Source: an uncultured Candidatus Saccharibacteria bacterium (GTDB lineage Bacteria; Patescibacteriota; Minisyncoccia; Sungbacterales; HO2-52-23). From it: a stretch of 44,640 nucleotides of DNA. Position 1 is the first letter of the stretch. Every line of letters starts with the position of its first letter. The stretch is from positions 1-44,640 of the forward strand of contig CAYJWH010000002.1 in the NCBI GenBank assembly GCA_964373875.1. The letters run 5' to 3'. The translations under genes and the position numbers were made by a program. This document shows, in pieces, positions 1 through 44,640 of the stretch. Under the pieces are notes generated by a model that was not told the DNA's origin, did not search any database, and saw only the letters and a program-made list of their open reading frames with translations.

Positions 1-210
1 TTTTAAAAAAACCACCGGTGGCTAGGTCCGATTAAAATCGGACCGCCATCCCGGCTCGGCCTAGGGAGATCCCTGCCGCCAAAGGCGGCTTAGGGACATA
101 ATATTTAAAAATGCAAAACCATATCGGCTACGCCCATTGACGTCTTACCTCTAACGGGGTAAAAATAAATATAAATTTTCCGAAAGTATCAAACTAATGA
201 TTTAAAAGTA

Positions 211-240
211 ACAAATACCACGCTATAGCTTGGTATTTGT
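211..240 (-). terminator. Stem-loop 3' of atpC; copy 1 of the GCTATAGC-apex hairpin family
   Basis: ACAAATACCA (211-220) pairs with TGGTATTTGT (231-240). The apex is CGCTATAGCT. It lies about 25 nt past the atpC stop. Confidence 0.5.
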
Positions 241-264
241 GCCAAGGATAAACTTAACCGTATG

Positions 265-507
265 TTAGGAATTAACAAGCACTACCACCTCGCTTTCGGG
301 CCGGACTTCCAATATACCTGAGCTGAGTTTTACTTCAGTTTTTTGGTTTTTTTCATCTACTATCTCTACTGCTGGGCCGTTCAGGGTGGAAATCAATGGA
401 AGGTGTCCATCAAGCACGGTAATCTCGCCTACAGTAGTTTTTGCGGTGAGTTTCTCGATTTCTCCTTCAAACAAGGTTTTATTTATAGAATAAATAGAAA
501 GTTTCAA
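265..507 (-). CDS. atpC: F1 ATP synthase epsilon subunit, short form (N-terminal beta-sandwich only)
   Basis: 80-aa ORF immediately downstream of atpD. The pattern LFEGEI..L.A.T..GE.TVL.GH.PL...L is typical of the epsilon N-domain. There is no C-terminal helical hairpin. Confidence 0.8.
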   Translation of the reverse strand: MKLSIYSINKTLFEGEIEKLTAKTTVGEITVLDGHLPLISTLNGPAVEIVDEKNQKTEVKLSSGILEVRPESEVVVLVNS

Positions 508-526
508 AGTTTAAAAATTTAAAAGT

Positions 527-1972
<1,446 letters not shown>

Positions 1973-1979
1973 TTATTTT

Positions 1980-2306
1980 CTATACTCTACCCCCTTTTAA
2001 ATCTTCCAAAAGCGATAGGTAGTATTTCGCGATAGAGCAGTCTCCTTCAAAATCTTCTCCCCTCATATTTTTCTTGTCCTCTTCTTCCACGCTACTTCCA
2101 ATCAATGTATGATAAACAAGGTAGTTCCGGCAATCCGGATATTGTTTTTTAAGCCGTGCCGCAAGATCAAGCATTCGGTCATAAATTTTAAACTTAAGCT
2201 CCGCGCCGCTCCCTCTCGTAAGTTCCCTCAGTTCCAGCTTTAACTTCTCCACTTGGATGGCGGCGGACTCACCGGAAGGAGTTTTTTTGCTTGAATTTCC
2301 CGACAT
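1980..2306 (-). CDS. Hypothetical 108-aa soluble protein wedged between atpG and atpD
   Basis: Its ATG is 1 nt after the atpG TGA, and its stop is 10 nt before the atpD ATG. I recognise no family. It looks charged and helical. Confidence 0.55.
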   Translation of the reverse strand: MSGNSSKKTPSGESAAIQVEKLKLELRELTRGSGAELKFKIYDRMLDLAARLKKQYPDCRNYLVYHTLIGSSVEEEDKKNMRGEDFEGDCSIAKYYLSLLEDLKGGRV

Positions 2307-2307
2307 G

Positions 2308-3261
2308 TCAGTTTTCTATGGATTCTTTACCGGCGGTAATCTCTACAAGCTCTCTCGTAATATTGGCTTGGCGCGCTTTATTATATACAAGCGTCAAATC
2401 AGTAATCAATTCTTTGGCATTATCCGAAGCGCTTTTCATGGCAATCATTCTTGCCGAATGCTCGGAAGCGTTAGATTCAAGAATTAAATGATGAATATGC
2501 ATTCGCAGAAGCTGGGGCACTAGCACTTCCAGAATTTCCGCGGGACTTGGCTCAAATTTATACTCGTATTGATAGATATTTTTTATCCGCGATTTTCCTT
2601 CGATTGTCGCGAATTTGCCGCGCTCCGGAAGTATGGAAATTACCATATCCCATATCCCCTCCTCGCTCACCGGAAGAATTTTTTTCAAGACTGCTTCCTG
2701 CAGAAGTGTCGTACGAAAATTGGTATAAACGGTTTCAACTTCATCAAAAGATTCGTCAAGAAATTTGCCAAGGATAAGATCGGCCACCGGCAAAGTATCT
2801 TCCAATTTGCTGTAATCCCCGAATCCCCAGAAACTTTCCAGTATTGGATATCGCTCTTCGTCCGAGGCGGATCCGCCTCGGACGAAGAAATATTCTTTGG
2901 CTTTCTTACCCACGGTAACAACAGAAAAAGAAATATCCGCGGATCGCTTTTGCAGGATCCATTGCTCAGCTTTTTTTATGACATTGGCGTTAAATGCTCC
3001 CGCAAGTCCTTTATCGGAAGTCACCACAATAAGTAGAGAATTTTTAACGTCTCTTTTTTGTAGAAGCGGAGGAAGTATTGGCATTCGCTTAATCAAATTT
3101 TCAAGCATCTCCAGTGAAGCTACCGCAAAAGGTCGGGCGTTCATGGCAAATTCCTGGGCTTTGCGCATTTTGGTTGCGGAAACTACTTCCATCGCTTTAG
3201 TGATTTGCGCGGTGCTTTTCGTTGATTTGATCCGTTGTTTGATTGCTTTGGTTGAGGGCAT
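2308..3261 (-). CDS. atpG: F1 ATP synthase gamma subunit
   Basis: 317 aa. The N-terminus IK.RI.S.K.T.QITKAME.VSA.KMRKAQ and the C-terminus SARM.AM..A.DNA..L...L.L.YNK.RQA.IT.EL.EI are gamma hallmarks. It overlaps the atpA stop by 1 nt. Confidence 0.95.
   Translation of the reverse strand: MPSTKAIKQRIKSTKSTAQITKAMEVVSATKMRKAQEFAMNARPFAVASLEMLENLIKRMPILPPLLQKRDVKNSLLIVVTSDKGLAGAFNANVIKKAEQWILQKRSADISFSVVTVGKKAKEYFFVRGGSASDEERYPILESFWGFGDYSKLEDTLPVADLILGKFLDESFDEVETVYTNFRTTLLQEAVLKKILPVSEEGIWDMVISILPERGKFATIEGKSRIKNIYQYEYKFEPSPAEILEVLVPQLLRMHIHHLILESNASEHSARMIAMKSASDNAKELITDLTLVYNKARQANITRELVEITAGKESIEN
2856..2887. repeat. Perfect 32-bp palindrome centred on GGATCC inside atpG
   Basis: CTTCGTCCGAGGCGGATCCGCCTCGGACGAAG is its own reverse complement. 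It encodes FVRGGSASDEE. A 16-mer CCGAGGCGGATCCGCC is shared with atpA (4658-4673). Confidence 0.85.
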
Positions 3262-4838
3262 TACAATTTTTTAAAATCTGCCAGTGCCTTTTTCAGAGCT
3301 TCTTCAACATCTTGCGGTAATTCGCCGGTTTCGCGGATTTTATCAAGAACTGCTTTTCGATGCATTTTTTCCAGATAATCCAAAAGTTTAGGTGCTTTGG
3401 TCTCTATTTCACTAGCGGGCATGTCATCAAGATATCCGTTTGTTCCGGCGTAGATCAAAACTACCTGTTTTTCAAAAGATACAGGAGTAAGTTCCGGCTG
3501 TTTTAGAAGTTCGGTAAGAACTTTGCCACGTTCAAGCCGTTTTCTGGTTGATTCATCAAGATCCGAAGCGAATTGGGCAAAAGCGGCAAGCTCTCGATAT
3601 TGCGCGAGTTCAAGACGCAGGCGTCCCGCGACTTTTTTCATGGCCTTGGTTTGCGCGGCTGAACCCACGCGCGATACCGAGAGTCCGACATTTACCGCCG
3701 GCCTGATACCCTGATAAAAAAGTTCCGGCTCAAGATAAATTTGCCCGTCAGTGATGGAAATTACATTGGTAGGAATATATGCCGACACGTCTCCGAGCTG
3801 AGTTTCAATAATCGGAAGCGCGGTCAGCGATCCTCCGCCATTTTCTTTATTTAATTTTGCAGCTCGCTCCAAAAGACGAGAATGCAGATAAAAAATGTCC
3901 CCGGGATAGGCCTCACGTCCGGGAGGACGACGCAGAAGCAAAGAAAGTTCGCGATAGGCCCAGGCGTGCTTGGAAAGGTCGTCGTAAATCACGAGCGCGT
4001 CTTTTCCCTGCGACATAAAATATTCTCCAATGGCTGTCGCCGCGTAGGGCGCTATATACCATAGAGTAGCCGGAATGGACGCGGGGGCGGATACTACTAT
4101 AGTGTAGTCCATTGCTCCGTGCTCTTTGAGAGTAGCTACTATTTTGGCAACCTTGGATTCTTTTTGGCCAATAGCCACATAAATGCATATAGGAATCCGG
4201 CCCTTGTGCTGATCACGGCCTTGATTAATAATCGTGTCAATCACAATAGAAGTTTTTCCAATTTGTCGATCTCCGATTATAAGCTCCCGCTGTCCACGCC
4301 CGATCGGAATCATAGAATCTATGGCTTTGATGCCGGTATGCAAGGGGGTGTTTACAGGTTCGCGCGCGGTTACTGAAGGCGCCAGGCGTTCTACCGGAAA
4401 ATAAACCCGCGGTGAGCTTGTCGAATCCGGTTCTTTTGAATTGGCGGAAAAAATCGGGCCGCGTCCATCTATTGGATTTCCCAAGGGATCCACTACTCTG
4501 CCGATCATTTCTTCTCCTACGCGGACAGAAAGCACCCGTCCGGTGGGCTTGACCACGTCTCCCTCTTTTACTTTCAAGTAATCACCGAGGATGATCGCGC
4601 CGATCGTGTCTTCCTCAAGATTAAAAGCAATGCCCTGCACGGGGCCAGTATCTCCGCCCGAGGCGGATCCGCCACTGGCGGAAAACTCAAGCATTTCCTG
4701 CGAGGCGGCTCCTGCAAGGCCGTAAATTTTGGCAATGCCGTCCCCGACTTCAAGAACATGGCCGATCTTTTCGGCTTTGATTTCCCTTTTGAAACCCTCA
4801 ATTTCTTTCTTTAAATTTTCAAGTATATAGTCGGGCAT
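3261..4838 (-). CDS. atpA: F1 ATP synthase alpha subunit
   Basis: 525 aa with Walker [10 protein letters not shown]. Conserved blocks [23 protein letters not shown] and PGREAYPGD are present. Confidence 0.97.
4654..4681. repeat. Imperfect 28-nt palindrome (core GGCGGATCCGCC) in frame inside atpA
   Basis: CCGCC-CGA-GGCGGATCCGCC-ACT-GGCGG. It encodes [10 protein letters not shown], which is extra relative to the canonical alpha N-domain. Confidence 0.6.
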
Positions 4839-4902
4839 TGTTTAAGCATAACAAACAAGAAAATTATAACTCGCCCGATTCTGTTCCGCAAGTCTCTATA
4901 AA

Positions 4903-4940
4903 AGTTACAAATGCCACGCTATAGCATGGCATTTGTAACT
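4903..4940 (-). terminator. 14-bp stem-loop; GCTATAGC-apex hairpin family copy 2
   Basis: AGTTACAAATGCCA / CGCTATAGCA / TGGCATTTGTAACT. It is downstream of the dksA-like gene and followed by a T-rich tract on the minus strand. Confidence 0.6.
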
Positions 4941-4949
4941 AAATAAATA

Positions 4950-4965
4950 AGCCGCTTTTGCGGCT
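4950..4965 (-). terminator. Short GC hairpin with a T-rich tail, in tandem with the 4903-4940 hairpin
   Basis: AGCCGC-TTTT-GCGGCT. On the minus strand it is followed by TATTTATTT. Confidence 0.45.
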
Positions 4966-5064
4966 ACTCGTCCCGTTAGAGATTTAAATACCTATTCTCC
5001 ATTAAATGCATCGGCCGCCTACAAAGACCTCATGAAGCCCCCGATAGAGATTCGGACATTATCT

Positions 5065-5460
5065 CTAACGGGACTCGTCGTCGGAACCTGATTCCATTGA
5101 GTCAACAATTTCACGCATTGAATGGTTTCTTGGGCCTAGACGTTCTTCTGTCCTTTGACAGTCAACGCAAAGAATAGCTGTCGGGACAATCATTAGCCGT
5201 TTGGGAGAGATAGGTTCCTCGCAGTCACGACACATTCCATACTTGCCTTCGTCAATCCTAGCGAGGGCTGCCTCTACTTCTTTAATGGCTCGCGCACGAA
5301 CAGTGAGAAACTCTGTGGTGTTCTCTCCCGAATCCAGTTCGTCAATATCGCTGTCGGTCACGGGCCCTTTCGCGCTTGCCTCACGCAGTTCGCGAGTTCC
5401 TTGCCTGACTTTTCCGGTAAGTTCTCGGAGTTTAGCTTCGAGGTCTAGTCGGATCTGCAC
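5065..5460 (-). CDS. DksA/TraR-family C4 zinc-finger protein
   Basis: 131 aa with CRDCEEPI...(17 aa)...CVDCQ, a four-Cys motif preceded by a coiled-coil region. The start is GTG, with AAGGGGGG upstream. Confidence 0.8.
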   Translation of the reverse strand: MQIRLDLEAKLRELTGKVRQGTRELREASAKGPVTDSDIDELDSGENTTEFLTVRARAIKEVEAALARIDEGKYGMCRDCEEPISPKRLMIVPTAILCVDCQRTEERLGPRNHSMREIVDSMESGSDDESR

Positions 5461-5524
5461 AATACCCCCCTTATAAGTCCTATTTTGGATAATACTGCTT
5501 ATGCGGGAAAATACAAGAAGGGCT

Positions 5525-6628
5525 TTAAAGCCCTTCTTCCCGCAACTTTTCTATGGCTTCTTTTACTTTTTTGCTAATCCTTTTGGGTATATTTACTTTG
5601 ACTTCAATCAGCAGGTCTCCGCGCCCGTATCCGGAGGCGCTATAAGCTCCCTTGCCGCGAACTCTTAACACATCGCCCGGCTGTGTTCCTTCGGGAATTT
5701 TTAAACGGATATTGCCGTCAAGCGTTTCCACTTCTTTGGCTGTACCCAAAATAGCTTCGGTCAAAGGGACTGAAAGTTGCATCACAATATCATCGCCGTG
5801 GCGCAGAAATATCTCGTGCGAAAGCACACGGATTTTTATATATAAATCTCCGGGAGCGCTACCGGTTAGCGAGGCCTCGCCCTTGCCTGTCATTTTTAAA
5901 ATTTCGCCATCGCGTACTCCGCGCGGAACAAAGATCTCCAAATTTTCAGTAGATCGCACGACTCCCTGGCCCCGACATCCCGTACAGAGCGTTTCTGGCC
6001 TTTTGCCGGTTCCCACGCAATCCGGACAAGTAGAGACAGCCGTAAAAGAGCCCAAGAAAGTACGCTGTATTTTTTGTACATTGCCTTTTCCTTGGCAGGT
6101 TTTGCAGGACGTTTCTTTGGATCCCGGTTCTCCGCCAGAGCCCTTGCAGTGCTCGCACTGGATGAGTTTAGATATATCTACTGTTTCTTTGCCTCCAAAA
6201 ATTGATTCCTTGAATTGGATGGAAAGTTCGATTCTGATGTCTTTGCCTTTGCGGCCTCTAGTCTTGGCACGGGTACTGCCGCCAAATCCCGTACCCCCAA
6301 AAAAATCTTCAAAAACATCGCTAAAATCAAATTCTCCGCCCTCTCCCTCGGATCCAAAATCAAATTTAAATCCACCCGGCCACTCAAAGCCCCCTTGAAA
6401 CCCGCCACCGCCTCCTGCCCCCTCAAAGACTTGGCCAAATTGATCGTACTGCGACCTCTTGTTGTCGTCCGACAATACTCGATAAGCCTCGTTTACTTCT
6501 TTAAAACGCTCCCCATCTCCGCCTTTATCAGGGTGAAATTTATGCGCCAAAGCTCTATAAGCCTTTTTAATCTCTTCCTTGCTAGAGTTGCGGGCAACGC
6601 CAAGAGTTTTATAATAATCTTTGTTCAT
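5525..6628 (-). CDS. dnaJ: Chaperone DnaJ
   Basis: J-domain with HPD (KFHPDKG), a G/F-rich linker, and four CxxCxGxG repeats ([32 protein letters not shown]). Confidence 0.97.
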
Positions 6629-6705
6629 AATGGTACTTTTTTATTTAGTCCTTGGCGGCATTTCTCGCGATCCCAAGGATTTTGTAGTAGTCTTTTGACA
6701 TTTTT

Positions 6706-7491
6706 CTAAAAAGTTATCCTTTCGGCCTGAACCTGCACAATATCTCTTTTTAGTATTTTACTCCAAAGGGCGAGCTTAATCAATAAAAAGCTAAAAATGA
6801 GCGTTAGGTAATACAGCGGTATGGTAAAGGCCTTGAAGGCAAAAAAGAAAATAACTGCCGAGGCCAGCGGTAAAAAATCCTGATAGGGACCGAGAAGTTC
6901 TTTAAATTGCGCTATCGTCGCCCGATAAAATACCTCGGGCGCCTGTTCCCGATTTGGAATTTCAAGTCCCAGCTGTTTTTCAAACACGGGAATGAGCACA
7001 TCAAATGTCGCCCTCGGCAACAAAATGGCAACTGCCTGTTCTTTATCAATGTTGGCAAGGTAAAAATTGGCCGTAATCAGCGCCGCGCAGGTGAAATAAA
7101 TATGCAAGCCCGACTTAGCAAATTTAGTAAGACTAAACCCTTGAGAAAGAGAGACTTCCTGTCGGATGCGGTGAATCGCGAAGGCAACCAGAAAAATACA
7201 GATAGCGGCGGCTCCAAGTGCGGTGCCGGTAGCCTCAATAAAAAGAAATGGAGCCGTGATACCGGCAAGGAGCAAAATATAGACAAGTCTGGTGTTTTTG
7301 ATGAGGGCGCCTGAAAGCAGAAAAAGGGAGGCAACGACAATAAGTCCGGCCACCGGCCCGATAAAATTTATATACTGCTTAAATTCTCCTTTGATAATAA
7401 GAGGTATTGATTCTTTCCAAAACCAAAATACCGCTATCCCGCCTAGAGCGGTAATGAGAACTAGAATAATTTCTTTAGGATTTATTGTCAT
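6706..7491 (-). CDS. Hypothetical multi-pass membrane protein inside the dnaK-dnaJ cluster
   Basis: 261 aa with several hydrophobic helices. Its start overlaps the dnaK 3' end by 17 nt. I recognise no family. Confidence 0.6.
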   Translation of the reverse strand: MTINPKEIILVLITALGGIAVFWFWKESIPLIIKGEFKQYINFIGPVAGLIVVASLFLLSGALIKNTRLVYILLLAGITAPFLFIEATGTALGAAAICIFLVAFAIHRIRQEVSLSQGFSLTKFAKSGLHIYFTCAALITANFYLANIDKEQAVAILLPRATFDVLIPVFEKQLGLEIPNREQAPEVFYRATIAQFKELLGPYQDFLPLASAVIFFFAFKAFTIPLYYLTLIFSFLLIKLALWSKILKRDIVQVQAERITF

Positions 7492-9427
7492 CCTCCTTCT
7501 TTTCCTCGAAGTCGGCCTCTTTTATATTATCGTCGGCGCCGGCATCTGTCGACGGTGAGCTTGCCTGCCCTGAGCTTGTCGAATGGGTCGAACCACCGGC
7601 TTCGTTTTGCGGGGAAGTATTTCCCGCAGACTTATATAATAGCTCCCCGATTTTTTGCAGAGAAGTGGACAACTCATTCGCGGCCTGTTTTATTGCCGCC
7701 GCATCCGGTCCATCTTTGGCGTTTTTAAGAGAATTTAATTTGGATTCAATTTCGGTTCTTACTTCTGCCGGAACTTTGTCTCCGGCATCCCGTAGCGCCT
7801 TCTCAGTAGTATAAATCATGGTGTCGGCGGTATTTTTAGCTTCGGCCAGTTCCCGATTTTTTCGATCTTCTTCGGCATGCAGTTCCGCGTCTTTTTTCAT
7901 GCGTTCTATTTCTTCTTTGGAAAGAGATGCGGAGGCCTCAATCCTAACCGACTGCTCTTTGTTAGTTGCTTTGTCCTTCGCCTTCACGGACAAAACTCCG
8001 TTTACGTCAATATCAAACGTAACCTCTACTTGCGGCAGGCCGCGAGGCGAGGGAGGAATTCCATCAAGTATAAATCGCGCCAGAGTTTTATTGTGTCCTG
8101 CCATTTCGCGCTCGCCCTGCAGGACGTGAATCTCCACCGAAGTTTGGCTATCTGCCGCCGTAGAAAAAATCTGGGTTCGAGCCGTGGGAACAGTCGTGTT
8201 TTTTTCAATGACTTTGGTCATAATCCCACCCAAAGTTTCTATGCCAAGCGAAAGAGGGGTTACGTCCAAAAGAAGCACGTCCTTTACCTCACCCTGCAAA
8301 ATTCCGGCTTGCACCGCCGCGCCAATGGCCACCACCTCGTCAGGATTAATTGATTTATTTGGCTCCTTTCCAAAAAGATCGCGAACGGCATTGACGATGG
8401 CGGGCATCCTCGTTTGTCCTCCGACGAGTATTACCTCGTCTATATCGCTCATTTGAAATCCGGAATCTTTGACTACGGTCCTGGTGATTTCTATTGATTT
8501 ATCAATCATATCGCGTACAAGCTCTTCAAGTTTGGAGCGGGACATACGCATGACCAAGTGTTTTGGCCCGGACGCGTCTGAAGTTATAAACGGGAGATTT
8601 ATTTCTGTCTCCGGAGTTGTGGATAGTTCATGTTTGGCCCGTTCGGCCGCCTCTTTCAGACGCTGAAGCGCTAAAGTATCTTTAGAAAGGTCTATCGCCT
8701 GCTCTTTTTTATATTCCTCAGCAATCCATTTTATGATCCTTTGGTCAAAGTCGTCCCCTCCAAGATGCGTATCGCCTCCAACGGCCTTAACCTCGATGGT
8801 ATCTTCGGTGACTTCCAGAACCGAGAGATCAAAAGTTCCTCCGCCGAAGTCGTAAACCACAATCTGCTCGTTTTTTTTCTTATTAAAACCATAAGCCAAA
8901 GCCGCGGCAGTCGGCTCATTTAATATCCGGCGTACTTTAAGGCCGGCTATTTCTCCGGCCGCTTGCGTCGCTTTTCTTTGAGAATCGTCAAAGTAAGCGG
9001 GAACGGTAATTATTACTTCTTCTATTTTTTGTCCCAGTTTTTCTTCGGCATCTTGCTTCAACTTCTGCAAAACCATGGCAGAAATTTCTTCCGGCCGGAT
9101 TAAGGCATCTCCGAATTTTATTTCCACGCCGCCATTACCCGCCTCCTTCATCTCATAAGGCAGCCAAGACTTGTCGCGCTGTATTTCAGAATCCGAAAAT
9201 TTACGGCCAATCAGCCGCTTGATAGAAAATAAAGTATTTTTGGGATTCGTGACCGCCTGACGCTTGGCGAGCAGTCCCACTAAACGTTCTCCGGATTTGG
9301 AGACCGCGGCAACAGAAGGAGTTGTTCGCGCTCCTTCTTTATTTTCAATAATTTTCGGCTCACCGTGCTCGATCACGGCCATAGCCGAGTTGGTAGTTCC
9401 TAGATCAATTCCTAATATTTTTGACAT
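7475..9427 (-). CDS. dnaK: Chaperone DnaK (Hsp70)
   Basis: 650 aa with the signatures GIDLGTTNS, VYDFGGGTFD and ILVGGQTRMP. Confidence 0.98.
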   Translation of the reverse strand: MSKILGIDLGTTNSAMAVIEHGEPKIIENKEGARTTPSVAAVSKSGERLVGLLAKRQAVTNPKNTLFSIKRLIGRKFSDSEIQRDKSWLPYEMKEAGNGGVEIKFGDALIRPEEISAMVLQKLKQDAEEKLGQKIEEVIITVPAYFDDSQRKATQAAGEIAGLKVRRILNEPTAAALAYGFNKKKNEQIVVYDFGGGTFDLSVLEVTEDTIEVKAVGGDTHLGGDDFDQRIIKWIAEEYKKEQAIDLSKDTLALQRLKEAAERAKHELSTTPETEINLPFITSDASGPKHLVMRMSRSKLEELVRDMIDKSIEITRTVVKDSGFQMSDIDEVILVGGQTRMPAIVNAVRDLFGKEPNKSINPDEVVAIGAAVQAGILQGEVKDVLLLDVTPLSLGIETLGGIMTKVIEKNTTVPTARTQIFSTAADSQTSVEIHVLQGEREMAGHNKTLARFILDGIPPSPRGLPQVEVTFDIDVNGVLSVKAKDKATNKEQSVRIEASASLSKEEIERMKKDAELHAEEDRKNRELAEAKNTADTMIYTTEKALRDAGDKVPAEVRTEIESKLNSLKNAKDGPDAAAIKQAANELSTSLQKIGELLYKSAGNTSPQNEAGGSTHSTSSGQASSPSTDAGADDNIKEADFEEKKEDDNKS

Positions 9428-9494
9428 ATGTTTGTAGTTGAAATTATATTTTATTTATGTTATACTTTTGATGGTTCTCTTTTGAGAGGTATGC

Positions 9495-9788
9495 ATGATT
9501 CAGTTCTACTTGAGAATCCGCAGTTCCTTCGCTACTTTCCTTACCAACAATATCTATTGGCAGAAAGTTTTCGAAAATCTATTTGATGTTGTTGCCTCGG
9601 TGTTCATAAATTTTGGAGCATTTGTTATAGCTGCGAAGGTTGCACACTATTCCAGTTTGCTTGCTATTATACTCTTTCTTATCGGCATAACGTCTTTCGG
9701 CGCTTTTTTGCACGGACTTATCCGCCTGCTCATTTCCCACCATAAAGCAATAATGGATTTCCACCGACGGTGGAAGAAGCTCAACTGA
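9495..9788 (+). CDS. Hypothetical small membrane protein, opposite strand between dnaK and grpE
   Basis: 97 aa with two or three hydrophobic segments. GAGAGG lies 5 nt upstream of the ATG. Confidence 0.45.
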   Translation: MIQFYLRIRSSFATFLTNNIYWQKVFENLFDVVASVFINFGAFVIAAKVAHYSSLLAIILFLIGITSFGAFLHGLIRLLISHHKAIMDFHRRWKKLN

Positions 9789-9806
9789 TGAACCCCTAGG
9801 GGTTCA
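9789..9806. terminator. Palindrome at the convergent ends of the 97-aa ORF and grpE
   Basis: TGAACCCCTAGGGGTTCA is a perfect 18-nt palindrome followed by CTTTTAATTTT. It overlaps the grpE stop. Confidence 0.5.
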
Positions 9807-10335
9807 CTTTTAATTTTGCCAACCTCACTCTTGCCGGTCTCAATACTCGTCCACGAAGTGTATATCCCTTTTGCACTTCTTCGGCTATGGTTCCTTCTTC
9901 TTTATCCGATTCGACCTCTCCGATGCTTTCGTGCTTTTCTGGATCAAATTTTTCTCCGGTTTCTACTTTTATTTGCTCAAGCCCCCTTTTCTTCAAAATA
10001 TCTCCAAATTGAGACCTTATCAACAATACTCCCCGCTCAAGCCCGCCCAAGTTTTGACTTTCAAAATTTAGGTGGGCAAGTTCAAAACTATCGAGCACCG
10101 GCAAAATATCTTGAATAAGTCCTGTGGTGACGAATCTGGCCATATCTTCCATCCGTTTCCCTTCGTCGTTTCTGTAATTTATAAAATCCGCTTTGGCCCT
10201 CTGCCATCCGTCCAAGTACTCCTTTTTCTCGTCCCCGCATTTTCGGAGGTCGTCTTTTAACTTCTTTAACTTTTTTTGAAGATCCGGCAGTTCTCCCTCC
10301 TCATCCGGTATAAGTTCAATATCATCATTCATCAT
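9796..10335 (-). CDS. grpE: Nucleotide exchange factor GrpE
   Basis: The C-terminal half shows GrpE-like patterns (R..AD..N.R.R ... FDP..H.A ... GY.L..RV.R.A.V). I prefer the start at MMNDD (10335 or 10332), which overlaps the hrcA stop by about 10 nt. The track ORF extends to 10407. Confidence 0.9.
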   Translation of the reverse strand: MMNDDIELIPDEEGELPDLQKKLKKLKDDLRKCGDEKKEYLDGWQRAKADFINYRNDEGKRMEDMARFVTTGLIQDILPVLDSFELAHLNFESQNLGGLERGVLLIRSQFGDILKKRGLEQIKVETGEKFDPEKHESIGEVESDKEEGTIAEEVQKGYTLRGRVLRPARVRLAKLKVNP

Positions 10336-11074
10336 AATTTTCCGAGATTTTCCTAATACTTTTAATAAGCGCGTTATGCTTTGGGTAGTTGGTTCGGCGA
10401 GGTCCAACCATGGTCACAAATCCCTGAAAACCCCCGGGGTGATGCCAGGAAGAGACAAACATACTAAATTCCCCCGCCTCTTTAAGCGGATTTTCCCTGC
10501 CGATAAATACCTTGTCCTCGAATTCAGAGTCATCGAACATATCTCGAACCGACTCGTCCAAAAGATCGGCAAGCCGCCCAAACATACGCGCTTGTTCAAT
10601 GTCGTATAACTCCGGTTCATCTAATAGTTTTGCAAATCCCGCCTCGTAAAAAAGCCCGGCCCCGTACCGAGCCCTGCTCCGGTACCGGTGATCCTCCCCT
10701 AGCACGCCAACGGCAGTAAATGTATCCGCGATTCCGGCAATAGCTCGGGTAAATTCTTTTACAAAGTCATCTACTTCGTTTATCGCAAAAGCCCTAGTAA
10801 GCAATTCCTCATCTTTGCTGGTCAAGTACATTTCAGACAAGAGGTTATCCACAAAAAACCTGTATCCTCGGTCAGTAGGTACACGTCCGGAGGAAGTGTG
10901 CGGCTGTTCTAAAAGCCCTAGCTCATCAAGAGCCAGCATCTCATTTCGCAATGTAGCGGGACTCACTTTAAATCCCGACCTAAGCAGATCCTGCGATGCC
11001 ACCGGGCGGGCGGTTTTAATATGCTCAAGCACGGTTGCCTTAAGCACTGTTTTTTGGCGCTCTTTTAGGACCAT
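10325..11074 (-). CDS. hrcA: Heat-inducible transcription repressor HrcA (short, 249 aa)
   Basis: The N-terminal winged helix (R...VL...V..HI....PV.S..L......VS.AT.RNEM..L...G.L.QPHTSSGR.PT..GYR.F) is typical HrcA. It sits upstream of grpE and downstream of CIRCE. Confidence 0.9.
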   Translation of the reverse strand: MVLKERQKTVLKATVLEHIKTARPVASQDLLRSGFKVSPATLRNEMLALDELGLLEQPHTSSGRVPTDRGYRFFVDNLLSEMYLTSKDEELLTRAFAINEVDDFVKEFTRAIAGIADTFTAVGVLGEDHRYRSRARYGAGLFYEAGFAKLLDEPELYDIEQARMFGRLADLLDESVRDMFDDSEFEDKVFIGRENPLKEAGEFSMFVSSWHHPGGFQGFVTMVGPRRTNYPKHNALIKSIRKISENYDE

Positions 11075-11083
11075 GTTCTCTTT

Positions 11084-11111
11084 ATTTTAGGTCATTTAGC
11101 ACTCTTGTCAA
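11084..11111 (-). promoter_or_regulatory. Putative sigma-70 promoter of hrcA; the -35 lies inside the CIRCE spacer
   Basis: On the minus strand: TTGACA (11111-11106), 16-nt spacer, TAAAAT (11089-11084), then 9 nt to the ATG. Confidence 0.5.
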
Positions 11112-11122
11112 TAGAGTGCTAA
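11096..11122. promoter_or_regulatory. CIRCE operator (HrcA binding site)
   Basis: TTAGCACTC-N9-GAGTGCTAA, a perfect match to the CIRCE consensus, 22 nt upstream of the hrcA ATG. Confidence 0.95.
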
Positions 11123-11130
11123 AGCCAGAT

Positions 11131-11162
11131 CGTCGCAAAATCCTGCTGGGGATTTTGCGACG
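11131..11162. repeat. 13-bp GC-rich hairpin; related copy at 36286-36308
   Basis: CGTCGCAAAATCC-TGCTGG-GGATTTTGCGACG. The core CAAAATCC(Y)GCTGGG(R)ATTTTG recurs in the rpoB upstream region. Confidence 0.7.
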
Positions 11163-11233
11163 CTTTCAGAGGCGCATTCCAAGGGAACCGCAAGCAAGTT
11201 TCCGTTTGCGCCTAAATTTGGTATATTTAAACA

Positions 11234-12187
11234 ATGCAAATATTCACCGACATTTTCACACTGGCTTTAGCGCTTTTCGCGGTAGCTCGAGGCGCGGGAC
11301 TTATCATTAAATATATGCCGCCGCTTGCTTTGCTCTTTGGATTGTCCGGATTTCTTACAAGTTTTCTCATAGTCGGAGTAATTTCCGTATTCCCGGAGCT
11401 CTCCATCTCCATTATCTCGGCGATTAAAGGAGTGCCGGCATTGGGACTGGGAACTATTTTTGGATCAAATGTGGCTGACCTCACTTTAGTTCTCGGCATT
11501 GCCGCGTTATTTGCCGGAAAGGGACTTAGAGTCAGGTCAAACTTTCTCAAAGACGACTTGATACTCATCGCTCCCCTGCTTCTGCCAATAGCTCTCGGCA
11601 TTGATGGAGAATTTTCAAGAATGGATGGCGCCACTCTGATCACCGCGGGACTGATTGTTTTTTTCTTTTTGTACCAAAGAAACAAGAAAGAACATTTTAA
11701 GGATGTCGGCCATTTACGAGGTATGGAACTTTTAAAAGCATTCTCGTTTTTTGTATTTGGCTTGGGAGCGCTTATCGGCGGGGCTTATACTACGGTTATA
11801 TTCGCGGAAAGAATTTCTAACTTCCTGCTTCTGCCCGAAGTGCTCATGGGAATCTCCTTTGTAACGTTTGGAACGCTTATTCCGGAGCTTATTTTTTCCA
11901 TAAAAGCCGCTCGCGCCAAAGAGGGCGAGTTGGTTCTTGGCGACATACTTGGAATCGTAATTACCGATATTACCTTAGTTTTGGGAGTAATGTCGTTTTT
12001 GAGTCCTTTCTCTTTTGACTCCAAGCTGATATCTTTTGCTGGGTTTGCCATGGTGTTTGCCGCTCTGGTGTCGTTAAGTTTTATGAAATCCGGCCGGATT
12101 TTATCCAAAAACGAGGGTGTGATTTTGGTATTTCTGTACATAATATTTTTGTCCATGGCCTTCTCGCTAGAAGGCGGCCTTCTCTAA
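11234..12187 (+). CDS. Ca2+/Na+ (CaCA family, YrbG-like) antiporter
   Basis: 317 aa, polytopic. Two alpha-repeat-like motifs are present: FPELSISIISA..G...LGLGTIFGSNVADLTLVLG and LIPELIFSIKAA.....LVLGDILGIVITDITLVLG. Confidence 0.8.
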   Translation: MQIFTDIFTLALALFAVARGAGLIIKYMPPLALLFGLSGFLTSFLIVGVISVFPELSISIISAIKGVPALGLGTIFGSNVADLTLVLGIAALFAGKGLRVRSNFLKDDLILIAPLLLPIALGIDGEFSRMDGATLITAGLIVFFFLYQRNKKEHFKDVGHLRGMELLKAFSFFVFGLGALIGGAYTTVIFAERISNFLLLPEVLMGISFVTFGTLIPELIFSIKAARAKEGELVLGDILGIVITDITLVLGVMSFLSPFSFDSKLISFAGFAMVFAALVSLSFMKSGRILSKNEGVILVFLYIIFLSMAFSLEGGLL

Positions 12188-12195
12188 TCTGATTT

Positions 12196-13620
12196 ATGCT
12201 AAAACTCTACAATACCCTTACCCGCAAAAAAGAAACTTTTAAACCGATCCATAAGGATTGGGTTGGTTTATATACCTGCGGACCGACGGTTTATAATTAT
12301 GCTCATATCGGAAATTTGAGAACATATATCTTTGAGGACATACTGCGGCGCACATTAGAATATGCCGGCCACAAAGTAAAACACATAATGAACATTACGG
12401 ACGTAGGACACCTGACTTCCGATGCCGATGAAGGAGAAGATAAACTGGAAAAAGGAGCAAAGCGTGAGAAAAAGTCCGTATGGGACATTACAAAGTTTTA
12501 TACAAGAGCTTTTCTTAATGATGTTGAACGCCTAAATATTAAAAGGGCGCATAAGTTAGTTCCGGCTACAAGAGAGATTCAAGAACAAACCAAAGTCATA
12601 AGCCGACTTTTTGAAGGCGGATATGCTTACGAAACTGAACAAGCGGTCTATTTTGACGTGACCAAATTCAAAGAATACACAAAACTATCCAAGCAAAAAC
12701 TTTCTCAAAAGTTAGTTGGGGTGCGGGAAGAAGTGGTTGTGGATCCCAAGAAGCGACACCCCGCGGATTTTGCTTTGTGGTTTAAAATTGTCGGAAGATT
12801 CAAAAACCACACTATGCGCTGGCCTTCTCCCTGGGGTATGGGTTTCCCCGGCTGGCACATAGAGTGCTCGGCAATTTCTTCAAAATACCTGGGACAACCC
12901 TTTGATATCCATAGCGGCGGAGTAGACCATATAAACGTCCATCACACGAATGAAATTGCCCAATCCGAGGGGGCATATGGCAGGCCTCTCGCCAAGGTTT
13001 GGATGCACGGAGAATTTCTGTTGATCAATACCTCCAAAATGGCAAAATCCGGAGAAAATTTTCTTACCTTGAACTTGCTCATAAAAAAGGGGTTTGGTCC
13101 GCTTAGCTACCGCTATTTGGTGCTAACCGCGCATTATCGTTCAAAACTAAACTTTACTTGGGAATCGCTTGCGGCCGCGAACCAATCCTTGAACCGGCTT
13201 TATGATTTTGTTCGGGAACTTAAGAATCCAAACCTCGCCAAGGCGGACTATAGAGGTTTAGCCTCTATAGTAAAAAGTCAATTTGAGCGGGCCATTTTTG
13301 ATGATCTCGACACCCCCAAGGCTCTTGCTGCCCTATGGCAGTTTATAAGTGACTATCGAAAAAATCCGGGTAAATTCAATAGCAAAGAAGTTCTTGGCCT
13401 TCTCTACAATTTTGATCGGGTACTCGGACTTGGATTAAAAAATATTAAGCTTGAAAAAATTCCCGTAGAAATAAAAAAACTCGCGTCGGAGCGAGAACAA
13501 ACACGAAAGAGTAAAGATTGGAGTAAGGCAGATAAACTACGAAAGGAAATTGAACTTCAGGGATACGAAATAAAAGATACTCCCGAAGGGCCAAAAATTA
13601 TGCGGCGCCCCGACAGGTAG
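12196..13620 (+). CDS. cysS: Cysteinyl-tRNA synthetase
   Basis: 474 aa with YTCGPTVYNYAHIGN (HIGH motif), the KMAKS (KMSKS) motif, and GWHIECS. Confidence 0.96.
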   Translation: MLKLYNTLTRKKETFKPIHKDWVGLYTCGPTVYNYAHIGNLRTYIFEDILRRTLEYAGHKVKHIMNITDVGHLTSDADEGEDKLEKGAKREKKSVWDITKFYTRAFLNDVERLNIKRAHKLVPATREIQEQTKVISRLFEGGYAYETEQAVYFDVTKFKEYTKLSKQKLSQKLVGVREEVVVDPKKRHPADFALWFKIVGRFKNHTMRWPSPWGMGFPGWHIECSAISSKYLGQPFDIHSGGVDHINVHHTNEIAQSEGAYGRPLAKVWMHGEFLLINTSKMAKSGENFLTLNLLIKKGFGPLSYRYLVLTAHYRSKLNFTWESLAAANQSLNRLYDFVRELKNPNLAKADYRGLASIVKSQFERAIFDDLDTPKALAALWQFISDYRKNPGKFNSKEVLGLLYNFDRVLGLGLKNIKLEKIPVEIKKLASEREQTRKSKDWSKADKLRKEIELQGYEIKDTPEGPKIMRRPDR

Positions 13621-13655
13621 AAGACCCGAAGGAGCGCCAAGGTTGTTGCCGGTGG

Positions 13656-13952
13656 TCAGCCGTCGCCACGCGGCCATTTTTGGTTGTGGGTGAGTGGATC
13701 ATCCGCTCGCTTGGGCGGTGAGGCCGTAGGCCTCGAGGTGTCCGCTCGCCCCACATCCACCCACTCATCGTTATCGCCGGATGCCGGCCTCGGCGGCTTC
13801 TGCTTCGGTTCCGTCAGTAGAGTGATCGCGACGGCCGCGGCGAGAAAAGGAACAACAGCCAAGACAGTCGCCACCATCAGTGAGAGGCCGAAGAGCGGAG
13901 ACACGGTTACAATCAAAAGGGCGAGAACGGTCAGAAATGCGATGCTCTTCAT
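13656..13952 (-). CDS. Hypothetical small membrane protein with a Pro/charge-rich tail
   Basis: 98 aa. A perfect AAGGAGG SD (13964-13958) lies 5 nt from the ATG. There are two hydrophobic helices. It is visibly more GC-rich than its neighbours. Confidence 0.6.
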   Translation of the reverse strand: MKSIAFLTVLALLIVTVSPLFGLSLMVATVLAVVPFLAAAVAITLLTEPKQKPPRPASGDNDEWVDVGRADTSRPTASPPKRADDPLTHNQKWPRGDG

Positions 13953-14072
13953 GTGAACCTCCTTGTCCGAAAGTCGGACTTTTATATAGTACCAGCTTAA
14001 TTTAATTTAGCAAGTTTGCTATCAATCTTTTTTACTATTGCTTTAAATCGAGCAGAAATTTACACTATTAAC

Positions 14073-15452
14073 ATGATGGCGCAGTTTACAGAAAAAAACC
14101 AAGATGTCCGCAAACCTCCTCAAGACGTAGAGGCCGAGATTTCCGCCCTTGGTTCCTTGATGCTTGATAAAGACGCGATCTACAGAATCGTGGATTATTT
14201 AAGCGCGAAGGACTTTTACAAGCCCGGTCACCATACAATTTACTCGGCCATGCTTGATCTTTGGAATAAACGAGAGCCCATTGATGTCCTAAGCGTTACC
14301 AGCCGCTTGCGAGAGCTTGGGAAACTTGAGGAAATCGGAGGGTCAACCTATCTTGCCACCTTGATAAATTCCGTGCCAACGGCAAGCCATGTGGATCACT
14401 ACGCCGCCATAGTTCGAAAAAAAAGACTGCTCCGCGACCTTATTGATGCATCGCATCATATAGCACAACTTGGTTACAATGAAGCGGAAAATGTGGAGAT
14501 TTTGCTTGACGAGGCCGAGCAGAAAATTTTTGGTATAGCCAAAGATTCCTTAAGACAAGAATTTTTTGCCGTAAAGGATGCCCTTGAGGAGGCCTGGGAA
14601 AGAATAGAGATGATACATCGAGATCGGGATACACTGCGCGGAGTTTCAACCGGCTTTAAAGACCTTGATGATGTGCTTGGAGGATTGCAGCGTTCAAATT
14701 TGGTGGTTCTTGCCGCACGGCCCAGCTTGGGGAAAACGTCGCTCGCCCTTGATTTCGCTAGAAATGCCGCGCGCCTTAATCATCCGGTTGGCTTTTTCAG
14801 TTTAGAAATGTCAAGAGAAGAACTTGTCGACCGCCTGATCGCGGCCGAAGCTGGCGTGGATCTTTGGCGGCTCCGCACCGGGCATTTGCGCTCCGATGGA
14901 GAGGATAATGATTTTGTGCGGCTTCAGGACGCCATGGCCAAGCTCTCCGATCTGCCTTTATTTATGGACGACACCGCTGCTCCGACGGTTATGGAGTTAC
15001 GCGCAAAAGCACGCCGCCTGCAAGCAGAAAAAAAGCTTGATCTGGTAGTAGTGGATTATTTACAGCTTATAAGAGGACACAGCAGTTTCGAATCTCGCGT
15101 ACAAGAAGTATCCGAAATATCACGCTCGCTTAAAGCCATGGCCAAAGAACTTAAGGTTCCGGTACTTGCTGTCTCGCAGCTATCCAGAGGTGTGGAAATG
15201 AGGCCTTCTTCGGTGCCGAAACTCTCCGATCTTCGCGAATCCGGTTCAATAGAGCAGGACGCGGACGTGGTTATGTTTATTTATCGCGAAGACAAAGTAC
15301 GCGAAAATACCGACCGCAAAAATATCGCCGAAATCCAGATTGCCAAGCACCGCAATGGCCCCACCGGCAAAATCGAACTATATTTCCACGAAGAAACTTC
15401 TTCTTTCCGATCAATGGCTAAACATTTAAATGACCAATTTAACGAGATCTAA
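14073..15452 (+). CDS. dnaB: Replicative DNA helicase DnaB
   Basis: P.D.EAE.S.LGS.L at the N-terminus, Walker A ARPSLGKTS, SLEMS, and QLSR. I prefer the ATG at 14073; the track ORF starts at a TTG at 14016. Its size is normal, so there is no intein. Confidence 0.95.
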   Translation: MMAQFTEKNQDVRKPPQDVEAEISALGSLMLDKDAIYRIVDYLSAKDFYKPGHHTIYSAMLDLWNKREPIDVLSVTSRLRELGKLEEIGGSTYLATLINSVPTASHVDHYAAIVRKKRLLRDLIDASHHIAQLGYNEAENVEILLDEAEQKIFGIAKDSLRQEFFAVKDALEEAWERIEMIHRDRDTLRGVSTGFKDLDDVLGGLQRSNLVVLAARPSLGKTSLALDFARNAARLNHPVGFFSLEMSREELVDRLIAAEAGVDLWRLRTGHLRSDGEDNDFVRLQDAMAKLSDLPLFMDDTAAPTVMELRAKARRLQAEKKLDLVVVDYLQLIRGHSSFESRVQEVSEISRSLKAMAKELKVPVLAVSQLSRGVEMRPSSVPKLSDLRESGSIEQDADVVMFIYREDKVRENTDRKNIAEIQIAKHRNGPTGKIELYFHEETSSFRSMAKHLNDQFNEI

Positions 15453-15455
15453 AGC

Positions 15456-16082
15456 ATGTATCCCAAACCCGTCGAGCGGCTAGTTGAATTATTCGCTAAA
15501 TTCCCGGGAATCGGCCCTCGTCAGGCGGCACGATTTGCCTTTTTTTTACTTAAAGGAAACGGAAACTTTCTAAATGACCTAATCTCTTCTTTAAAATTAC
15601 TCCAAGAGGGTGTGAGATTTTGTTCTCTCTGTTATCGTTCCATGGAAAGAAATGGAAACAAGCTCCATTGCAATTTATGTTTAGATGATAAGCGCGAAAA
15701 GACGCTTATTGCCGTAGTAGAAAAAGAATCCGATCTGCATAACATGGAAAGAACAAACGCCTACCGCGGAATCTACCACGTGCTTGGCGGGGTCATATCT
15801 CCTCTTGATCCGGACTCGCCCAAACAAATTCATTTGAAGGAATTGCACGCGCGAGTAACCGAGACGCTTTCGAAAAACGGAGATTGCGAGGTTATTTTGG
15901 CAACCAACCCGACGGCCGAAGGAGATACTACCGCGCTCTACATAGATCGCGTACTTGCCCCTTTGAAAGAAAAACATCCAAAACTGAAAATTTCGCGCCT
16001 GGGGCGGGGGCTTTCCCTCGGGTCCGAGTTGGAACATGTGGATGAGATAACGCTAAAAAGCGCTCTACACAACCGGAAATAA
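15456..16082 (+). CDS. recR: Recombination protein RecR
   Basis: 208 aa with L...F.K.PGIG.R.A.R.AF, a C4 zinc finger (CSLC...CNLC) and a Toprim-like region. Confidence 0.93.
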   Translation: MYPKPVERLVELFAKFPGIGPRQAARFAFFLLKGNGNFLNDLISSLKLLQEGVRFCSLCYRSMERNGNKLHCNLCLDDKREKTLIAVVEKESDLHNMERTNAYRGIYHVLGGVISPLDPDSPKQIHLKELHARVTETLSKNGDCEVILATNPTAEGDTTALYIDRVLAPLKEKHPKLKISRLGRGLSLGSELEHVDEITLKSALHNRK

Positions 16083-16085
16083 AAA

Positions 16086-16123
16086 AGTTACAAACGCAAT
16101 GCTATAGCTTGGCGTTTGTAACT
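16086..16123. terminator. Bidirectional terminator between recR and rplU; GCTATAGC-apex family copy 3
   Basis: AGTTACAAACGCAA / TGCTATAGCT / TGGCGTTTGTAACT, flanked by A6 on the left and T5 on the right. Confidence 0.7.
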
Positions 16124-16125
16124 TT

Positions 16126-16443
16126 TTAGCTCGTAATCTTTGATATCTCAACTTCCGTAAACGGTTGCCGGTGGCCCTTCTTTTTTCTGTACCGGGTCTT
16201 TGCATGATATTTGAAAACAATTACTTTATCTCCCCTACCCTGCTTTATGACTTTGGCCTCCACTTTAGCACCTGACACATGCGGCGTTCCTACTTCAACT
16301 TTTTTGTCGTCTCCGGCAAGAAGCACTTGATCAAAATTAAAGGCGTCGCCCTCTTTGGCATCCAATTTTTCGATTTTTAGTTTCTGGCCGGGAGTAACTA
16401 AATATTGTTTCCCGCCTGTTTTAATAACTGCGAATTGTTCCAT
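16126..16443 (-). CDS. rplU: 50S ribosomal protein L21
   Basis: 105 aa with FAVI..GGKQY.V..G............G........VLL and KV.VFKY..K..Y.KK.GHRQ. Confidence 0.95.
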   Translation of the reverse strand: MEQFAVIKTGGKQYLVTPGQKLKIEKLDAKEGDAFNFDQVLLAGDDKKVEVGTPHVSGAKVEAKVIKQGRGDKVIVFKYHAKTRYRKKKGHRQPFTEVEISKITS

Positions 16444-16462
16444 AACTTTTGCCGCCGGCTTG

Positions 16463-16493
16463 TCCCGCTATATCGCGAAGCGATATAGCGGGA
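16463..16493. promoter_or_regulatory. 14-bp hairpin in the rplU 5' leader
   Basis: TCCCGCTATATCGC-GAA-GCGATATAGCGGGA. On the plus strand it is followed by T5, and on the minus strand it lies between the putative rplU promoter and the ATG. Confidence 0.4.
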
Positions 16494-16519
16494 TTTTTAT
16501 TACTGCAAACATGATTAAA

Positions 16520-16548
16520 ATAGTATCAGAATTTAAAAAAATGTGCAA
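16520..16548 (-). promoter_or_regulatory. Putative sigma-70 promoter of rplU
   Basis: On the minus strand: TTGCAC (16548-16543), 17-nt spacer, TACTAT (16525-16520). Confidence 0.4.
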
Positions 16549-16560
16549 CTTGCCCAAGTG

Positions 16561-16592
16561 TACTCTAGTGATGCTATAGCATCACTAGAGTA
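16561..16592 (-). terminator. Perfect 32-nt palindrome 3' of rmuC; GCTATAGC-apex family copy 4
   Basis: TACTCTAGTGAT-GCTATAGC-ATCACTAGAGTA, 8 nt after the rmuC stop. Confidence 0.6.
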
Positions 16593-16599
16593 CGCCGAC

Positions 16600-17697
16600 C
16601 TACTCCCGCAAGGCAGGCGCTTCGAGTGTCACCGGTTCAATGTCCATTTTCTCGCCGGTTATCTTCAAAACATCTTTATCAATTTTGCCAAACTCTTTAT
16701 AGGCATTGTTATACATGCTCACGGTAGTTCCCAAATTCTTGCCGAGCTTATGCATATATTCGTCATAACTTACGAGATGGCGACGAAGGTTTTCAACTTG
16801 CCCGATAATTTCCCGCGCCTGTTCCGAAATTTTTTGATTCTTTAGCCCCTGCAAAACGGTCTGCAAATACGCAAGAAATGATGTGGGGGAAACGATAATC
16901 ACTTTTTTCTGTCCGGCGTAGTGAATGAGATTTCGGGTGTCGTCCTCAACCGCGCCAACCTTATTTATCAAAAGATCATAATACACGGCCTCCGAGGGGA
17001 TAAACATAAAAGCAAAATCCATAGTGTTTTCCTCGGGCTTCACGTATTTCGAAGTTTCATCAATACGGATTTTAAGGTCCTGCACAAGGGCCGCCTCATA
17101 CCGTTTTTTTTCGGTAGGATCGCGTGCTTCTAATATCCGGTTGTAGTTCTCAAGACTGAATTTGGAATCAATAGGAATAATACGCTTATCTACATGCACC
17201 ACGGCATCCACGATAACGCCGTCTGAAAACGAATACTGCATTTTGTACGACCCCGGTGGAAGCACGTTTTTTAATACGGTTTCAAGATAGTACTCCCCTA
17301 AAATCCCCCGTTGTTTTGGATTTTTCAAAATATCCTGCAGGTTTTGGAGCTGGCCTGAAAAGTTTACCACTTGGCGATTGGTCTCATCCAGTTTGGTCAA
17401 TTTTTCGGTAACTTCGGAGATAAGCTTCGCCGATTGTCCGGAAATCCCCTGGATAAGCTCGGCGGTTTTGCCCATCTGCTCCTGGTTCGAGCGGTGGGTT
17501 TCGCTAAGTTTTGTATCGATAACATGGCGCAAATCCCGATTCTGTTCGGAGAGTTGTCCCAGCCGCTCCATGAGGGCGCCTATTTTCTCCGCCTCCCCGG
17601 GCTCGGCTTTGTTTTTGCGCGATAAAAACCAAAAAATACCGGCAAACCCGGCTACAATGATAACCGCAAGAACGATAAATTCCATAGTCATAACCAC
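16600..17697 (-). CDS. rmuC: DNA recombination protein RmuC
   Basis: 365 aa with an N-terminal TM helix, a long coiled coil, and a C-terminal nuclease-like region (D..V......IP.DSKF......FMFIPSE). Confidence 0.85.
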   Translation of the reverse strand: MVMTMEFIVLAVIIVAGFAGIFWFLSRKNKAEPGEAEKIGALMERLGQLSEQNRDLRHVIDTKLSETHRSNQEQMGKTAELIQGISGQSAKLISEVTEKLTKLDETNRQVVNFSGQLQNLQDILKNPKQRGILGEYYLETVLKNVLPPGSYKMQYSFSDGVIVDAVVHVDKRIIPIDSKFSLENYNRILEARDPTEKKRYEAALVQDLKIRIDETSKYVKPEENTMDFAFMFIPSEAVYYDLLINKVGAVEDDTRNLIHYAGQKKVIIVSPTSFLAYLQTVLQGLKNQKISEQAREIIGQVENLRRHLVSYDEYMHKLGKNLGTTVSMYNNAYKEFGKIDKDVLKITGEKMDIEPVTLEAPALRE

Positions 17698-17774
17698 AGT
17701 TTAGCGCATACGCAAAACAAGTTCAATCAAAAAGTCTCCAACGGAGAGACTCTTTGCTTGGGGGTTTAGAAACA

Positions 17775-19130
17775 TTACTTTTCGGCAAGAAGTGTTTTTA
17801 TTTCTTGTAGTTTTTGTTCAAAAAGCTCTTTGGTTTTTGCCTCAAGAACCAAACGGACTACCGGTTCCGTATTCGAGGGGCGGATATTAAACCACCAGTC
17901 CGGAAACTCTACCATGACGCCGTCTAGATTTGAGCGCGTGCCTTCCTTAAAGTGTCTTTCTAGTTTTTGCAACATTGCCGTTGGATCGTTCGTGTGAAAA
18001 TTTACTTCGCCGGTTGTGTAGTAATTCGAAAAAGATCTCACAATCTGTGAAAGCGGCTGGCGGGCTTCAGAAAGCAGATGAGCGAGTTTTAAAAAAGCAA
18101 GCAGCCCTGAATCGTTGTATTTAAATTCTTTAAAGAAAAAGTGTCCGGATTTTTCGACACTGAAAGGAGAATGCTCTTTTTCCATCACTGCCTTAACGAA
18201 AGCATACCCCCTCCGCGTTGGCGCGACTTTCCAACCATGATTCGTAATGTGTTCGCGAACGCTTTTCGTAGTGTCCAAAGGCAGGGCATAAACTCCTTTT
18301 TCTGCTCCTTGCAATGAATCCCGGGCAAAGAGAAGGAAAATAAACTCCGGATTTACTGCCTGGCCTTGTTCATCAAGAAAGAGAACCCTGTCCCCATCAC
18401 CGTCAAAAATCACGCCAAAATTGTACCCGCCCTTCGCGAGTTCTTTTTTCACTGCCTCCTGAGTTTCTGGCAAGAGCGGGTTTGGGTGCCTGGCGTGGAA
18501 TTTCGCATCGGGAGTGAAATAGAACGGCGCGTATTCCACTTGCGGGAAATGCTTTAGGAGGCGGTCAAGATACAGCGTCGTAGATCCGCCCACGGCATCA
18601 ATCGCGATTTTCAATTTTCCCGCAGCGGCTGAATTTGCAAGAAAGGAAATATAGTTTTCCGAAAGATCATTAGCGGGAAGCATTTCTCCCTCCTTGGCCG
18701 CTTGAGGAATACCACCGGAGGCTATTGCCTGAATATCTTTCAAGCCGTTTTCTATATAAATAGCCTCCCCACCCGGACCGCGAAGCTTTATGCCATTATG
18801 TTCTGCCGGATTGTGCGACGCGGTAATCATCGCCCCCCCATCCGCGGGAATATTTTGCAAAACAAAATATAGAAAGGGCGTAGATGCCTTGCAAATGTCG
18901 TATACATTTCCACCTTGTTTCAAAACACCTTTGATAAAAGCCTCCGAAAGAGACGGCGAAGACTCGCGCAGATCATGCGCAACCGCGATTGCCGGGCTGT
19001 CTTTCCCGGTTTTTCTGCCTAAATAGACAACAAAAGCCTGACCGATTTTTTCCGCGGCTTCCTCGTTGATCTCGCTTGGATAAATCCCCCGAATATCGTA
19101 TGCTTTGAAAATACTTTGGTTTATGTCCAT
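17775..19130 (-). CDS. Phosphoglucomutase/phosphomannomutase family protein
   Basis: IFKAYDIRG, the active-site loop TASHNPAEHNGIK, and the Mg loop FDGDGDR. I prefer the start at MDINQS (19130); the track ORF extends to 19172. Confidence 0.92.
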   Translation of the reverse strand: MDINQSIFKAYDIRGIYPSEINEEAAEKIGQAFVVYLGRKTGKDSPAIAVAHDLRESSPSLSEAFIKGVLKQGGNVYDICKASTPFLYFVLQNIPADGGAMITASHNPAEHNGIKLRGPGGEAIYIENGLKDIQAIASGGIPQAAKEGEMLPANDLSENYISFLANSAAAGKLKIAIDAVGGSTTLYLDRLLKHFPQVEYAPFYFTPDAKFHARHPNPLLPETQEAVKKELAKGGYNFGVIFDGDGDRVLFLDEQGQAVNPEFIFLLFARDSLQGAEKGVYALPLDTTKSVREHITNHGWKVAPTRRGYAFVKAVMEKEHSPFSVEKSGHFFFKEFKYNDSGLLAFLKLAHLLSEARQPLSQIVRSFSNYYTTGEVNFHTNDPTAMLQKLERHFKEGTRSNLDGVMVEFPDWWFNIRPSNTEPVVRLVLEAKTKELFEQKLQEIKTLLAEK

Positions 19131-19384
19131 ATAGATAGGTAAATTATACGCTAAGAGCTTGAAAATAGGCATAGCCAGAGCACAACCCGATATTTATGTA
19201 ACAAAGATGAAGCGAAACTTGTCCCCTTCTCTTTTGAGATAAAACTTCCCCCGCCGCTCAAAAGAGGTGTTGACTACGGATTTAGGCCGAAAGTTAGCCT
19301 ACCCGGCTAATTTTCTCATAATAGCTTATCCGTAGATTCCCAAAATAAAATACCCCATTGAGGAGCATGTTCCAAAACCTACTT

Positions 19385-19618
19385 TTAGCGCAATAAATCT
19401 AACAACTGCTGCCTTTCGAAATCTTTGTCTAACAAAAAGGAGGCGATGCTGTCCACTATTTCTCGTTTTATTTCCGCGTGTCGCGGGATAGTTGTCTTTT
19501 TTCCGTTGGGAATGCATTTGGCAAGGTCATGCTTTGCTCCGCTTTCAAGAGAAAGCCCTAATTTCTTTAGGGCTTTCACGAGCTTCTTTCTTTTGCAGGG
19601 GAAGTAAAAATCGCTCAT
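19385..19618 (-). CDS. hicA: HicA-like mRNA interferase toxin
   Basis: 77 aa. K.LVKALKKLG......GAKHDL.......K.T.IPRH.EIK..IV.SI matches the HicA/YcfA pattern, including the conserved His. Confidence 0.75.
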   Translation of the reverse strand: MSDFYFPCKRKKLVKALKKLGLSLESGAKHDLAKCIPNGKKTTIPRHAEIKREIVDSIASFLLDKDFERQQLLDLLR

Positions 19619-19953
19619 TATGTCCGTTGCAATACGAATTTATCGTTGAGGTATTTGTCGGGTATTTTCATGTTGAGTTGTTTTCGTACGTCCTCCGGAG
19701 GGAAAAACGTAGGCATATACGGCTGATAGTGGCGCGGGATTTCCAAATATGTATAGACAGAATCATTAACCATCTCAAAAAGTTCTTCGCCGTTTTCCCC
19801 TTGAGTCATACAGCCGGGCAAGTTATTAACATGGGCGACATATCCCCCGTCTTTTGAAGACTGTATTGATACTTCAATTTTGTCCGGGCAACGCCATTTA
19901 TAGGCAACCAATATTTCCGGTATAATCTCGTTTTTTTGAAAGAAGTTAAACAT
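19618..19953 (-). CDS. hicB: HicB-like antitoxin (N-terminal HicB fold only)
   Basis: 111 aa. DGGYVAHVNNLPGCMTQGENGEELFEMVNDSVYTYLE resembles the HicB/UPF0150 core. Its stop overlaps the hicA ATG by 1 nt (TAATG). Confidence 0.7.
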   Translation of the reverse strand: MFNFFQKNEIIPEILVAYKWRCPDKIEVSIQSSKDGGYVAHVNNLPGCMTQGENGEELFEMVNDSVYTYLEIPRHYQPYMPTFFPPEDVRKQLNMKIPDKYLNDKFVLQRT

Positions 19954-19963
19954 AGTTTGTACT

Positions 19964-19992
19964 ATAATATCAATAAATTACTATGTTGTCAA
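19964..19992 (-). promoter_or_regulatory. Near-consensus sigma-70 promoter of hicBA
   Basis: On the minus strand: TTGACA (19992-19987), 17-nt spacer, TATTAT (19969-19964), then 10 nt to the ATG. Confidence 0.6.
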
Positions 19993-20142
19993 TAAACATT
20001 GATTTTACAAAAATAGCTTGAATTTACTATACCATAATCGCCCGATAAACACTACATGACGGGTAAGGTGATCCGGATACCTTCTCCGAGATGTCGGAAG
20101 AGTTGAAAAAGTGGCTGAAATTTGCTATTTTTAAAAATAATT

Positions 20143-21291
20143 ATGTCATCACTTAAAATCGGTATCGTCGGGCTTCCAAACGTTGGCAAATCGACTCTTT
20201 TTAAAGCGCTTACCAAACAGCAGGTGGATATTGCCAACTATCCTTTTGCAACCATTGAGCCCAACATCGGCATCGTTGCCGTACCCGATAAACGGCTCAA
20301 CGAACTGGCGCTGTTCGGCCGTTCAAAAAAAGTAATTCCCGCCACCGTTGAATTCGTGGACATCGCGGGTCTGGTAAAAGGTGCGGCCGAAGGCGAAGGT
20401 CTTGGCAATAAATTTTTGACGCACATCAAGGAAGTGGACGCCATTGCCGAAATGGTTCGGGTGTTTGAAGATCCGGATATCATACACGTCTCCGGCGCCC
20501 CGGATCCCCTCTCGGACATTGAGGTCTTGGAATATGAATTAATCCTGAAAGATTTAGAAACGATAAATAAACGTCTGGAGACTTTGCAAAAAGAAGTGCG
20601 GGCGGGAAAGAGGGGAGCGGCGGAAGAACTCACTCATCTGCAAAAAGTCGCCGAGGAACTCAAAACCGGCCGCCTCCCCTATTCTAATGTTCTTGAGAAC
20701 ATTAGAATAGGGAATGAGCTACAGCTGCTGACCGCAAAACCCATTATTTATGTTTTTAATTCCTCGGAAGATCAGATTCAAAAAGGTTGGCAGTCCCGAT
20801 TCGCAGAAGCAAATCGGGGATCCGCGACTTCTTTACCTGAAACTAAAAACGAAGCGTCGGGACCGGATCAAAAACTAAAAGAAAAAATTGGTTTAGCTCC
20901 GTATGTCGTCATTTCGGCAAAAATTGAAGCCGAACTCGCGGAATTGCCGGACGAGGAAAAGAAAGAATATTTGAAGTCTTTTGGCGCCGAGGCGAGTGGT
21001 TTGGATCAGCTTATTCGGGTCGGATACGACACACTCGGACTGATCACTTTCTTTACCACCGGAGAAGACGAAACTCGCGCCTGGACCATTCCCAAAAGTT
21101 CTTCAGCTCCGCGAGCCGGCCGCGCCATTCATTCTGATTTTGAAGAGAAATTTATCCGCGCGGAAGTAATCAATTGGCAGAAATTATTGGAAGCTGGATC
21201 CTGGGCATCAGCGCGCGAAAAGGGACTGCTACGCATCGAGGGCAAAGAGTATATCATCCAGGATGGCGATGTGATTGAGTTTAGAATTTAA
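20143..21291 (+). CDS. ychF: Ribosome-binding ATPase YchF
   Basis: GIVGLPNVGKSTLF, VEFVDIAGLVKGA.EGEGLGN.FL, and a C-terminal TGS-like end. I prefer the ATG at 20143. Confidence 0.95.
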   Translation: MSSLKIGIVGLPNVGKSTLFKALTKQQVDIANYPFATIEPNIGIVAVPDKRLNELALFGRSKKVIPATVEFVDIAGLVKGAAEGEGLGNKFLTHIKEVDAIAEMVRVFEDPDIIHVSGAPDPLSDIEVLEYELILKDLETINKRLETLQKEVRAGKRGAAEELTHLQKVAEELKTGRLPYSNVLENIRIGNELQLLTAKPIIYVFNSSEDQIQKGWQSRFAEANRGSATSLPETKNEASGPDQKLKEKIGLAPYVVISAKIEAELAELPDEEKKEYLKSFGAEASGLDQLIRVGYDTLGLITFFTTGEDETRAWTIPKSSSAPRAGRAIHSDFEEKFIRAEVINWQKLLEAGSWASAREKGLLRIEGKEYIIQDGDVIEFRI

Positions 21292-21331
21292 GTTGACTGC
21301 AAATTGTTTTTATTATATCATCTATCAGTAT

Positions 21332-21775
21332 ATGGCCGACCAGAAAAAATACGAACTTGCCTACCTTATTTCCCCCACTGTTGCCGAAAACGAGGTTTTA
21401 GGCGTGTCCGGAAAGCTTGCCAAAAGTATTGAAGAAGGAGGAGGCCTAGTGCGCCACCAAGAAACGCCGACCAAGCGCCGGCTTGCATATCTTATTAAAA
21501 AGCAGCAAAACGCGTACTTTGGCTGGATTACTTTTAGCGCTTCGTCGGAGAATATTGGCACGGTAGAAAAAAAAATAAAAGGAGCAGAAAATTTACTCCG
21601 ACACCTGATTGTCGAAGAACAGGAAATTCCGCCACAGCCAGTTCGGCTATATACTCCCCGATCAGTACCTACAGATACCAGGCAAAGGCCTGCTCCAACC
21701 GAAGCAGAAAACCCTGAGGAAAAACTAGACCTTGAAGAACTTGATAAGAAGCTTGAGGAAATTTTGGGGAAATGA
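21332..21775 (+). CDS. rpsF: 30S ribosomal protein S6 with an acidic C-terminal extension
   Basis: YEL.YLISP start, in rpsF-ssb-rpsR order. I prefer the ATG at 21332. Confidence 0.85.
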   Translation: MADQKKYELAYLISPTVAENEVLGVSGKLAKSIEEGGGLVRHQETPTKRRLAYLIKKQQNAYFGWITFSASSENIGTVEKKIKGAENLLRHLIVEEQEIPPQPVRLYTPRSVPTDTRQRPAPTEAENPEEKLDLEELDKKLEEILGK

Positions 21776-21923
21776 TAAAGTAAGGGTATGAATCCCACAC
21801 ATAACTTGTATTGGCGCAAAGCGCCTAGCGTGGGATTAGTAAGAGTAACTAAAGAATAAATAACTTGTAGAGATGTGCCGCAACTTGAAATAACTGCGGT
21901 ATGAAGTACAAGTTATGTGTGGG

Positions 21924-22403
21924 ATGAATTTAAACAAAATATTCATACTTGGCAATCTAACTCGCGATCCTGAACTCCGACAAACTCCGACGGGGCAGGC
22001 GGTATGCTCTTTTGGAGTAGCCACAAATCGTTTTTATACGGATTCATCCGGACAGAAGCAAAAACAGTCTGAATTTCATAATATAGTTTCCTGGGGACGG
22101 CAAGCGGAAATAGTAAACCAGTACCTGAAAAAAGGAAGTTCGGTGCTTGTGGAAGGACGTTTACAAACCAGAAACTGGCTTGACCCGCAGGGGGTTAAAC
22201 ATTGGAAGACAGAAATTATTGCCGAGAGGGTCCAGCTTCCTCCAAGAAATATGGGTGGTGGAAGTAGTAGTGGAGGAGGAAGAGATGAGGGCGTTCAAAA
22301 CGCGCCAAATGATGATGTCCAAACCAGTCAAGATTCCCCTACTCCGATTATTGAATTATCAGAAGAAGGTGAAGAAATAAACGTTAAGGATATACCCTTT
22401 TGA
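21924..22403 (+). CDS. ssb: Single-stranded DNA-binding protein
   Basis: MNLNKIFILGNLTRDPELR.T..G, an OB fold, a Gly-rich linker, and the acidic tip ending DIPF. Confidence 0.95.
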   Translation: MNLNKIFILGNLTRDPELRQTPTGQAVCSFGVATNRFYTDSSGQKQKQSEFHNIVSWGRQAEIVNQYLKKGSSVLVEGRLQTRNWLDPQGVKHWKTEIIAERVQLPPRNMGGGSSSGGGRDEGVQNAPNDDVQTSQDSPTPIIELSEEGEEINVKDIPF

Positions 22404-22453
22404 AATCTCTAAATCCTAATTTCTAAACAAATCCTTAAATTACAAATCTTAAA

Positions 22454-22672
22454 ATGCGAAATACAGAACAAGCTAAACAATGTTTCTTCTGCACGATGAA
22501 TCGAGACGTAGCTGACCACAAAGACGCGGAACTCCTGCGTCGTTTTATGAGTGTCCAGGCCAAAATTTACCCTCGAAGAAAATCAGGCCTTTGCGCCCGC
22601 CATCAGCGGAAAGTCGCCGAGGCCATAAAACGCGCGCGCTACCTAGCTTTAATACCTTATACAACCCGTTAA
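22454..22672 (+). CDS. rpsR: 30S ribosomal protein S18
   Basis: 72 aa with the pattern LL.RF.S...KI..RR.SGLCA.HQR.V..AIKRAR.LAL.PY. Confidence 0.93.
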   Translation: MRNTEQAKQCFFCTMNRDVADHKDAELLRRFMSVQAKIYPRRKSGLCARHQRKVAEAIKRARYLALIPYTTR

Positions 22673-22676
22673 TCTT

Positions 22677-22717
22677 CTTTCCTCACTTATTTGCTATAGC
22701 AGATAAGTGAGGGAAAG
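22677..22717 (+). terminator. Hairpin 3' of rpsR; GCTATAGC-apex family copy 5
   Basis: CTTTCCTCACTTAT-TTGCTATAGCAG-ATAAGTGAGGGAAAG, with one bulged base. Confidence 0.6.
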
Positions 22718-22727
22718 TGAAAAATCA

Positions 22728-22755
22728 CAAACACGACAAGTGACTGTCGTGTTTG
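22728..22755 (+). terminator. Second hairpin after rpsR
   Basis: CAAACACGACA-AGTGAC-TGTCGTGTTTG, followed by ACTTTT. Confidence 0.5.
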
Positions 22756-22807
22756 ACTTTTAATATACATATGTTACGCTAGTATAAGTAAAAGAGGAGA
22801 AGCGACC

Positions 22808-23083
22808 ATGGTAATGGTAGGTGAATTCGTAAAGCGCATACCCGACACGGAAAATTTTCTTCATTTCGGCTGAAGAGAGGGTTCATTTGGGCAGATTGCC
22901 CAAATTGGAAAGGTCCAAGAGAAAAAGCAATGGTATTACATTCGTCTTTACTGCGACTGCATGGTTAAGACGAGATTAATGAGTATGCCTGACAATCGTG
23001 AAGTTTGGTGGAGAGGGAACGAAATTATCTTTCTTTCAAATGAAGAGGCACGCTCGCTTATGGAGCAACACGTCTGCGGCTAA
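22808..23083 (+). pseudogene. SD-preceded ORF interrupted by an in-frame TGA (21 codons, TGA, 69 codons, TAA)
   Basis: AGAGGAG lies 8 nt upstream of the ATG at 22808. TGA is at 22871-22873, and the same frame stays open to the TAA at 23081-23083. Translation: MVMVGEFVKRIPDTENFLHFG*REGSFGQIAQIGKVQEKKQWYYIRLYCDCMVKTRLMSMPDNREVWWRGNEIIFLSNEEARSLMEQHVCG*. Confidence 0.4.
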
Positions 23084-23095
23084 ACGCGGGCGATT

Positions 23096-24112
23096 TTAAT
23101 TTCCGTTTTCTTTAATCTTTTCTTTTATTTTTTTCATGATGTCGTCGCGGACTTTGGGATTTTCTTTTAGGTATTGTTTGGCATTATCAAATCCCACTCC
23201 AAGCCGAATTGAGTCGTAAGTTAAACTGGCACCGGCTTTTTTTATCAACTCATATTTTATCCCGTTGTTCAGCACATCCGCCTCATAAGAAATGCCTTCA
23301 TTGTAAAAAATATCGAATTCCGCGATTTTAAACGGAGCGGCAACCTTATTTTTTACAATTTTGGCTTTGGTGCGATTGCCGATGATTTCGTCCCCCTTCT
23401 TTATTTGAGCGAGACGACGAATGTCTATCCGGACAGAAGAATAGAATTTTAATGCTTTTCCTCCGGGAGTAGTTTCTGGATTGCCCCACATGATTCCGAT
23501 CTGCATTCGAATTTGGTTTATAAAAATAACCACAGTTTTGGATTTGGCGACGATGGCCGTCAATTTGCGAAGCGCGTGCGACATCAGCCGCGCCTGCAAT
23601 CCCATATGCTGTTGTCCCATATCCCCTTCTATTTCCGCTTTGGGAACCAATGCCGCTACGGAGTCAATGACAATAACATCCACCGCGTTTGATCGTACTA
23701 GGGATTCCACGATCTCCAGCGCCTGCTCTCCGGTATCCGGCTGAGAAATAAGAAGATCATTAATTTTTACGCCTATTTTTTTCGCGTATTCGGGATCAAG
23801 GGCGTGCTCGGCATCCACAAATGCGCACATTCCTCCTTTTTTTTGCGCTTCCCGGACGATATGCAGGGCCAAAGTAGTTTTCCCGCTTGATTCGGGACCA
23901 AATATTTCGATGATGCGTCCGCGCGGCACTCCACCTACTCCTAAGGCGATGTCTAGTGAAAAAGCTCCAGTTGGAATCACGTCCACATCAACCCTGCGGG
24001 CCTCTCCGAGCATCATTATTGCCCCTTCGCCATATTTATCCTGAATCTCTTTTACGGTTGACTCCAGGAGTTTTGATTTATCTAGTTTTTCTCCAACCTT
24101 ATCTCCTTTCAT
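23096..24112 (-). CDS. recA: Recombinase RecA
   Basis: 338 aa with Walker [10 protein letters not shown], then FVDAEHALD and VIDSVAAL. Its size is normal, so there is no intein. Confidence 0.98.
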
Positions 24113-24157
24113 ATTTTTACTAATTACGAATCTTTACTAAGATACAAATTCGTAAGG

Positions 24158-24820
24158 TTATTTAACAATTATATTCCTTACCTCTCTTGTTATTTTTCCA
24201 AACCGATTTTGAACAATAAATTCGAGAGCATGCGCGCCTGACGCAAGTTCAATTTTTTCGTCAAAGCGTCCTTCGCCATCTATCTTAAGTTCTCGCCCGT
24301 TTACTGTCAAACTGCTTTCTTTTTCTGCCCTGCCCCGGACCGAAATTACTGGTTCCGTAAGTTCAACACCATTCTTTGGTTCGTCCAAAGTAAAATTTGG
24401 AGTACTGACAAACTTTATCAGTCGAAAACCAAAGAAAAAAAGAAAAGCCGCCAGGGCTATTCCGCCGACCCCTAAACCAAGCCGCATCGGAGTGACTAAG
24501 GCCTTCTCTCCCCTATTCTCCGGCAAGGGCAGGAGTTCTTTATTTTTTCTAAACATCCGCACGTCCCATTCGGTGCTGAATTCTTTCAGACATTGTTCCG
24601 CCTCTTCCATGGCTATCGCTTCCATTATTTTTTTCAAATATCCCAGCGCGTATACTTTGGCAGAAAAAACGCCATAATCGTCATTCTCCAATCCTTGGAC
24701 ATATCTTAGAGGCGCCTGCACTTCATTGGCTAAATCCTTTTCACTCAAATTCAAAGTCTCGCGTCTTTTCTTAAGTCGTTCTCCAAGAGATTCTCTTTCT
24801 TTGAGAGTCCGCAATGACAT
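24158..24820 (-). CDS. RodZ-like protein (XRE-type HTH + TM + C-terminal domain)
   Basis: 220 aa. The N-terminal HTH is LGERLKKRRETLNLSEKDLANEV...RYVQGLEND. There is a single TM (GLGVGGIALAAFLFFFGF) and a beta-rich C-terminus. Confidence 0.65.
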   Translation of the reverse strand: MSLRTLKERESLGERLKKRRETLNLSEKDLANEVQAPLRYVQGLENDDYGVFSAKVYALGYLKKIMEAIAMEEAEQCLKEFSTEWDVRMFRKNKELLPLPENRGEKALVTPMRLGLGVGGIALAAFLFFFGFRLIKFVSTPNFTLDEPKNGVELTEPVISVRGRAEKESSLTVNGRELKIDGEGRFDEKIELASGAHALEFIVQNRFGKITREVRNIIVK

Positions 24821-24821
24821 A

Positions 24822-26984
24822 CTATATCTCGTTTATTTCCGAAGATGCCATCTCGCTTTTCCCAAAAACTTCACGGGGTTTGGCGCCATCCGCGGGACCA
24901 ATTACGCCTTTTGCCTCCATTATATCAAGCAGGCGCGCCGCTCGCGCGTACCCCACTCGAAGCCGCCGCTGTAAATACGATGCTGAAACTTTGCCTGCTT
25001 GCAGGGCAAGTTCACGCGCGTCACCGTAAAGAGGATCATCATCCCCGGCAAAATCGCCGGAGTCTCCTTCTCTATCTTCCAGTTTTGTTTCAAGAATAGA
25101 CTCATCATATTCCGGAGTTGCCGCTTCTTCGCGTAAAAACCCGACTACTTTTTTCACCTCCTGTTCTGAAACAAAGCCGCCTTGAATTCGACGCGGCTTG
25201 GAAGTATCTCCCGCGAGAAATAGCATATCTCCATTGCCCAGCAGTTTCTCCGCGCCGGACATATCTAAAACCGTGCGCGAATCAATTTGCGAGGCAACTT
25301 GAAAAGCGATGCGAGAAGTTATATTGGCCTTGATAAGTCCGGTAATAACCTCCACTGACGGCCGCTGAGTGGCAACGACAAGGTGGATACCGATGGCTCT
25401 TGCCATTTGCGCGAGACGGATAATCGCCGCCTCCACTTCCCGCGGAAACGTGGCCATCAAATCAGCCAGCTCGTCAATAATTATCACGATATACGGCAAA
25501 GGCTCCTCCCCGGTTTTGGCCGCCCGTATATTAAAACCGACAACATCACGGACATGATGCTCGGAAAGCAATTCATACCGCCGATCCATTTCCTTGGTTG
25601 CCCAACGAAGGGCATGCACAGTTTTTTTGGGATCGGTAATCACCGGAGTCAGCAAGTGAGGAATATCATTATATACCGAAAGTTCGACGCGTTTGGGATC
25701 AACCACGATAAAACGCAAAATTTCCGGCGGATTGCGGAATAGAAAAGAAGTCATAAGGGTATGCACGCTTACGGATTTTCCCGAACCGGTCGCTCCGCTT
25801 ATAAGAAGGTGGGGCATGCGGGCAAGATCGGCAAATACCGGAGTTCCGGTTACGTCCCGGCCGAGAGCAAAAAGCAGAGGATTTGATGTCTCCTGAAAAA
25901 TTTTATTTTCAAGCAGAGCCCGAAGACCCACGAGAGCAATGGATTTGTTGGGAACTTCTATTCCCACTAGAGACTTTCCCGGGATTGGTGCTTCAATACG
26001 TATCGGATGAGCCGCAAGAGCAAGTGAAAGATCATTGTGCAAAGCCACAATGCGGGATAACTTTACGCCTTCTGCCGGTTTCAAAGTATATTGAGTAACC
26101 GTAGGACCAACTGATACCTCACTCATATCTACTTCGATGCCAAAATTTTCAAGAGTTCTTTTGATTATATTCGCGTTCGCTTTTATGTCTCCGGAGGAAG
26201 GAGTTCCGCGGTCCCCCTGCAAAAGATCAAACGGGGGGCGGCGATATTCAAACGCGGCGCTTGCCTTGCGATTTAATTTGCGCAAAGGCAATTCTTCCTC
26301 TTTTTCAGCGTTAGCGTTTTCCCGCATATGGTTCACTACCACGGGTTCGGCCGGAGTTTCCTCTTTTTTGCCCTCAATAACAGACTTTAGCGCCGTCCCA
26401 ATCTCCTCAAACACTTTTTTACTCGTAGGTTCCTCACTCTCTTCATCCTCAACTTCTTCTTCCTCGTTATCTTTCTTAAGCCAAATAGGTATATTGAGCA
26501 TTAAAAGAAGTGAGATTACAAAAAATCCGCCGGCAATTATAACACTTGCCCAAAAATCAAAAAGATTGATTAGCGATCCTCCACTAAGGCGTCCCATCAC
26601 ACCTCCTGCCGTTTCTCCAAAAAATATACGGAGGAGAGAGAGCGAGGATAACAAAAATAAGATTCCGCCAACAAGCGAAGTTATAAAAAATTTTCTTCTT
26701 TCGGAGAAGATAAGCGAAAATCCTATCAAAATAAAAGAAAGGGGCGCGAAAAAATATCCCGCTTTACCCAACAGATATTCTAGAATCCCGTAAGCGCTAT
26801 TGCCAATGCTCCCCGCTTTGCCGACGTAGCTTAGGGCCAGGAGGGCCGCGACCATAAAGAAAATTATGGCAAAAGCCATCTTTTTAGTCTCCGGATGCAG
26901 GTCCGAGTGCCAAGAAGATTTTTCTTCCTCATCTATTCGCCGTCTCGCGGAGTCTTCTTTTTTTCGCCGTTTTCGCTTGGACAT
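24822..26984 (-). CDS. ftsK: DNA translocase FtsK/SpoIIIE
   Basis: 720 aa with N-terminal TM helices, Walker A GATGSGKS, IVIIIDELADL, and a C-terminal gamma-like wHTH (SASYLQRRLRVGYARAARL.D.ME). Confidence 0.95.
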   Translation of the reverse strand: MSKRKRRKKEDSARRRIDEEEKSSWHSDLHPETKKMAFAIIFFMVAALLALSYVGKAGSIGNSAYGILEYLLGKAGYFFAPLSFILIGFSLIFSERRKFFITSLVGGILFLLSSLSLLRIFFGETAGGVMGRLSGGSLINLFDFWASVIIAGGFFVISLLLMLNIPIWLKKDNEEEEVEDEESEEPTSKKVFEEIGTALKSVIEGKKEETPAEPVVVNHMRENANAEKEEELPLRKLNRKASAAFEYRRPPFDLLQGDRGTPSSGDIKANANIIKRTLENFGIEVDMSEVSVGPTVTQYTLKPAEGVKLSRIVALHNDLSLALAAHPIRIEAPIPGKSLVGIEVPNKSIALVGLRALLENKIFQETSNPLLFALGRDVTGTPVFADLARMPHLLISGATGSGKSVSVHTLMTSFLFRNPPEILRFIVVDPKRVELSVYNDIPHLLTPVITDPKKTVHALRWATKEMDRRYELLSEHHVRDVVGFNIRAAKTGEEPLPYIVIIIDELADLMATFPREVEAAIIRLAQMARAIGIHLVVATQRPSVEVITGLIKANITSRIAFQVASQIDSRTVLDMSGAEKLLGNGDMLFLAGDTSKPRRIQGGFVSEQEVKKVVGFLREEAATPEYDESILETKLEDREGDSGDFAGDDDPLYGDARELALQAGKVSASYLQRRLRVGYARAARLLDIMEAKGVIGPADGAKPREVFGKSEMASSEINEI

Positions 26985-27164
26985 TACACTTCCATATTAG
27001 GAGAAAGTTAAGAATTAATCAACGGGGATGGATCAATAAAAACAGCTTCCGGTTAAGGAAGCGTTTGATTGAACTTTACTAGTGCTTGGACAATTGAGAC
27101 GGATTAGATTGACTTTTTCTTCTCAAATAGCACATCCTTAAAGCAGAACGTTGAGGAAATGAAT

Positions 27165-27626
27165 ATGCAGGCGGATATCCAAATTGCGATTGAATCACCG
27201 CGTCAGGATGACGTGATTGAACTCATCAGACTGCTTGACGAGTACCAGAATCTTCTCTATACGCCTGAGGGTAATCACCTGCTTAGCATTGATGAGCTAG
27301 ATCAGCCCAATATAAAGTTTTGGGTTGCGCGCCAAGATGGGGTAGCCATTGCCTGCGGGGCTCTGCGAACAGACAAGGAAGGATGGGGAGAAGTAAAACG
27401 AATGTTTGTCTTGCCAGTCGCACGCGGTTTGAAACTAGGACGCGGAATTTTAAACCTTATTGAGGAAGAAGCCAAACATAAAGGACTTACTTGCCTGCGT
27501 CTTGAGACCGGACCTCGCCAACCGGAAGCGTTAGGTTTATATAAAAGTGCCGGCTTTGTAGAACGCGGGCCGTTCGGAAATTATAGCGAAAGTCCATCTA
27601 GCGTATTTATGGAAAAAATATTGTAA
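27165..27626 (+). CDS. GNAT-family N-acetyltransferase
   Basis: V.P.ARG.KLGRGIL (motif A, Q/RxxGxG/A) and a LETG....A..LY...GF end. GAGGAA is 6 nt before the ATG at 27165; an alternative ATG is at 27159. Confidence 0.8.
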   Translation: MQADIQIAIESPRQDDVIELIRLLDEYQNLLYTPEGNHLLSIDELDQPNIKFWVARQDGVAIACGALRTDKEGWGEVKRMFVLPVARGLKLGRGILNLIEEEAKHKGLTCLRLETGPRQPEALGLYKSAGFVERGPFGNYSESPSSVFMEKIL

Positions 27627-27650
27627 AATGCGCGAATTCGCGCATTTTTT
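27625..27650 (+). terminator. Intrinsic terminator of the GNAT gene
   Basis: AAAATGCGCG-AATT-CGCGCATTTT, followed by TT. Confidence 0.75.
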
Positions 27651-27788
27651 ATATACCAGCAGGCAAGCAAAATATAAACTTAATAGGTCACTACATTTTG
27701 TCTAATGTACACTTTAGAGTCCGGGGCTTAAACTATCATCGAATTGAGAAGCTAAAAAAGGAGACGATTTCTATAGATGCGATAGCAA

Positions 27789-27872
27789 TTATAGATAACA
27801 GGGCATTGGTGAGACACTGCATCCCGCGAGAGCGACCGCCACGACGCCGAGCGCGAGCAACCCTCTGACCAT
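27789..27872 (-). CDS. Candidate 27-aa mini-lipoprotein
   Basis: AAGGAGG (27886-27880) lies 7 nt from the ATG. Translation: MVRGLLALGVVAVALAGCSVSPMPCYL*, with lipobox LAGC. It is not in the ORF track (<60 aa) and is GC-rich. Confidence 0.4.
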   Translation of the reverse strand: MVRGLLALGVVAVALAGCSVSPMPCYL

Positions 27873-27939
27873 GACCGCACCTCCTTTAGTACATAATCCA
27901 CTATATCAAAAAACCGCCGGCTTTTAAAACCTGGCGGTG

Positions 27940-28527
27940 TTACGAAGAAATTTTCCCAACAAGGGCGGTGGAAACACGTTCGCAAGTAAACCACTTTGCC
28001 CAAACCGGATATTCCTTGATTTCCATGCTAAAGCCAAATTCACGAGACATGAATGGCCACCATGTATCGGATTCATAAATTCCTGGGGTGTCAATAACAA
28101 ATGATCCTCCTGGTAAAATATGCTCAATCATGCAGGTCACACAACTTTTCGCTTCAGCATAATCTAAATTATACCAAAAACTATTGTATGGAATAATTAC
28201 CAGCGAAAATTTTCTTTTCAGACAAAACTGCCGCATGTCTCCGCAAATAAAGTGTATCTTGCCCCGAGCCCAACCAGGAAAATCTTGAATATTTTTCACG
28301 CCTTCCTGAAGCATGGGCATGGACGCGTCAATACCAAAAACCTCGTGACCCAAAAGTGCTAGTTGCCGCATGACTCGTCCTGCCCCGCAAGCTAATTCAA
28401 GAATAGCTTCGCCCTCCGCTACAAAGCTTCTAAAGAATTCCACTTCTCCTTGGTATATTCTGTCTAGATAGAAATTTACGTTACGAGCACGGTCGTCAGT
28501 ATATATTGGCATGTTTGACCTCAACAT
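27940..28527 (-). CDS. Class I SAM-dependent methyltransferase
   Basis: Motif I ILELACGAGR and a post-I GIDAS. I prefer the ATG at 28527; the track ORF starts at a TTG at 28536. Confidence 0.8.
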   Translation of the reverse strand: MLRSNMPIYTDDRARNVNFYLDRIYQGEVEFFRSFVAEGEAILELACGAGRVMRQLALLGHEVFGIDASMPMLQEGVKNIQDFPGWARGKIHFICGDMRQFCLKRKFSLVIIPYNSFWYNLDYAEAKSCVTCMIEHILPGGSFVIDTPGIYESDTWWPFMSREFGFSMEIKEYPVWAKWFTCERVSTALVGKISS

Positions 28528-28537
28528 TGTACTCAAA

Positions 28538-28565
28538 ACAAAATAGCATATAAGTGCTATTTTGT
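28538..28565 (-). terminator. Hairpin 3' of rpoC
   Basis: ACAAAATAGCA-TATAAG-TGCTATTTTGT, followed by TTTG on the minus strand. Confidence 0.55.
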
Positions 28566-28581
28566 AAATGTCATTGCTGGA

Positions 28582-32211
<3,630 letters not shown>

Positions 32212-32353
32212 AATTGGCTAAATTCAAAATCCAAATTTCAAAATCCAAAATAAATCAGAAATTACAATTTTCAGATTTTTAAATACGGGTTTTGCATTTT
32301 TGATTTTATTCATTGAAATTTGTTTTGGGCTTTGTACTTTGTGCTTTGGATTT

Positions 32354-35300
32354 TTATTTAACCCTAGTTTTGGCCCGCATCGGTTTAATTTCTGCGACCG
32401 GTTTTCTATCTTCCACGCGCGGCTCTCCTTTCTTGATAATTTCCACATTCAGAGCCAGACCCTTAAGCTCATTCACCAGCACGTTGAAAGAGGCGGGAAT
32501 ATTCGGACTGCGAATCGGTTCGCCGTTAATAATTGCCTCATAAGTCGCGGATCGCCCCAAAACATCGTCTGATTTGATAGTAAGCATCTCCTGCAAAGTA
32601 TGCGCCGCCCCGTATCCTTCAAGGGCCCAAACCTCCATTTCGCCAAATCTCTGCCCTCCGAATTGAGCTTTTCCTCCAAGCGGCTGCTGGGTAATGAGCG
32701 AATAAGGACCGATGGAGCGCATGTGAATTTTGTCCTCCACCAGGTGGATAAGCTTCATTATGTACATGTACCCGACTGTAACTTTCTGGTTGAATTTCTC
32801 CCCGTTTCTTCCGTCAAAAAGCGTAACCTTTCCGTCGGAAGGAAGTCCGGCAGCCACAAGTTCCTTTTTTATTTCTTCCCCCAAAACCCCGGAGAGTGCC
32901 GGAGTTATGGCGCGGTATCCTAATTTTTTTGCCGCCCACCCAAGATGCGTTTCCAAAATTTGTCCAAGATTCATACGGGAAGCGACTCCCAATGGATTTA
33001 AAATCATTTCTACTGGTGTGCCATCTTCAAGGTGGGGCATTTCTTCTTCGGGAAGGATTTTGGCAACCACTCCTTTGTTTCCATGGCGTCCGGCAAGTTT
33101 GTCTCCCACGGCAATATTTCTAAATTGAGCTATATCCACCTGAACTTGCTTTATGACTCCGGCTTCCAACTTGTCTCCTTTTTCTCTGGAAAATACTTTG
33201 ACTGCCACCACCCTTCCACCTTTGCCGTGTGAAAGACGGAGCGAGGTATCTTTTACGTCGCGCGCTTTCTCACCGAAAATGGCCCGCAGAAGTTTTTCCT
33301 CCGGAGTAAGATCCGACTCTCCTTTGGGAGAAATTTTTCCAACTAGAATATCTCCTGACCGCACTTGGGCGCCAACGCGCACTATTCCGTCCTCGTCAAG
33401 ATTCTTCAGCTTTTCTTCCCCGACATTTGGAATGTCCGGAGTGGTTACTTCCGGACCGAGTTTGGTATCGCGAACATCAATGCTAAAATCCTCGATATGG
33501 ATCGAGCTATAGCGGTTGTCTTTAAGCAATCTTTCTGAAATGATAATGGCATCCTCGTAGTTAGCACCCGCCCAGGAAAGAAAAGCCACAAGTATATTTT
33601 GGCCAAGCGCCAGTTCTCCGCTATCAGTAGAAGAGCTGTCCGCCAAAAGATCGCCTTTTTTAACCTTTTGCCTCTTTTCGACAACCGGATGCTGGCGGAT
33701 AGCGGTAAAAGCATTGGTTCTTTGGAATTGCACAAGTTCGTATACATTGAGCCGTCCGCTTTTTCCCTTGACTACGATTTTTTTACCATCAACAACCTCG
33801 ACTACCCCGTCTTCTTCCGCCACTATGGTGCGTCCGGAATCTTTGGCCGCCCGATCTTCTACTCCCGTACCGACTAAGGGAGCTTGAGGCCGGACACATG
33901 GCACTGCTTGTCTTTGCATGTTTGAACCCATCATGGCGCGATTGGCGTCATCATGTTCAAGAAAAGGGATAAGACTGGTGGCAATACTGATGGCTTGCTG
34001 CGGAGTTACGTCCATATAATCAACTTCCTCACGCTTCACTACTCCCGGACTTCCGTGGATTCTCGCTTCAACTCGATCGTCAATAATATTTCCGTCTTTG
34101 TCGCTCGAAACTCCTGCGTGAGCAATCCGATACTGAATTTCCGCGGACGCGTCCAAATACTCCACTTCTCCGGTAAGTTTGCCATCTTTTACTTTGCGGT
34201 ACGGAGTTTCAATAAGGCCCAAAGCGTTGAGCCGCGCGTATCCCGCCAAGTGCCCGACAAGACCAATGTTTGGGCCTTCTGGAGTTTGAATAGGACAAAT
34301 TCTTCCATAGTGAGAGGGATGCACGTCGCGGACTTCAAAACCGGCTCGCTCTCTTTGCAGTCCTCCCGGACCCATCGCGGAAAGCCGGCGCTTATGCTCA
34401 AGTTCGGAAAGAGGATTTACTTGATCCATAAACTGCGACAATTGGGAAGAAGTAAAGAATTCCTTTACGGCGGCCATAAAAGGCCGGGCGTTGATCAACT
34501 GAGCAGGAGTAATCGTAAACGGGTCAAGGGTCGACATCCGATCTTTGATAATTCTTGCCATTCGTGCCACTCCGACTCGAAGTTTGTTTTGCAAAAGTTC
34601 TCCCACTCCCCTGACTCTTCGATTGCCGAGGTGATCAATATCGTCAGCCGGAGCATCTCCTAATTGGTTCAAACGCGCAATTTCCCTAAGCACGTTGATC
34701 AAGTCTTCCGCTTGAAGAACTCTTGAACTATTACCCTTAGAATTGGGTAGTTTTAGACGCTGGTTGAATTTATACCGTCCCACTTCTGCCAAATCGTATC
34801 GGTCAGAACTAAACATGGATTGGATGAGTGAGCGCGCGTTATCTACGGTGGCAAGGTCTCCGGGACGAATTCTCTTGTATATTTCAATAAAAGACTCATC
34901 AGCAGTATGGGAGGGATCTTTTTCCAATGTCTTTTTTATATAGGACATGCTGCCCGGATCAAGGTCTTTGAATGCTTCCAGAATTTTTTCTGAATGAGAT
35001 AAGCCGAAAATACGCAAAAGAGAAGTCGCGGGGATCTTTCTTTTTCGGTCGATTTTTACGTTAATCGAGTCGTCAAGATCTGTTTCAAACTCAAGCCAAG
35101 CCCCGCGATTGGGAATTATTTTTGCTCCGAAATATTTTCGTCCCCGTGCCGCGTAATTTGTAAAATAAACGCCGGAGGAACGAATAAGCTGTGACACCAC
35201 TACTCTCTCCACGCCGTTTACCACAAAAGTTCCGCGAGGCGTCATCAAAGGAAAATCGCCAAGATAAATTTCCTGCTCCTTTACTTCTTTTGTTTTTTTA

Positions 35301-35575
35301 TTGGTAAGCCGGGCTTTGATGCGAAGCGGCGCCTCATACGAGAGATTTTGCGACCTTGACTGGTTTTCAGTAAATTTCGGCTCGTCCAAATAAAAATCCA
35401 CAAATTCTAAAATCAGGCCTTCGCCGGCAAAATCTTCCTTGATCGGAGATACTTCACTAAAAAGTTCCCGAAGCCCTTTATCAAAAAAATAGCTGTAGGA
35501 GTTGAGTTGTACTTCTGCCAAGTTCGGGAGTCCGGTAATCTGCGGCTTATGTTGAGAAAAATATTTTTTTGCCAT
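32354..35575 (-). CDS. rpoB: DNA-directed RNA polymerase beta subunit
   Basis: 1073 aa with the rifampicin-cluster region [13 protein letters not shown], plus GRHGNKGV and [14 protein letters not shown]. Confidence 0.98.
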
Positions 35576-36171
35576 AATTGTCGAAATTTACGAGCTTGTA
35601 GCGAAATACCTTGTATAACAGGTTCGCTCGGCCGAAATGAAAATTGATATCTTCATTTCCTCCTCGCTGCCAGTTATAAATTTCGCTACAATTATGAGCA
35701 CCCCCTCCCTTACTCTACTGCTGGCGCACAATTAAAAAAAAGAAGTTTAGCTGATATTGCCGCTTACTTTATTATTGAAACAGGGTAGTAGAGTAAGGGC
35801 GGGGTAAATATTTTGATAAATATTTAATTACACCCAAAAAGTCCCTCTGCTATTAGGGCTTGCTTAAATTTTGCGATAAGTTATCTAGTCTCGCAAATAA
35901 TAGGCCTAGATTGGCTTAAATTTTTTAGGGCAGGCAGTTCACCCAAGGACAAGCCCCTCGGCTTCGCTCGGGACAAGCAAAACAATCAATGCTAGTATAA
36001 TCTTTATCCTGCCAAATGTCAACCCCATACTTTACGAGGTGGGCTTTTTCAAAGCTTATCTTAAGTTTAGGCGTTCATGAAAGGCATGGCAAGGGGTAGG
36101 TTATCCACAGGGCTCGCTTACCTGCTTTCTCGCGGACCTTTCTCTCTATTGTAATTTACGCCTCGGTCGAG

Positions 36172-36332
36172 CCGCCTCGCTCTTGAGGGACACTCGAAAT
36201 TGCGGCAGGCCGGTCTGTCAAGGCATTCCTTATTTGCTGTCCGCAGGACATACTGCCTTGACAGCTGGCGCAATTTTGCGTGAGTCCAAAATCCCGCTGG
36301 GAATTTTGTGATGCTCCCTCAAAGTGAGGCGG
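36172..36332. other. ~160-nt nested stem structure (candidate ncRNA or MITE-like element)
   Basis: CCGCCTC/GAGGCGG (36172-78 / 36326-32); TTGAGGGA/TCCCTCAA (36183-90 / 36315-22); AAATTGCG/CGCAATTT (36197-204 / 36269-76); CTGTCAAGGCA/TGCCTTGACAG (36215-25 / 36254-64); apex TGTCC-GCA-GGACA. Confidence 0.5.
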
Positions 36333-36388
36333 TGAGGGTTCCGTGGCGAAATTGCCCTCTTCCCACTTTTATGATAACCTAAAGTAAA

Positions 36389-36724
36389 GTGGGATTTATA
36401 ACCAAACTAGTTGCTAAAGCGATCCTCAACGGTGCCGCTTTATACGTATCCAGGCTTTATCTTCCCGGATTTATCTTTTTGGGCGGGTTTGAAAGCTTGG
36501 CAGTGGGTGCTGCCGTGCTTACGGTGCTGAATGCCTTTGTTCGCCCGGTCTTGCGGCTTATTTCCACCCCCCTGATATGGATCACCTTTGGACTATTTAA
36601 TATAATAATACACGTTTTGATCCTCTGGCTTGCCGACCAATTTTTAACCCAGCTTGCCATAACCGATCTCAAAACTTTATTTTTTGCGTCGATTATCATT
36701 GCGGTTGCTAACACGTTTTTTTAA
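36389..36724 (+). CDS. Phage-holin-4-like (YvlD/DUF360-type) membrane protein
   Basis: 111 aa with a GTG start. LPG......F..A...A..L..LNAFVRP.L.L...P......GLF..I...L.LWL resembles that family from memory. Confidence 0.6.
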   Translation: MGFITKLVAKAILNGAALYVSRLYLPGFIFLGGFESLAVGAAVLTVLNAFVRPVLRLISTPLIWITFGLFNIIIHVLILWLADQFLTQLAITDLKTLFFASIIIAVANTFF

Positions 36725-36782
36725 GGGCTTGGCCTAAATTTCGGAGTCAGCAGACAAACGAAATTTAGCCGCCAAACCTTAT

Positions 36783-36818
36783 CCCCTCCTTTTGCGCTCC
36801 ACGCGCGAAAAGGAGGGG
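36783..36818. repeat. GC-rich hairpin between the holin-like gene and secG
   Basis: CCCCTCCTTTTGCGC-TCCAC-GCGCGAAAAGGAGGGG (one bulge). A second hairpin lies at 36731-36770. Confidence 0.6.
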
Positions 36819-36856
36819 GTACTAGATGTTATGAGTAAATACTTAACAACATTGGC

Positions 36857-37075
36857 ATGATCCAAATCTTAAATATCATTCAAATTGTAATTTCGGTGCT
36901 CCTAGCTGGAGCGATTTTACTGCAACGGCGTGGCGGAGGACTTTCCCCTGTATTTGGAGGCGAATCTGAAGCTTATCGAACCCGGCGAGGCCTTGAGCGT
37001 GGGCTATTTGGAGCAACCATAGTTCTCGCGTTTCTTTTTCTCGTCACTGCCGTTCTTCATATTTTACTAAGCTAG
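36857..37075 (+). CDS. secG: Preprotein translocase subunit SecG
   Basis: 72 aa with two TM helices and the central LLQ.RGGGLS..FGG motif. Confidence 0.85.
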   Translation: MIQILNIIQIVISVLLAGAILLQRRGGGLSPVFGGESEAYRTRRGLERGLFGATIVLAFLFLVTAVLHILLS

Positions 37076-37097
37076 ATCCTATTCCAATCTCGAATTG

Positions 37098-38894
37098 ATG
37101 TCATATATTTTCGGTATCAAAAAGACTCTTATAATAATTTACCGCAAAATTTTTCCCGAAAGAGATCTAATGAAACTCTTTAGATCCTGGCGGCTGCTTA
37201 GCGCCAGGAAAATTCTTTTTTTTCCCCACATACTAAAAAATCAGGAGAGGCGGCTGATGCTTGCTGGTTTATGCCTTGTACTGATTTCCGGTGGAGCTTT
37301 TTTTACACGAATATACCTAAAAAATACGGTAGTCGCGCCAGACATTGGAGAGACACACATTGAGGGTATGTTGCGCGAGCCAAGAAACATAAATCCCCTC
37401 TTTGCCACCAACGATGGCGACCGCGACATTTCCAGACTTATCTTTTCCCGACTTCTTACTTATAACGGCGAAGGGGAAGTGGGGCTTGATCTTGCCGAAA
37501 GCTACGAAATTTCCAAAGACGGAAAAATATATACCGTGCGCATGCGGCATAACGCGGTTTTTCATGATGGCAAGCCGGTAAGCGCGGACGATGTGGTGTT
37601 TACCATTAAGTCCATTCAGAATCCGCAATATAAAAGCCCCCTGCGGGCCAACTGGCAAGGAGTGGAAGTCGAAAAAATAGACGATTACGCGGTTCGTTTT
37701 TCACTTCGTTCATCCTACGCTCCTTTTATAGAAAATCTTGCCGTTGATATTCTTCCTCGGCATTTATGGGCAGAGGTGAGTCCGGATCAAGCGCCTTTGC
37801 ACGAACTAAACCTTAAGCCAGTCGGGTCAGGGCCATATAAATTCAATCGCCTGAAGCAAGCCCGAGATGGGTCAATTACAAGTTACGAACTAAAACGCAA
37901 TTCCTCTTATTACCGGGAAGGGCCATATCTTGATAAAATAAATTTTGTTTTCTTCAAAATCGAAGATGACATGCTGATCGCTTGGCAGAAAGGCCAGATA
38001 GACGGATTCGGACCATTTCCGGTCTTGCGCACAAAAGATATCCGTAATGAGTCGCAGATTATTTCCGTTATCATGCCGAGGATCTTCGGACTTTTCTTCA
38101 ATGCCAAAGAAAATTCTTCACTTGCCGACATAAAAGTAAGACAAGCCATCGCGCACGCGATAAATAAAAAAGAAGTGGCATCAACCATGCCTTCGAGCGG
38201 AGCCATCGCTATTGATTCCATGCTTCCCCTGAAAAGTCTCGGGTATACAAGCGATATTGCGATTTACCAATTTAATCCGGAAAAAAGCCGAGAGCTGCTT
38301 TTGTCGGCCGGATGGAAAGACACTGACGGGGATGGCATTCGTGAAAAAAGAACTACAAGCAAAGGAAAAACCGAAATTACTCCGCTCAAGTTTACTCTCA
38401 CGACTTCCGACTGGCCGGATCTTCTAAATACCGCGGCTATGATAGAAAAAGCTCTTAAAGACGTGGGGATTCAAATTACTGTTGAAAATCGGGAACTCTC
38501 GGACCTCGAATCATCAACAATCAGGCCCAGGAAGTTCGAAATACTGCTTTTCGGACAGGTTTACGGGTATGAACCGGATCCATTCGCGTTTTGGCATTCC
38601 TCACAGGTCAAAGATCCGGGCTTGAATGTAACTTTATACTCAAGCAAAAGCGCGGATAGAATATTGGAAGAATCCAGGCGTACGCCAAACCCCGAAACAC
38701 GCGCGGCTAAATATGAAGAGTTGCAAAAAATTATCGCCCGAGAAGTTCCGGCAGTATTTCTGTATTCACAGGTTTATCTCTACGCGATCTCCGATGACCT
38801 CCAAGGAATTGATATTAAAAAAATATCACTGCCGGCGGATCGATTTAATGAGGTGTATAAGTGGTATAAAGACACCAAAAGAGTTTGGGAATAA
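37098..38894 (+). CDS. ABC transporter substrate-binding protein, family 5 (peptide/nickel type), membrane-anchored
   Basis: ~598 aa with an N-terminal TM anchor. L..Y...G.....LA.S.E.S.DG..YT..........FHDG.P..A.DV.F is typical of SBP_bac_5. The start is ambiguous (37098 or 37170). Confidence 0.85.
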   Translation: MSYIFGIKKTLIIIYRKIFPERDLMKLFRSWRLLSARKILFFPHILKNQERRLMLAGLCLVLISGGAFFTRIYLKNTVVAPDIGETHIEGMLREPRNINPLFATNDGDRDISRLIFSRLLTYNGEGEVGLDLAESYEISKDGKIYTVRMRHNAVFHDGKPVSADDVVFTIKSIQNPQYKSPLRANWQGVEVEKIDDYAVRFSLRSSYAPFIENLAVDILPRHLWAEVSPDQAPLHELNLKPVGSGPYKFNRLKQARDGSITSYELKRNSSYYREGPYLDKINFVFFKIEDDMLIAWQKGQIDGFGPFPVLRTKDIRNESQIISVIMPRIFGLFFNAKENSSLADIKVRQAIAHAINKKEVASTMPSSGAIAIDSMLPLKSLGYTSDIAIYQFNPEKSRELLLSAGWKDTDGDGIREKRTTSKGKTEITPLKFTLTTSDWPDLLNTAAMIEKALKDVGIQITVENRELSDLESSTIRPRKFEILLFGQVYGYEPDPFAFWHSSQVKDPGLNVTLYSSKSADRILEESRRTPNPETRAAKYEELQKIIAREVPAVFLYSQVYLYAISDDLQGIDIKKISLPADRFNEVYKWYKDTKRVWE

Positions 38895-39161
38895 TGTAAT
38901 ACTTGCTCATACGAATTCTCGGCGCATGGATACTCAAAAGGAAGAGCCGATACGTCACTTCACTCATTCTCGCTCGTCCAGCGCTCGCTCCGAGGTGTTC
39001 GGCCTTTTGCCCCTCGCAACTCTGCTTGGGGACCAAGCCAAAAGACCTCACAATCCGTTCAGAGATGCATCGGCTCTTCCCATAATTGCGCTCAAGCACC
39101 TTCGACCGTATTCGCTCGTTCATTAATTCTAAACAGGGGGAAGAAGAAATGATAAGACGGC

Positions 39162-40142
39162 ATGGAAAACAATTTAAAAATAATACAAGAAGTTATACGA
39201 AAAAATAAATTGACTTCACCTTCAAGCATAACCCGCTATACAAGCGGGATCGTTCACCATACTTATGATTTGGGAAATTACGTTTTAAAGATTGAGGGGG
39301 ACGCAGATCATGCCAAGGGGGTCTTGGAGTATCAACCAGAAATCCTTAGCAAACTACTATCTATAGGTGCAAAAGTTCCTAGGGCCACTGACTCTGGAGT
39401 TATTGAGGGAAAGGAATATCTTCTGATGGAAAAATTGAGAGGAACAAACATTGTGTACGGGTGGATGGGCTTTAGCATTAAGCAAAAAGAGAACTTTATT
39501 GCACAACTTGCTGAAGAGCTCAAAAAATATCATTCAATAAGATCTTCTCAATATTCTATTCCCATTTGCTACGGTACAAGCTTCCTAAGTCCTGATGCGG
39601 CTCTTCAAGGGTTTATACATTTCGATAAAATCAATATGAAAGATTTATCAGTACAGCAAAGAGATAACATTAAATATTTAAGAAAATTTTATGAGGACAA
39701 TATCGATATTTTAAAAGAAGAGAATACTGCCGTTTTTGTCCACAACGATATACATTTGGAGAATATCTTTTATGAGAACGGTAGAATAACCGGTATAATA
39801 GATTTTGATTGGGCTTCATATGCTCCAAGCGATTACGAACTTCGGCAAATGGTGGAAACTTTTCGTTGTCCGAAGTATACCGTGCAAGAATCATTAGAGC
39901 CACTATATGAAGATTACCAGATGATCGAAGAATTCGGTTTTATGAAAAAATATTATCCGGAATTGTTCAAACAAAATAACCTCACAACTAGGGTTCGTCT
40001 ATACTATTTAAGAAAAGTTTTAGATAGGATCATTGAAACTCAGGCAGGTATATGGAAGAATAAGGAAAAGATTTTGCAAGTATTTTCTGAAGAAATGAGA
40101 GATATTTACAAAACAGACTGGCTGACGAGATTATTGACCTAA
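39162..40142 (+). CDS. Aminoglycoside-phosphotransferase (APH)/kinase-like family protein
   Basis: 326 aa with the catalytic loop VHNDIHLENIF and the metal-binding IIDFDWA. It is visibly AT-richer than flanking genes. Confidence 0.75.
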   Translation: MENNLKIIQEVIRKNKLTSPSSITRYTSGIVHHTYDLGNYVLKIEGDADHAKGVLEYQPEILSKLLSIGAKVPRATDSGVIEGKEYLLMEKLRGTNIVYGWMGFSIKQKENFIAQLAEELKKYHSIRSSQYSIPICYGTSFLSPDAALQGFIHFDKINMKDLSVQQRDNIKYLRKFYEDNIDILKEENTAVFVHNDIHLENIFYENGRITGIIDFDWASYAPSDYELRQMVETFRCPKYTVQESLEPLYEDYQMIEEFGFMKKYYPELFKQNNLTTRVRLYYLRKVLDRIIETQAGIWKNKEKILQVFSEEMRDIYKTDWLTRLLT

Positions 40143-40242
40143 CTTGCAAAAAATAATTAGTCGTGATAGCATAAGAATATAAGTATTCTCTTGTAGAGTG
40201 GTCAGACTTTCAGGACCTTTCTACAAGGGACTACTCAAATAA

Positions 40243-40326
40243 GGGGACGTGGTGGAATGGCAGACACGTACGGTTCAGGGCCGTATGCCGCAAGGCGTGA
40301 GAGTTCAACTCTCTCCGTCCCCACCA
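40243..40326 (+). tRNA. tRNA-Leu (anticodon CAG), CCA encoded
   Basis: Acceptor GGGGACG/CGTCCCC; anticodon stem TACGG/CCGTA with loop TTCAGGG; long variable arm TGCCGCAAGGCGT; T arm GAGAG-TTCAACT-CTCTC; discriminator A plus CCA. Confidence 0.9.
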
Positions 40327-40387
40327 AGACAAAACTCTTTTTATTATTAATTAACTAAACAATTGTTGCGTAATCAACCAAATAAAT

Positions 40388-42172
40388 ATGGCACCAAATA
40401 GAACGAGGAGGCGTATGCCTATCCGCGCGAGTCACCATCCCCTGCGGCTGGGACCGAGTTTGGCTCGACTAGTACCTCCACTACATAAAGAGACCCCCTT
40501 AGAAAAGGGCGTACTTAAATTTATTCCTCTTGGAGGCTGCGGCGAGGTCACTCGCAGTATGTACGTATATGAATATGGAGACGACATAGTAATTGTTGAT
40601 ATGGGATTGCAATGGCCGGACGAGGATATGCCGGGCATTGACTATTTAATCCCCAATGTTGAATACCTCAAGCCAAAACGCAAAAACATCAGGGGTATAA
40701 TAATAACCCACGGACATTATGACCACATGGGCGCAATCCCTCACCTCCTCGACCCCTTGGGCAATCCGCCGATTTTCGCGACAGCCCTAACCCGCGGCAT
40801 GATTCTTAAAAGGCACGAGGATTTTCGCGAATCGCCGAGGCCCAAAATTGAAATCGTCACACCGGAGTCAACGCTTACCTTGGGAGATTTCCGGATAGAA
40901 TTTTTTCATGTAAACCACAATATTCCCGACTCGGTGGGGGTTGTCCTAAAAACTCCGGAGCACACTGCCGTCCATACCGGAGATTTTAAATTTGATCATC
41001 GGCCGGTAAATGAGCGTCCGGCAGATATCCCCCGGCTTTCCGCGCTCGGAAAAGACGGGGTAACCTTGCTTGTCTCCGAAAGTACTGACGCGGAAATGCC
41101 TGGACATCAGATTTCGGAAACCGAAGTCCAAGACTCCCTGGAAGAAGTCTTTAAAGTCGCCCAGGGCAGAATCATTGCCGCTACTTTTGCTTCTCTCTTG
41201 ACGCGTATCCAGCAGCTTATTTGGCTCTCGGAAAAATACAACCGGAAAGTAGCCATTGAAGGATACAGCATGAAACAAAATGTGGCTGTCGCGCAGGAAC
41301 TCGGCTACCTTAAAATCAAAAAAGGAACTCTTATTGATGCCAAAGAAATTCACCGCTATAAAGACAGGGAGATAACTATTTGCTGCACCGGAGCGCAGGG
41401 AGAAGATCACGCGGTTATGATGCGGATTGCCAATAACGAACACCGCAATATTTCTCTAGAAACCACCGACTCGATTATCTTTTCTTCTTCCGTAATTCCG
41501 GGAAATGAAGCGACAGTGCAACGTCTTAAAGATGTTCTCTATAAACGGGCACACAAAGTTTATCACGTGGCCACCATGGATATTCATGCCGGAGGGCACG
41601 CCAAACAGGAAGAACTTAAACAAATGATTCAGTTGATAAAACCCAAGTACCTTATCCCCATTCACGGAAATTATTTTATGTTGAAACTCCACACCGAACT
41701 TGCGGAAGAAGCCGGAATCTCCAAGCAAAACGCCATAATAGCCGAAGACGGAGAGATCGTAGCCATAAGTTCGGAAGGGATCCGCAAACTTAAAGAGAAA
41801 GCCCCTACTGATTATGTTATGGTTGACGGACTTGGAGTTGGAGACATAAAAGAGGTTGTGCTTCGGGATCGCCAGCATCTGGCAGAGGACGGAATATTTG
41901 TTATTATAACTATAGTTGACTCAAAAACGGGCAAGGTGAAAACTAGTCCAGATATCATCTCTCGCGGATTTATTTATCTTAAAGAATCACAGGATCTCTT
42001 GAAAGAAGTACGCCACAAAGCTCGTCAGATTGTAGAGGATATAACTGTCGCCCATCCGCATCCCATCAACTGGACGCACATCAAAGACAATTTGCGAGAA
42101 AAAATAGGCCAGTTCTTGTTTTCAAGGACGCAAAGACGACCAATGGTGCTACCCGTGGTCATTGAGGTATAG
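40388..42172 (+). CDS. rnj: Ribonuclease J (beta-CASP metallo-beta-lactamase)
   Basis: FIPLGGCGEVTRSMYVYEYGDDIVIVDMG and motif HGHYDHMGA. The size and C-terminal domain are typical. The true start may be internal (for example the ATG at 40415), because the first ~35 aa look like an extension. Confidence 0.9.
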   Translation: MAPNRTRRRMPIRASHHPLRLGPSLARLVPPLHKETPLEKGVLKFIPLGGCGEVTRSMYVYEYGDDIVIVDMGLQWPDEDMPGIDYLIPNVEYLKPKRKNIRGIIITHGHYDHMGAIPHLLDPLGNPPIFATALTRGMILKRHEDFRESPRPKIEIVTPESTLTLGDFRIEFFHVNHNIPDSVGVVLKTPEHTAVHTGDFKFDHRPVNERPADIPRLSALGKDGVTLLVSESTDAEMPGHQISETEVQDSLEEVFKVAQGRIIAATFASLLTRIQQLIWLSEKYNRKVAIEGYSMKQNVAVAQELGYLKIKKGTLIDAKEIHRYKDREITICCTGAQGEDHAVMMRIANNEHRNISLETTDSIIFSSSVIPGNEATVQRLKDVLYKRAHKVYHVATMDIHAGGHAKQEELKQMIQLIKPKYLIPIHGNYFMLKLHTELAEEAGISKQNAIIAEDGEIVAISSEGIRKLKEKAPTDYVMVDGLGVGDIKEVVLRDRQHLAEDGIFVIITIVDSKTGKVKTSPDIISRGFIYLKESQDLLKEVRHKARQIVEDITVAHPHPINWTHIKDNLREKIGQFLFSRTQRRPMVLPVVIEV

Positions 42173-42245
42173 CGAAGGCCTACTTGCCCCGTGCCAACGC
42201 GAAGCTTTGGCGGCGGGGTGGTACTTCCCGTGGTCATTGAAGTGT

Positions 42246-42268
42246 AAAAAAAAGCGGCTTAGACCGCT
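42246..42268 (-). terminator. Intrinsic terminator of the 87-aa minus-strand ORF
   Basis: On the minus strand: AGCGG-TCTAAG-CCGCT followed by T7. Confidence 0.6.
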
Positions 42269-42279
42269 CCGGTTGAAAA

Positions 42280-42543
42280 TTAATCAGGCTTATTGGAATC
42301 AAACTTACAATTAGTCCTAACCGCTATATTGATCCGGGCCATAACTCTAGCAATGATCTCGCGCGTCAGGCCTGGCATCATTTCATCTGAAACTGTAACG
42401 GTGACATCAGTCGCCGCAAGGGCGGCACGCAATACTTCATCAAGCTTTACTGCCACCCTCCAATCATCTGCAGTAAGATCCGGATAAAGATGTTTAGCCA
42501 ACATTTCAGGATCTAGGTGAGTCAATTTGATCGCATAGTCCAT
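42280..42543 (-). CDS. Hypothetical 87-aa protein
   Basis: ORF followed by a terminator. I recognise no family. Confidence 0.5.
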   Translation of the reverse strand: MDYAIKLTHLDPEMLAKHLYPDLTADDWRVAVKLDEVLRAALAATDVTVTVSDEMMPGLTREIIARVMARINIAVRTNCKFDSNKPD

Positions 42544-42584
42544 ATGATAAATCCTTTTGGTGCTACTTTTTTCTTATCATACAC

Positions 42585-43571
42585 ATGAATAAAAAGCAAA
42601 CACTTTTAAGCGGAATTGCTCCCTCGGGCAATCTGCATATCGGTAACTATTTAGGGGCGCTCAAACAATGGGTGGATCTCCAAAAAGACTACACGGTTTT
42701 TGCCATGGTTGCCGATTTGCACGCGATTACCGTTCCCCAAGATCCCAAAATACTCCATGAAAAAACACTCGAAGTCGCAAAGATTATGGTGGCCGGCGGC
42801 ATTGACCCTGAAAAATCAGTTGTCTTTTTGCAATCGCATGTTCCGGCCCACGTCGAACTTGGCTGGATTTTGAATACGCTCACTCCGGTTGGAGAATTAG
42901 AGCGGATGACACAATTTAAAGAGAAAAAAGAAAAATCCGGAGTTCTCGCCGGCCTATTGAACTATCCTTGGCTTATGGCCGCAGATATTCTTCTATACCA
43001 AGCTGATGTGGTACCCGTAGGAGACGACCAAAACCAGCACCTTGAACTAGCTCGCACGCTGGCAAGAAAATTCAATAACAAGTTTGGTGGAAATACTTTT
43101 AAGGAACCTCAAGCATTTATAGATAATGACATCAGGAGAATCATGGCCCTTGATGACCCCTCTCAAAAGATGTCAAAATCAGCAGAAAGTAATTACAACT
43201 ACATTGCTATCCTCGATCCGGAGGAGGAAATTCGTAAAAAAATAAAAGCAGCTGTGACAAGTTCAGAACCGGGAATCAGATTTAATGCCCTAACCCATCC
43301 TGCTGAGTTGAACCTTCTAAACATTTACAGCTCATTTTCCGGAATTCCGACAAACGAGTTAACACAAATGTTTTCTGCCAAAGGGCACGCAGAATTTAAA
43401 GAGTCACTCGCCGAACTGATTGTGGAAAAGCTCAAGCCAATTCAGGATAAATATAAGGAGATATCTGAAGGCAAAATTGAGGATATTTTAAAGGACGGGG
43501 CAAAGCGAGCATCGGAAATGGCCGAAAAAACCCTCCGAGATACCAAAGAAAAAATGGGATTTGTACTATAA
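42585..43571 (+). CDS. trpS: Tryptophanyl-tRNA synthetase
   Basis: 328 aa with SGI.PSG.LHIGNYLGA (HIGH motif), GDDQ.QH.EL.R, and KMSKS. Confidence 0.96.
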   Translation: MNKKQTLLSGIAPSGNLHIGNYLGALKQWVDLQKDYTVFAMVADLHAITVPQDPKILHEKTLEVAKIMVAGGIDPEKSVVFLQSHVPAHVELGWILNTLTPVGELERMTQFKEKKEKSGVLAGLLNYPWLMAADILLYQADVVPVGDDQNQHLELARTLARKFNNKFGGNTFKEPQAFIDNDIRRIMALDDPSQKMSKSAESNYNYIAILDPEEEIRKKIKAAVTSSEPGIRFNALTHPAELNLLNIYSSFSGIPTNELTQMFSAKGHAEFKESLAELIVEKLKPIQDKYKEISEGKIEDILKDGAKRASEMAEKTLRDTKEKMGFVL

Positions 43572-43604
43572 ACTAAAAATCGGCTCGTGAGCCGATTTTT
43601 AGTT
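43571..43604. terminator. Bidirectional 15-bp terminator between trpS and the 71-aa ORF
   Basis: AACTAAAAATCGGCT-CGTG-AGCCGATTTTTAGTT. Confidence 0.75.
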
Positions 43605-43814
43605 TTCTTTGTAGGGATTTTCTTTCTTTTCTTCAAAATCCCCGTCCGAAGAGGAGTCAAAGGGTTTTTGTGTTACCGCAAAACTACTACGCGTTTCATC
43701 CGGCAAACCCGGCGGAGGAATATTTTTATTACGGCCGATATAAAATCTCCTGATTCCATAACCTAAAAGCGTAGGAGCAAATATTGAAATTGTGATAATA
43801 AGAAAGTCCTGCAT
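43599..43814 (-). CDS. Hypothetical small membrane-anchored protein downstream of the Hint-domain gene
   Basis: 71 aa with one N-terminal TM helix and an acidic tail. It begins 10 nt after the Hint ORF stop. Confidence 0.5.
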   Translation of the reverse strand: MQDFLIITISIFAPTLLGYGIRRFYIGRNKNIPPPGLPDETRSSFAVTQKPFDSSSDGDFEEKKENPYKEN

Positions 43815-43824
43815 AAAGGTTGAG

Positions 43825-44640
43825 TTATTCTGTATGGATTAAAATTCCATTGGCAAAATAGTTTTCTGTCTCCGTGCGTATCGTATAAAGCAATTTGGTG
43901 GAGCTCCGCACGCTGACTTTAACGACAACTTTCTCCTTGAGCATACCATCGCTACCAAGAAACAGAATATCTCCGGGAAGAATATTCTCGGCCCTTTTCC
44001 ATCCCTGTGGAGTAAGCAGGCGATGATCTCCGGTCATTTCAAGTTCCGTATCCAATGTCGCGATTACAAATAGTGGCGGATGGTCATTTTGATCATGGCG
44101 CAGAACTTCTAAAACAGGTACTTTGCGAATTTGTTTTTCTTTCAAAGAATATCCTAATACCATGTCCCCTGTCTTAATTTCTTCAATTGTCTTTGTTGAG
44201 CCGTCCGCAAGCAATATTTGAGTTCCCTCAACTACGCAAAAACCGCCACCACCATCACCAGGTGCACCCCCATCACCTTCGCCGGCACCTGTTCCGCCCG
44301 TACCTGCACCCCCGCCAGCGTCTGCTCCTCCACCCGGGCCTGATCCTTCACTGCCACTAGTATCGCTACTTTCGCCAGTAGGAGATGAACCTGGCGCTCC
44401 TCCCTCTCCCTCTGCGGCGGCGGCGGCATTACCGGCAGCAACTCCCGCTGCTGCGGCGGCAGCAGAGGCTGCAGCTGCAGCAGCGTCGGCATTACCAGAG
44501 GCTGCTGCATCAGCGGCTGCAGCAGCGGCGGCGGCTGCGTCAGCTGCGGCAGTAGCTGCAGCAGCGGCTGCATCGGTATTACCAGAGGCCGCAGCTGCTG
44601 TTGCCGAGGCCGCAGCTGCTGTTGCCGAGGCCGCAGCTGC
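43825..44640 (-). CDS. Partial CDS (N-terminus off-window): Ala/Gly low-complexity region followed by a C-terminal Hint (intein-like) domain
   Basis: The frame of ORF 43825-44214 stays open to the window edge. The Hint domain starts at Cys 44238-44236 (GGGGF/CVVEGTQILLADGSTKTIEEI). TGDH (TxxH) is present, and the protein ends NGILIHTE*. Confidence 0.8.
   Translation of the reverse strand, partial: AAAASATAAAASATAAAASGNTDAAAAAATAAADAAAAAAAAADAAASGNADAAAAAASAAAAAAGVAAGNAAAAAEGEGGAPGSSPTGESSDTSGSEGSGPGGGADAGGGAGTGGTGAGEGDGGAPGDGGGGFCVVEGTQILLADGSTKTIEEIKTGDMVLGYSLKEKQIRKVPVLEVLRHDQNDHPPLFVIATLDTELEMTGDHRLLTPQGWKRAENILPGDILFLGSDGMLKEKVVVKVSVRSSTKLLYTIRTETENYFANGILIHTE
44401..44640. repeat. GC-rich tandem/degenerate coding repeats (GCNGCN runs; 21-nt unit GCCGAGGCCGCAGCTGCTGTT)
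   Basis: The unit at 44603-44623 repeats at 44624 onward, with a near copy at 44582-44602. GG(C/T)ATTACC(A/G)G recurs at about 44426, 44488 and 44575. It encodes poly-Ala punctuated by S/T/D/GN. Confidence 0.85.

Follow-up and report, generated by a model that had tools for sequence, protein, structure and literature searches.

Why should two ATP synthase genes, atpG and atpA, carry the same GC-rich palindromic sequence within their reading frames? The question arises in the window (the whole 44,640-nt stretch of DNA analysed here), for which the original prediction had announced a perfect 32-bp palindrome in atpG and an imperfect one in atpA. The atpG sequence, CTTCGTCCGAGGCGGATCCGCCTCGGACGAAG, does occupy positions 2856–2887, but the perfect palindrome is longer than announced, extending over 34 bp (2855–2888). 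It lies in frame and encodes FVRGGSASDEE, as predicted. The imperfect palindrome of atpA is present with its predicted peptide, over 30 bp (4653–4682), and the 16-mer CCGAGGCGGATCCGCC is common to both genes (2862–2877 and 4658–4673). The true unit behind these palindromes is 30 bp long and consists of two 15-nt hairpins arranged head to head. The features of the window discussed below are as follows:

2308–3261, minus strand: atpG, F1 gamma subunit, 317 aa (Pfam PF00231 homologues); hosts element copy 1.
3261–4838, minus strand: atpA, F1 alpha subunit, 525 aa (PDB alpha chains, E ~1e-200, and homologues); hosts element copy 2 and a putative remnant.
2857–2886: element copy 1, 30 bp, in atpG; TTCGTC-CGA-GGCGGA joined to TCCGCC-TCG-GACGAA, both half-units located.
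2855–2888: perfect 34-bp palindrome in atpG, made of copy 1 and the partly palindromic target bases TC and GA on either side; 100% complementary.
4653–4682: element copy 2, 30 bp, in atpA; TCCGCC-CGA-GGCGGA joined to TCCGCC-ACT-GGCGGA.
4440–4448, minus strand: putative decayed remnant of a third copy, TCCGCCAAT on the coding strand, immediately downstream of the Phe130 codon, within a second loop of atpA.

On the coding (minus) strand of atpG, copy 1 reads F-V-R-G-G-S-A-S-D-E, and copy 2 in atpA, TCCGCCCGAGGCGGATCCGCCACTGGCGGA, is a quasi-palindrome with 89% self-complementarity. The calculated chance expectation for a perfect 34-bp palindrome in 44.6 kb is about 1e-5; the 12-mer GGCGGATCCGCC occurs twice in the window, with 0.14 occurrences expected. 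Segment 2855–2888 folds into a 16-bp hairpin (–30.8 kcal/mol and z –6.9 as RNA, –19.7 kcal/mol and z –6.8 as DNA), and atpA copy 2 folds into two 6-bp hairpins as DNA and into one interrupted hairpin as RNA (–23.4 kcal/mol). The position of segment 4440–4448 and its TCCGCC arm suggest that it derives from a third copy. The explanation that we favor is that the window palindromes are copies of one tiny, 30-bp, GC-rich insertion element, a REP/RPE-like selfish family, of which the F1 genes contain two intact copies and a remnant; we regard it as probable.

Judging from alignments with orthologous genes, the palindromes are inserted DNA, with exact boundaries and no target-site duplication: (i) the atpG site contains exactly 30 bp between TAT TTC and GAG CGA relative to the empty orthologues L002 and L003, and it is also filled in L001, L129 and L130; (ii) the copy-2 site of atpA contains exactly 30 bp between GAG TTT and GAT ACT relative to the empty L001 and L003, and it is also filled in L126 and L127 and occupied by a half-unit in L128; (iii) the Phe130 site of atpA harbors a full element in L128 and a half-unit in L001 (TCTGCCGAAGGCGGA), and is empty in L003 and L124. 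Both window insertions follow a Phe codon (TTY) and precede a GAN codon. At the three sites where empty and filled versions can be compared, the insertions are exactly 30 or 15 bp long and target-site duplications are absent. Note that some non-coding copies are located between heptamer repeats; these repeats are tandem arrays. An insertion had been proposed for atpA, and one is found there and likewise in atpG: the residues are a later addition, and relatives keep intact empty sites. Both window insertions coincide with alignment gaps relative to solved F1 structures. PDB gamma chains display an 8-residue gap relative to AtpG; the gap in PDB alpha chains falls in the N-terminal beta-barrel domain and spans 11 residues, in agreement with the extra length anticipated for this segment, and comparison with the closest orthologues gives a 10-codon insertion with a net gain of eight residues. 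Copies decay through the loss of one 15-bp unit and through point mutation, as illustrated by the half-units in L128, L001 and P0033 and by the putative remnant in the window.

The four copies present at the atpG site all have the rare loop CGA, and their carriers are dispersed in a set of more than 100 orthologues that are otherwise empty. Descent or transfer of an allele fits this shared loop better than repeated fresh insertion, and the downstream ER-YP motif common to the window, L001 and P0033, together with the loop, also suggests allele descent or transfer. By pairwise identity, the atpG carriers are not monophyletic, although the window, L001, L002 and L003 effectively form an unresolved trichotomy. 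A recombination mosaic around the atpG copy was considered and rejected: the identity between the window and L001 peaks at the copy and just downstream of it, but the distinctive tract is about 21 nt long only and the peak is therefore not significant.

A pattern scan with YCGYCNNNGGCGGATCCGCCNNNGRCGR of 596 Gb of species-representative genomes, where about one chance match is expected by calculation, gave at least 120 matches; all those listed are in MAGs, assigned by the taxon names in the record titles to CPR/Patescibacteria, Omnitrophota, PVC, Ignavibacteria and others. A second scan, on metagenomes, was narrower in that TAYTTY was required upstream, and it too gave at least 120 matches. 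The Hainich and Rifle groundwater data sets are among the sources of the contigs. Altogether, the same 30-mer is found at more than 240 loci from many phyla; the motif shared by the two genes, whose recurrence elsewhere was in question, is thus far from unique. The scans fixed the stem sequence, so that family-wide stem conservation is partly a matter of ascertainment. The variant specific to the window (TTCGTC...GACGAA) is absent from the metagenome scan, no second assembly of the exact allele was found, and an exact-protein lookup of the window's AtpG returned no record. IMG/VR viral contigs contain two matches only, which leaves a phage vector unsupported, and blastn against E. coli genomes gave no match, a weak control given the 38-nt query.

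Among the matches listed, a frame-0 ORF of at least 80 codons contains the copy in 81 of 125 cases, and 18 copies lie outside any ORF. The hosts include RpoB, RpoC, DnaE, PheT, class I and class II tRNA synthetases, UvrB, Mfd and ArsA, as well as the ATP synthase subunits AtpA, AtpD and AtpG. In ORFs of at least 300 codons, the three phases are represented 55:6:3 among the matches listed, compared to 40:29:31% for target-like hexamers (p = 4e-13), and the favored frame reads S-A-x-G-G-S-A-x-G-G. The copy number is apparently low, with about five extra copies in 0.9 Mb of flanking sequence. All-versus-all clustering of 2535 ORFs from 8-kb tiles around the 240 copies revealed no mobilising gene and no recurrent neighbour family besides housekeeping ones. 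Two copies 1.8 kb apart in L009, considered as the ends of an IS, are instead part of a 185-bp intergenic repeat. No near-identical genome pair differing only by the element was found.

A local origin would involve template switching, quasi-palindrome correction or slippage in a Gly/Ser-rich loop, with the 16-mer shared by coincidence or gene conversion. Template switching can generate perfect palindromes, and a 15-bp tandem repeat makes up the atpA copy, but the collection scans, with the same 30-mer at so many loci, refute such an origin; moreover, the same sites are filled in other lineages and there are no arrays of three or more units, which makes this explanation extremely improbable. 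The BamHI site at the center of the element and the fact that all the matches listed come from MAGs or metagenome contigs could also evoke an assembly, chimera or adaptor artefact (a BamHI-like linker) or else, at the protein level, convergence on a Gly/Ser linker. For practical purposes, this explanation is refuted and its probability negligible: copies are in frame and phase-biased; in independent samples, copies occupying one site have diverged in step with the genes that host them; independently assembled sequences contain identical copies (e.g. L036, L156 and L215), and long-read MAGs are also carriers; codon choice is fixed despite saturated synonymous sites, which excludes selection on the peptide only; and the stem changes of the window copy alter the peptide yet keep the pairing.

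The element joins the unit TCCGCC-NRA-GGCGGA, head to head, to the reverse complement of this unit, which creates a GGATCC center; as DNA or RNA, it can fold into two 6-bp hairpins or one long hairpin. Among the matches listed, the 15-nt unit forms 131 doublets, 23 singlets and no triplet, which rules out a variable tandem array; the ends, TCCG...CGGA, are present in 118–123 of 123 copies, and the two loops are exactly complementary in 23 of 123 copies only. Heterodimers of A and G loops are over-represented in two independent sets (p ~0.001 each), implying that the long hairpin is usually interrupted in a non-random manner; perfect palindromes are above expectation as well. The flanks conform, among the matches listed, to the consensus TT(T/C/G)↓(A/G/C)AA (the arrow marks the insertion point), with T at –2 in 86% and A at +2 in 77% of copies, and a T-rich 5' flank and an A-rich 3' flank occur together on the same copy in 84 of 125. 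The hexamers TTC↓AAA, TTT↓AAA and TTG↓AAA are 55–84 fold enriched at the target. The landing sites are thus T-rich/A-rich junctions which, in genes, usually consist of a Phe codon followed by a Lys, Glu or Asp codon.

The same architecture could be a scar of break repair, whereby an enzyme would add the 15-nt hairpin tail TCCGCC-NRA-GGCGGA to both 3' ends at a TTT↓AAA-like break, fill-in and joining then yielding separately made loops and no target duplication. This scenario would account for the presence of the unit on its own strand in each half, the scarcity of exactly complementary loops, the invariable number of units (always two, never three), the absence of target-site duplication and the symmetry of the target. 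We nevertheless judge it very unlikely: the two loops depend on each other, as seen from the excess of both A/G heterodimers and perfect palindromes over expectation; orthologous copies keep their loops stably; and single units found where relatives have full elements fit deletion. To our knowledge, there is no enzyme that adds hairpin tails of this kind, which also counts against it.

Codon comparisons indicate that it is the nucleotides of the stems that are conserved, not the peptide. All eight third-codon positions of the stems are identical in every atpG carrier, whereas fourfold-degenerate sites are 16–34% identical between these carriers, i.e. saturated. In the window atpG copy, four stem changes affect second codon positions; they are nonsynonymous and pairwise complementary, hence compensatory. 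The invariance of the third positions, and the recurrence of one 30-mer, read in identical codons, in hundreds of unrelated genes from many phyla, bear out the proposal of a DNA-level element as opposed to protein conservation.

The invariant third positions and the compensatory double changes are also what a functional cis-acting hairpin would display if it were selected for host benefit, either in mRNA (pausing, stability, protein-binding site) or in DNA (operator, GATC/GGATCC site), and spread by recombination instead of transposition. The very stable folds, the CGA loop of the atpG alleles with its associated ER-YP motif, and the A/G heterodimer excess seen in both sets are consistent with this possibility. 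We consider it unlikely, however, as copies are found in unrelated genes, arbitrary loops and intergenic DNA, decay to half-units and remnants, and are missing from most orthologues, and as symmetric C-to-T changes could result from context-dependent mutation (methyl-C deamination) on both arms. Moreover, no Rfam family reached the gathering score for the window and five loci, and nothing relevant appeared at E <= 1 around the two window copies.

According to the explanation that we favor, a selfish insertion element, the 30-bp sequence would be non-autonomous DNA placed in trans by a putative structure-specific enzyme and translated within its hosts. Its persistence in essential genes would reflect the capacity of loops to accommodate ten small, flexible residues; copies in either of the remaining phases, which encode RRRIRLRRK and PPKADPPLA, would be purged, and hairpin pairing may be preserved by a nucleic-acid-level constraint or by homogenisation. 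Several observations count against this explanation: the apparently low number of copies per genome is odd for a selfish repeat, and lineage-specific transposases would hardly account for stems that are near-identical from one phylum to another. The negative results for a mobilising gene and for a near-identical genome pair, and the CGA loop shared at the atpG site, weigh against it as well. The presence of a near-identical sequence in more than 10 phyla points to a broadly shared mobilising activity or to horizontal spread. A bolder proposal, possible though doubtful, is that of a new class of cross-phylum 30-bp double-hairpin element, written into essential genes without target-site duplication, either by a structure-specific enzyme acting at TTT↓AAA-like junctions or by symmetric attachment of a 15-nt hairpin to each end of a break, and whose pairing is actively maintained through selection or homogenisation; it would then be new mobile DNA or a repair product, not a small REP or MITE. 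The element is apparently undescribed: a full-text literature search for GGCGGATCCGCC retrieved cloning primers only, and the literature found on RPEs, REPs, MITEs, PARCELs and byps includes nothing on a 30-bp element.

If the favored explanation is correct, this is among the smallest insertion elements known, residing in rpoB, rpoC, dnaE, atpA/D/G and tRNA synthetase genes of lineages that represent much of uncultivated bacterial diversity. It would enlarge and diversify surface loops of core enzymes, thereby affecting alignments of CPR protein orthologues and phylogenies, and would provide a ready marker for insertion-permissive loops. Base pairing kept within coding sequence constitutes a clean natural test of nucleic-acid-level versus protein-level constraint, and the BamHI/GATC site and the mRNA hairpin (up to –31 kcal/mol) may affect translation, restriction and DNA stability.

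How does the element compare with known systems? PARCELs, or palindromic amphipathic repeat coding elements, are palindromic repeats in coding sequence whose distribution among diverse microbes is horizontal (PMC2996958). They are, however, intragenic tandem repeats with an amphipathic motif, described as conferring surface phenotypes, notably in Mollicutes, and not single 30-bp insertions in housekeeping enzymes. Mitochondrial GC clusters, Allomyces double-hairpin elements and Magnusiomyces byps are small GC-rich two-hairpin elements that occupy AT-rich sites in AT-richer genomes, sometimes in coding regions. Papers related to these elements (PMC4478555) and to bypassing (PMC5009743) are available. 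These elements belong to organelles, vary in length and frequently depart from a multiple of three, whereas ours is bacterial and exactly 30 nt long. Byps are skipped by the ribosome between matched take-off and landing codons; the present element keeps the prevalent frame open and is flanked by unmatched codons (TTC...GAG, TTT...GAT), features that, from the reading frames, would place it outside the translational-bypass class (byps, T4 gene 60). IS200/IS605 'peel-and-paste' elements and PATEs, their palindrome-associated derivatives, rely on hairpin recognition, create no target-site duplication and excise precisely, and precise excision of this type would explain patchy presence at one site. 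However, their target is a one-sided tetra- or pentanucleotide, 3' of which they insert, and their hairpins are subterminal and accompanied by guide sequences, whereas in our element the hairpins are terminal at both ends and the target is symmetric in 84 of 125 copies among the matches listed. Prokaryotic MITEs (Correia, ERIC, Coxiella QMITE) are non-autonomous inverted repeats that can form in-frame fusions (PMC10969869, PMC5896051), but they are usually at least 100 bp long, with TIRs, internal sequence and a target-site duplication; the present element totals 30 bp and has no duplication. REPs are GC-rich imperfect palindromes of 20–40 bp, often in inverted pairs and sometimes inside replication/repair genes, with a GTAG or CGTC tetranucleotide end tag (PMC3733652). 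The element resembles REPs, BIMEs and REPINs as a 30-bp palindrome able to form stem-loops. REPs are nevertheless mostly extragenic, high-copy and lineage-specific, and flank cognate RAYT tyrosine transposase genes, whereas the element has no tag, lies mostly in ORFs and is apparently low-copy; among the 2535 ORFs at the element loci themselves, no non-housekeeping neighbour family recurs. Finally, Rickettsia palindromic elements (RPEs) are palindromic repeats inserted, without loss of the frame, into numerous unrelated genes, housekeeping ones among them, with an added peptide judged compatible with the fold (PMC10969869), and the 30-bp element is likewise palindromic and in frame in unrelated ORFs. 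RPEs are about 100–150 bp long, occur in Rickettsia only, comprise about ten families and bear a CGTC end tag (PMC3733652), whereas the element is a tagless 30-bp sequence with identical stems in CPR, Omnitrophota, PVC and other phyla.

Going by the organisms named for its nearest homologues, the window comes from a Candidatus Sungbacteria-like member of the CPR/Patescibacteria. It has a G+C content of about 45% and carries the following features:
527–1969, minus strand, atpD
2308–3261, minus strand, atpG
3261–4838, minus strand, atpA
2857–2886, copy of a 30-bp palindromic element in atpG
4653–4682, copy of the element in atpA (TCCGCCCGAGGCGGATCCGCCACTGGCGGA)
4440–4448, probable remnant of the element at a second atpA loop (TCCGCCAAT)

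An alignment with the closest orthologues from public assemblies (contigs L001, L002 and L003) shows that the insertion originally proposed in atpA is an exact 30-bp insertion relative to empty orthologues, and that the same holds for atpG. More specifically (slash, insertion point), (i) the atpG site AAA GAA TAT TTC / GAG CGC... is filled as TAT TTC [TTC GTC CGA GGC GGA TCC GCC TCG GAC GAA] GAG CGA; (ii) the atpA site GAG TTT / GAT ACT... is filled as GAG TTT [TCC GCC AGT GGC GGA TCC GCC TCG GGC GGA] GAT ACT. Given the junction bases, neither boundary can be shifted, and this alignment reveals no target duplication at either site. Both insertions are gaps in alignments to solved F1 structures, located in the N-terminal β-barrel domain of the alpha subunit (atpA) and after the conserved RG of the gamma subunit (atpG). 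The palindrome reported at 2856–2887 is present, with perfect self-complementarity covering 34 bp (2855–2888) because the target bases TC/GA chance to prolong it. The 16-mer common to the two sites and the encoded peptides (FVRGGSASDEE in atpG, ten residues in atpA) are as described, and GGCGGATCCGCC occurs twice in the window versus 0.14 times expected.

Scanning 596 Gb of species-representative genomes with the pattern YCGYCNNNGGCGGATCCGCCNNNGRCGR gave at least 120 matches, versus about one expected by chance according to our calculation; a metagenome scan also requiring TAYTTY upstream again gave at least 120 (both counts being lower bounds, not totals), and IMG/VR only two. The genomic matches listed all lie in MAGs, some on long-read contigs of 0.7–1.6 Mb, and their hosts span about twenty CPR classes, Omnitrophota, Kiritimatiellae, Verrucomicrobiota, Lentisphaerae, Planctomycetes, Ignavibacteriota, Chloroflexota, Margulisiibacteriota, Firestonebacteria, Auribacterota, some Firmicutes and 'uncultured Gammaproteobacteria', these labels being MAG record titles and some MAGs possibly mis-binned. 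One match, in Actinomycetota (L115), looks like a chance match within GC-rich DNA, and copy number per genome is a rough estimate only. Note that in some Kiritimatiellae and Verrucomicrobia MAGs the 30-mer sits inside an intergenic repeat about 185 bp long (L009:4569-4752 and 6390-6572; also L006, L033 and L058) that holds another hairpin repeat (GTCATTCCGAGCGTAG...), so that different hairpin repeats nest together.

The element consists of two 15-nt hairpin units in head-to-head arrangement, TCCGCC-NNN-GGCGGA / TCCGCC-NNN-GGCGGA. The atpA copy is predicted to fold as DNA into two 6-bp hairpins, and the atpG copy as RNA into one 16-bp hairpin (−30.8 kcal/mol, z = −6.9). In the 123 unique genome copies among the matches listed, the stems are essentially invariant, including at four pattern-degenerate positions, an invariance that is partly ascertainment because the scan patterns fixed the stems. 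The loops are variable yet constrained: loop 1 reads N-R-A (A at position 9 in 115/123) and loop 2 T-Y-N (T at position 22 in 116/123), so that either half, taken on its own strand, is TCCGCC-NRA-GGCGGA. Only 23/123 of these copies have exactly complementary loops, and the middle loop base tends to differ between halves, one being NGA and the other NAA (64 heterodimers versus 46.5 expected and 63 versus 45.4 in two independent sets; p about 0.001 each). It follows that the long hairpin is typically interrupted, and perfect palindromes like that of atpG in the window are a minority of about 20%. This non-independence of the loops weakens the reading of the element as a two-ended break-repair scar, which we nevertheless retain as a less likely rival. 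A slippage array was rejected, since the 15-nt unit forms 131 doublets, 23 singlets and no triplets among the matches listed.

The insertion target is strongly biased. Among the matches listed, 86% of copies have T at position −2, 86% T or C at −1, 77% A at +2 and 60% A at +3, with both flanks fitting simultaneously in 84/125; the hexamers TTC/AAA, TTT/AAA and TTG/AAA are 55–84 fold over background, and coding copies are preceded by a Phe codon in 38/86 cases and followed by a Lys codon in 42/86. The three window-related sites (YF/E, EF/D and IF/K) all conform. These flanking bases do not belong to the element, as they are already present in empty sites. Several non-coding or off-phase copies lie precisely where two units of a heptamer tandem repeat meet (AAAAGTC, GAAGATT, AAATCTT, GGCTGTA; L067:2400-2620, L069:7340-7420, L068:7570-7640, L043:4720-4800, L007:1-140), a setting that mimics a 7-bp duplication.

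Insertions in genes are filtered by phase. Among the matches listed, 81 of 125 copies are read as S-A-x-G-G-S-A-x-G-G in ORFs of 80 codons or more, only 11 and 15 as RRRIRLRRK and PPKADPPLA, respectively, and 18 are outside any ORF; counting ORFs of 300 codons or more gives a ratio of 55:6:3. Target-like hexamers in these longer ORFs split 40:29:31% (chi-square p = 4e-13), so target phase does not account for the bias, which suggests post-insertion purging or a codon-aware process. As to orientation, SA[K/E]GGSA[S]GG is found in 39 copies versus 12 for the reverse SA[R/G]GGSA[F/L]GG among the matches listed. Hosts identified by Pfam comprise RpoC, RpoB, DNA polymerase III alpha, PheT (two copies), AtpD, Mfd, UvrB, ArsA and class I and class II tRNA synthetases, and many orthologous sites recur in metagenomes (e.g. 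in TsaD, a class I tRNA synthetase, a QueD-like protein and a glycosyltransferase). Some host proteins also contain whole inserted domains, a histidine-phosphatase inside a class I tRNA synthetase and NlpC/P60 in PheT (L036:4843-7077; L020:4444-6930).

Unbiased evidence on the stems comes from copies found by AtpA/AtpG protein homology. Fourfold-degenerate third positions in codons shared between atpG carriers are 16–34% identical, i.e. saturated (window–L001, 51%); stem third positions are identical at 8/8 across all atpG carriers, as they are across the atpA copies, which bears out conservation at the DNA rather than the protein level. The atpG copies of the window and L001 differ by five bases, four of which change TCCGCC to TTCGTC and its mirror GGCGGA to GACGAA; these stem changes fall at second codon positions, all replace the encoded residue (S to F, A to V, G to D, G to E) and compensate each other in pairs. 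By our calculation, five changes would by chance include two complementary symmetric pairs with a probability of about 0.002–0.005. Judging from these alignments, the constraint appears to act on the nucleic acid, and a selected functional hairpin is a reading that we retain. Note that context-specific mutation (e.g. methylated-C deamination) could strike both arms without selection, as the arms are the same sequence on opposite strands.

The same atpG nucleotide position is filled in 4 of 120 AtpG homologues (window, L001, L129 and L130), and one further homologue, P0033, carries a half-unit (YF-SARGG-ERYP). By pairwise identity the carriers are not a clade: L129 and L130 are 58% identical to each other, and about 100 empty orthologues are nearer the window than either. 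All four carriers have a CGA loop, found in 7/123 copies of the general sample among the matches listed, and the window, L001 and P0033 share a downstream ER-YP motif, which suggests that descent or recombination may also account for the spread or persistence of alleles. At the first atpA site, the loops are AGT and TCG in the window, GAA and TCC in L126, AGA and TCT in L127, and L128 has a half-unit with the rare AGT loop of the window. At the second, L128 has a full copy, L001 a half-unit and the window the remnant, L003 and L124 being empty; copies are thus retained, shed one 15-bp unit and erode. Where flanks are identical or 85–97% identical between contigs, the loops are usually identical too, hence vertical inheritance, and several of these contigs come from separate assemblies, so the element has been recovered in independent assemblies.

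Other features of these loci deserve mention. The atpA loop at 4380–4450 (residues about 131–148) has 16 residues versus 8–13 in relatives and includes a 27-nt stretch found in the window only, and the AtpD N-terminus (residues about 19–31) has a 13-residue expansion in the loop where L105 has the element; these lineage-specific expansions could be old, fully decayed insertions. Single half-unit-like hairpins with compensated stem changes lie at 75–89 (GCCGCC-AAA-GGCGGC) and 9760–9774 (TCCACC-GAC-GGTGGA), and four extra half-unit matches with at most two mismatches were seen in the window versus about one expected by chance. Several Sungbacteria-like contigs have extra small ORFs without Pfam match between atpA and atpG or atpG and atpD (L124:2699-3996, L126:12511-13068, L127:2817-3092). 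A second palindromic family has 13-bp terminal inverted repeats (CCCCGTTAGAAGT...ACTTCTAACGGGG), a variable hairpin-rich interior (29–125 bp) and the in-frame translation PVRS...TSNGV (L124:4376-4447, L125:823-870, L014:1489-1583, L060:3442-3509, L062:5766-5794, L126:18765-18835, L130:460-584; one solo arm in the window, about 147–159). In AtpG homologues P0048 and P0054 it occupies the very YF/ERRG junction used by the 30-bp element, and it lies beside that element in DnaE (L060) and ArsA (L062). GCTATAGC occurs six times in the window versus 0.41 expected, at 33506–33513 and as the centre of five 30–46-bp inverted repeats with differing arms (211–240, 4903–4940, 16082–16127, 16560–16593, 22678–22715); these palindromes, just downstream of genes (e.g. 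between atpH and atpA, or after the ORF ending at 265), may be 3′-end or terminator-like hairpins with a conserved loop. Finally, the window ends (44435–44640) in a low-complexity stretch rich in GCTGCAGC/GCGGC, where numerous imperfect inverted repeats overlap and which probably encodes an Ala-rich repeat.

The family data rule out local template switching, an artefact and peptide-level convergence. We infer that the element is selfish, non-autonomous DNA that would be placed by a putative structure-specific activity, and that it is translated. No gene associated with it was found among the ORFs of element-bearing loci, nor any recent presence/absence polymorphism among the loci compared, and neither its sequence nor the phenomenon was found in the searchable literature. 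REPs have a GTAG/CGTC tag and are extragenic, whereas the element has no tag and is not extragenic; it also lacks the TSD of MITEs, the one-sided target and subterminal hairpins of IS200/IS605, and the matched take-off and landing codons of bypass elements. In form it is nearest to mitochondrial GC clusters and double-hairpin elements, and in behaviour to Rickettsia palindromic elements and intragenic REPs (PMC10969869, PMC3733652). We rate it as palindromic selfish DNA tolerated in ORFs, unusual in its extreme smallness, its cross-phylum conservation and the base pairing maintained inside essential genes.

Follow-up and report, generated by a model that had tools for sequence, protein, structure and literature searches.

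What is the densely structured gap that separates rpoB from a divergent membrane-protein gene in this genome? In the window (the whole 44,640-nt stretch of DNA under analysis) the gap spans 813 nt, 35576-36388, and holds no ORF of 60 aa or more. An earlier note described it as packed with inverted repeats, and all of these are present: perfect 12-nt arms GTAGCGAAAT/ATTTCGCTAC (35596-35607 and 35680-35691), an inverted repeat GAAATGAAAAT/ATCTTCATTTC (35634-35659), an 18-nt arm pair and a mini-hairpin to which we return below, a nested rod built from arm pairs I14, I2 and I6 (36172-36332), and a plus-strand local hairpin TCCCACTTT/AAAGTGGGA (arm pair I17, 36361-36394) that spans the GTG start of the downstream gene and occurs once in the genome. 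There is also an AT-rich palindrome, TAAATATTT-TGAT-AAATATTTA (arm pair I9, 35805-35826). The whole gap folds with z-scores of -7.3 on the plus strand and -5.9 on the minus strand, equalled by none of 20 shuffled sequences, and the rod with -5.4 and -4.9, equalled by none of 200. The earlier note offered three readings: a BIME-like cluster of palindromic repeats, one or more non-coding RNAs, with the rod likened to 6S RNA, or a long regulatory leader for rpoBC. The Rfam scan that it proposed gave nothing meaningful, either for the window at the gathering threshold or for the gap at E <= 10, and the sole match found by ARAGORN is a tRNA-Leu at 40243.

The gap is a divergent control and promoter region, with rpoBC on the minus strand facing a holin-like gene (GTG at 36389, matching PF04020) and then secG on the plus strand. 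As had been remarked, rplJ-rplL do not lie upstream of rpoB. The neighbours in the closest relative, whose rpoB is 84% identical, are likewise the holin-like gene, secG and a solute-binding-protein gene, and a search of the 97%-complete assembly gave no L7/L12 domain. In that relative the equivalent gap is 325-376 nt long, the range being set by the holin-like start, and contains none of the three repeat families that we call A, B and C. Here, about 470 of the 813 nt consist of copies of these families, which occur elsewhere in this genome (where they were located by blastn and nhmmer) and in related ones. The repeats are thus copies of dispersed families with covarying stems. The suggestion of a BIME-like cluster was essentially right, and since the sub-elements are copies of dispersed repeats the idea of a single-locus non-coding RNA falls. 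We consider it very probable that an ordinary promoter and leader region has been roughly doubled by three families of dispersed hairpin repeats, and this confidence extends to the explanation as a whole: the divergent control region, its ancestral core, the insertions, their spread and a local effect at the RNA level. The repeats, of three kinds, all non-autonomous and able to form hairpins, would have been inserted into the ancestral control region in this lineage.

The ancestral core, at approximately 35827-36152, is common to the closest relative. It contains two predicted sigma70-type promoters for rpoBC, a perfect DnaA-box-like TTATCCACA and a leader of about 200 nt. The first promoter, P1 (minus strand, 35994-36022), reads TTGACA-17-TATACT, matches the consensus at 11 of 12 positions and recurs with identical hexamers and spacing at 5767-5795 of the closest relative's locus, L009. 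The second, P2 (minus strand, 36064-36092), reads TTGCCA-17-TAAACT, with counterparts TTGCCT-17-TATAGT in L009 and TTGACA-17-TACACT in L010; the prediction draws on consensus matches backed by conservation in orthologous position. The plus-strand TATAAT to which attention had been drawn is present at 35996-36001, as the palindromic overlap of the far better minus-strand promoter that runs from 36022 to 35994. The rpoB ATG lies about 420 nt downstream of P1 and 490 nt downstream of P2, which puts families A and B inside the predicted 5′ UTR; module B and family A would be co-transcribed from these promoters within a 412-nt rpoBC leader. The ancestral part of that leader (minus strand, 35827-35987) is single copy in the genome, and 35829-35937 aligns with L009 5825-5931 at 69% identity, with conserved blocks visible. 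It includes the mini-hairpin CGAGCGAAGCCGAGGG between two copies of the 8-nt sequence GCTTGTCC in direct orientation (minus strand, 35948-35978), the sole copy in the window. Because the aligned position in L009 is a gap, this may be a tiny insertion with a target duplication.

Between the core and rpoB lies module B, which is a long-range hairpin together with a B-right cassette of about 70 nt that carries the translation start context and abuts the rpoB ATG. The hairpin (minus strand, 35702-35804, arm pair I1) has 18-bp arms, 35702-35719 and 35787-35804, that are 94% complementary and enclose a 67-nt loop. In its copies on contigs C3 (11817-11943) and C8 (16752-16890) the pairing is kept while the arm sequences differ (CACCAATCT/AGATTGGTG in C8). 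The cassette is in two halves on the minus strand. The distal half (35680-35701) comprises the 5′ arm of a hairpin, hp2, and TGCTCATAATT, and aligns with the copies on C3 and C8 and in relatives; the proximal half (35565-35607) runs from the 3′ arm of hp2 through AAGCTCGTAAATTTCGACAATT to ATGGCAAAAAA, the start of rpoB. Further B-right copies are found at the start of rpsI (C8, 16702-16774), at 411-478 of C20 and, as a standalone copy, at 11916-11995 of C3, where it is followed by a 9-aa ORF; one copy of the cassette precedes no real gene, and in relatives it occurs at the starts of rpmA and recA. In relatives the halves of module B are found apart in many places (two genomes, for example, give 17 and 21 matches), and this, together with the placement of B-right at the ATGs of rpoB, rpsI, rpmA and recA, makes the element modular. 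The loop of hp2 is occupied by a family A repeat, a 72-nt nested hairpin (minus strand, 35608-35679). The hairpin that is split at rpoB is intact in the C8 paralogue, where hp2 reads GTAGCGAAATTTATTTCGCTAC without interruption, and family A is therefore nested within module B. There are 10-11 copies of family A in this genome and a match in 13 of the 36 genomes of the taxonomic family; its stems covary among copies, and in 15 of 20 the better-folding strand is the one that runs in the rpoB sense at this locus.

The most elaborate of the repeats is the rod, family C, which extends over some 190-200 nt of the plus strand (36153-36353) between the promoters and the holin-like gene. It comprises an outer stem, a CGAG/CGAG internal loop, a middle stem, an apical module and a 3′ side hairpin, and the covariance model R1 scores 181.7 bits on 36153-36342. 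Covariation, which the earlier note had asked to see, is strong: 95.3% of cells are paired, compensatory changes occur at 35 of 52 pairs, none of 500 shuffles reaches this and slid-register controls attain at most 46%. In 33 of 34 copies the strand of the model has the more stable fold, the mean advantage being 7.7 kcal/mol. The side hairpin (helix 9, 36286-36308, plus strand) has a conserved CGCTGG loop and compensatory changes in six of its eight pairs; its resemblance to a hairpin elsewhere in the window is borne out, the sequence at 11131-11165 being a remnant or fragment of family C. The core is the most conserved part and the termini the most variable, the reverse of a classical MITE, and the outer-stem sequences are wholly different between copies. 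The 190-nt rod is a structured element of unusually high conservation and apparently undescribed, and we read family C as a mobile, strand-specific hairpin element that would act as RNA or as single-stranded DNA. A functional RNA would also be compatible with the strong preference for one strand and with the conservation of certain loops (CGCUGG, the GCA triloop and GCAUGGUC).

How mobile is family C? There are 7-9 copies in this genome, with others on contigs C1 (25173), C13 (9655), C7 (4576), C18 (11254), C27 (4633) and C8 (11459) and partial copies on C8 (6550) and C2 (49136). Across the taxonomic family the number ranges from 0 to 9 per genome, and the 13 of 36 genomes that have the element carry it at non-orthologous, non-syntenic positions. 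The congeneric genomes G002 and G022 differ at three family C sites, one a clean 181-nt presence/absence and two with remnants only. Both the gain and loss of family C between congeneric genomes and its preference for folding on one strand are shown by these data. No transposase gene lies beside any copy, conserved termini were not found, and no target-site duplication was detected, the sole clean filled/empty pair being too diverged to show one. A search of the genome for TnpB found none, and an origin in a TnpB/omega-RNA system was rejected on this ground; of a reverse transcriptase there was only a sub-threshold fragment. The genome has two RAYT-like Y1 genes (PF01797; C3 26617-26922 and C21 2922-3158), and at least one is present in 31 of the 36 related genomes. 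The two are flanked by 25-nt REPs, ACTATAGAGGTTTAGCCTCTATAGT and TGATTGAAGTCGGACTTCAATCA, unrelated in sequence to A, B and C; a direct RAYT link was set aside, as these cognate REPs differ from the three families and Y1 presence does not track family C. Motifs resembling AGCGAGCG occur on both flanks of several family C copies, and GAGCGAAGC/AGCGAGCG was discarded as a signal, being enriched just 2-3-fold in the genome. A literature search on the sequence words and on hairpin repeats in Patescibacteria found nothing relevant.

Could family C, with a sister family of 150-160 nt, instead be a set of multi-copy, independently transcribed structured small RNAs, of which 36153-36353 is one gene? 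The conserved loops would then bind a protein or RNA partner, the variable stems being purely structural. The very strong covariation and the conserved loops are what such RNAs would show, a CGAG/CGAG tandem G•A internal loop recurs at the base of the rod, and in 33 of 34 copies the G-U pairs make one strand the better folder, opposite to what local strand composition would lead one to expect. As this strand mostly runs antisense to the genes on either side, each copy would need its own promoter; yet there is no promoter or terminator consensus around the copies, and one between rpsB and tsf leaves no room for transcription signals of its own. Moreover the copies are non-syntenic, come and go between congeneric genomes and are confined to 13 of the 36 related genomes, and we regard independent small-RNA genes as rather unlikely. 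A GAUGAG...CGAAG string in three copies of the sister family recalls a hammerhead ribozyme, but the C3/U4 and A15.1 core positions are missing and Rfam is silent, and we judge it coincidental. The explanation that we prefer, insertion of mobile hairpins, would have A, B and C spread as single-stranded hairpins, by the agency of HUH/Y1 (RAYT-like) enzymes, which are near-universal in this bacterial family, or of some other enzyme acting in trans. Their local effect would be at the RNA level, through stable hairpins in the rpoB leader and before the holin-like gene, and we favour this over an independent regulatory RNA gene.

A second alternative takes all 813 nt for a structured regulatory leader of rpoBC that is ancestral and similar to an attenuator or riboswitch. 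With promoters 420-490 nt before the ATG, most of the left half of the gap would indeed be 5′ UTR, and the closest relatives have leaders of about 200 nt in which conserved blocks can be seen. Those leaders lack A and B, however, while family C lies upstream of the promoters; the structured parts are repeat copies that are also found at unrelated loci, and Rfam returns no leader or riboswitch, with a best E-value of 0.2. This reading is largely refuted by the short gap of the closest relative, and we think it improbable. What stands of the long leader proposed earlier is the pair of conserved promoters far upstream; most of the structure comes from inserted repeats and not from an ancestral regulatory fold.

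The apical module of family C (plus strand, 36216-36263) is a TGTCAAGG/CCTTGACA stem around a CC-GCA-GG triloop hairpin, and is nearly invariant among copies. It is found in at least 120 metagenome contigs, with GC contents of 0.34-0.72, from unrelated GC-rich organisms in soil, peat, gut and bioreactor samples, and in none of the 400 other Patescibacteria genomes searched. No dominant gene family neighbours the metagenome core; integrases occur at 6 of 80 loci, and some copies adjoin tyrosine integrases, an rve integrase or RadC. Rfam found nothing meaningful at 20 of the metagenome loci. The module could be a unit that spreads horizontally and settles at the tips of hairpins, or it could be where a near-universal factor docks. 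We tentatively entertain the idea that family C and its sister family represent a previously undescribed class of strand-specific structured element, RNA or single-stranded DNA, with a module common to unrelated organisms.

The TTGACA held in duplex within this core is the exact -35 consensus recognized by the primary sigma factor, and Masai and Arai reportedly described in 1997 the single-stranded DNA promoters, Frpo/ssi, of conjugative plasmids. Hairpins with the TGTCAAGG/CCTTGACA core might accordingly be promoters of this type, or priming sites of mobile elements. The fold is strand-specific, and neighbouring integrases and RadC are in keeping with the proposal; the RadC genes presumably tie the metagenome matches to the leading-region setting of Frpo. 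Against it, TATAAT-like hexamers 16-18 nt after TTGACA are not above control level, the Patescibacteria copies sit among housekeeping genes, and no match was obtained in a plasmid collection, a phage collection or viral contigs. In a published account Frpo is a folded single-strand promoter, and the passages concerned do not mention RadC (PMC11541004). We consider identity with Frpo/ssi very unlikely; an Frpo-type promoter was rejected for its missing -10 element, and a phage or plasmid origin for the lack of matches among phages, plasmids and viral contigs.

The likeness to 6S RNA fares no better. 6S RNA is a broadly conserved rod that has a large bubble at its centre and is present once or twice per genome, and as an RNA polymerase-binding mimic of an open promoter it would make sense of the overall rod shape of about 190 nt, the perfect TTGACA/TGTCAA duplex in the apical stem and the structural discontinuity, at the side-hairpin junction, 17 nt after TTGACA. 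Yet the consensus structure of family C is without a large central bubble, no -10-like sequence follows TTGACA either in the family or in its metagenome relatives, and the rod is multi-copy (7-9 per genome), non-syntenic, gained and lost between congeneric genomes and absent from most relatives. 6S RNA (RF00013 and relatives) has no match in the window at the gathering threshold and none at E <= 10 in 35450-36500. The earlier proposal of a 6S-like RNA is thus not upheld, and we give it hardly any credence.

The DnaA-box-like 9-mer TTATCCACA (TGTGGATAA in the rpoB sense) lies at 36101-36109 on the plus strand, 8 nt upstream of the P2 -35 hexamer, and is kept in L009 and L010. Among relatives, 14 of 68 loci have a perfect box in the 450 nt that precede rpoB, whereas the frequency in the remainder of these loci is 0.007 per 450 nt. 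The genome has 37 perfect copies, mostly single and scattered beside promoters. An origin of replication has clustered DnaA boxes together with a DNA-unwinding element and is usually close to dnaA, and that the gap is oriC is scarcely believable despite the perfect box, the adjoining AT-rich stretch and the switch in gene orientation: the gap has one box, no 600-nt span of the genome has more than three (allowing one mismatch), dnaA is on contig C10, and the single box that precedes the rpoBC promoters in many relatives fits a transcription-factor site.

The locus shows how mobile hairpins that accumulate on an ordinary promoter region can produce a striking structured region in front of an essential operon, and it cautions that fold statistics alone are insufficient for naming non-coding RNAs. 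An ultra-small genome of 714 kb tolerates, and perhaps uses, several structured repeat families in the rpoBC leader and in ribosomal-protein operons. The conserved DnaA-type box before rpoBC promoters across Patescibacteria hints at a coupling between replication control and RNA polymerase synthesis. Family C, in which 35 pairs covary, one strand is preferred, loops are conserved and the core is common to distant organisms, is a concrete, directly testable candidate for a new class of structured mobile element or of RNA.

How do these elements compare with known systems? With 6S RNA family C shares a rod of about 190 nt, but it is multi-copy and patchy, without the central bubble or an Rfam match. 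The Frpo/ssi elements of conjugative plasmids likewise form long strand-specific hairpins with TTGACA held in duplex, whereas family C lacks a -10, is chromosomal, lies among housekeeping genes and has no plasmid or phage similarity. The perfect TTATCCACA just upstream of a -35 hexamer, conserved before rpoBC, resembles the single boxes at which DnaA acts as a transcription factor; the candidate box here is, in contrast, enriched genome-wide beside many promoters, and another factor could therefore recognize it.

The repeats themselves are closer to two kinds of mobile palindrome. Like Correia/NEMIS, ERIC, RUP and the Rickettsia palindromic elements, which are co-transcribed and MITE-like, they are non-autonomous and hairpin-forming, their presence varies between close relatives, and they insert beside or inside operons, sometimes in nested fashion. 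Unlike these, family C has neither conserved terminal inverted repeats nor a target duplication that can be detected, conservation is found in its core and variation at its termini, its side hairpin is asymmetric and a single strand is strongly preferred; it does share the classical MITE trait of presence/absence polymorphism at orthologous sites, as seen at the three sites of G002 and G022. From the REP/BIME and REPIN-RAYT systems of E. coli and Pseudomonas, A, B and C differ in being structurally complex elements of 70-200 nt that do not flank RAYT genes and are unrelated to the 25-nt REPs found there. Yet here too short palindromic intergenic repeats form mosaic clusters of hairpins with compensatory changes, in a genome that encodes RAYT-like Y1 (HUH) enzymes of its own.

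The structure-rich character of the 813-nt gap (35576-36388) between rpoB and the gene for a holin-like protein is real, and no chance effect. The inverted repeats listed in the earlier note are all present where it placed them, and the gap indeed lacks any ORF of 60 aa or more. Folding, which the note had proposed as a check, gave z scores of -7.3 (plus strand) and -5.9 (minus strand) against dinucleotide shuffles, with -5.4 and -4.9 for its long nested hairpin, the rod. On one side lies rpoB (32354-35575, minus strand; 1073 aa, every RpoB domain present), with rpoC downstream. On the other a plus-strand gene with a GTG start at 36389 encodes the 111-aa holin-like four-helix membrane protein (PF04020), followed by secG and then a family-5 solute-binding protein. 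Gene order around the gap is identical in L009, the locus of the closest rpoB relative (84% protein identity); the rpoB relatives are Patescibacteria MAGs under the labels Giovannonibacteria, Moranbacteria, Parcubacteria and similar. No L7/L12 domain (PF00542) was detected in the whole 97%-complete assembly G000 (714 kb, 53 contigs, 45% GC), of which the window is contig C2.

What is the gap made of? Whole-genome searches with blastn and nhmmer identify three of its segments as copies of dispersed repeats, and an 11-mer copy-number profile agrees with this partition. The genome contains 10-11 copies of family A (35608-35679) and, of family C (36153-36353), seven full and two partial ones, numbers that are lower bounds because the assembly is fragmented. 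Module B (35565-35607 and 35680-35813) has copies on contigs C3 and C8, with solo copies of both halves elsewhere. The remainder of the gap (35827-36152 and 36354-36388) is single-copy. Where precisely the window's own insertions begin and end is inferred from comparison with paralogues and with a relative of a different genus. We consider it probable that dispersed hairpin repeats have colonised what is otherwise an ordinary divergent region of promoters and leader. The suggestion of a BIME-like cluster is thus supported, in that three families of dispersed hairpin repeat make up segments of the gap.

The proposal of a long rpoBC leader holds in part: there are predicted promoters and a predicted leader, but the added length consists of repeats that have no counterpart in L009. 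Two minus-strand promoters are predicted, solely from consensus match and conservation: the sigma70-type P1 (36022-35994; TTGACA-17-TATACT, 11/12) and the weaker P2 (36092-36064; TTGCCA-17-TAAACT). The plus-strand TATAAT that had been reported does exist, but it is due to palindromic overlap with the -10 hexamer of P1, and no usable -35 accompanies it. In L009 the orthologous gap measures just 325-376 nt, according to which start is chosen for the holin-like ORF. It has P1 hexamers and spacing identical to those of the window, a counterpart of P2 and a partly alignable leader, and A, B and C are all absent from it. The predicted leader is ~200 nt in L009 compared with ~412 nt in the window, a difference that corresponds to the A and B insertions. 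A 16-nt GCGAAGC-type mini-hairpin at 35948-35978, flanked by an 8-nt direct repeat and missing in the closest relative, may be a tiny insertion with target duplication.

The copies of module B lie in diverse settings, that on C8 between rplM and rpsI, and that on C3 flanked by the 3′ ends of two convergent genes, one of them for a cysteine desulfurase. In the C3 copy ATGGCAAAAAA starts merely a 9-codon frame; this copy fronts no real gene, so the likeness to the region before rpoB is repeat homology and no sign of a gene-specific leader. The arms of the long hairpin differ in sequence in the C8 copy while pairing is kept. The proximal cassette, B-right, is ~70 nt long and comprises in order GGGG, TGCTCATAATT, a small hairpin and AGCTCYAAATTTTCGRAAAYTATGGC. 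It is found in the window (35565-35607 and 35680-35701), at C8:16702-16774 and C20:411-478, and in relatives at loci L275, L276 and L277. Its terminus is exactly the start codon of rpoB, of rpsI and of a gene on C20, and in relatives those of rpmA and recA, with other genes in different genomes also among its sites; some related genomes contain as many as 17-21 occurrences of its halves. B-right contains no Shine-Dalgarno sequence. This dispersed cassette supplies different highly expressed genes with their start context. It resembles a portable 5′ UTR that brings its own start-codon context. The rpsI (S9) ORF at C8:16185-16712 carries a ~50-residue Lys/Glu-rich N-terminal extension from the B-right ATG, a putative start codon.

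The small hairpin of B-right is uninterrupted on C8 (GTAGCGAAATTTATTTCGCTAC). In the window its loop is occupied by a 72-nt copy of family A, and this nesting accounts for the GTAGCGAAAT/ATTTCGCTAC pair and inner GAAATGAA hairpin of the earlier note. Family A stems show covariation among copies, and of 36 related genomes 13 have a match to the family. In 15 of 20 copies the fold is somewhat better on the strand that is rpoB-sense in the window (p ~0.05).

Among 14 copies of family C from four genomes, compensatory changes occur in 31 of 52 predicted pairs (MAFFT/RNAalifold). This independent result is concordant with an alignment of 17 sequences that was itself fitted to the model, where the paired cells amount to 95.3% and 35 of the 52 pairs show double changes; none of 500 shuffles attains this, and slid registers reach at most 46%. 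In 33 of 34 copies the strand that was modelled folds more stably than its complement, with a mean difference of 7.7 kcal/mol (p = 3e-9); selection therefore acts on the folding of one specific single strand. Family C is unlikely, in our judgement, to be a true multi-copy RNA family, and the 6S-like RNA once suggested is refuted in favour of a colonised divergent promoter and leader region. A sister family of 150-160 nt (C4:21403-21558 in G000, and many loci in genomes G001, G004, G007 and G021) scores more weakly with R1, the family C covariance model. Both have GGTCGAGG, GAAAAC, GCATGGTC, a CGCTGG loop and CCGAGGGAACC; where family C has the apical TGTCAAGG module, the sister has a plain GC hairpin.

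R1 detects family C in 13 of the 36 genomes of the taxonomic family, with 0-9 copies per genome. The modelled strand mostly runs antisense to neighbouring genes: in 25 of 33 cases the 3′-side gene is encoded on the other strand, its stop codon often a mere 2-20 nt away; the window copy belongs to the minority co-oriented with the downstream gene. Sites occupied in other genera are empty in the window's genome, and vice versa. Two congeneric genomes differ at three sites: a clean 181-nt insertion between an rpsB-like stop codon and the tsf start codon, a site where a remnant of ~35 nt is left, and one where the side hairpin alone is left. The hairpin noted earlier near 11136-11158 as resembling part of the rod is a similar remnant of family C (11131-11165). 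At C8:6640-6725 a ~60-nt hairpin has inserted into the 3′ arm of a family C copy that borders an assembly gap of Ns, another nested insertion; this insert has no further copy in the genome.

The single-copy part of the gap contains a perfect DnaA-box consensus, TTATCCACA (36101-36109), 8 nt upstream of the P2 -35 hexamer and conserved in L009 and L010, the locus of another relative. Of 68 loci of Patescibacteria relatives, 14 have a perfect box in the 450 nt upstream of rpoB, nearly always in the same orientation, which is ~28 times the background of 0.007 boxes per 450 nt elsewhere in those loci. Against an expectation of ~5, the window's 714-kb genome has 37 perfect copies (contigs C1-C38); most stand alone, and most precede a TTGACA promoter hexamer by 8-20 nt, which points to a predicted widespread promoter-associated regulatory site. 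Since dnaA is on another contig and the gap contains no box cluster, we read the box upstream of rpoBC as a predicted transcription-factor site and not as a replication origin.

The apical module of family C (TGTCAAGG...CC-GCA-GG...CCTTGACA) is nearly invariant. A search of 400 other Patescibacteria genomes gave no match to it, and it is present in at least 120 metagenome contigs (GC 0.34-0.72) from many habitats. Among the matches listed it mostly caps long palindromic stems of unrelated sequence, with at least 10 further pairs in 25 of 67 distinct matches by a strict ungapped count that undercounts bulged stems. These matches fall into several distinct repeat families; the full R1 barely scores them and Rfam has no match for them. 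Tyrosine integrases (six loci), RadC and an rve integrase are among the gene neighbours at the listed loci, where no one partner predominates. Our claim is limited to this, that the contigs appear compositionally and environmentally unrelated to the present lineage.

How do the repeats compare with known systems? Frpo, a single-strand promoter as described in PMC11541004, was considered because the module duplex is an exact -35 consensus, and was rejected as no -10-like hexamer follows at 16-18 nt. No transposase adjoins any family C copy; in the genome TnpB was not found, and reverse transcriptase is represented by a sub-threshold fragment only. Two RAYT-like Y1 genes of the same layout (C3:26617-26922 and C21:2922-3158) each have their own 23-25-nt REP before, within and after the gene (ACTATAGAGGTTTAGCCTCTATAGT and TGATTGAAGTCGGACTTCAATCA), unrelated to A, B and C. 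Of 36 related genomes 31 contain such genes, whose presence does not track family C. GNA triloops and tandem G·A motifs are very stable in DNA. Their occurrence here, the orientation bias relative to flanking genes, the insertions into hairpin loops and the abundance of HUH enzymes in the lineage lead us to favour the view that these repeats would be mobile hairpin elements of the single-stranded DNA type.

Follow-up and report, generated by a model that had tools for sequence, protein, structure and literature searches.

Large prophages and genomic islands are known to bring their own gene end to the site at which they insert. The e14 element in E. coli icd is associated with a 163-bp duplicated icd' segment and with a conservative residue change after excision (PMC6379469). 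In e14 and phage 21 alike, the element copy completes the gene while the original end survives as a pseudo-end beyond the element; these non-identical homologues flank the element as direct repeats, and the target is a conserved essential gene. Each of these features has a counterpart at the 3' end of the RNase J gene (rnj) of an uncultured Candidatus Saccharibacteria bacterium. A non-identical end, putatively borne by the inserted unit, completes the frame there, with tail 1 in frame and a full RNase_J_C domain, and the direct repeats share an identical core of 14 nt, comparable to attL/attR. In contrast to the rnj insert, e14 and phage 21 are prophages of 15-40 kb that themselves encode an integrase and give rise to a duplication of about 160 bp. 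With a length of 75 nt, the rnj insert contains no gene, gives a duplication of 29-30 nt and terminates in a REP-like hairpin; it has no associated integrase. The larger inserts that separate rnj tails in other genomes possess Y1 transposases rather than a site-specific recombinase of the integrase kind.

IS200/IS605 elements make no ordinary target duplication and display strong site preference (PMC3333891, PMC3733652, PMC3116915). Judged from sequence data alone, the fixed CCNA/TGGT junction of the rnj insert, together with the Y1 genes of two other genomes (G296 and G350), is consistent with a miniature element of this type. The rnj hairpin likewise resembles REP/REPIN and IS200/IS605 hairpins: it belongs to a set of short, GC-rich, dispersed hairpins that are multi-copy and mostly extragenic, with a constant foot and variable, co-varying stems, and Y1 genes occur in these genomes, twice exactly between rnj tails. 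Whereas classical REPs bear a GTAG or CGTC tag and cluster round a RAYT gene, the rnj hairpin has a CCCCGT foot, and we found for it neither a terminal GTAG/CGTC tag nor a cognate RAYT flanked by the same hairpins. To our knowledge, REPs neither carry a stretch of coding sequence nor target the end of a gene.

Rickettsia palindromic elements and Neisseria Correia elements offer a further likeness, being small palindromic mobile DNA that is tolerated in or beside essential genes. Such elements add translated residues to the protein or modify the end of the gene. The rnj cassette, in contrast, would leave the protein exactly unchanged because it brings a native tail. Homology-facilitated illegitimate recombination, a process documented in bacteria, combines one homologous with one illegitimate junction when foreign DNA is joined, a route by which the donor and recipient forms of a segment may come to stand in series (PMC3240628). 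It predicts scattered junctions, whereas the rnj junction is located at the same nucleotide in several families.

Two rnj tails around a hairpin

We analysed a stretch of 44,640 nucleotides from one contig of this genome, hereafter the window. Its rnj ORF lies on the plus strand at 40388..42172, with a start at 40388 or 40415 (other assemblies call it as 585 aa from 40415), and contains the Pfam domains Lactamase_B, RNase_J_b_CASP, RMMBL and RNase_J_C. The RNase_J_C profile is matched over positions 1-102 of 102 and ends at residue 594, which corresponds to the first stop. Re-reading of the window sequence confirmed the original prediction that the last nine rnj codons and the stop are present twice, 75 nt apart, and that the reading frame is open for 24 codons past the rnj TAG. 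Copy 1 (ATGGTGCTACCCGTGGTCATTGAGGTATAG, 42143-42172) and copy 2 (GTGGTACTTCCCGTGGTCATTGAAGTGTAA, 42218-42247), assigned to repeat family D15, display six mismatches, at positions 1, 6, 9, 24, 27 and 30. Five of the six are third positions, synonymous or stop-to-stop, and the remaining one is the first base (A/G); all lie on the two sides of the identical 14-nt core (CCCGTGGTCATTGA). Since a genome-wide scan for close imperfect direct repeats of similar kind returned the rnj case alone, this is not a chance repeat.

The 45-nt spacer between the copies, originally described as GC-rich and partly palindromic, can be refined to a 14-nt linker and a 32-nt hairpin. The final G of the hairpin is also the first base of copy 2, and the true second tail begins with TGG at 42219. 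Tail 1 (MVLPVVIEV and TAG, 42143..42172, plus strand) is the functional gene end and would be cassette-borne; it shares third positions with G059 and G060, two genomes from a different family. The linker that leads from its stop to the hairpin (CGAAGGCCTACTTG, 42173..42186, plus strand) is kept in the G059 and G060 cassettes, where its counterparts are CGGCGGCCCACTTG and CGCCGGCCGACTTG, respectively, and is common to these three genomes only. The GC-clamped hairpin itself (CCCCGTGCCAACGCGAAGCTTTGGCGGCGGGG, 42187..42218, plus strand) represents a REP-like dispersed family, and its 3' foot adjoins the putative resident tail at GGGG|TGG. Tail 2 (TGGTACTTCCCGTGGTCATTGAAGTGTAA, 42219..42247, plus strand), which we regard as the displaced resident end, is now non-coding and still attached to the ancestral terminator. 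The inserted unit accordingly spans 75 nt, at 42144-42218.

An A-run and hairpin (GCGGCTTAGACCGC, 42248..42270) follow tail 2 and are the probable intrinsic terminator of orf87, a small lineage-specific gene convergent with rnj (42280..42543, minus strand). This terminator-like site occupies 42270-42251 on the minus strand, where the A-run becomes a T-tract, and is conserved in three relatives (L160-L162). orf87, which had no Pfam match, marks the orthologous context and synteny of the locus, with 78% identity to its counterpart in L161 and 42-44% identity to those in L160 and L162. The tryptophanyl-tRNA synthetase gene trpS (42585..43571, plus strand; tRNA-synt_1b, E = 2.3e-73) is the usual downstream neighbour of rnj, and is located 3' of rnj in many relatives. 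The rnj hairpin folds at -19.1 kcal/mol, compared to -12.3 +/- 2.6 for shuffles; the local fold of the whole region is unremarkable (z = -1.0), and a search of the region against Rfam returned no family match. A CRISPR-like mini-array, in which 30-nt repeats would enclose a 45-nt spacer, was also considered; as the 'repeat' here is the end of rnj and the 'spacer' a dispersed hairpin, we rejected this reading.

Insertion, polarity and recurrence

The nearest relatives, L160, L161 and L162, display 80-87% nucleotide identity and the same gene order; L161, at 86.5%, has the order rnj-orf87-trpS as here. All three possess one tail, and immediately after it comes AAAAAGCGG.TTA..CCGCT, corresponding to the A-run and terminator found here behind tail 2. 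Since the single tail of the relatives is joined to the terminator, 75 nt have been inserted in this genome. In BLAST comparisons, positions 4730-4756 of L161 align to copy 1 and copy 2 alike. Further empty-site pairs are provided by G030, compared with G059 and G060, and by G055, compared with G056, and the family relatives examined all end in ...RRPMV[LI]PV[VI]IEV followed by a stop. An exact-tail scan found no close relative among species representatives, and orf87 used as a probe retrieved nothing from metagenome contigs or genome contigs. These findings bear out the element insertion that was originally proposed, on the strength of the empty site in relatives and the dispersed-family hairpin in the spacer, but not the accompanying target duplication, as the upstream copy was imported with the element. 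Nor, among the assemblies available, was the insertion polymorphic, as had been suggested: all of the same-species assemblies (3/3) carry it.

Comparison between families bears on the origin of each tail. In a register-checked 90-nt comparison of this genome with G059 and G060, the 30 codons 5' of tail 1 were 51-53% identical, and synonymous third positions were equal in 3/16 and 3/17 cases. Within tail 1, by contrast, third positions were equal in 8/10 cases, as were 17/20 and 16/20 of the 20 non-coding nt past it (P < 1e-4). No similarity step at tail 1 was apparent between this genome and G030, an insertion-free congener of G059. The truncated tail 2 of G059 reads ATT GCG GT. (Ile-Ala-Val), as in G030, whereas its tail 1 encodes Ile-Glu-Val. 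Because inter-family similarity jumps from random to near-identity at tail 1 and into the linker, and because tail 2 of G059 keeps the residue of its genus, these comparisons establish a polarity in which tail 1 came with the cassette and tail 2 is the displaced resident end. The left boundary of the cassette is drawn from two inter-family comparisons, and a search for a recombination (donor) tract 5' of copy 1 found none. Likewise, left-junction patterns had no match in metagenome or viral contigs, and these yielded no donor context.

Divergence restricted to synonymous sites had been taken to mean that both copies have been read as protein. This holds in substance, although not for both copies in this genome: they were probably read in different genomes, and the tails would differ only synonymously owing to the separate evolution of each, as a working end of rnj, in its own genome. 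Under a model of duplication followed by decay, the synonymous-only pattern has a P of about 0.01-0.1, which is moderately significant for the window alone.

Of 262 tail-bearing genomes sampled from the class, 15 carry two or three tails on one contig, compared to 0 for the reversed control; these counts were obtained with a degenerate tail pattern that demands coding-like sequence, and decayed second tails are therefore under-sampled. Small hairpin cassettes with the joint ...GGGG|TGG are present in G000 (this genome), G056, G060, G120, G301 and G304, while G368 possesses a variant hairpin cassette and G059 a truncated one. The cassette architecture, with the same joining nucleotide, recurs in at least 7 other genomes from five families, and the junction is fixed after CCNA and before TGGT in seven genomes. 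The tails of G120 and G304 differ at 7 third positions, with no first- or second-position change, and in G120, G301 and G304 the rnj hairpin belongs to the lineage's own subfamily. In other genomes, the DNA that separates two rnj tails is longer and contains Y1_Tnp, a ParE toxin, DUF84 and DUF378; the duplicated length of these larger inserts ranges from 9 to 274 codons. The Y1_Tnp matches between the rnj tails, in G296 and G350, score 44.2 and 29.5 bits (cut-off 23).

Origin of the duplicated gene end

We favor, with a probability of about 0.68, the explanation that a 75-nt non-autonomous mobile cassette replaces the rnj end. The cassette would enter after the first base of the Met codon with which the final nine rnj codons begin, and would consist of its own nine codons and TAG, the 14-nt linker and the 32-nt GC-clamped, REP-like hairpin. 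Translation of RNase J would then stop at the cassette TAG, leaving the protein unchanged, since a full substitute tail comes in frame with the cassette. The resident tail would be shifted 75 nt downstream to persist as an untranslated relic on its original terminator, the two tails having evolved, by this account, in separate genomes before the insertion joined them. We further infer that the cassette is mobile as a discrete element and that its mechanism is site-specific.

Two alternatives attribute the second tail to assembly or to present function. Serial collapse of two strain variants of this gene end during assembly, as the original prediction allowed, is effectively refuted, its probability being close to nil. 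The MAG scaffolds do show scaffolding artefacts (100-N gaps, with 55-nt overlaps beside them), but the structure and its sequence are identical in three independent Logan assemblies, which were made per run with a different assembler, and one of which (L158) represents another strain, 99.9% identical (4 SNPs over 3.6 kb) but foreign at the 5' end of rnj. Furthermore, no stretch of identity between the copies exceeds 14 bases, far under any k used (k = 55 for the MAG), and the same architecture is also found in unrelated genomes. Separately, perfect repeats of 155 nt were dismissed as scaffold-gap artefacts. It is likewise very improbable that tail 2 is functional here, either through TAG read-through, which would append a 25-residue extension with the same nine final residues, or as a GTG-initiated mini-ORF encoding VVLPVVIEV. 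The frame between the copies stays open, GTG opens tail 2 in all small cassettes and tail 2 is still coding-like, but this GTG arises incidentally from the GGGG|TGG joint and the RNase J domain is already complete at the first stop. Furthermore, TAG is an ordinary stop in this genome, where it ends 63/258 long open frames, and no tRNA with a CUA anticodon was found in the genome; an ARAGORN 'tRNA-Stop(tta)', considered as a suppressor, proved to be a mis-registered tRNA-Lys(UUU). Programmed read-through or recoding entails a stop that is reassigned or suppressed and an extension that is needed, and we observed neither, leaving the read-through offered by the original prediction unsupported. 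On informal reading, the spacer of G060 and G056 is not consistently open in the tail 2 frame, and tail 2 of G059 is truncated; no Shine-Dalgarno spacing was noticed in the sequence before the GTG, since the G-run directly adjoins it.

The remaining alternatives concern how two tails came to stand in series. It is unlikely, albeit worth serious consideration, that no dedicated element was involved and that DNA of a related strain (rnj, linker and hairpin) was imported by homology-facilitated illegitimate recombination, with the left crossover in rnj and the right end at a TGG microhomology by the hairpin, thereby leaving donor and resident tails in series. The foreign rnj 5' end of the otherwise 99.9% identical L158 indicates that diverged alleles do recombine at rnj, and TGG follows some dispersed hairpin copies. 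In addition, the variable length duplicated by the larger inserts is more in keeping with integration through homology than with a fixed attachment site, and the lineage-own hairpin subfamilies of G120, G301 and G304 fit repeated local events better than one spreading cassette. However, the GGGG|TGG junction is at the same nucleotide in at least 6 lineages from five families, and selection cannot explain this fixed junction because tail 2 lies past the stop. The inter-family similarity boundary is sharp at tail 1, with no upstream donor tract, and an inter-family identity of 50% is too low for a homologous left crossover. Duplication in place, whereby the insertion of a hairpin, or slippage during replication, gave rise to two identical copies of 29-30 nt that then diverged, with the coding copy limited to synonymous changes, is structurally the simplest route, requiring just 45 nt of new sequence and leaving both copies contiguous with orthologous flanks; moreover, C11, a sister copy of the hairpin, has an ordinary 4-bp duplication (CTTG). 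We nevertheless consider it decidedly improbable, as it accommodates the all-synonymous pattern poorly (see the P value above), and the 7 third-position-only differences of G120 and G304 are impossible by neutral non-coding decay. Cassettes of another family have nearly the same tail 1 and linker, and the Glu and Ala of the two G059 tails correspond to cassette and resident type, respectively. Duplications of 30 bp also contrast with the ordinary target duplications of the hairpin family, which are 3-4 bp, and we know of no transposase that would make 30-bp duplications here.

If a mobile cassette did replace the rnj end, then bringing one's own gene end would be reducible to about 75 bases without a gene of their own, and the end of an essential, conserved gene would constitute a recurrent landing pad for mobile DNA (transposases, toxin genes, small cargo) in tiny, streamlined genomes. 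The locus also supplies a defined target sequence and a hairpin with which the mobility of DNA in uncultivated bacteria can be tested and, with respect to annotation, would account for coding-like relics past stops that are otherwise mistaken for read-through, recoding or assembly errors. More tentatively, and with the odds in our view somewhat against it, these units may represent an undescribed class of miniature 'tail-swapping' cassettes for the RNase J 3' end in candidate-phyla-radiation bacteria. Members of such a class would be hairpin-ended, bear nine codons and a stop, insert at a fixed A|TGG, spread between families and be mobilised in trans by Y1 enzymes, with the tail serving as a universal landing pad much as tRNA genes do for genomic islands.

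The candidate enzyme and the hairpin family

The leading candidate for the mobilising enzyme is a Y1 (IS200/RAYT-type) single-strand transposase, because Y1 genes stand between two rnj tails in two other genomes. No recombinase or transposase linked to the rnj hairpin was found in this genome. Its two Y1 genes (C3 and C21) are flanked by other hairpins, CTATAGAGG... and TTGAAGTC..., and were rejected as partners of the rnj hairpin because these flanking hairpins differ; its sole tyrosine recombinase is located elsewhere, not at rnj.

Kinship of the spacer with a dispersed repeat, as originally noted, was upheld: the GCCCCGT...CGGGG family has 11 copies in the genome, compared to 2 for the reversed control. 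One family copy is located at 1879-1908 of the window, and a family copy lies in frame inside the ATP synthase gene atpD in the same window; no copy of the rnj hairpin within 3 mismatches was found in the window. In other genomes the family numbers 13 (G120), 15 (G301) and 10 (G304) copies. A scan of genome contigs with a 16-mer of the hairpin produced chance matches in high-GC genomes only, and the sole family-level hairpin match outside this genome, in G051, was rejected as a chance match within a gene. The foot of the hairpin is (CTYG)CCCCGT...RCGGGG and its inner stems co-vary; GTAG is present inside the stem of some copies, not as a terminal tag. A MITE would possess terminal inverted repeats and a short target-site duplication; in this family the two hairpin arms serve as inverted repeats. 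The hairpin at rnj and its two nearest family members, C11 and C24, are all situated between convergent genes, and the CTTG duplication is present at C11, on the left side only at rnj and absent at C24. The flanks of C11 on both sides resemble parts of the tail, albeit in small numbers, a likeness suggestive of an ectopic copy of the cassette.

A duplicated end of the RNase J gene

In the window, rnj ends ...CCA ATG GTG CTA CCC GTG GTC ATT GAG GTA TAG (42143-42172; tail 1), and a second version of this end, GTG GTA CTT CCC GTG GTC ATT GAA GTG TAA (42218-42247; tail 2), lies behind it. A repeat finder returned the pair as family D15 (86% identity, 75-nt spacing), and a position-by-position listing gave six differences: one at the first base, four at synonymous third codon positions, and one in the stop (TAG versus TAA). 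Sequence, repeat finder and listing thus agree with the original prediction that the tail is duplicated behind TAG, and that it differs only synonymously apart from first base and stop. A scan for imperfect 27-nt direct repeats 33-300 nt apart found no comparable pair anywhere else in the 714-kb genome, indicating that the repeat is not due to chance. The duplicated rnj end is a real feature.

Collapse of strain variants during assembly, which had been proposed, was not borne out, as the identical 75-nt structure is present in three per-run Logan assemblies of the species (L157, L158 and L159), including a separate strain, L158, whose sequence has 4 mismatches over 3.6 kb and whose rnj has another 5' end. 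Their agreement rules out an assembly artefact, as does the longest identical stretch between the tails (≤14 bases) compared with an assembler k of 55. This final k was deduced from perfect repeats spaced 155 nt apart at other places in the genome, which are 55-nt overlaps around runs of 100 N at scaffold gaps (contig positions C1:30169, C8:8850, C10:4879, C18:9995 and C2:44586-44640). These gaps are unclosed, with contig ends overlapping by k = 55, and the last of them coincides with the end of the window.

The RNase J product matched the Pfam RNase_J_C profile from 1 to 102 of 102, with the match stopping at the final residue before TAG, and examined family relatives end in ...RRPMV[LI]PV[VI]IEV followed by a stop. 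TAG closes 63 of the 258 long open frames in the genome, and its tRNA set holds no CUA-anticodon tRNA. Since the domain is complete at TAG, TAG is a common stop and a CUA tRNA is lacking, the suggested read-through is both unneeded and unsupported. An ARAGORN call of 'tRNA-Stop(tta)' at C27:8135-8209 was rejected as a suppressor: shifting the anticodon stem by one base yields the canonical loop CTTTTAA of a tRNA-Lys(UUU), otherwise absent from the set.

An empty site and a resident tail

The nearest relatives (L160-L162) form one 90% cluster in the large protein collection. L161, with 86.5% nucleotide identity across rnj, shares the window's gene order (rnj, a convergent 87-aa ORF, trpS) and has one tail only, which aligns by BLAST to both window copies and is followed directly by AAAAAGCGGTTTAGGCCGCTCC, the orthologue of the sequence 3' of tail 2. 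L160 and L162 (~80% identity) have the same single-tail arrangement. The 87-aa ORF (42280-42543, minus strand, without a Pfam match) is a true orthologue in these relatives, with 78% identity in L161 and 42-44% in L160/L162, and a conserved hairpin with an A-run is its intrinsic terminator. Only the nearest relatives keep this ORF between rnj and trpS; in more distant ones trpS directly follows rnj. Given the single tail and orthologous flank, the 75 nt were inserted in this species' lineage, in line with the element insertion originally suggested as one of several explanations.

The identity of the resident tail was settled by G059, a genome with a truncated downstream tail, and its insertion-free congener G030. 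In G030, rnj ends ...ATT GCG GTA TAA (Ile-Ala-Val). The downstream tail of G059 retains ATT GCG GTG TAA along with the flank found downstream in G030, whereas its upstream tail encodes Ile-Glu-Val and continues into linker and hairpin; tail 2 is therefore the resident end. We likewise compared the window's genome with G059 and G060, which belong to different families from it. Over the 30 codons upstream of tail 1, 48/90 and 46/90 bases, respectively, were identical, and synonymous third positions were equal at 3/16 and 3/17. Within tail 1, third positions were equal at 8/10 in both comparisons, as were 17/20 and 16/20 of the next non-coding bases. This step in similarity at tail 1 (P < 1e-4), which G030 failed to display in the same comparison, shows that tail 1, stop, linker and hairpin foot constitute a horizontally shared unit. 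These comparisons identify tail 1 as the import, arriving with the 75-nt cassette, and tail 2 as the displaced resident end, which accounts for their synonymous-only differences. From the window alone, clean duplication followed by decay was only moderately disfavoured (P about 0.01-0.1). In G120 and G304, the tails differ at seven third positions with first and second positions unchanged, excluding decay of a non-coding copy as the origin of this pattern.

Recurrence at rnj and the hairpin family

A degenerate rnj-tail pattern was searched against 401 genomes sampled from the class, 262 of them tail-bearing, together with a reversed control that matched nowhere. Two or three tails on a single contig were found in 15/262, all second tails being coding-like, as the pattern required, such that decayed ones were missed; within the order, G056 and G060 have two. 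Small cassettes are laid out as in the window: tail 1 with its stop, linker, CCCCG...CGGGG hairpin, and tail 2 from exactly TGG. G056, G060, G120, G301 and G304 display the full layout with the junction …GGGG|TGG, while G368 has a variant foot and G059 the truncated tail 2. The exact short-hairpin junction pattern occurred in four families (control, none). Larger inserts between two tails span 355-1227 nt and bear cargo: Y1 transposase genes above Pfam's cut-off (G296 and G350), a DUF378 protein (G146), and, between three tails in series, genes for a ParE-type toxin and a DUF84 NTPase (G413:C5, locus L208). In G062 (G062:C4, locus L197), the DNA between the two tails is a partial duplicate of 274 codons from the 3' half of rnj, downstream of the intact gene.

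The spacer between the window's tails consists of a 14-nt linker and a 32-nt hairpin, CCCCGTGCCAACGCGAAGCTTTGGCGGCGGGG. Its predicted resemblance to a dispersed repeat was confirmed: the hairpin belongs to the family GCCCCGT...CGGGG, with 11 copies in this genome, where the reversed pattern gives 2 as a control; other genomes of the class contain 10-15. Each member folds into one hairpin, far below shuffled sequences, and the inner stems remain paired despite sequence differences between members; the hairpin region matched no Rfam family. The rnj hairpin and its two close sisters, on C11 and C24, are the three closest copies, all between convergent genes.

Proposed cassette movement and other small elements

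Taken together, these findings show insertion into an empty site, with a replacement tail imported, the right junction fixed, recurrence across lineages and the RNase J protein unchanged. We infer that the cassette would move as a discrete element through a site-specific process. The genome's two Y1 transposase genes carry hairpins other than that of rnj, and its single tyrosine recombinase is located away from rnj. The rnj hairpin in each lineage is of that lineage's own subfamily, and duplicated length varies among the large inserts; since both count against a single spreading cassette, the main rival is recombination with a diverged rnj allele, the right junction being illegitimate. Such recombination does happen at this gene, as the rnj 5' end of L158 is a mosaic, but the same junction nucleotide in several families speaks against it as the source of the duplicated tails. 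In the mosaic (L158 1-256, window 40267-40487), a different 5' end with an N-terminal extension (MTPTRTIPKPAYAGRD...) is about 76% identical with indels and resembles fragment P0126 of another sample, the rest of the locus being 99.9% identical.

The proposed cassette follows the same principle as e14 and phage 21, which supply the 3' end of icd and leave a duplicated pseudo-end behind (PMC6379469), although the cassette is only 75 nt and lacks its own recombinase. Its hairpin resembles REP/REPIN elements and IS200/IS605 sub-terminal hairpins (PMC3333891, PMC3733652, PMC3116915), but without their tags or a cognate flanking transposase. A non-exhaustive literature search found no description of such an arrangement.

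The C11 sister hairpin (C11:9700-9790), one of three GC-rich hairpins stacked between convergent genes, displays a CTTG duplication. Both flanks resemble rnj tail pieces (CGTGGTCTTTG to the left and TGGTGCTCCCCG to the right, the latter matching the start of G060 tail 1 exactly), and this locus may represent an ectopic cassette copy. A further family copy, GCCCCGTATCGTACTTGCTCTGGTGCGGGG (window 1879-1908), lies in frame inside the minus-strand ORF 527-1969, close to where this AtpD-like gene begins, and codes for ~10 additional residues (...VDVEFEE[[10 protein letters not shown]]QGKLPAIYD). Another family, MITE-like and about 80-110 nt long (C1:45594-45700, C3:12855, C4:7038, C6:24086, C24:9127-9230, C37:5087-5170 and C41:3101-3210) has terminal inverted repeats CCCCGTGCCACAAC, flanking duplications of 3-4 bp (CGAG, CATG, CATA, TTG), and a CCCCGTGCC start in common with the rnj hairpin. 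Two 76-nt hairpin elements in tandem (CCCCACRCCAAACGAGCAC...GTGCTCG.TCTGGTGTGGGG), identical at 26/27 positions of the compared segment, occupy C10:13659-13810. Both Y1 (IS200-like) transposase genes lie on the minus strand (C3:26365-27060 and C21:2667-3380), and each has three copies of its own 22-23-nt hairpin (CTATAGAGGTTTAGCCTCTATAG; TTGAAGTCGGACTTCAA), one per flank and one within the coding sequence, at an equivalent position in both genes.

Follow-up and report, generated by a model that had tools for sequence, protein, structure and literature searches.

A C-terminal Hint domain, predicted to cleave itself from an Ala/Gly-rich protein, in a Sungbacteria-like genome

The C-terminal 137 residues of a protein encoded at one edge of the DNA considered here (the window, the whole analysed stretch of 44,640 nt) form a Hint (Hedgehog/intein) domain, and from the residues conserved in it there is a reasonable likelihood that the domain is a single-use device which severs itself, via a thioester, from the preceding polypeptide between Phe134 and Cys135. 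Secretion or surface location of the product is probable, by extrapolation from relatives that have just the Hint domain in common with it. The host genome is Sungbacteria-like (CPR/Patescibacteria), and the part of the gene present, 271 codons and a stop codon, is its 3′ part (43825-44640, minus strand), with the 5′ end past the window and contig edge. An Ala-rich segment, predicted to be helical, is followed by a Gly/Ser/Glu linker of ~55 residues and then by the Hint. The deposited annotation, which has a 129-aa protein starting at an internal TTG, is wrong.

Membership of the Hint superfamily is confirmed by profile matches, by fold, and by blocks A and B. The domain (Cys135-Glu271; 43828-44238, minus strand) is without an endonuclease insert and matches PF14890 (Intein_splicing) with 48.7 bits (gathering score 35.8) over profile positions 1-154 of 155, and TIGR01445 (intein_Nterm) with 37.0 against a cut-off of 24.5. 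The score for TIGR01443 (intein_Cterm), 14.0, is just under the cut-off of 15.6 because His-Asn is replaced by His-Thr and a stop follows two residues after the His. Also below their cut-offs are Pfam Hint PF01079 (23.6 bits, cut-off 29.7, N-terminal half of the profile only), PF13403 (Hint_2; 21.2 bits, cut-off 28.4, N-terminal third of the profile only) and PF07591 (pretoxin HINT, PT-HINT; 18.2 bits, cut-off 27.7). The AF2 model of the domain has a pLDDT of 94.7 and a pTM of 0.89, and Foldseek places it, with probability 1.00, among HINT-fold structures at TM 0.83-0.87: 0.86 for BIL2 of Tetrahymena thermophila (6Y75) and also for the NpuDnaB mini-intein, 0.85 for Hedgehog (1AT0) and 0.83 for the Clostridium thermocellum BIL (2LWY). 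The best sequence match among solved structures is BIL2, with E = 7e-9 and an end-to-end alignment. An earlier note, made from the DNA sequence alone, had proposed profile searches and a match of the predicted structure to the Hint fold as checks, and both came out in its favor. Its assignment to a Hedgehog-like or BIL topology stands as regards the terminal position of the Hint, and needs amendment in that, by sequence comparison, the domain is nearest to intein/type-A-BIL-like Hints and not to Hedgehog, with no sterol or adduct recognition region present.

The residues pertinent to N-terminal chemistry are retained. Cys1 (residue 135; 44236-44238, minus strand), which aligns with position 1 of inteins and BILs and is the predicted nucleophile of an N-S acyl shift, is Cys in 336/336 aligned related domains. 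Block B, T-G-D-H, is at Hint positions 69-72 (T203-G-D-H206; 44023-44034, minus strand), and among the related domains aligned at those columns its Thr is found in ~90% and its His in ~95%; both are invariant in alignments A2 and A3, as is the penultimate His in A3. The spacing of Cys1, Thr69 and His72 is the same as in Drosophila Hh-C. Judged from this conservation, the catalytic residues are under selection. The end of the chain is different. Its block G-like sequence N-G-I-L-I-H-T-E (43828-43851, minus strand) is directly followed by the stop codon, the Asn used in splicing is Thr (T270), the chain stops two residues past the penultimate His and a C-extein is absent, the next ORF beginning 10 nt on in another frame. 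The chain finishes with the final strand of the fold, so that the ~60-70 residues which make up the sterol/adduct recognition region of Hedgehog/Hog have no counterpart. These features, namely the block A Cys, TGDH as block B, NGILIHT with His-Thr for His-Asn, and the missing C-extein, had been picked out in the earlier note. Its broader statement, that N-terminal chemistry is intact and splicing lost, holds for the retention of Cys1 and T-x-x-H and for the loss of the Asn, with cleavage itself deduced from the conserved residues.

In the favored scheme, Cys135 of the folded Hint would attack the peptide bond that joins it to Phe134, and this N-S acyl shift, aided by Thr203 and His206, would turn the bond into a thioester. 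Succinimide formation, C-terminal cleavage and splicing would be impossible, since the intein Asn is Thr and the chain stops so soon after the penultimate His, and the thioester could presumably be resolved solely by water or another external nucleophile. The Ala-rich helical part, together with the flexible Gly-rich tail, would then be released from the 15-kDa Hint, which would have served as a built-in maturation protease. For non-splicing Hint domains resolution of the thioester by hydrolysis or ligation is described (PMC7242414), and BILs yield mainly cleavage products (PMC4031507). From a practical perspective, a minimal N-cleaving Hint of 137 residues with no C-terminal side reaction could serve as a protein-engineering tag.

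The company kept by related domains is also pertinent. Intact close relatives start with a signal peptide or TM helix, and the Hint is the last domain in 47 of the 152 closest clusters. Pfam scanning of 41 of these 47 found the pilin N_methyl motif in three, and TadE, cadherin-like, Big_9, BspA-LRR, fn3 or dockerin modules in one or two each; all the identifiable partners are extracellular, and the remainder are without an identifiable partner. No description of terminal Hints on pilin-like or adhesin-like proteins as a set was found in the open-access literature. The advance is a modest one, with the Hint of the window adding a variant to a known class and the wider terminal-Hint set on pilin-/adhesin-like proteins being exposed. 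Terminal Hints that cleave would amount to built-in maturation proteases; terminal Hints that transfer would give organisms whose life is spent on other cells a new route to covalent surface attachment. Broader relatives end with His-Asn and then Lys, Ala or Gly (HN[KAG]), which is the type-A pattern. One relative sits within a YcaO/nitroreductase cluster. A match on a viral contig (L009) proved to be a phage protein whose inteins are of the ordinary, endonuclease-bearing kind, and is unrelated.

Transfer rather than hydrolysis is possible though rather unlikely. It would have the domain act as a self-ligating anchor comparable to Hedgehog or BUBL, with a specific acceptor attacking the thioester and the protein becoming covalently attached through the Phe134 carboxyl without sortase or ATP; the attacking amine or hydroxyl might be offered, for instance, by a component of the cell envelope, by a further subunit or by a host-cell surface. 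BIL2 of the Tetrahymena BUBL locus, which among solved structures is nearest in sequence as well as in fold, does transfer its upstream ubiquitin-like domain onto lysine amines (PMC8616854), just as the Hedgehog Hint transfers, in its case with cholesterol (PMC7242414). Further, position 48 of the window Hint is a His that lines up with the Zn ligand His48 of BIL2 (PMC8616854), and His is the commonest residue at this position (30/50 terminal domains of relatives), and, with pilins and adhesins as the identifiable partners of related terminal Hints, covalent attachment is plausible in an episymbiotic CPR cell. However, nothing that could recognize an acceptor follows the Hint core, and the sterol recognition region of Hedgehog is required for transfer, with thiol-induced cleavage being all that is left when it is removed (PMC7242414). 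The second Zn ligand of BIL2, His125, is moreover Thr in the window Hint, and no acceptor or partner gene conserved beside the relatives was found. A wider version, in which terminal Hints are self-contained ligases independent of ATP and sortase and the His-Thr-Glu subfamily is a stripped-down, transfer-only form within a large undescribed class on pilin-/adhesin-like proteins, is considered unlikely; under it the relative from the YcaO/nitroreductase cluster might use the same device to release or activate a RiPP-like peptide rich in Gly, Cys and Ser.

Comparison with characterized systems puts the window Hint beside several of them. BIL2 of the T. thermophila BUBL1 polyubiquitin locus (6Y75/6TMM) is of the same size, shares Cys1, the block B His, the penultimate His and His48, and acts via an N-terminal thioester on an upstream domain, as is proposed here. 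It differs in being eukaryotic, in keeping the terminal Asn and in having a C-flanking Ubl domain that supplies the acceptor lysine; identity is ~26%, and the His125 to Thr difference has been mentioned. Type A BILs, for instance that of C. thermocellum (2LWY), are bacterial, non-mobile Hints without a +1 nucleophile, and the TM of 0.83 is in keeping with likeness, though by sequence 2LWY is matched without significance (E = 0.14). They have a C-terminal His-Asn and a C-flank whereas the window Hint finishes His-Thr-Glu-stop, so it falls outside type A. It falls outside type B too, that type being defined by the absence of similarity to intein block G (PMC4031507), whereas NYFANGILIH here aligns, as far as its final His, with the C-termini of inteins and BIL2. 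With Hedgehog/Hog (1AT0; TM 0.85) there is likeness in the order of cargo, Gly-rich junction and C-terminally placed Cys1-Hint within a protein that is secreted (here, probably so), and in the proposed use of the first step, the N-S acyl shift, alone; the missing recognition region, the sub-threshold PF01079 match and the bacterial host are differences. Mini-inteins (NpuDnaB, the Mtu RecA splicing domain, Spl DnaX) provide the top-scoring family models and TM values of 0.83-0.87, and in the window Hint one can recognize block A, block B and the greater part of block G. Unlike these and class 1 inteins generally, it is not inserted in a host protein, lacks the Asn and the C-extein, and hence splicing, and lies outside replication and repair genes. 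The PT-HINT of polymorphic toxins is a poor fit, with PF07591 sub-threshold and no toxin domain after the Hint, as are the terminal Hints of the Hint_2 type, PF13403 being sub-threshold. The architectural precedent is in secreted proteins of Myxococcus, Stigmatella, Photorhabdus, Serratia and Yersinia which carry a C-terminal Hint-like domain after a signal peptide and an N-terminal region (Burglin 2008, and Dassa and Pietrokovski; PMC2362128). Going by their description, those Hints are highly divergent from inteins, Hog and BILs and have motifs A and B only, whereas the window Hint is intein-like throughout.

That the Hint is catalytically silent, a folded C-terminal module for binding, oligomerization or secretion of the Ala/Gly-rich protein, is quite unlikely. 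Loss of the catalytic C-terminal Asn is compatible with it, and so is block F, where class 1 inteins usually have Asp as the fourth residue but the window Hint has Thr and most relatives Asn, a difference that may also bear on thioester formation in the favored scheme. Yet Cys1, the Thr and His of block B and the penultimate His are kept and are essentially invariant over several hundred related domains, and with catalytic residues that nearly invariant a purely structural module is not to be expected. Conservation of a flexible linker that stops exactly at Cys1 also argues against silence.

Equally relevant to whether the ending is functional is its persistence. H-[T/R]-E is kept in four relatives (P0009, P0067, P0039 and P0012) at 38-47% identity; the first two, at 44-47%, stop there, and the other two run on for 18 residues. 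Since it is conserved in relatives so divergent, the His-Thr-Glu ending is a stable design rather than the product of recent truncation. The subfamily is very rare, with a profile scan of a 5.8-billion-protein set yielding only six proteins and JGI a single locus, identical with P0012. What it adds is a clean ‘N-cleavage only’ Hint design, an intein-like core with Asn changed to Thr, a His-Thr-Glu end and no recognition region, carried by a protein that an ultrasmall CPR bacterium probably displays on its surface. It is accordingly very improbable that the domain is a decayed intein or pseudogene, a splicing intein which lost its C-extein by nonsense mutation, even though intein models give the top Pfam and NCBIfam matches and block G resembles that of inteins as far as the His: P0009 and P0067 also end in His-Thr-Glu-stop at merely 44-47% identity, the N-flank is a low-complexity linker instead of a conserved host enzyme, the homing endonuclease is absent, no intein was found in the DnaB or RecA of this genome, and a co-oriented ORF and a terminator follow at normal operon spacing.

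Retranslation of the minus strand from 44640 gives a frame that is stop-free from the window edge until codon 272 and whose earliest ATG, GTG or TTG is codon 143, the TTG at 44212-44214. This agrees with the earlier note in every respect, including its translation (GDGGGGF followed by CVVEGTQILLADGS, then TGDH and the terminal NGILIHTE-stop) and its reading of the ‘M’ at 44214 as an internal Leu. That TTG, the annotated start of the 129-aa ORF, encodes Leu143, within the first β-strands of the Hint fold; homology and the strands of the model begin 8 residues upstream, at Cys135. Openness alone is no evidence for the frame, as a second frame is equally without stops from the window edge to 44232, DNA rich in GCN and GGN lacking stop codons. 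Codon log-odds, with out-of-frame codons as background, failed to separate the frames in the low-complexity part, and GC3 was used instead. It is 0.34 in the Ala/Gly frame against 0.82 and 0.86 in the other two, the 18 housekeeping genes in the window having 0.45 +/- 0.04 (range 0.34-0.53). Hint homology reaching upstream of the TTG to Cys135 is a second support, and a third is that poly-Gly or poly-Pro directly precedes Cys1 in relatives too. An independent Logan assembly (L001) is identical to the window over 1115 nt, up to position 44614, and with every base the same there is no assembly frameshift.

The 113-aa ORF at 44232-44573 was, as proposed, the same DNA in the wrong frame, its GC3 of 0.82 being far beyond the range of the genome's genes. 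It is thus hardly credible that the existing annotation is correct in having two small genes, this Gln/Leu/Pro-rich ORF and the 129-aa ORF from TTG 44214, for while both exist mechanically, the 113-aa frame survived the crude log-odds score and the 129-aa product is on record at NCBI, that frame has a GC3 outside 0.34-0.53, the 129-aa product would be missing both Cys1 and the opening strand of the fold, and a caller barred from partial genes at a contig end would be forced onto TTG 44214, as the first start codon in frame. Annotation error of the same sort is to be expected wherever low-complexity GC-rich repeats break assemblies.

The region upstream of the Hint is, as the earlier note had it, repeat-encoded and GC-rich (local GC of 0.63-0.69 versus ~0.45 across the window). 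Residues 1-76 (44413-44640, minus strand) comprise three copies of AAAASAT and then poly-Ala blocks punctuated by SGN[TA]D, with tandem repeats of period 9-21 nt in the DNA. Three α-helices are predicted there, the AF2 model having helices at residues 2-18, 22-47 and 51-78 with a pLDDT of 85-92 and an alignment depth of none. The flexible linker, rich in Gly, Ser, Glu and Thr (residues 77-134; 44239-44412, minus strand), has a pLDDT of <50 over residues 81-131, a prediction of disorder, and poly-Gly or poly-Pro linkers are present at this position in relatives also. It ends GDGGGGF, with Phe134 as the -1 residue of the predicted scissile bond and GGGGFCVVEGTQ as the peptide across the Phe134/Cys135 junction. 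At the window edge is a perfect 21-nt tandem repeat of 2.7 copies, encoding AAAASAT (44585-44640, minus strand; 100% matches in TRF). Both the window and L001 terminate within it, and it is the likely cause of the break in these longest assemblies; two other Logan contigs, L002 and L003, break earlier, inside the Hint gene. Extension of the contig to the N-terminal domain, as the earlier note had advised, did not recover it: neither the 271-aa fragment nor the 129-aa NCBI product matched a contig when looked up exactly, the three Logan contigs (reached via the downstream ORF) do not extend past the window, JGI metagenomes scanned for exact DNA matches gave none, and GTDB species-representative genomes gave only an unrelated Mycobacterium intein.

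On the other side of the Hint gene is a 71-aa orphan ORF in the ORF list (43599-43814, minus strand), with its ATG at 43814. The 10-nt gap that the earlier note gave is right. The ORF encodes one N-terminal hydrophobic helix, followed by an acidic tail, and is identical in the three Logan contigs. It has no Pfam match and no homologue beside relatives of the Hint protein, and is probably co-transcribed with the Hint gene. The window has no Rfam match. Between this ORF and the convergent trpS, the terminator scan and the sequence reveal a 16-bp palindromic stem-loop with runs of A and T on its flanks (43570-43605, no strand assigned), likely a bidirectional terminator that closes the Hint transcription unit.

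The minus-strand gene at 43825-44640 is real, mis-annotated and truncated, and its terminal intein-like Hint domain is predicted from sequence to be specialised for N-terminal cleavage only; the earlier note's interpretation to this effect is, as a whole, supported. Translation gives 271 uninterrupted residues and then TAA, matching the sequence proposed there. The fragment is at first Ala-rich (AAAASAT three times, then poly-Ala blocks with SGN[T/A]D between), becomes rich in Gly, Ser, Glu and Thr, ending in GDGGGGF, and concludes with the Hint portion, which reads CVVEGTQILLADGS...EMTGDHRLL...NYFANGILIHTE followed by the stop. The earliest ATG, GTG or TTG in this frame is codon 143, the TTG at 44214 used as start by the ORF list and rightly taken by the earlier note as internal, the frame being open upstream of it to the window edge.

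Absence of stops is weak evidence in GC-rich DNA, since a second frame, that of the 113-aa ORF of the track, is likewise stop-free from the window edge to 44232, and codon log-odds scoring did not tell the two apart. Position-specific GC does discriminate: in the low-complexity part, the Ala/Gly frame has a third-position GC (GC3) of 0.34 and its two alternatives 0.82 and 0.86, the figure for 18 housekeeping genes of the window being 0.45 +/- 0.04 (range 0.34-0.53), and the value of 0.82 for the 113-aa ORF bears out its dismissal as a wrong-frame reading. The GC richness of the region that had been remarked upon is also real (0.63-0.69 locally versus about 0.45 across the window) and, with GC3 of the Ala/Gly frame in the genome range, is due to GCN and GGN codons and not to foreign DNA. 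A contig from a separate sequencing run, independently assembled (L001), is identical over 1115 nt, reaching window position 44614, with no frameshift or stop, so that an assembly frameshift is excluded. It terminates within a perfect 21-nt tandem repeat at 44585-44640, and two further assemblies of the locus break off earlier, within the Hint gene. Extension to the N-terminal domain, as had been advised, was attempted, and the 5′ end, sought beyond the window in other assemblies and genomes, was not recovered.

On sequence profiles and modelled structure together, assignment of the C-terminal domain as a Hint is secure, and both the profile and the fold checks proposed earlier came out in its favour. 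With the last 142 residues, Pfam Intein_splicing scores 48.7 bits (gathering score 35.8; E = 9e-13) and is spanned whole, TIGR01445 (intein N-terminal splicing region) scores 37.0 bits against a cut-off of 24.5, and TIGR01443 (intein C-terminal splicing region) 14.0 bits, slightly under its cut-off of 15.6; none of the Hint, Hint_2, PT-HINT and Vint models reaches threshold. The top solved structure by sequence is BIL2, a bacterial intein-like (BIL) domain from the BUBL1 locus of Tetrahymena thermophila (E = 7e-9, end-to-end alignment). An AlphaFold2 model of the Hint from 17 sequences is all-beta (pLDDT 94.7, pTM 0.89), and in Foldseek against the PDB its TM score is 0.86 with both BIL2 (6Y75) and the NpuDnaB mini-intein, 0.85 with the autoprocessing domain of Hedgehog (1AT0), 0.83-0.84 with the splicing domain of Mtu RecA and 0.83 with a Clostridium thermocellum BIL (2LWY). 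The core is the same in a model of all 271 residues, where the Ala-rich part forms helices (2-18, 22-47 and 51-78) interrupted at SGN motifs, their pLDDT of 85-92 being weak evidence for want of alignment depth, and residues 81-131 are disordered (pLDDT <50). The 271-residue fragment has no hydrophobic segment.

Numbering Cys135 as position 1, the motifs that the earlier note had recognised, Cys1 of block A and T69-G-D-H72 of block B, are present, as is the block G-like end, N-G-I-L-I-H135-T136-E137-stop, in which Thr takes the place of the cyclising Asn of inteins and type A BILs and after which there is no candidate C-extein residue. In 370 Hint domains drawn from representatives of the 152 closest clusters, Cys1 occurs in all 336 aligned at that column, block B Thr in about 90% and His in about 95% of those aligned, and the penultimate His in all but three of those aligned there. 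Block F position 4 is Thr in the window Hint versus Asn in most relatives. His48 (codon 44085-44087, minus strand; fragment residue 182), the most frequent residue there in related Hints, aligns with the Zn-binding His48 of BIL2, whose second Zn ligand, His125, is replaced by Thr. In an ungapped alignment to Hedgehog Hh-C, His48 would lie within two residues of Asp46, the general base there.

Cys1 with the Thr and His of block B is enough for the N-S acyl shift by which the bond between residue -1 and Cys1 becomes a thioester (PMC4031507; PMC7242414), and by analogy the same conversion would be the first step here. With neither Asn, C-flank nor +1 nucleophile, attack by an external nucleophile would be the sole continuation. 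Because no acceptor-recruiting segment lies beyond the Hint core, the likeliest outcome, and a fairly probable one, would be hydrolysis, by which the Hint would simply cut itself off the Ala/Gly-rich polypeptide; in Hedgehog without its sterol recognition region the thioester still forms and transfer is abolished (PMC7242414). The main rival, in which an acceptor amine or hydroxyl would receive the polypeptide in BUBL or Hedgehog manner, draws on the similarity to BIL2, on the His48 common to both and on the related terminal Hints with pilin and adhesin partners, but with nothing past the core able to recruit an acceptor it is unlikely. An inert structural domain is more doubtful still, and a decayed intein highly improbable, given that distant relatives keep both the catalytic residues and the HTE-stop ending, and on the same ground it is scarcely credible that the existing annotation with two separate ORFs is correct.

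A Hint releasing its partner by hydrolysis would work like a Hedgehog (Hog) or BIL autoprocessing module, yet by sequence it fits the definition of no named family. Lack of Asn and C-extein rules out an intein, lack of His-Asn a type A BIL, retained block G similarity a type B BIL (as defined in PMC4031507), lack of a recognition region and a PF01079 score under threshold Hog, and lack of a downstream toxin and a sub-threshold score PT-HINT. The chemistry is that expected for the superfamily, and the terminal-Hint architecture itself is not new, C-terminal Hint-like domains on bacterial secreted proteins having been noted already in 2008 (PMC2362128). Of note are the ending in His-Thr-Glu-stop, its occurrence in a CPR bacterium and the larger, undescribed group of surface proteins that carry a terminal Hint. 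No description of terminal Hints in CPR bacteria, pilin-Hint fusions or Hint proteins in YcaO clusters was found in the open-access literature searched.

The window is ordinary chromosome, with F-ATPase genes, dnaK/dnaJ, cysS, dnaB, recA, ftsK, rpoB/rpoC and the genes for RNase J and TrpS; its DnaB and RecA are without inteins, and there is no second Hint in it. Every one of the closest named relatives of RecA (83-88% identity) is a MAG of Candidatus Sungbacteria / Sungiibacteriota or of the 'Parcubacteria group', so the host is a CPR/Patescibacteria bacterium. The membrane ORF already reported 10 nt past the Hint stop (43599-43814, minus strand; 71 aa) is identical in three independent assemblies and encodes a single N-terminal hydrophobic helix, then RRFYIGRNKN and an acidic tail; it matches no Pfam family and has no counterpart adjoining Hint relatives. 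A perfectly palindromic stem-loop of 16 bp, bordered by runs of A and T (43570-43605), between this ORF and the convergent trpS and overlapping both stop codons, is probably a bidirectional terminator closing the Hint unit and common to trpS. Between RNase J and trpS, an 87-aa ORF (42280-42543, minus strand), a small conserved hypothetical without Pfam match, is called in all three Logan contigs.

An exhaustive phmmer search over 1.84 billion representatives gave 3825 matches to the window Hint. Its closest relatives, full-length or partial, at 38-47% identity, form an H-[T/R]-E subfamily that is very rare (six proteins in a 5.8-billion-protein set). Two, P0009 (360 aa) and the fragmentary P0067, terminate precisely at ...IHTE, while P0039 and P0012 run on for 18 residues. 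P0009 has a signal-peptide-like start and PPPPPPFY directly preceding Cys1; P0039 and P0012 have an N-terminal TM helix and then a Gly/Ser-rich linker. P0009 (L007:1990-3072) is the sole intact relative also ending ...IHTE-stop, and its N-terminal region has IGTxxPxxxLHV-type motifs, with PF26696 PTL_trimer flagged in precomputed data and not reproduced by our own Pfam scan. This suggests, by analogy, a trimeric fibre whose Hint might act like the self-cleaving chaperone domains of tail spikes.

The Hint is the final domain (tail of at most 25 residues) in 47 of the 152 closest clusters, and most of these 47 end in His-Asn then Lys, Ala or Gly, the type A BIL pattern. A Pfam scan of 41 of the 47 gave N_methyl motifs (type IV pilin) in three and TadE, cadherin-like, Big_9, BspA-LRR, Flg_new, fn3 and dockerin in one or two each; identifiable N-terminal partners are all extracellular, the majority of the 41 being without one. 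By eye, several other relatives have Flp-pilin-like leaders. GFTL[LV]E prepilin leaders are present in P0126, P0142, P0019 and P0105, and Flp-like G/xxxxEY leaders in P0068, P0131 and P0098; the type IV pilin-like and Flp/TadE-like relatives have a linker of poly-Gly and, as terminal domain, a Hint ending His-Asn-Lys/Ala/Ser. Many other relatives are arrays of 2-6 tandem Hints with ...HN-K-G(n)-C... junctions, whose units, if active, would cut at both ends; P0002, P0003, P0005, P0010 and P0013-P0015 are such arrays (junction ...V-H-N-K-G(1-7)-C-F-L...). An IMG/VR contig protein of 1949 aa and unknown function (L009:3988-9837) carries several ordinary inteins with inserted domains and is unrelated.

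Besides its TM helix, P0012 (L005:6001-6798; cluster L005:4433-9451, L008:4106-9124; 660-kb contig) has a stretch rich in Gly, Cys, Ser and Thr that recalls a microcin-B17-type core, and a Hint ending HRE plus 15 residues. The gene directly before it encodes a YcaO cyclodehydratase (PF02624, E = 2e-43), and a nitroreductase-family gene lies about 2 kb beyond, with TPR proteins between; the locus resembles an azol(in)e RiPP-type cluster, with the Hint protein as a possible self-cleaving precursor.
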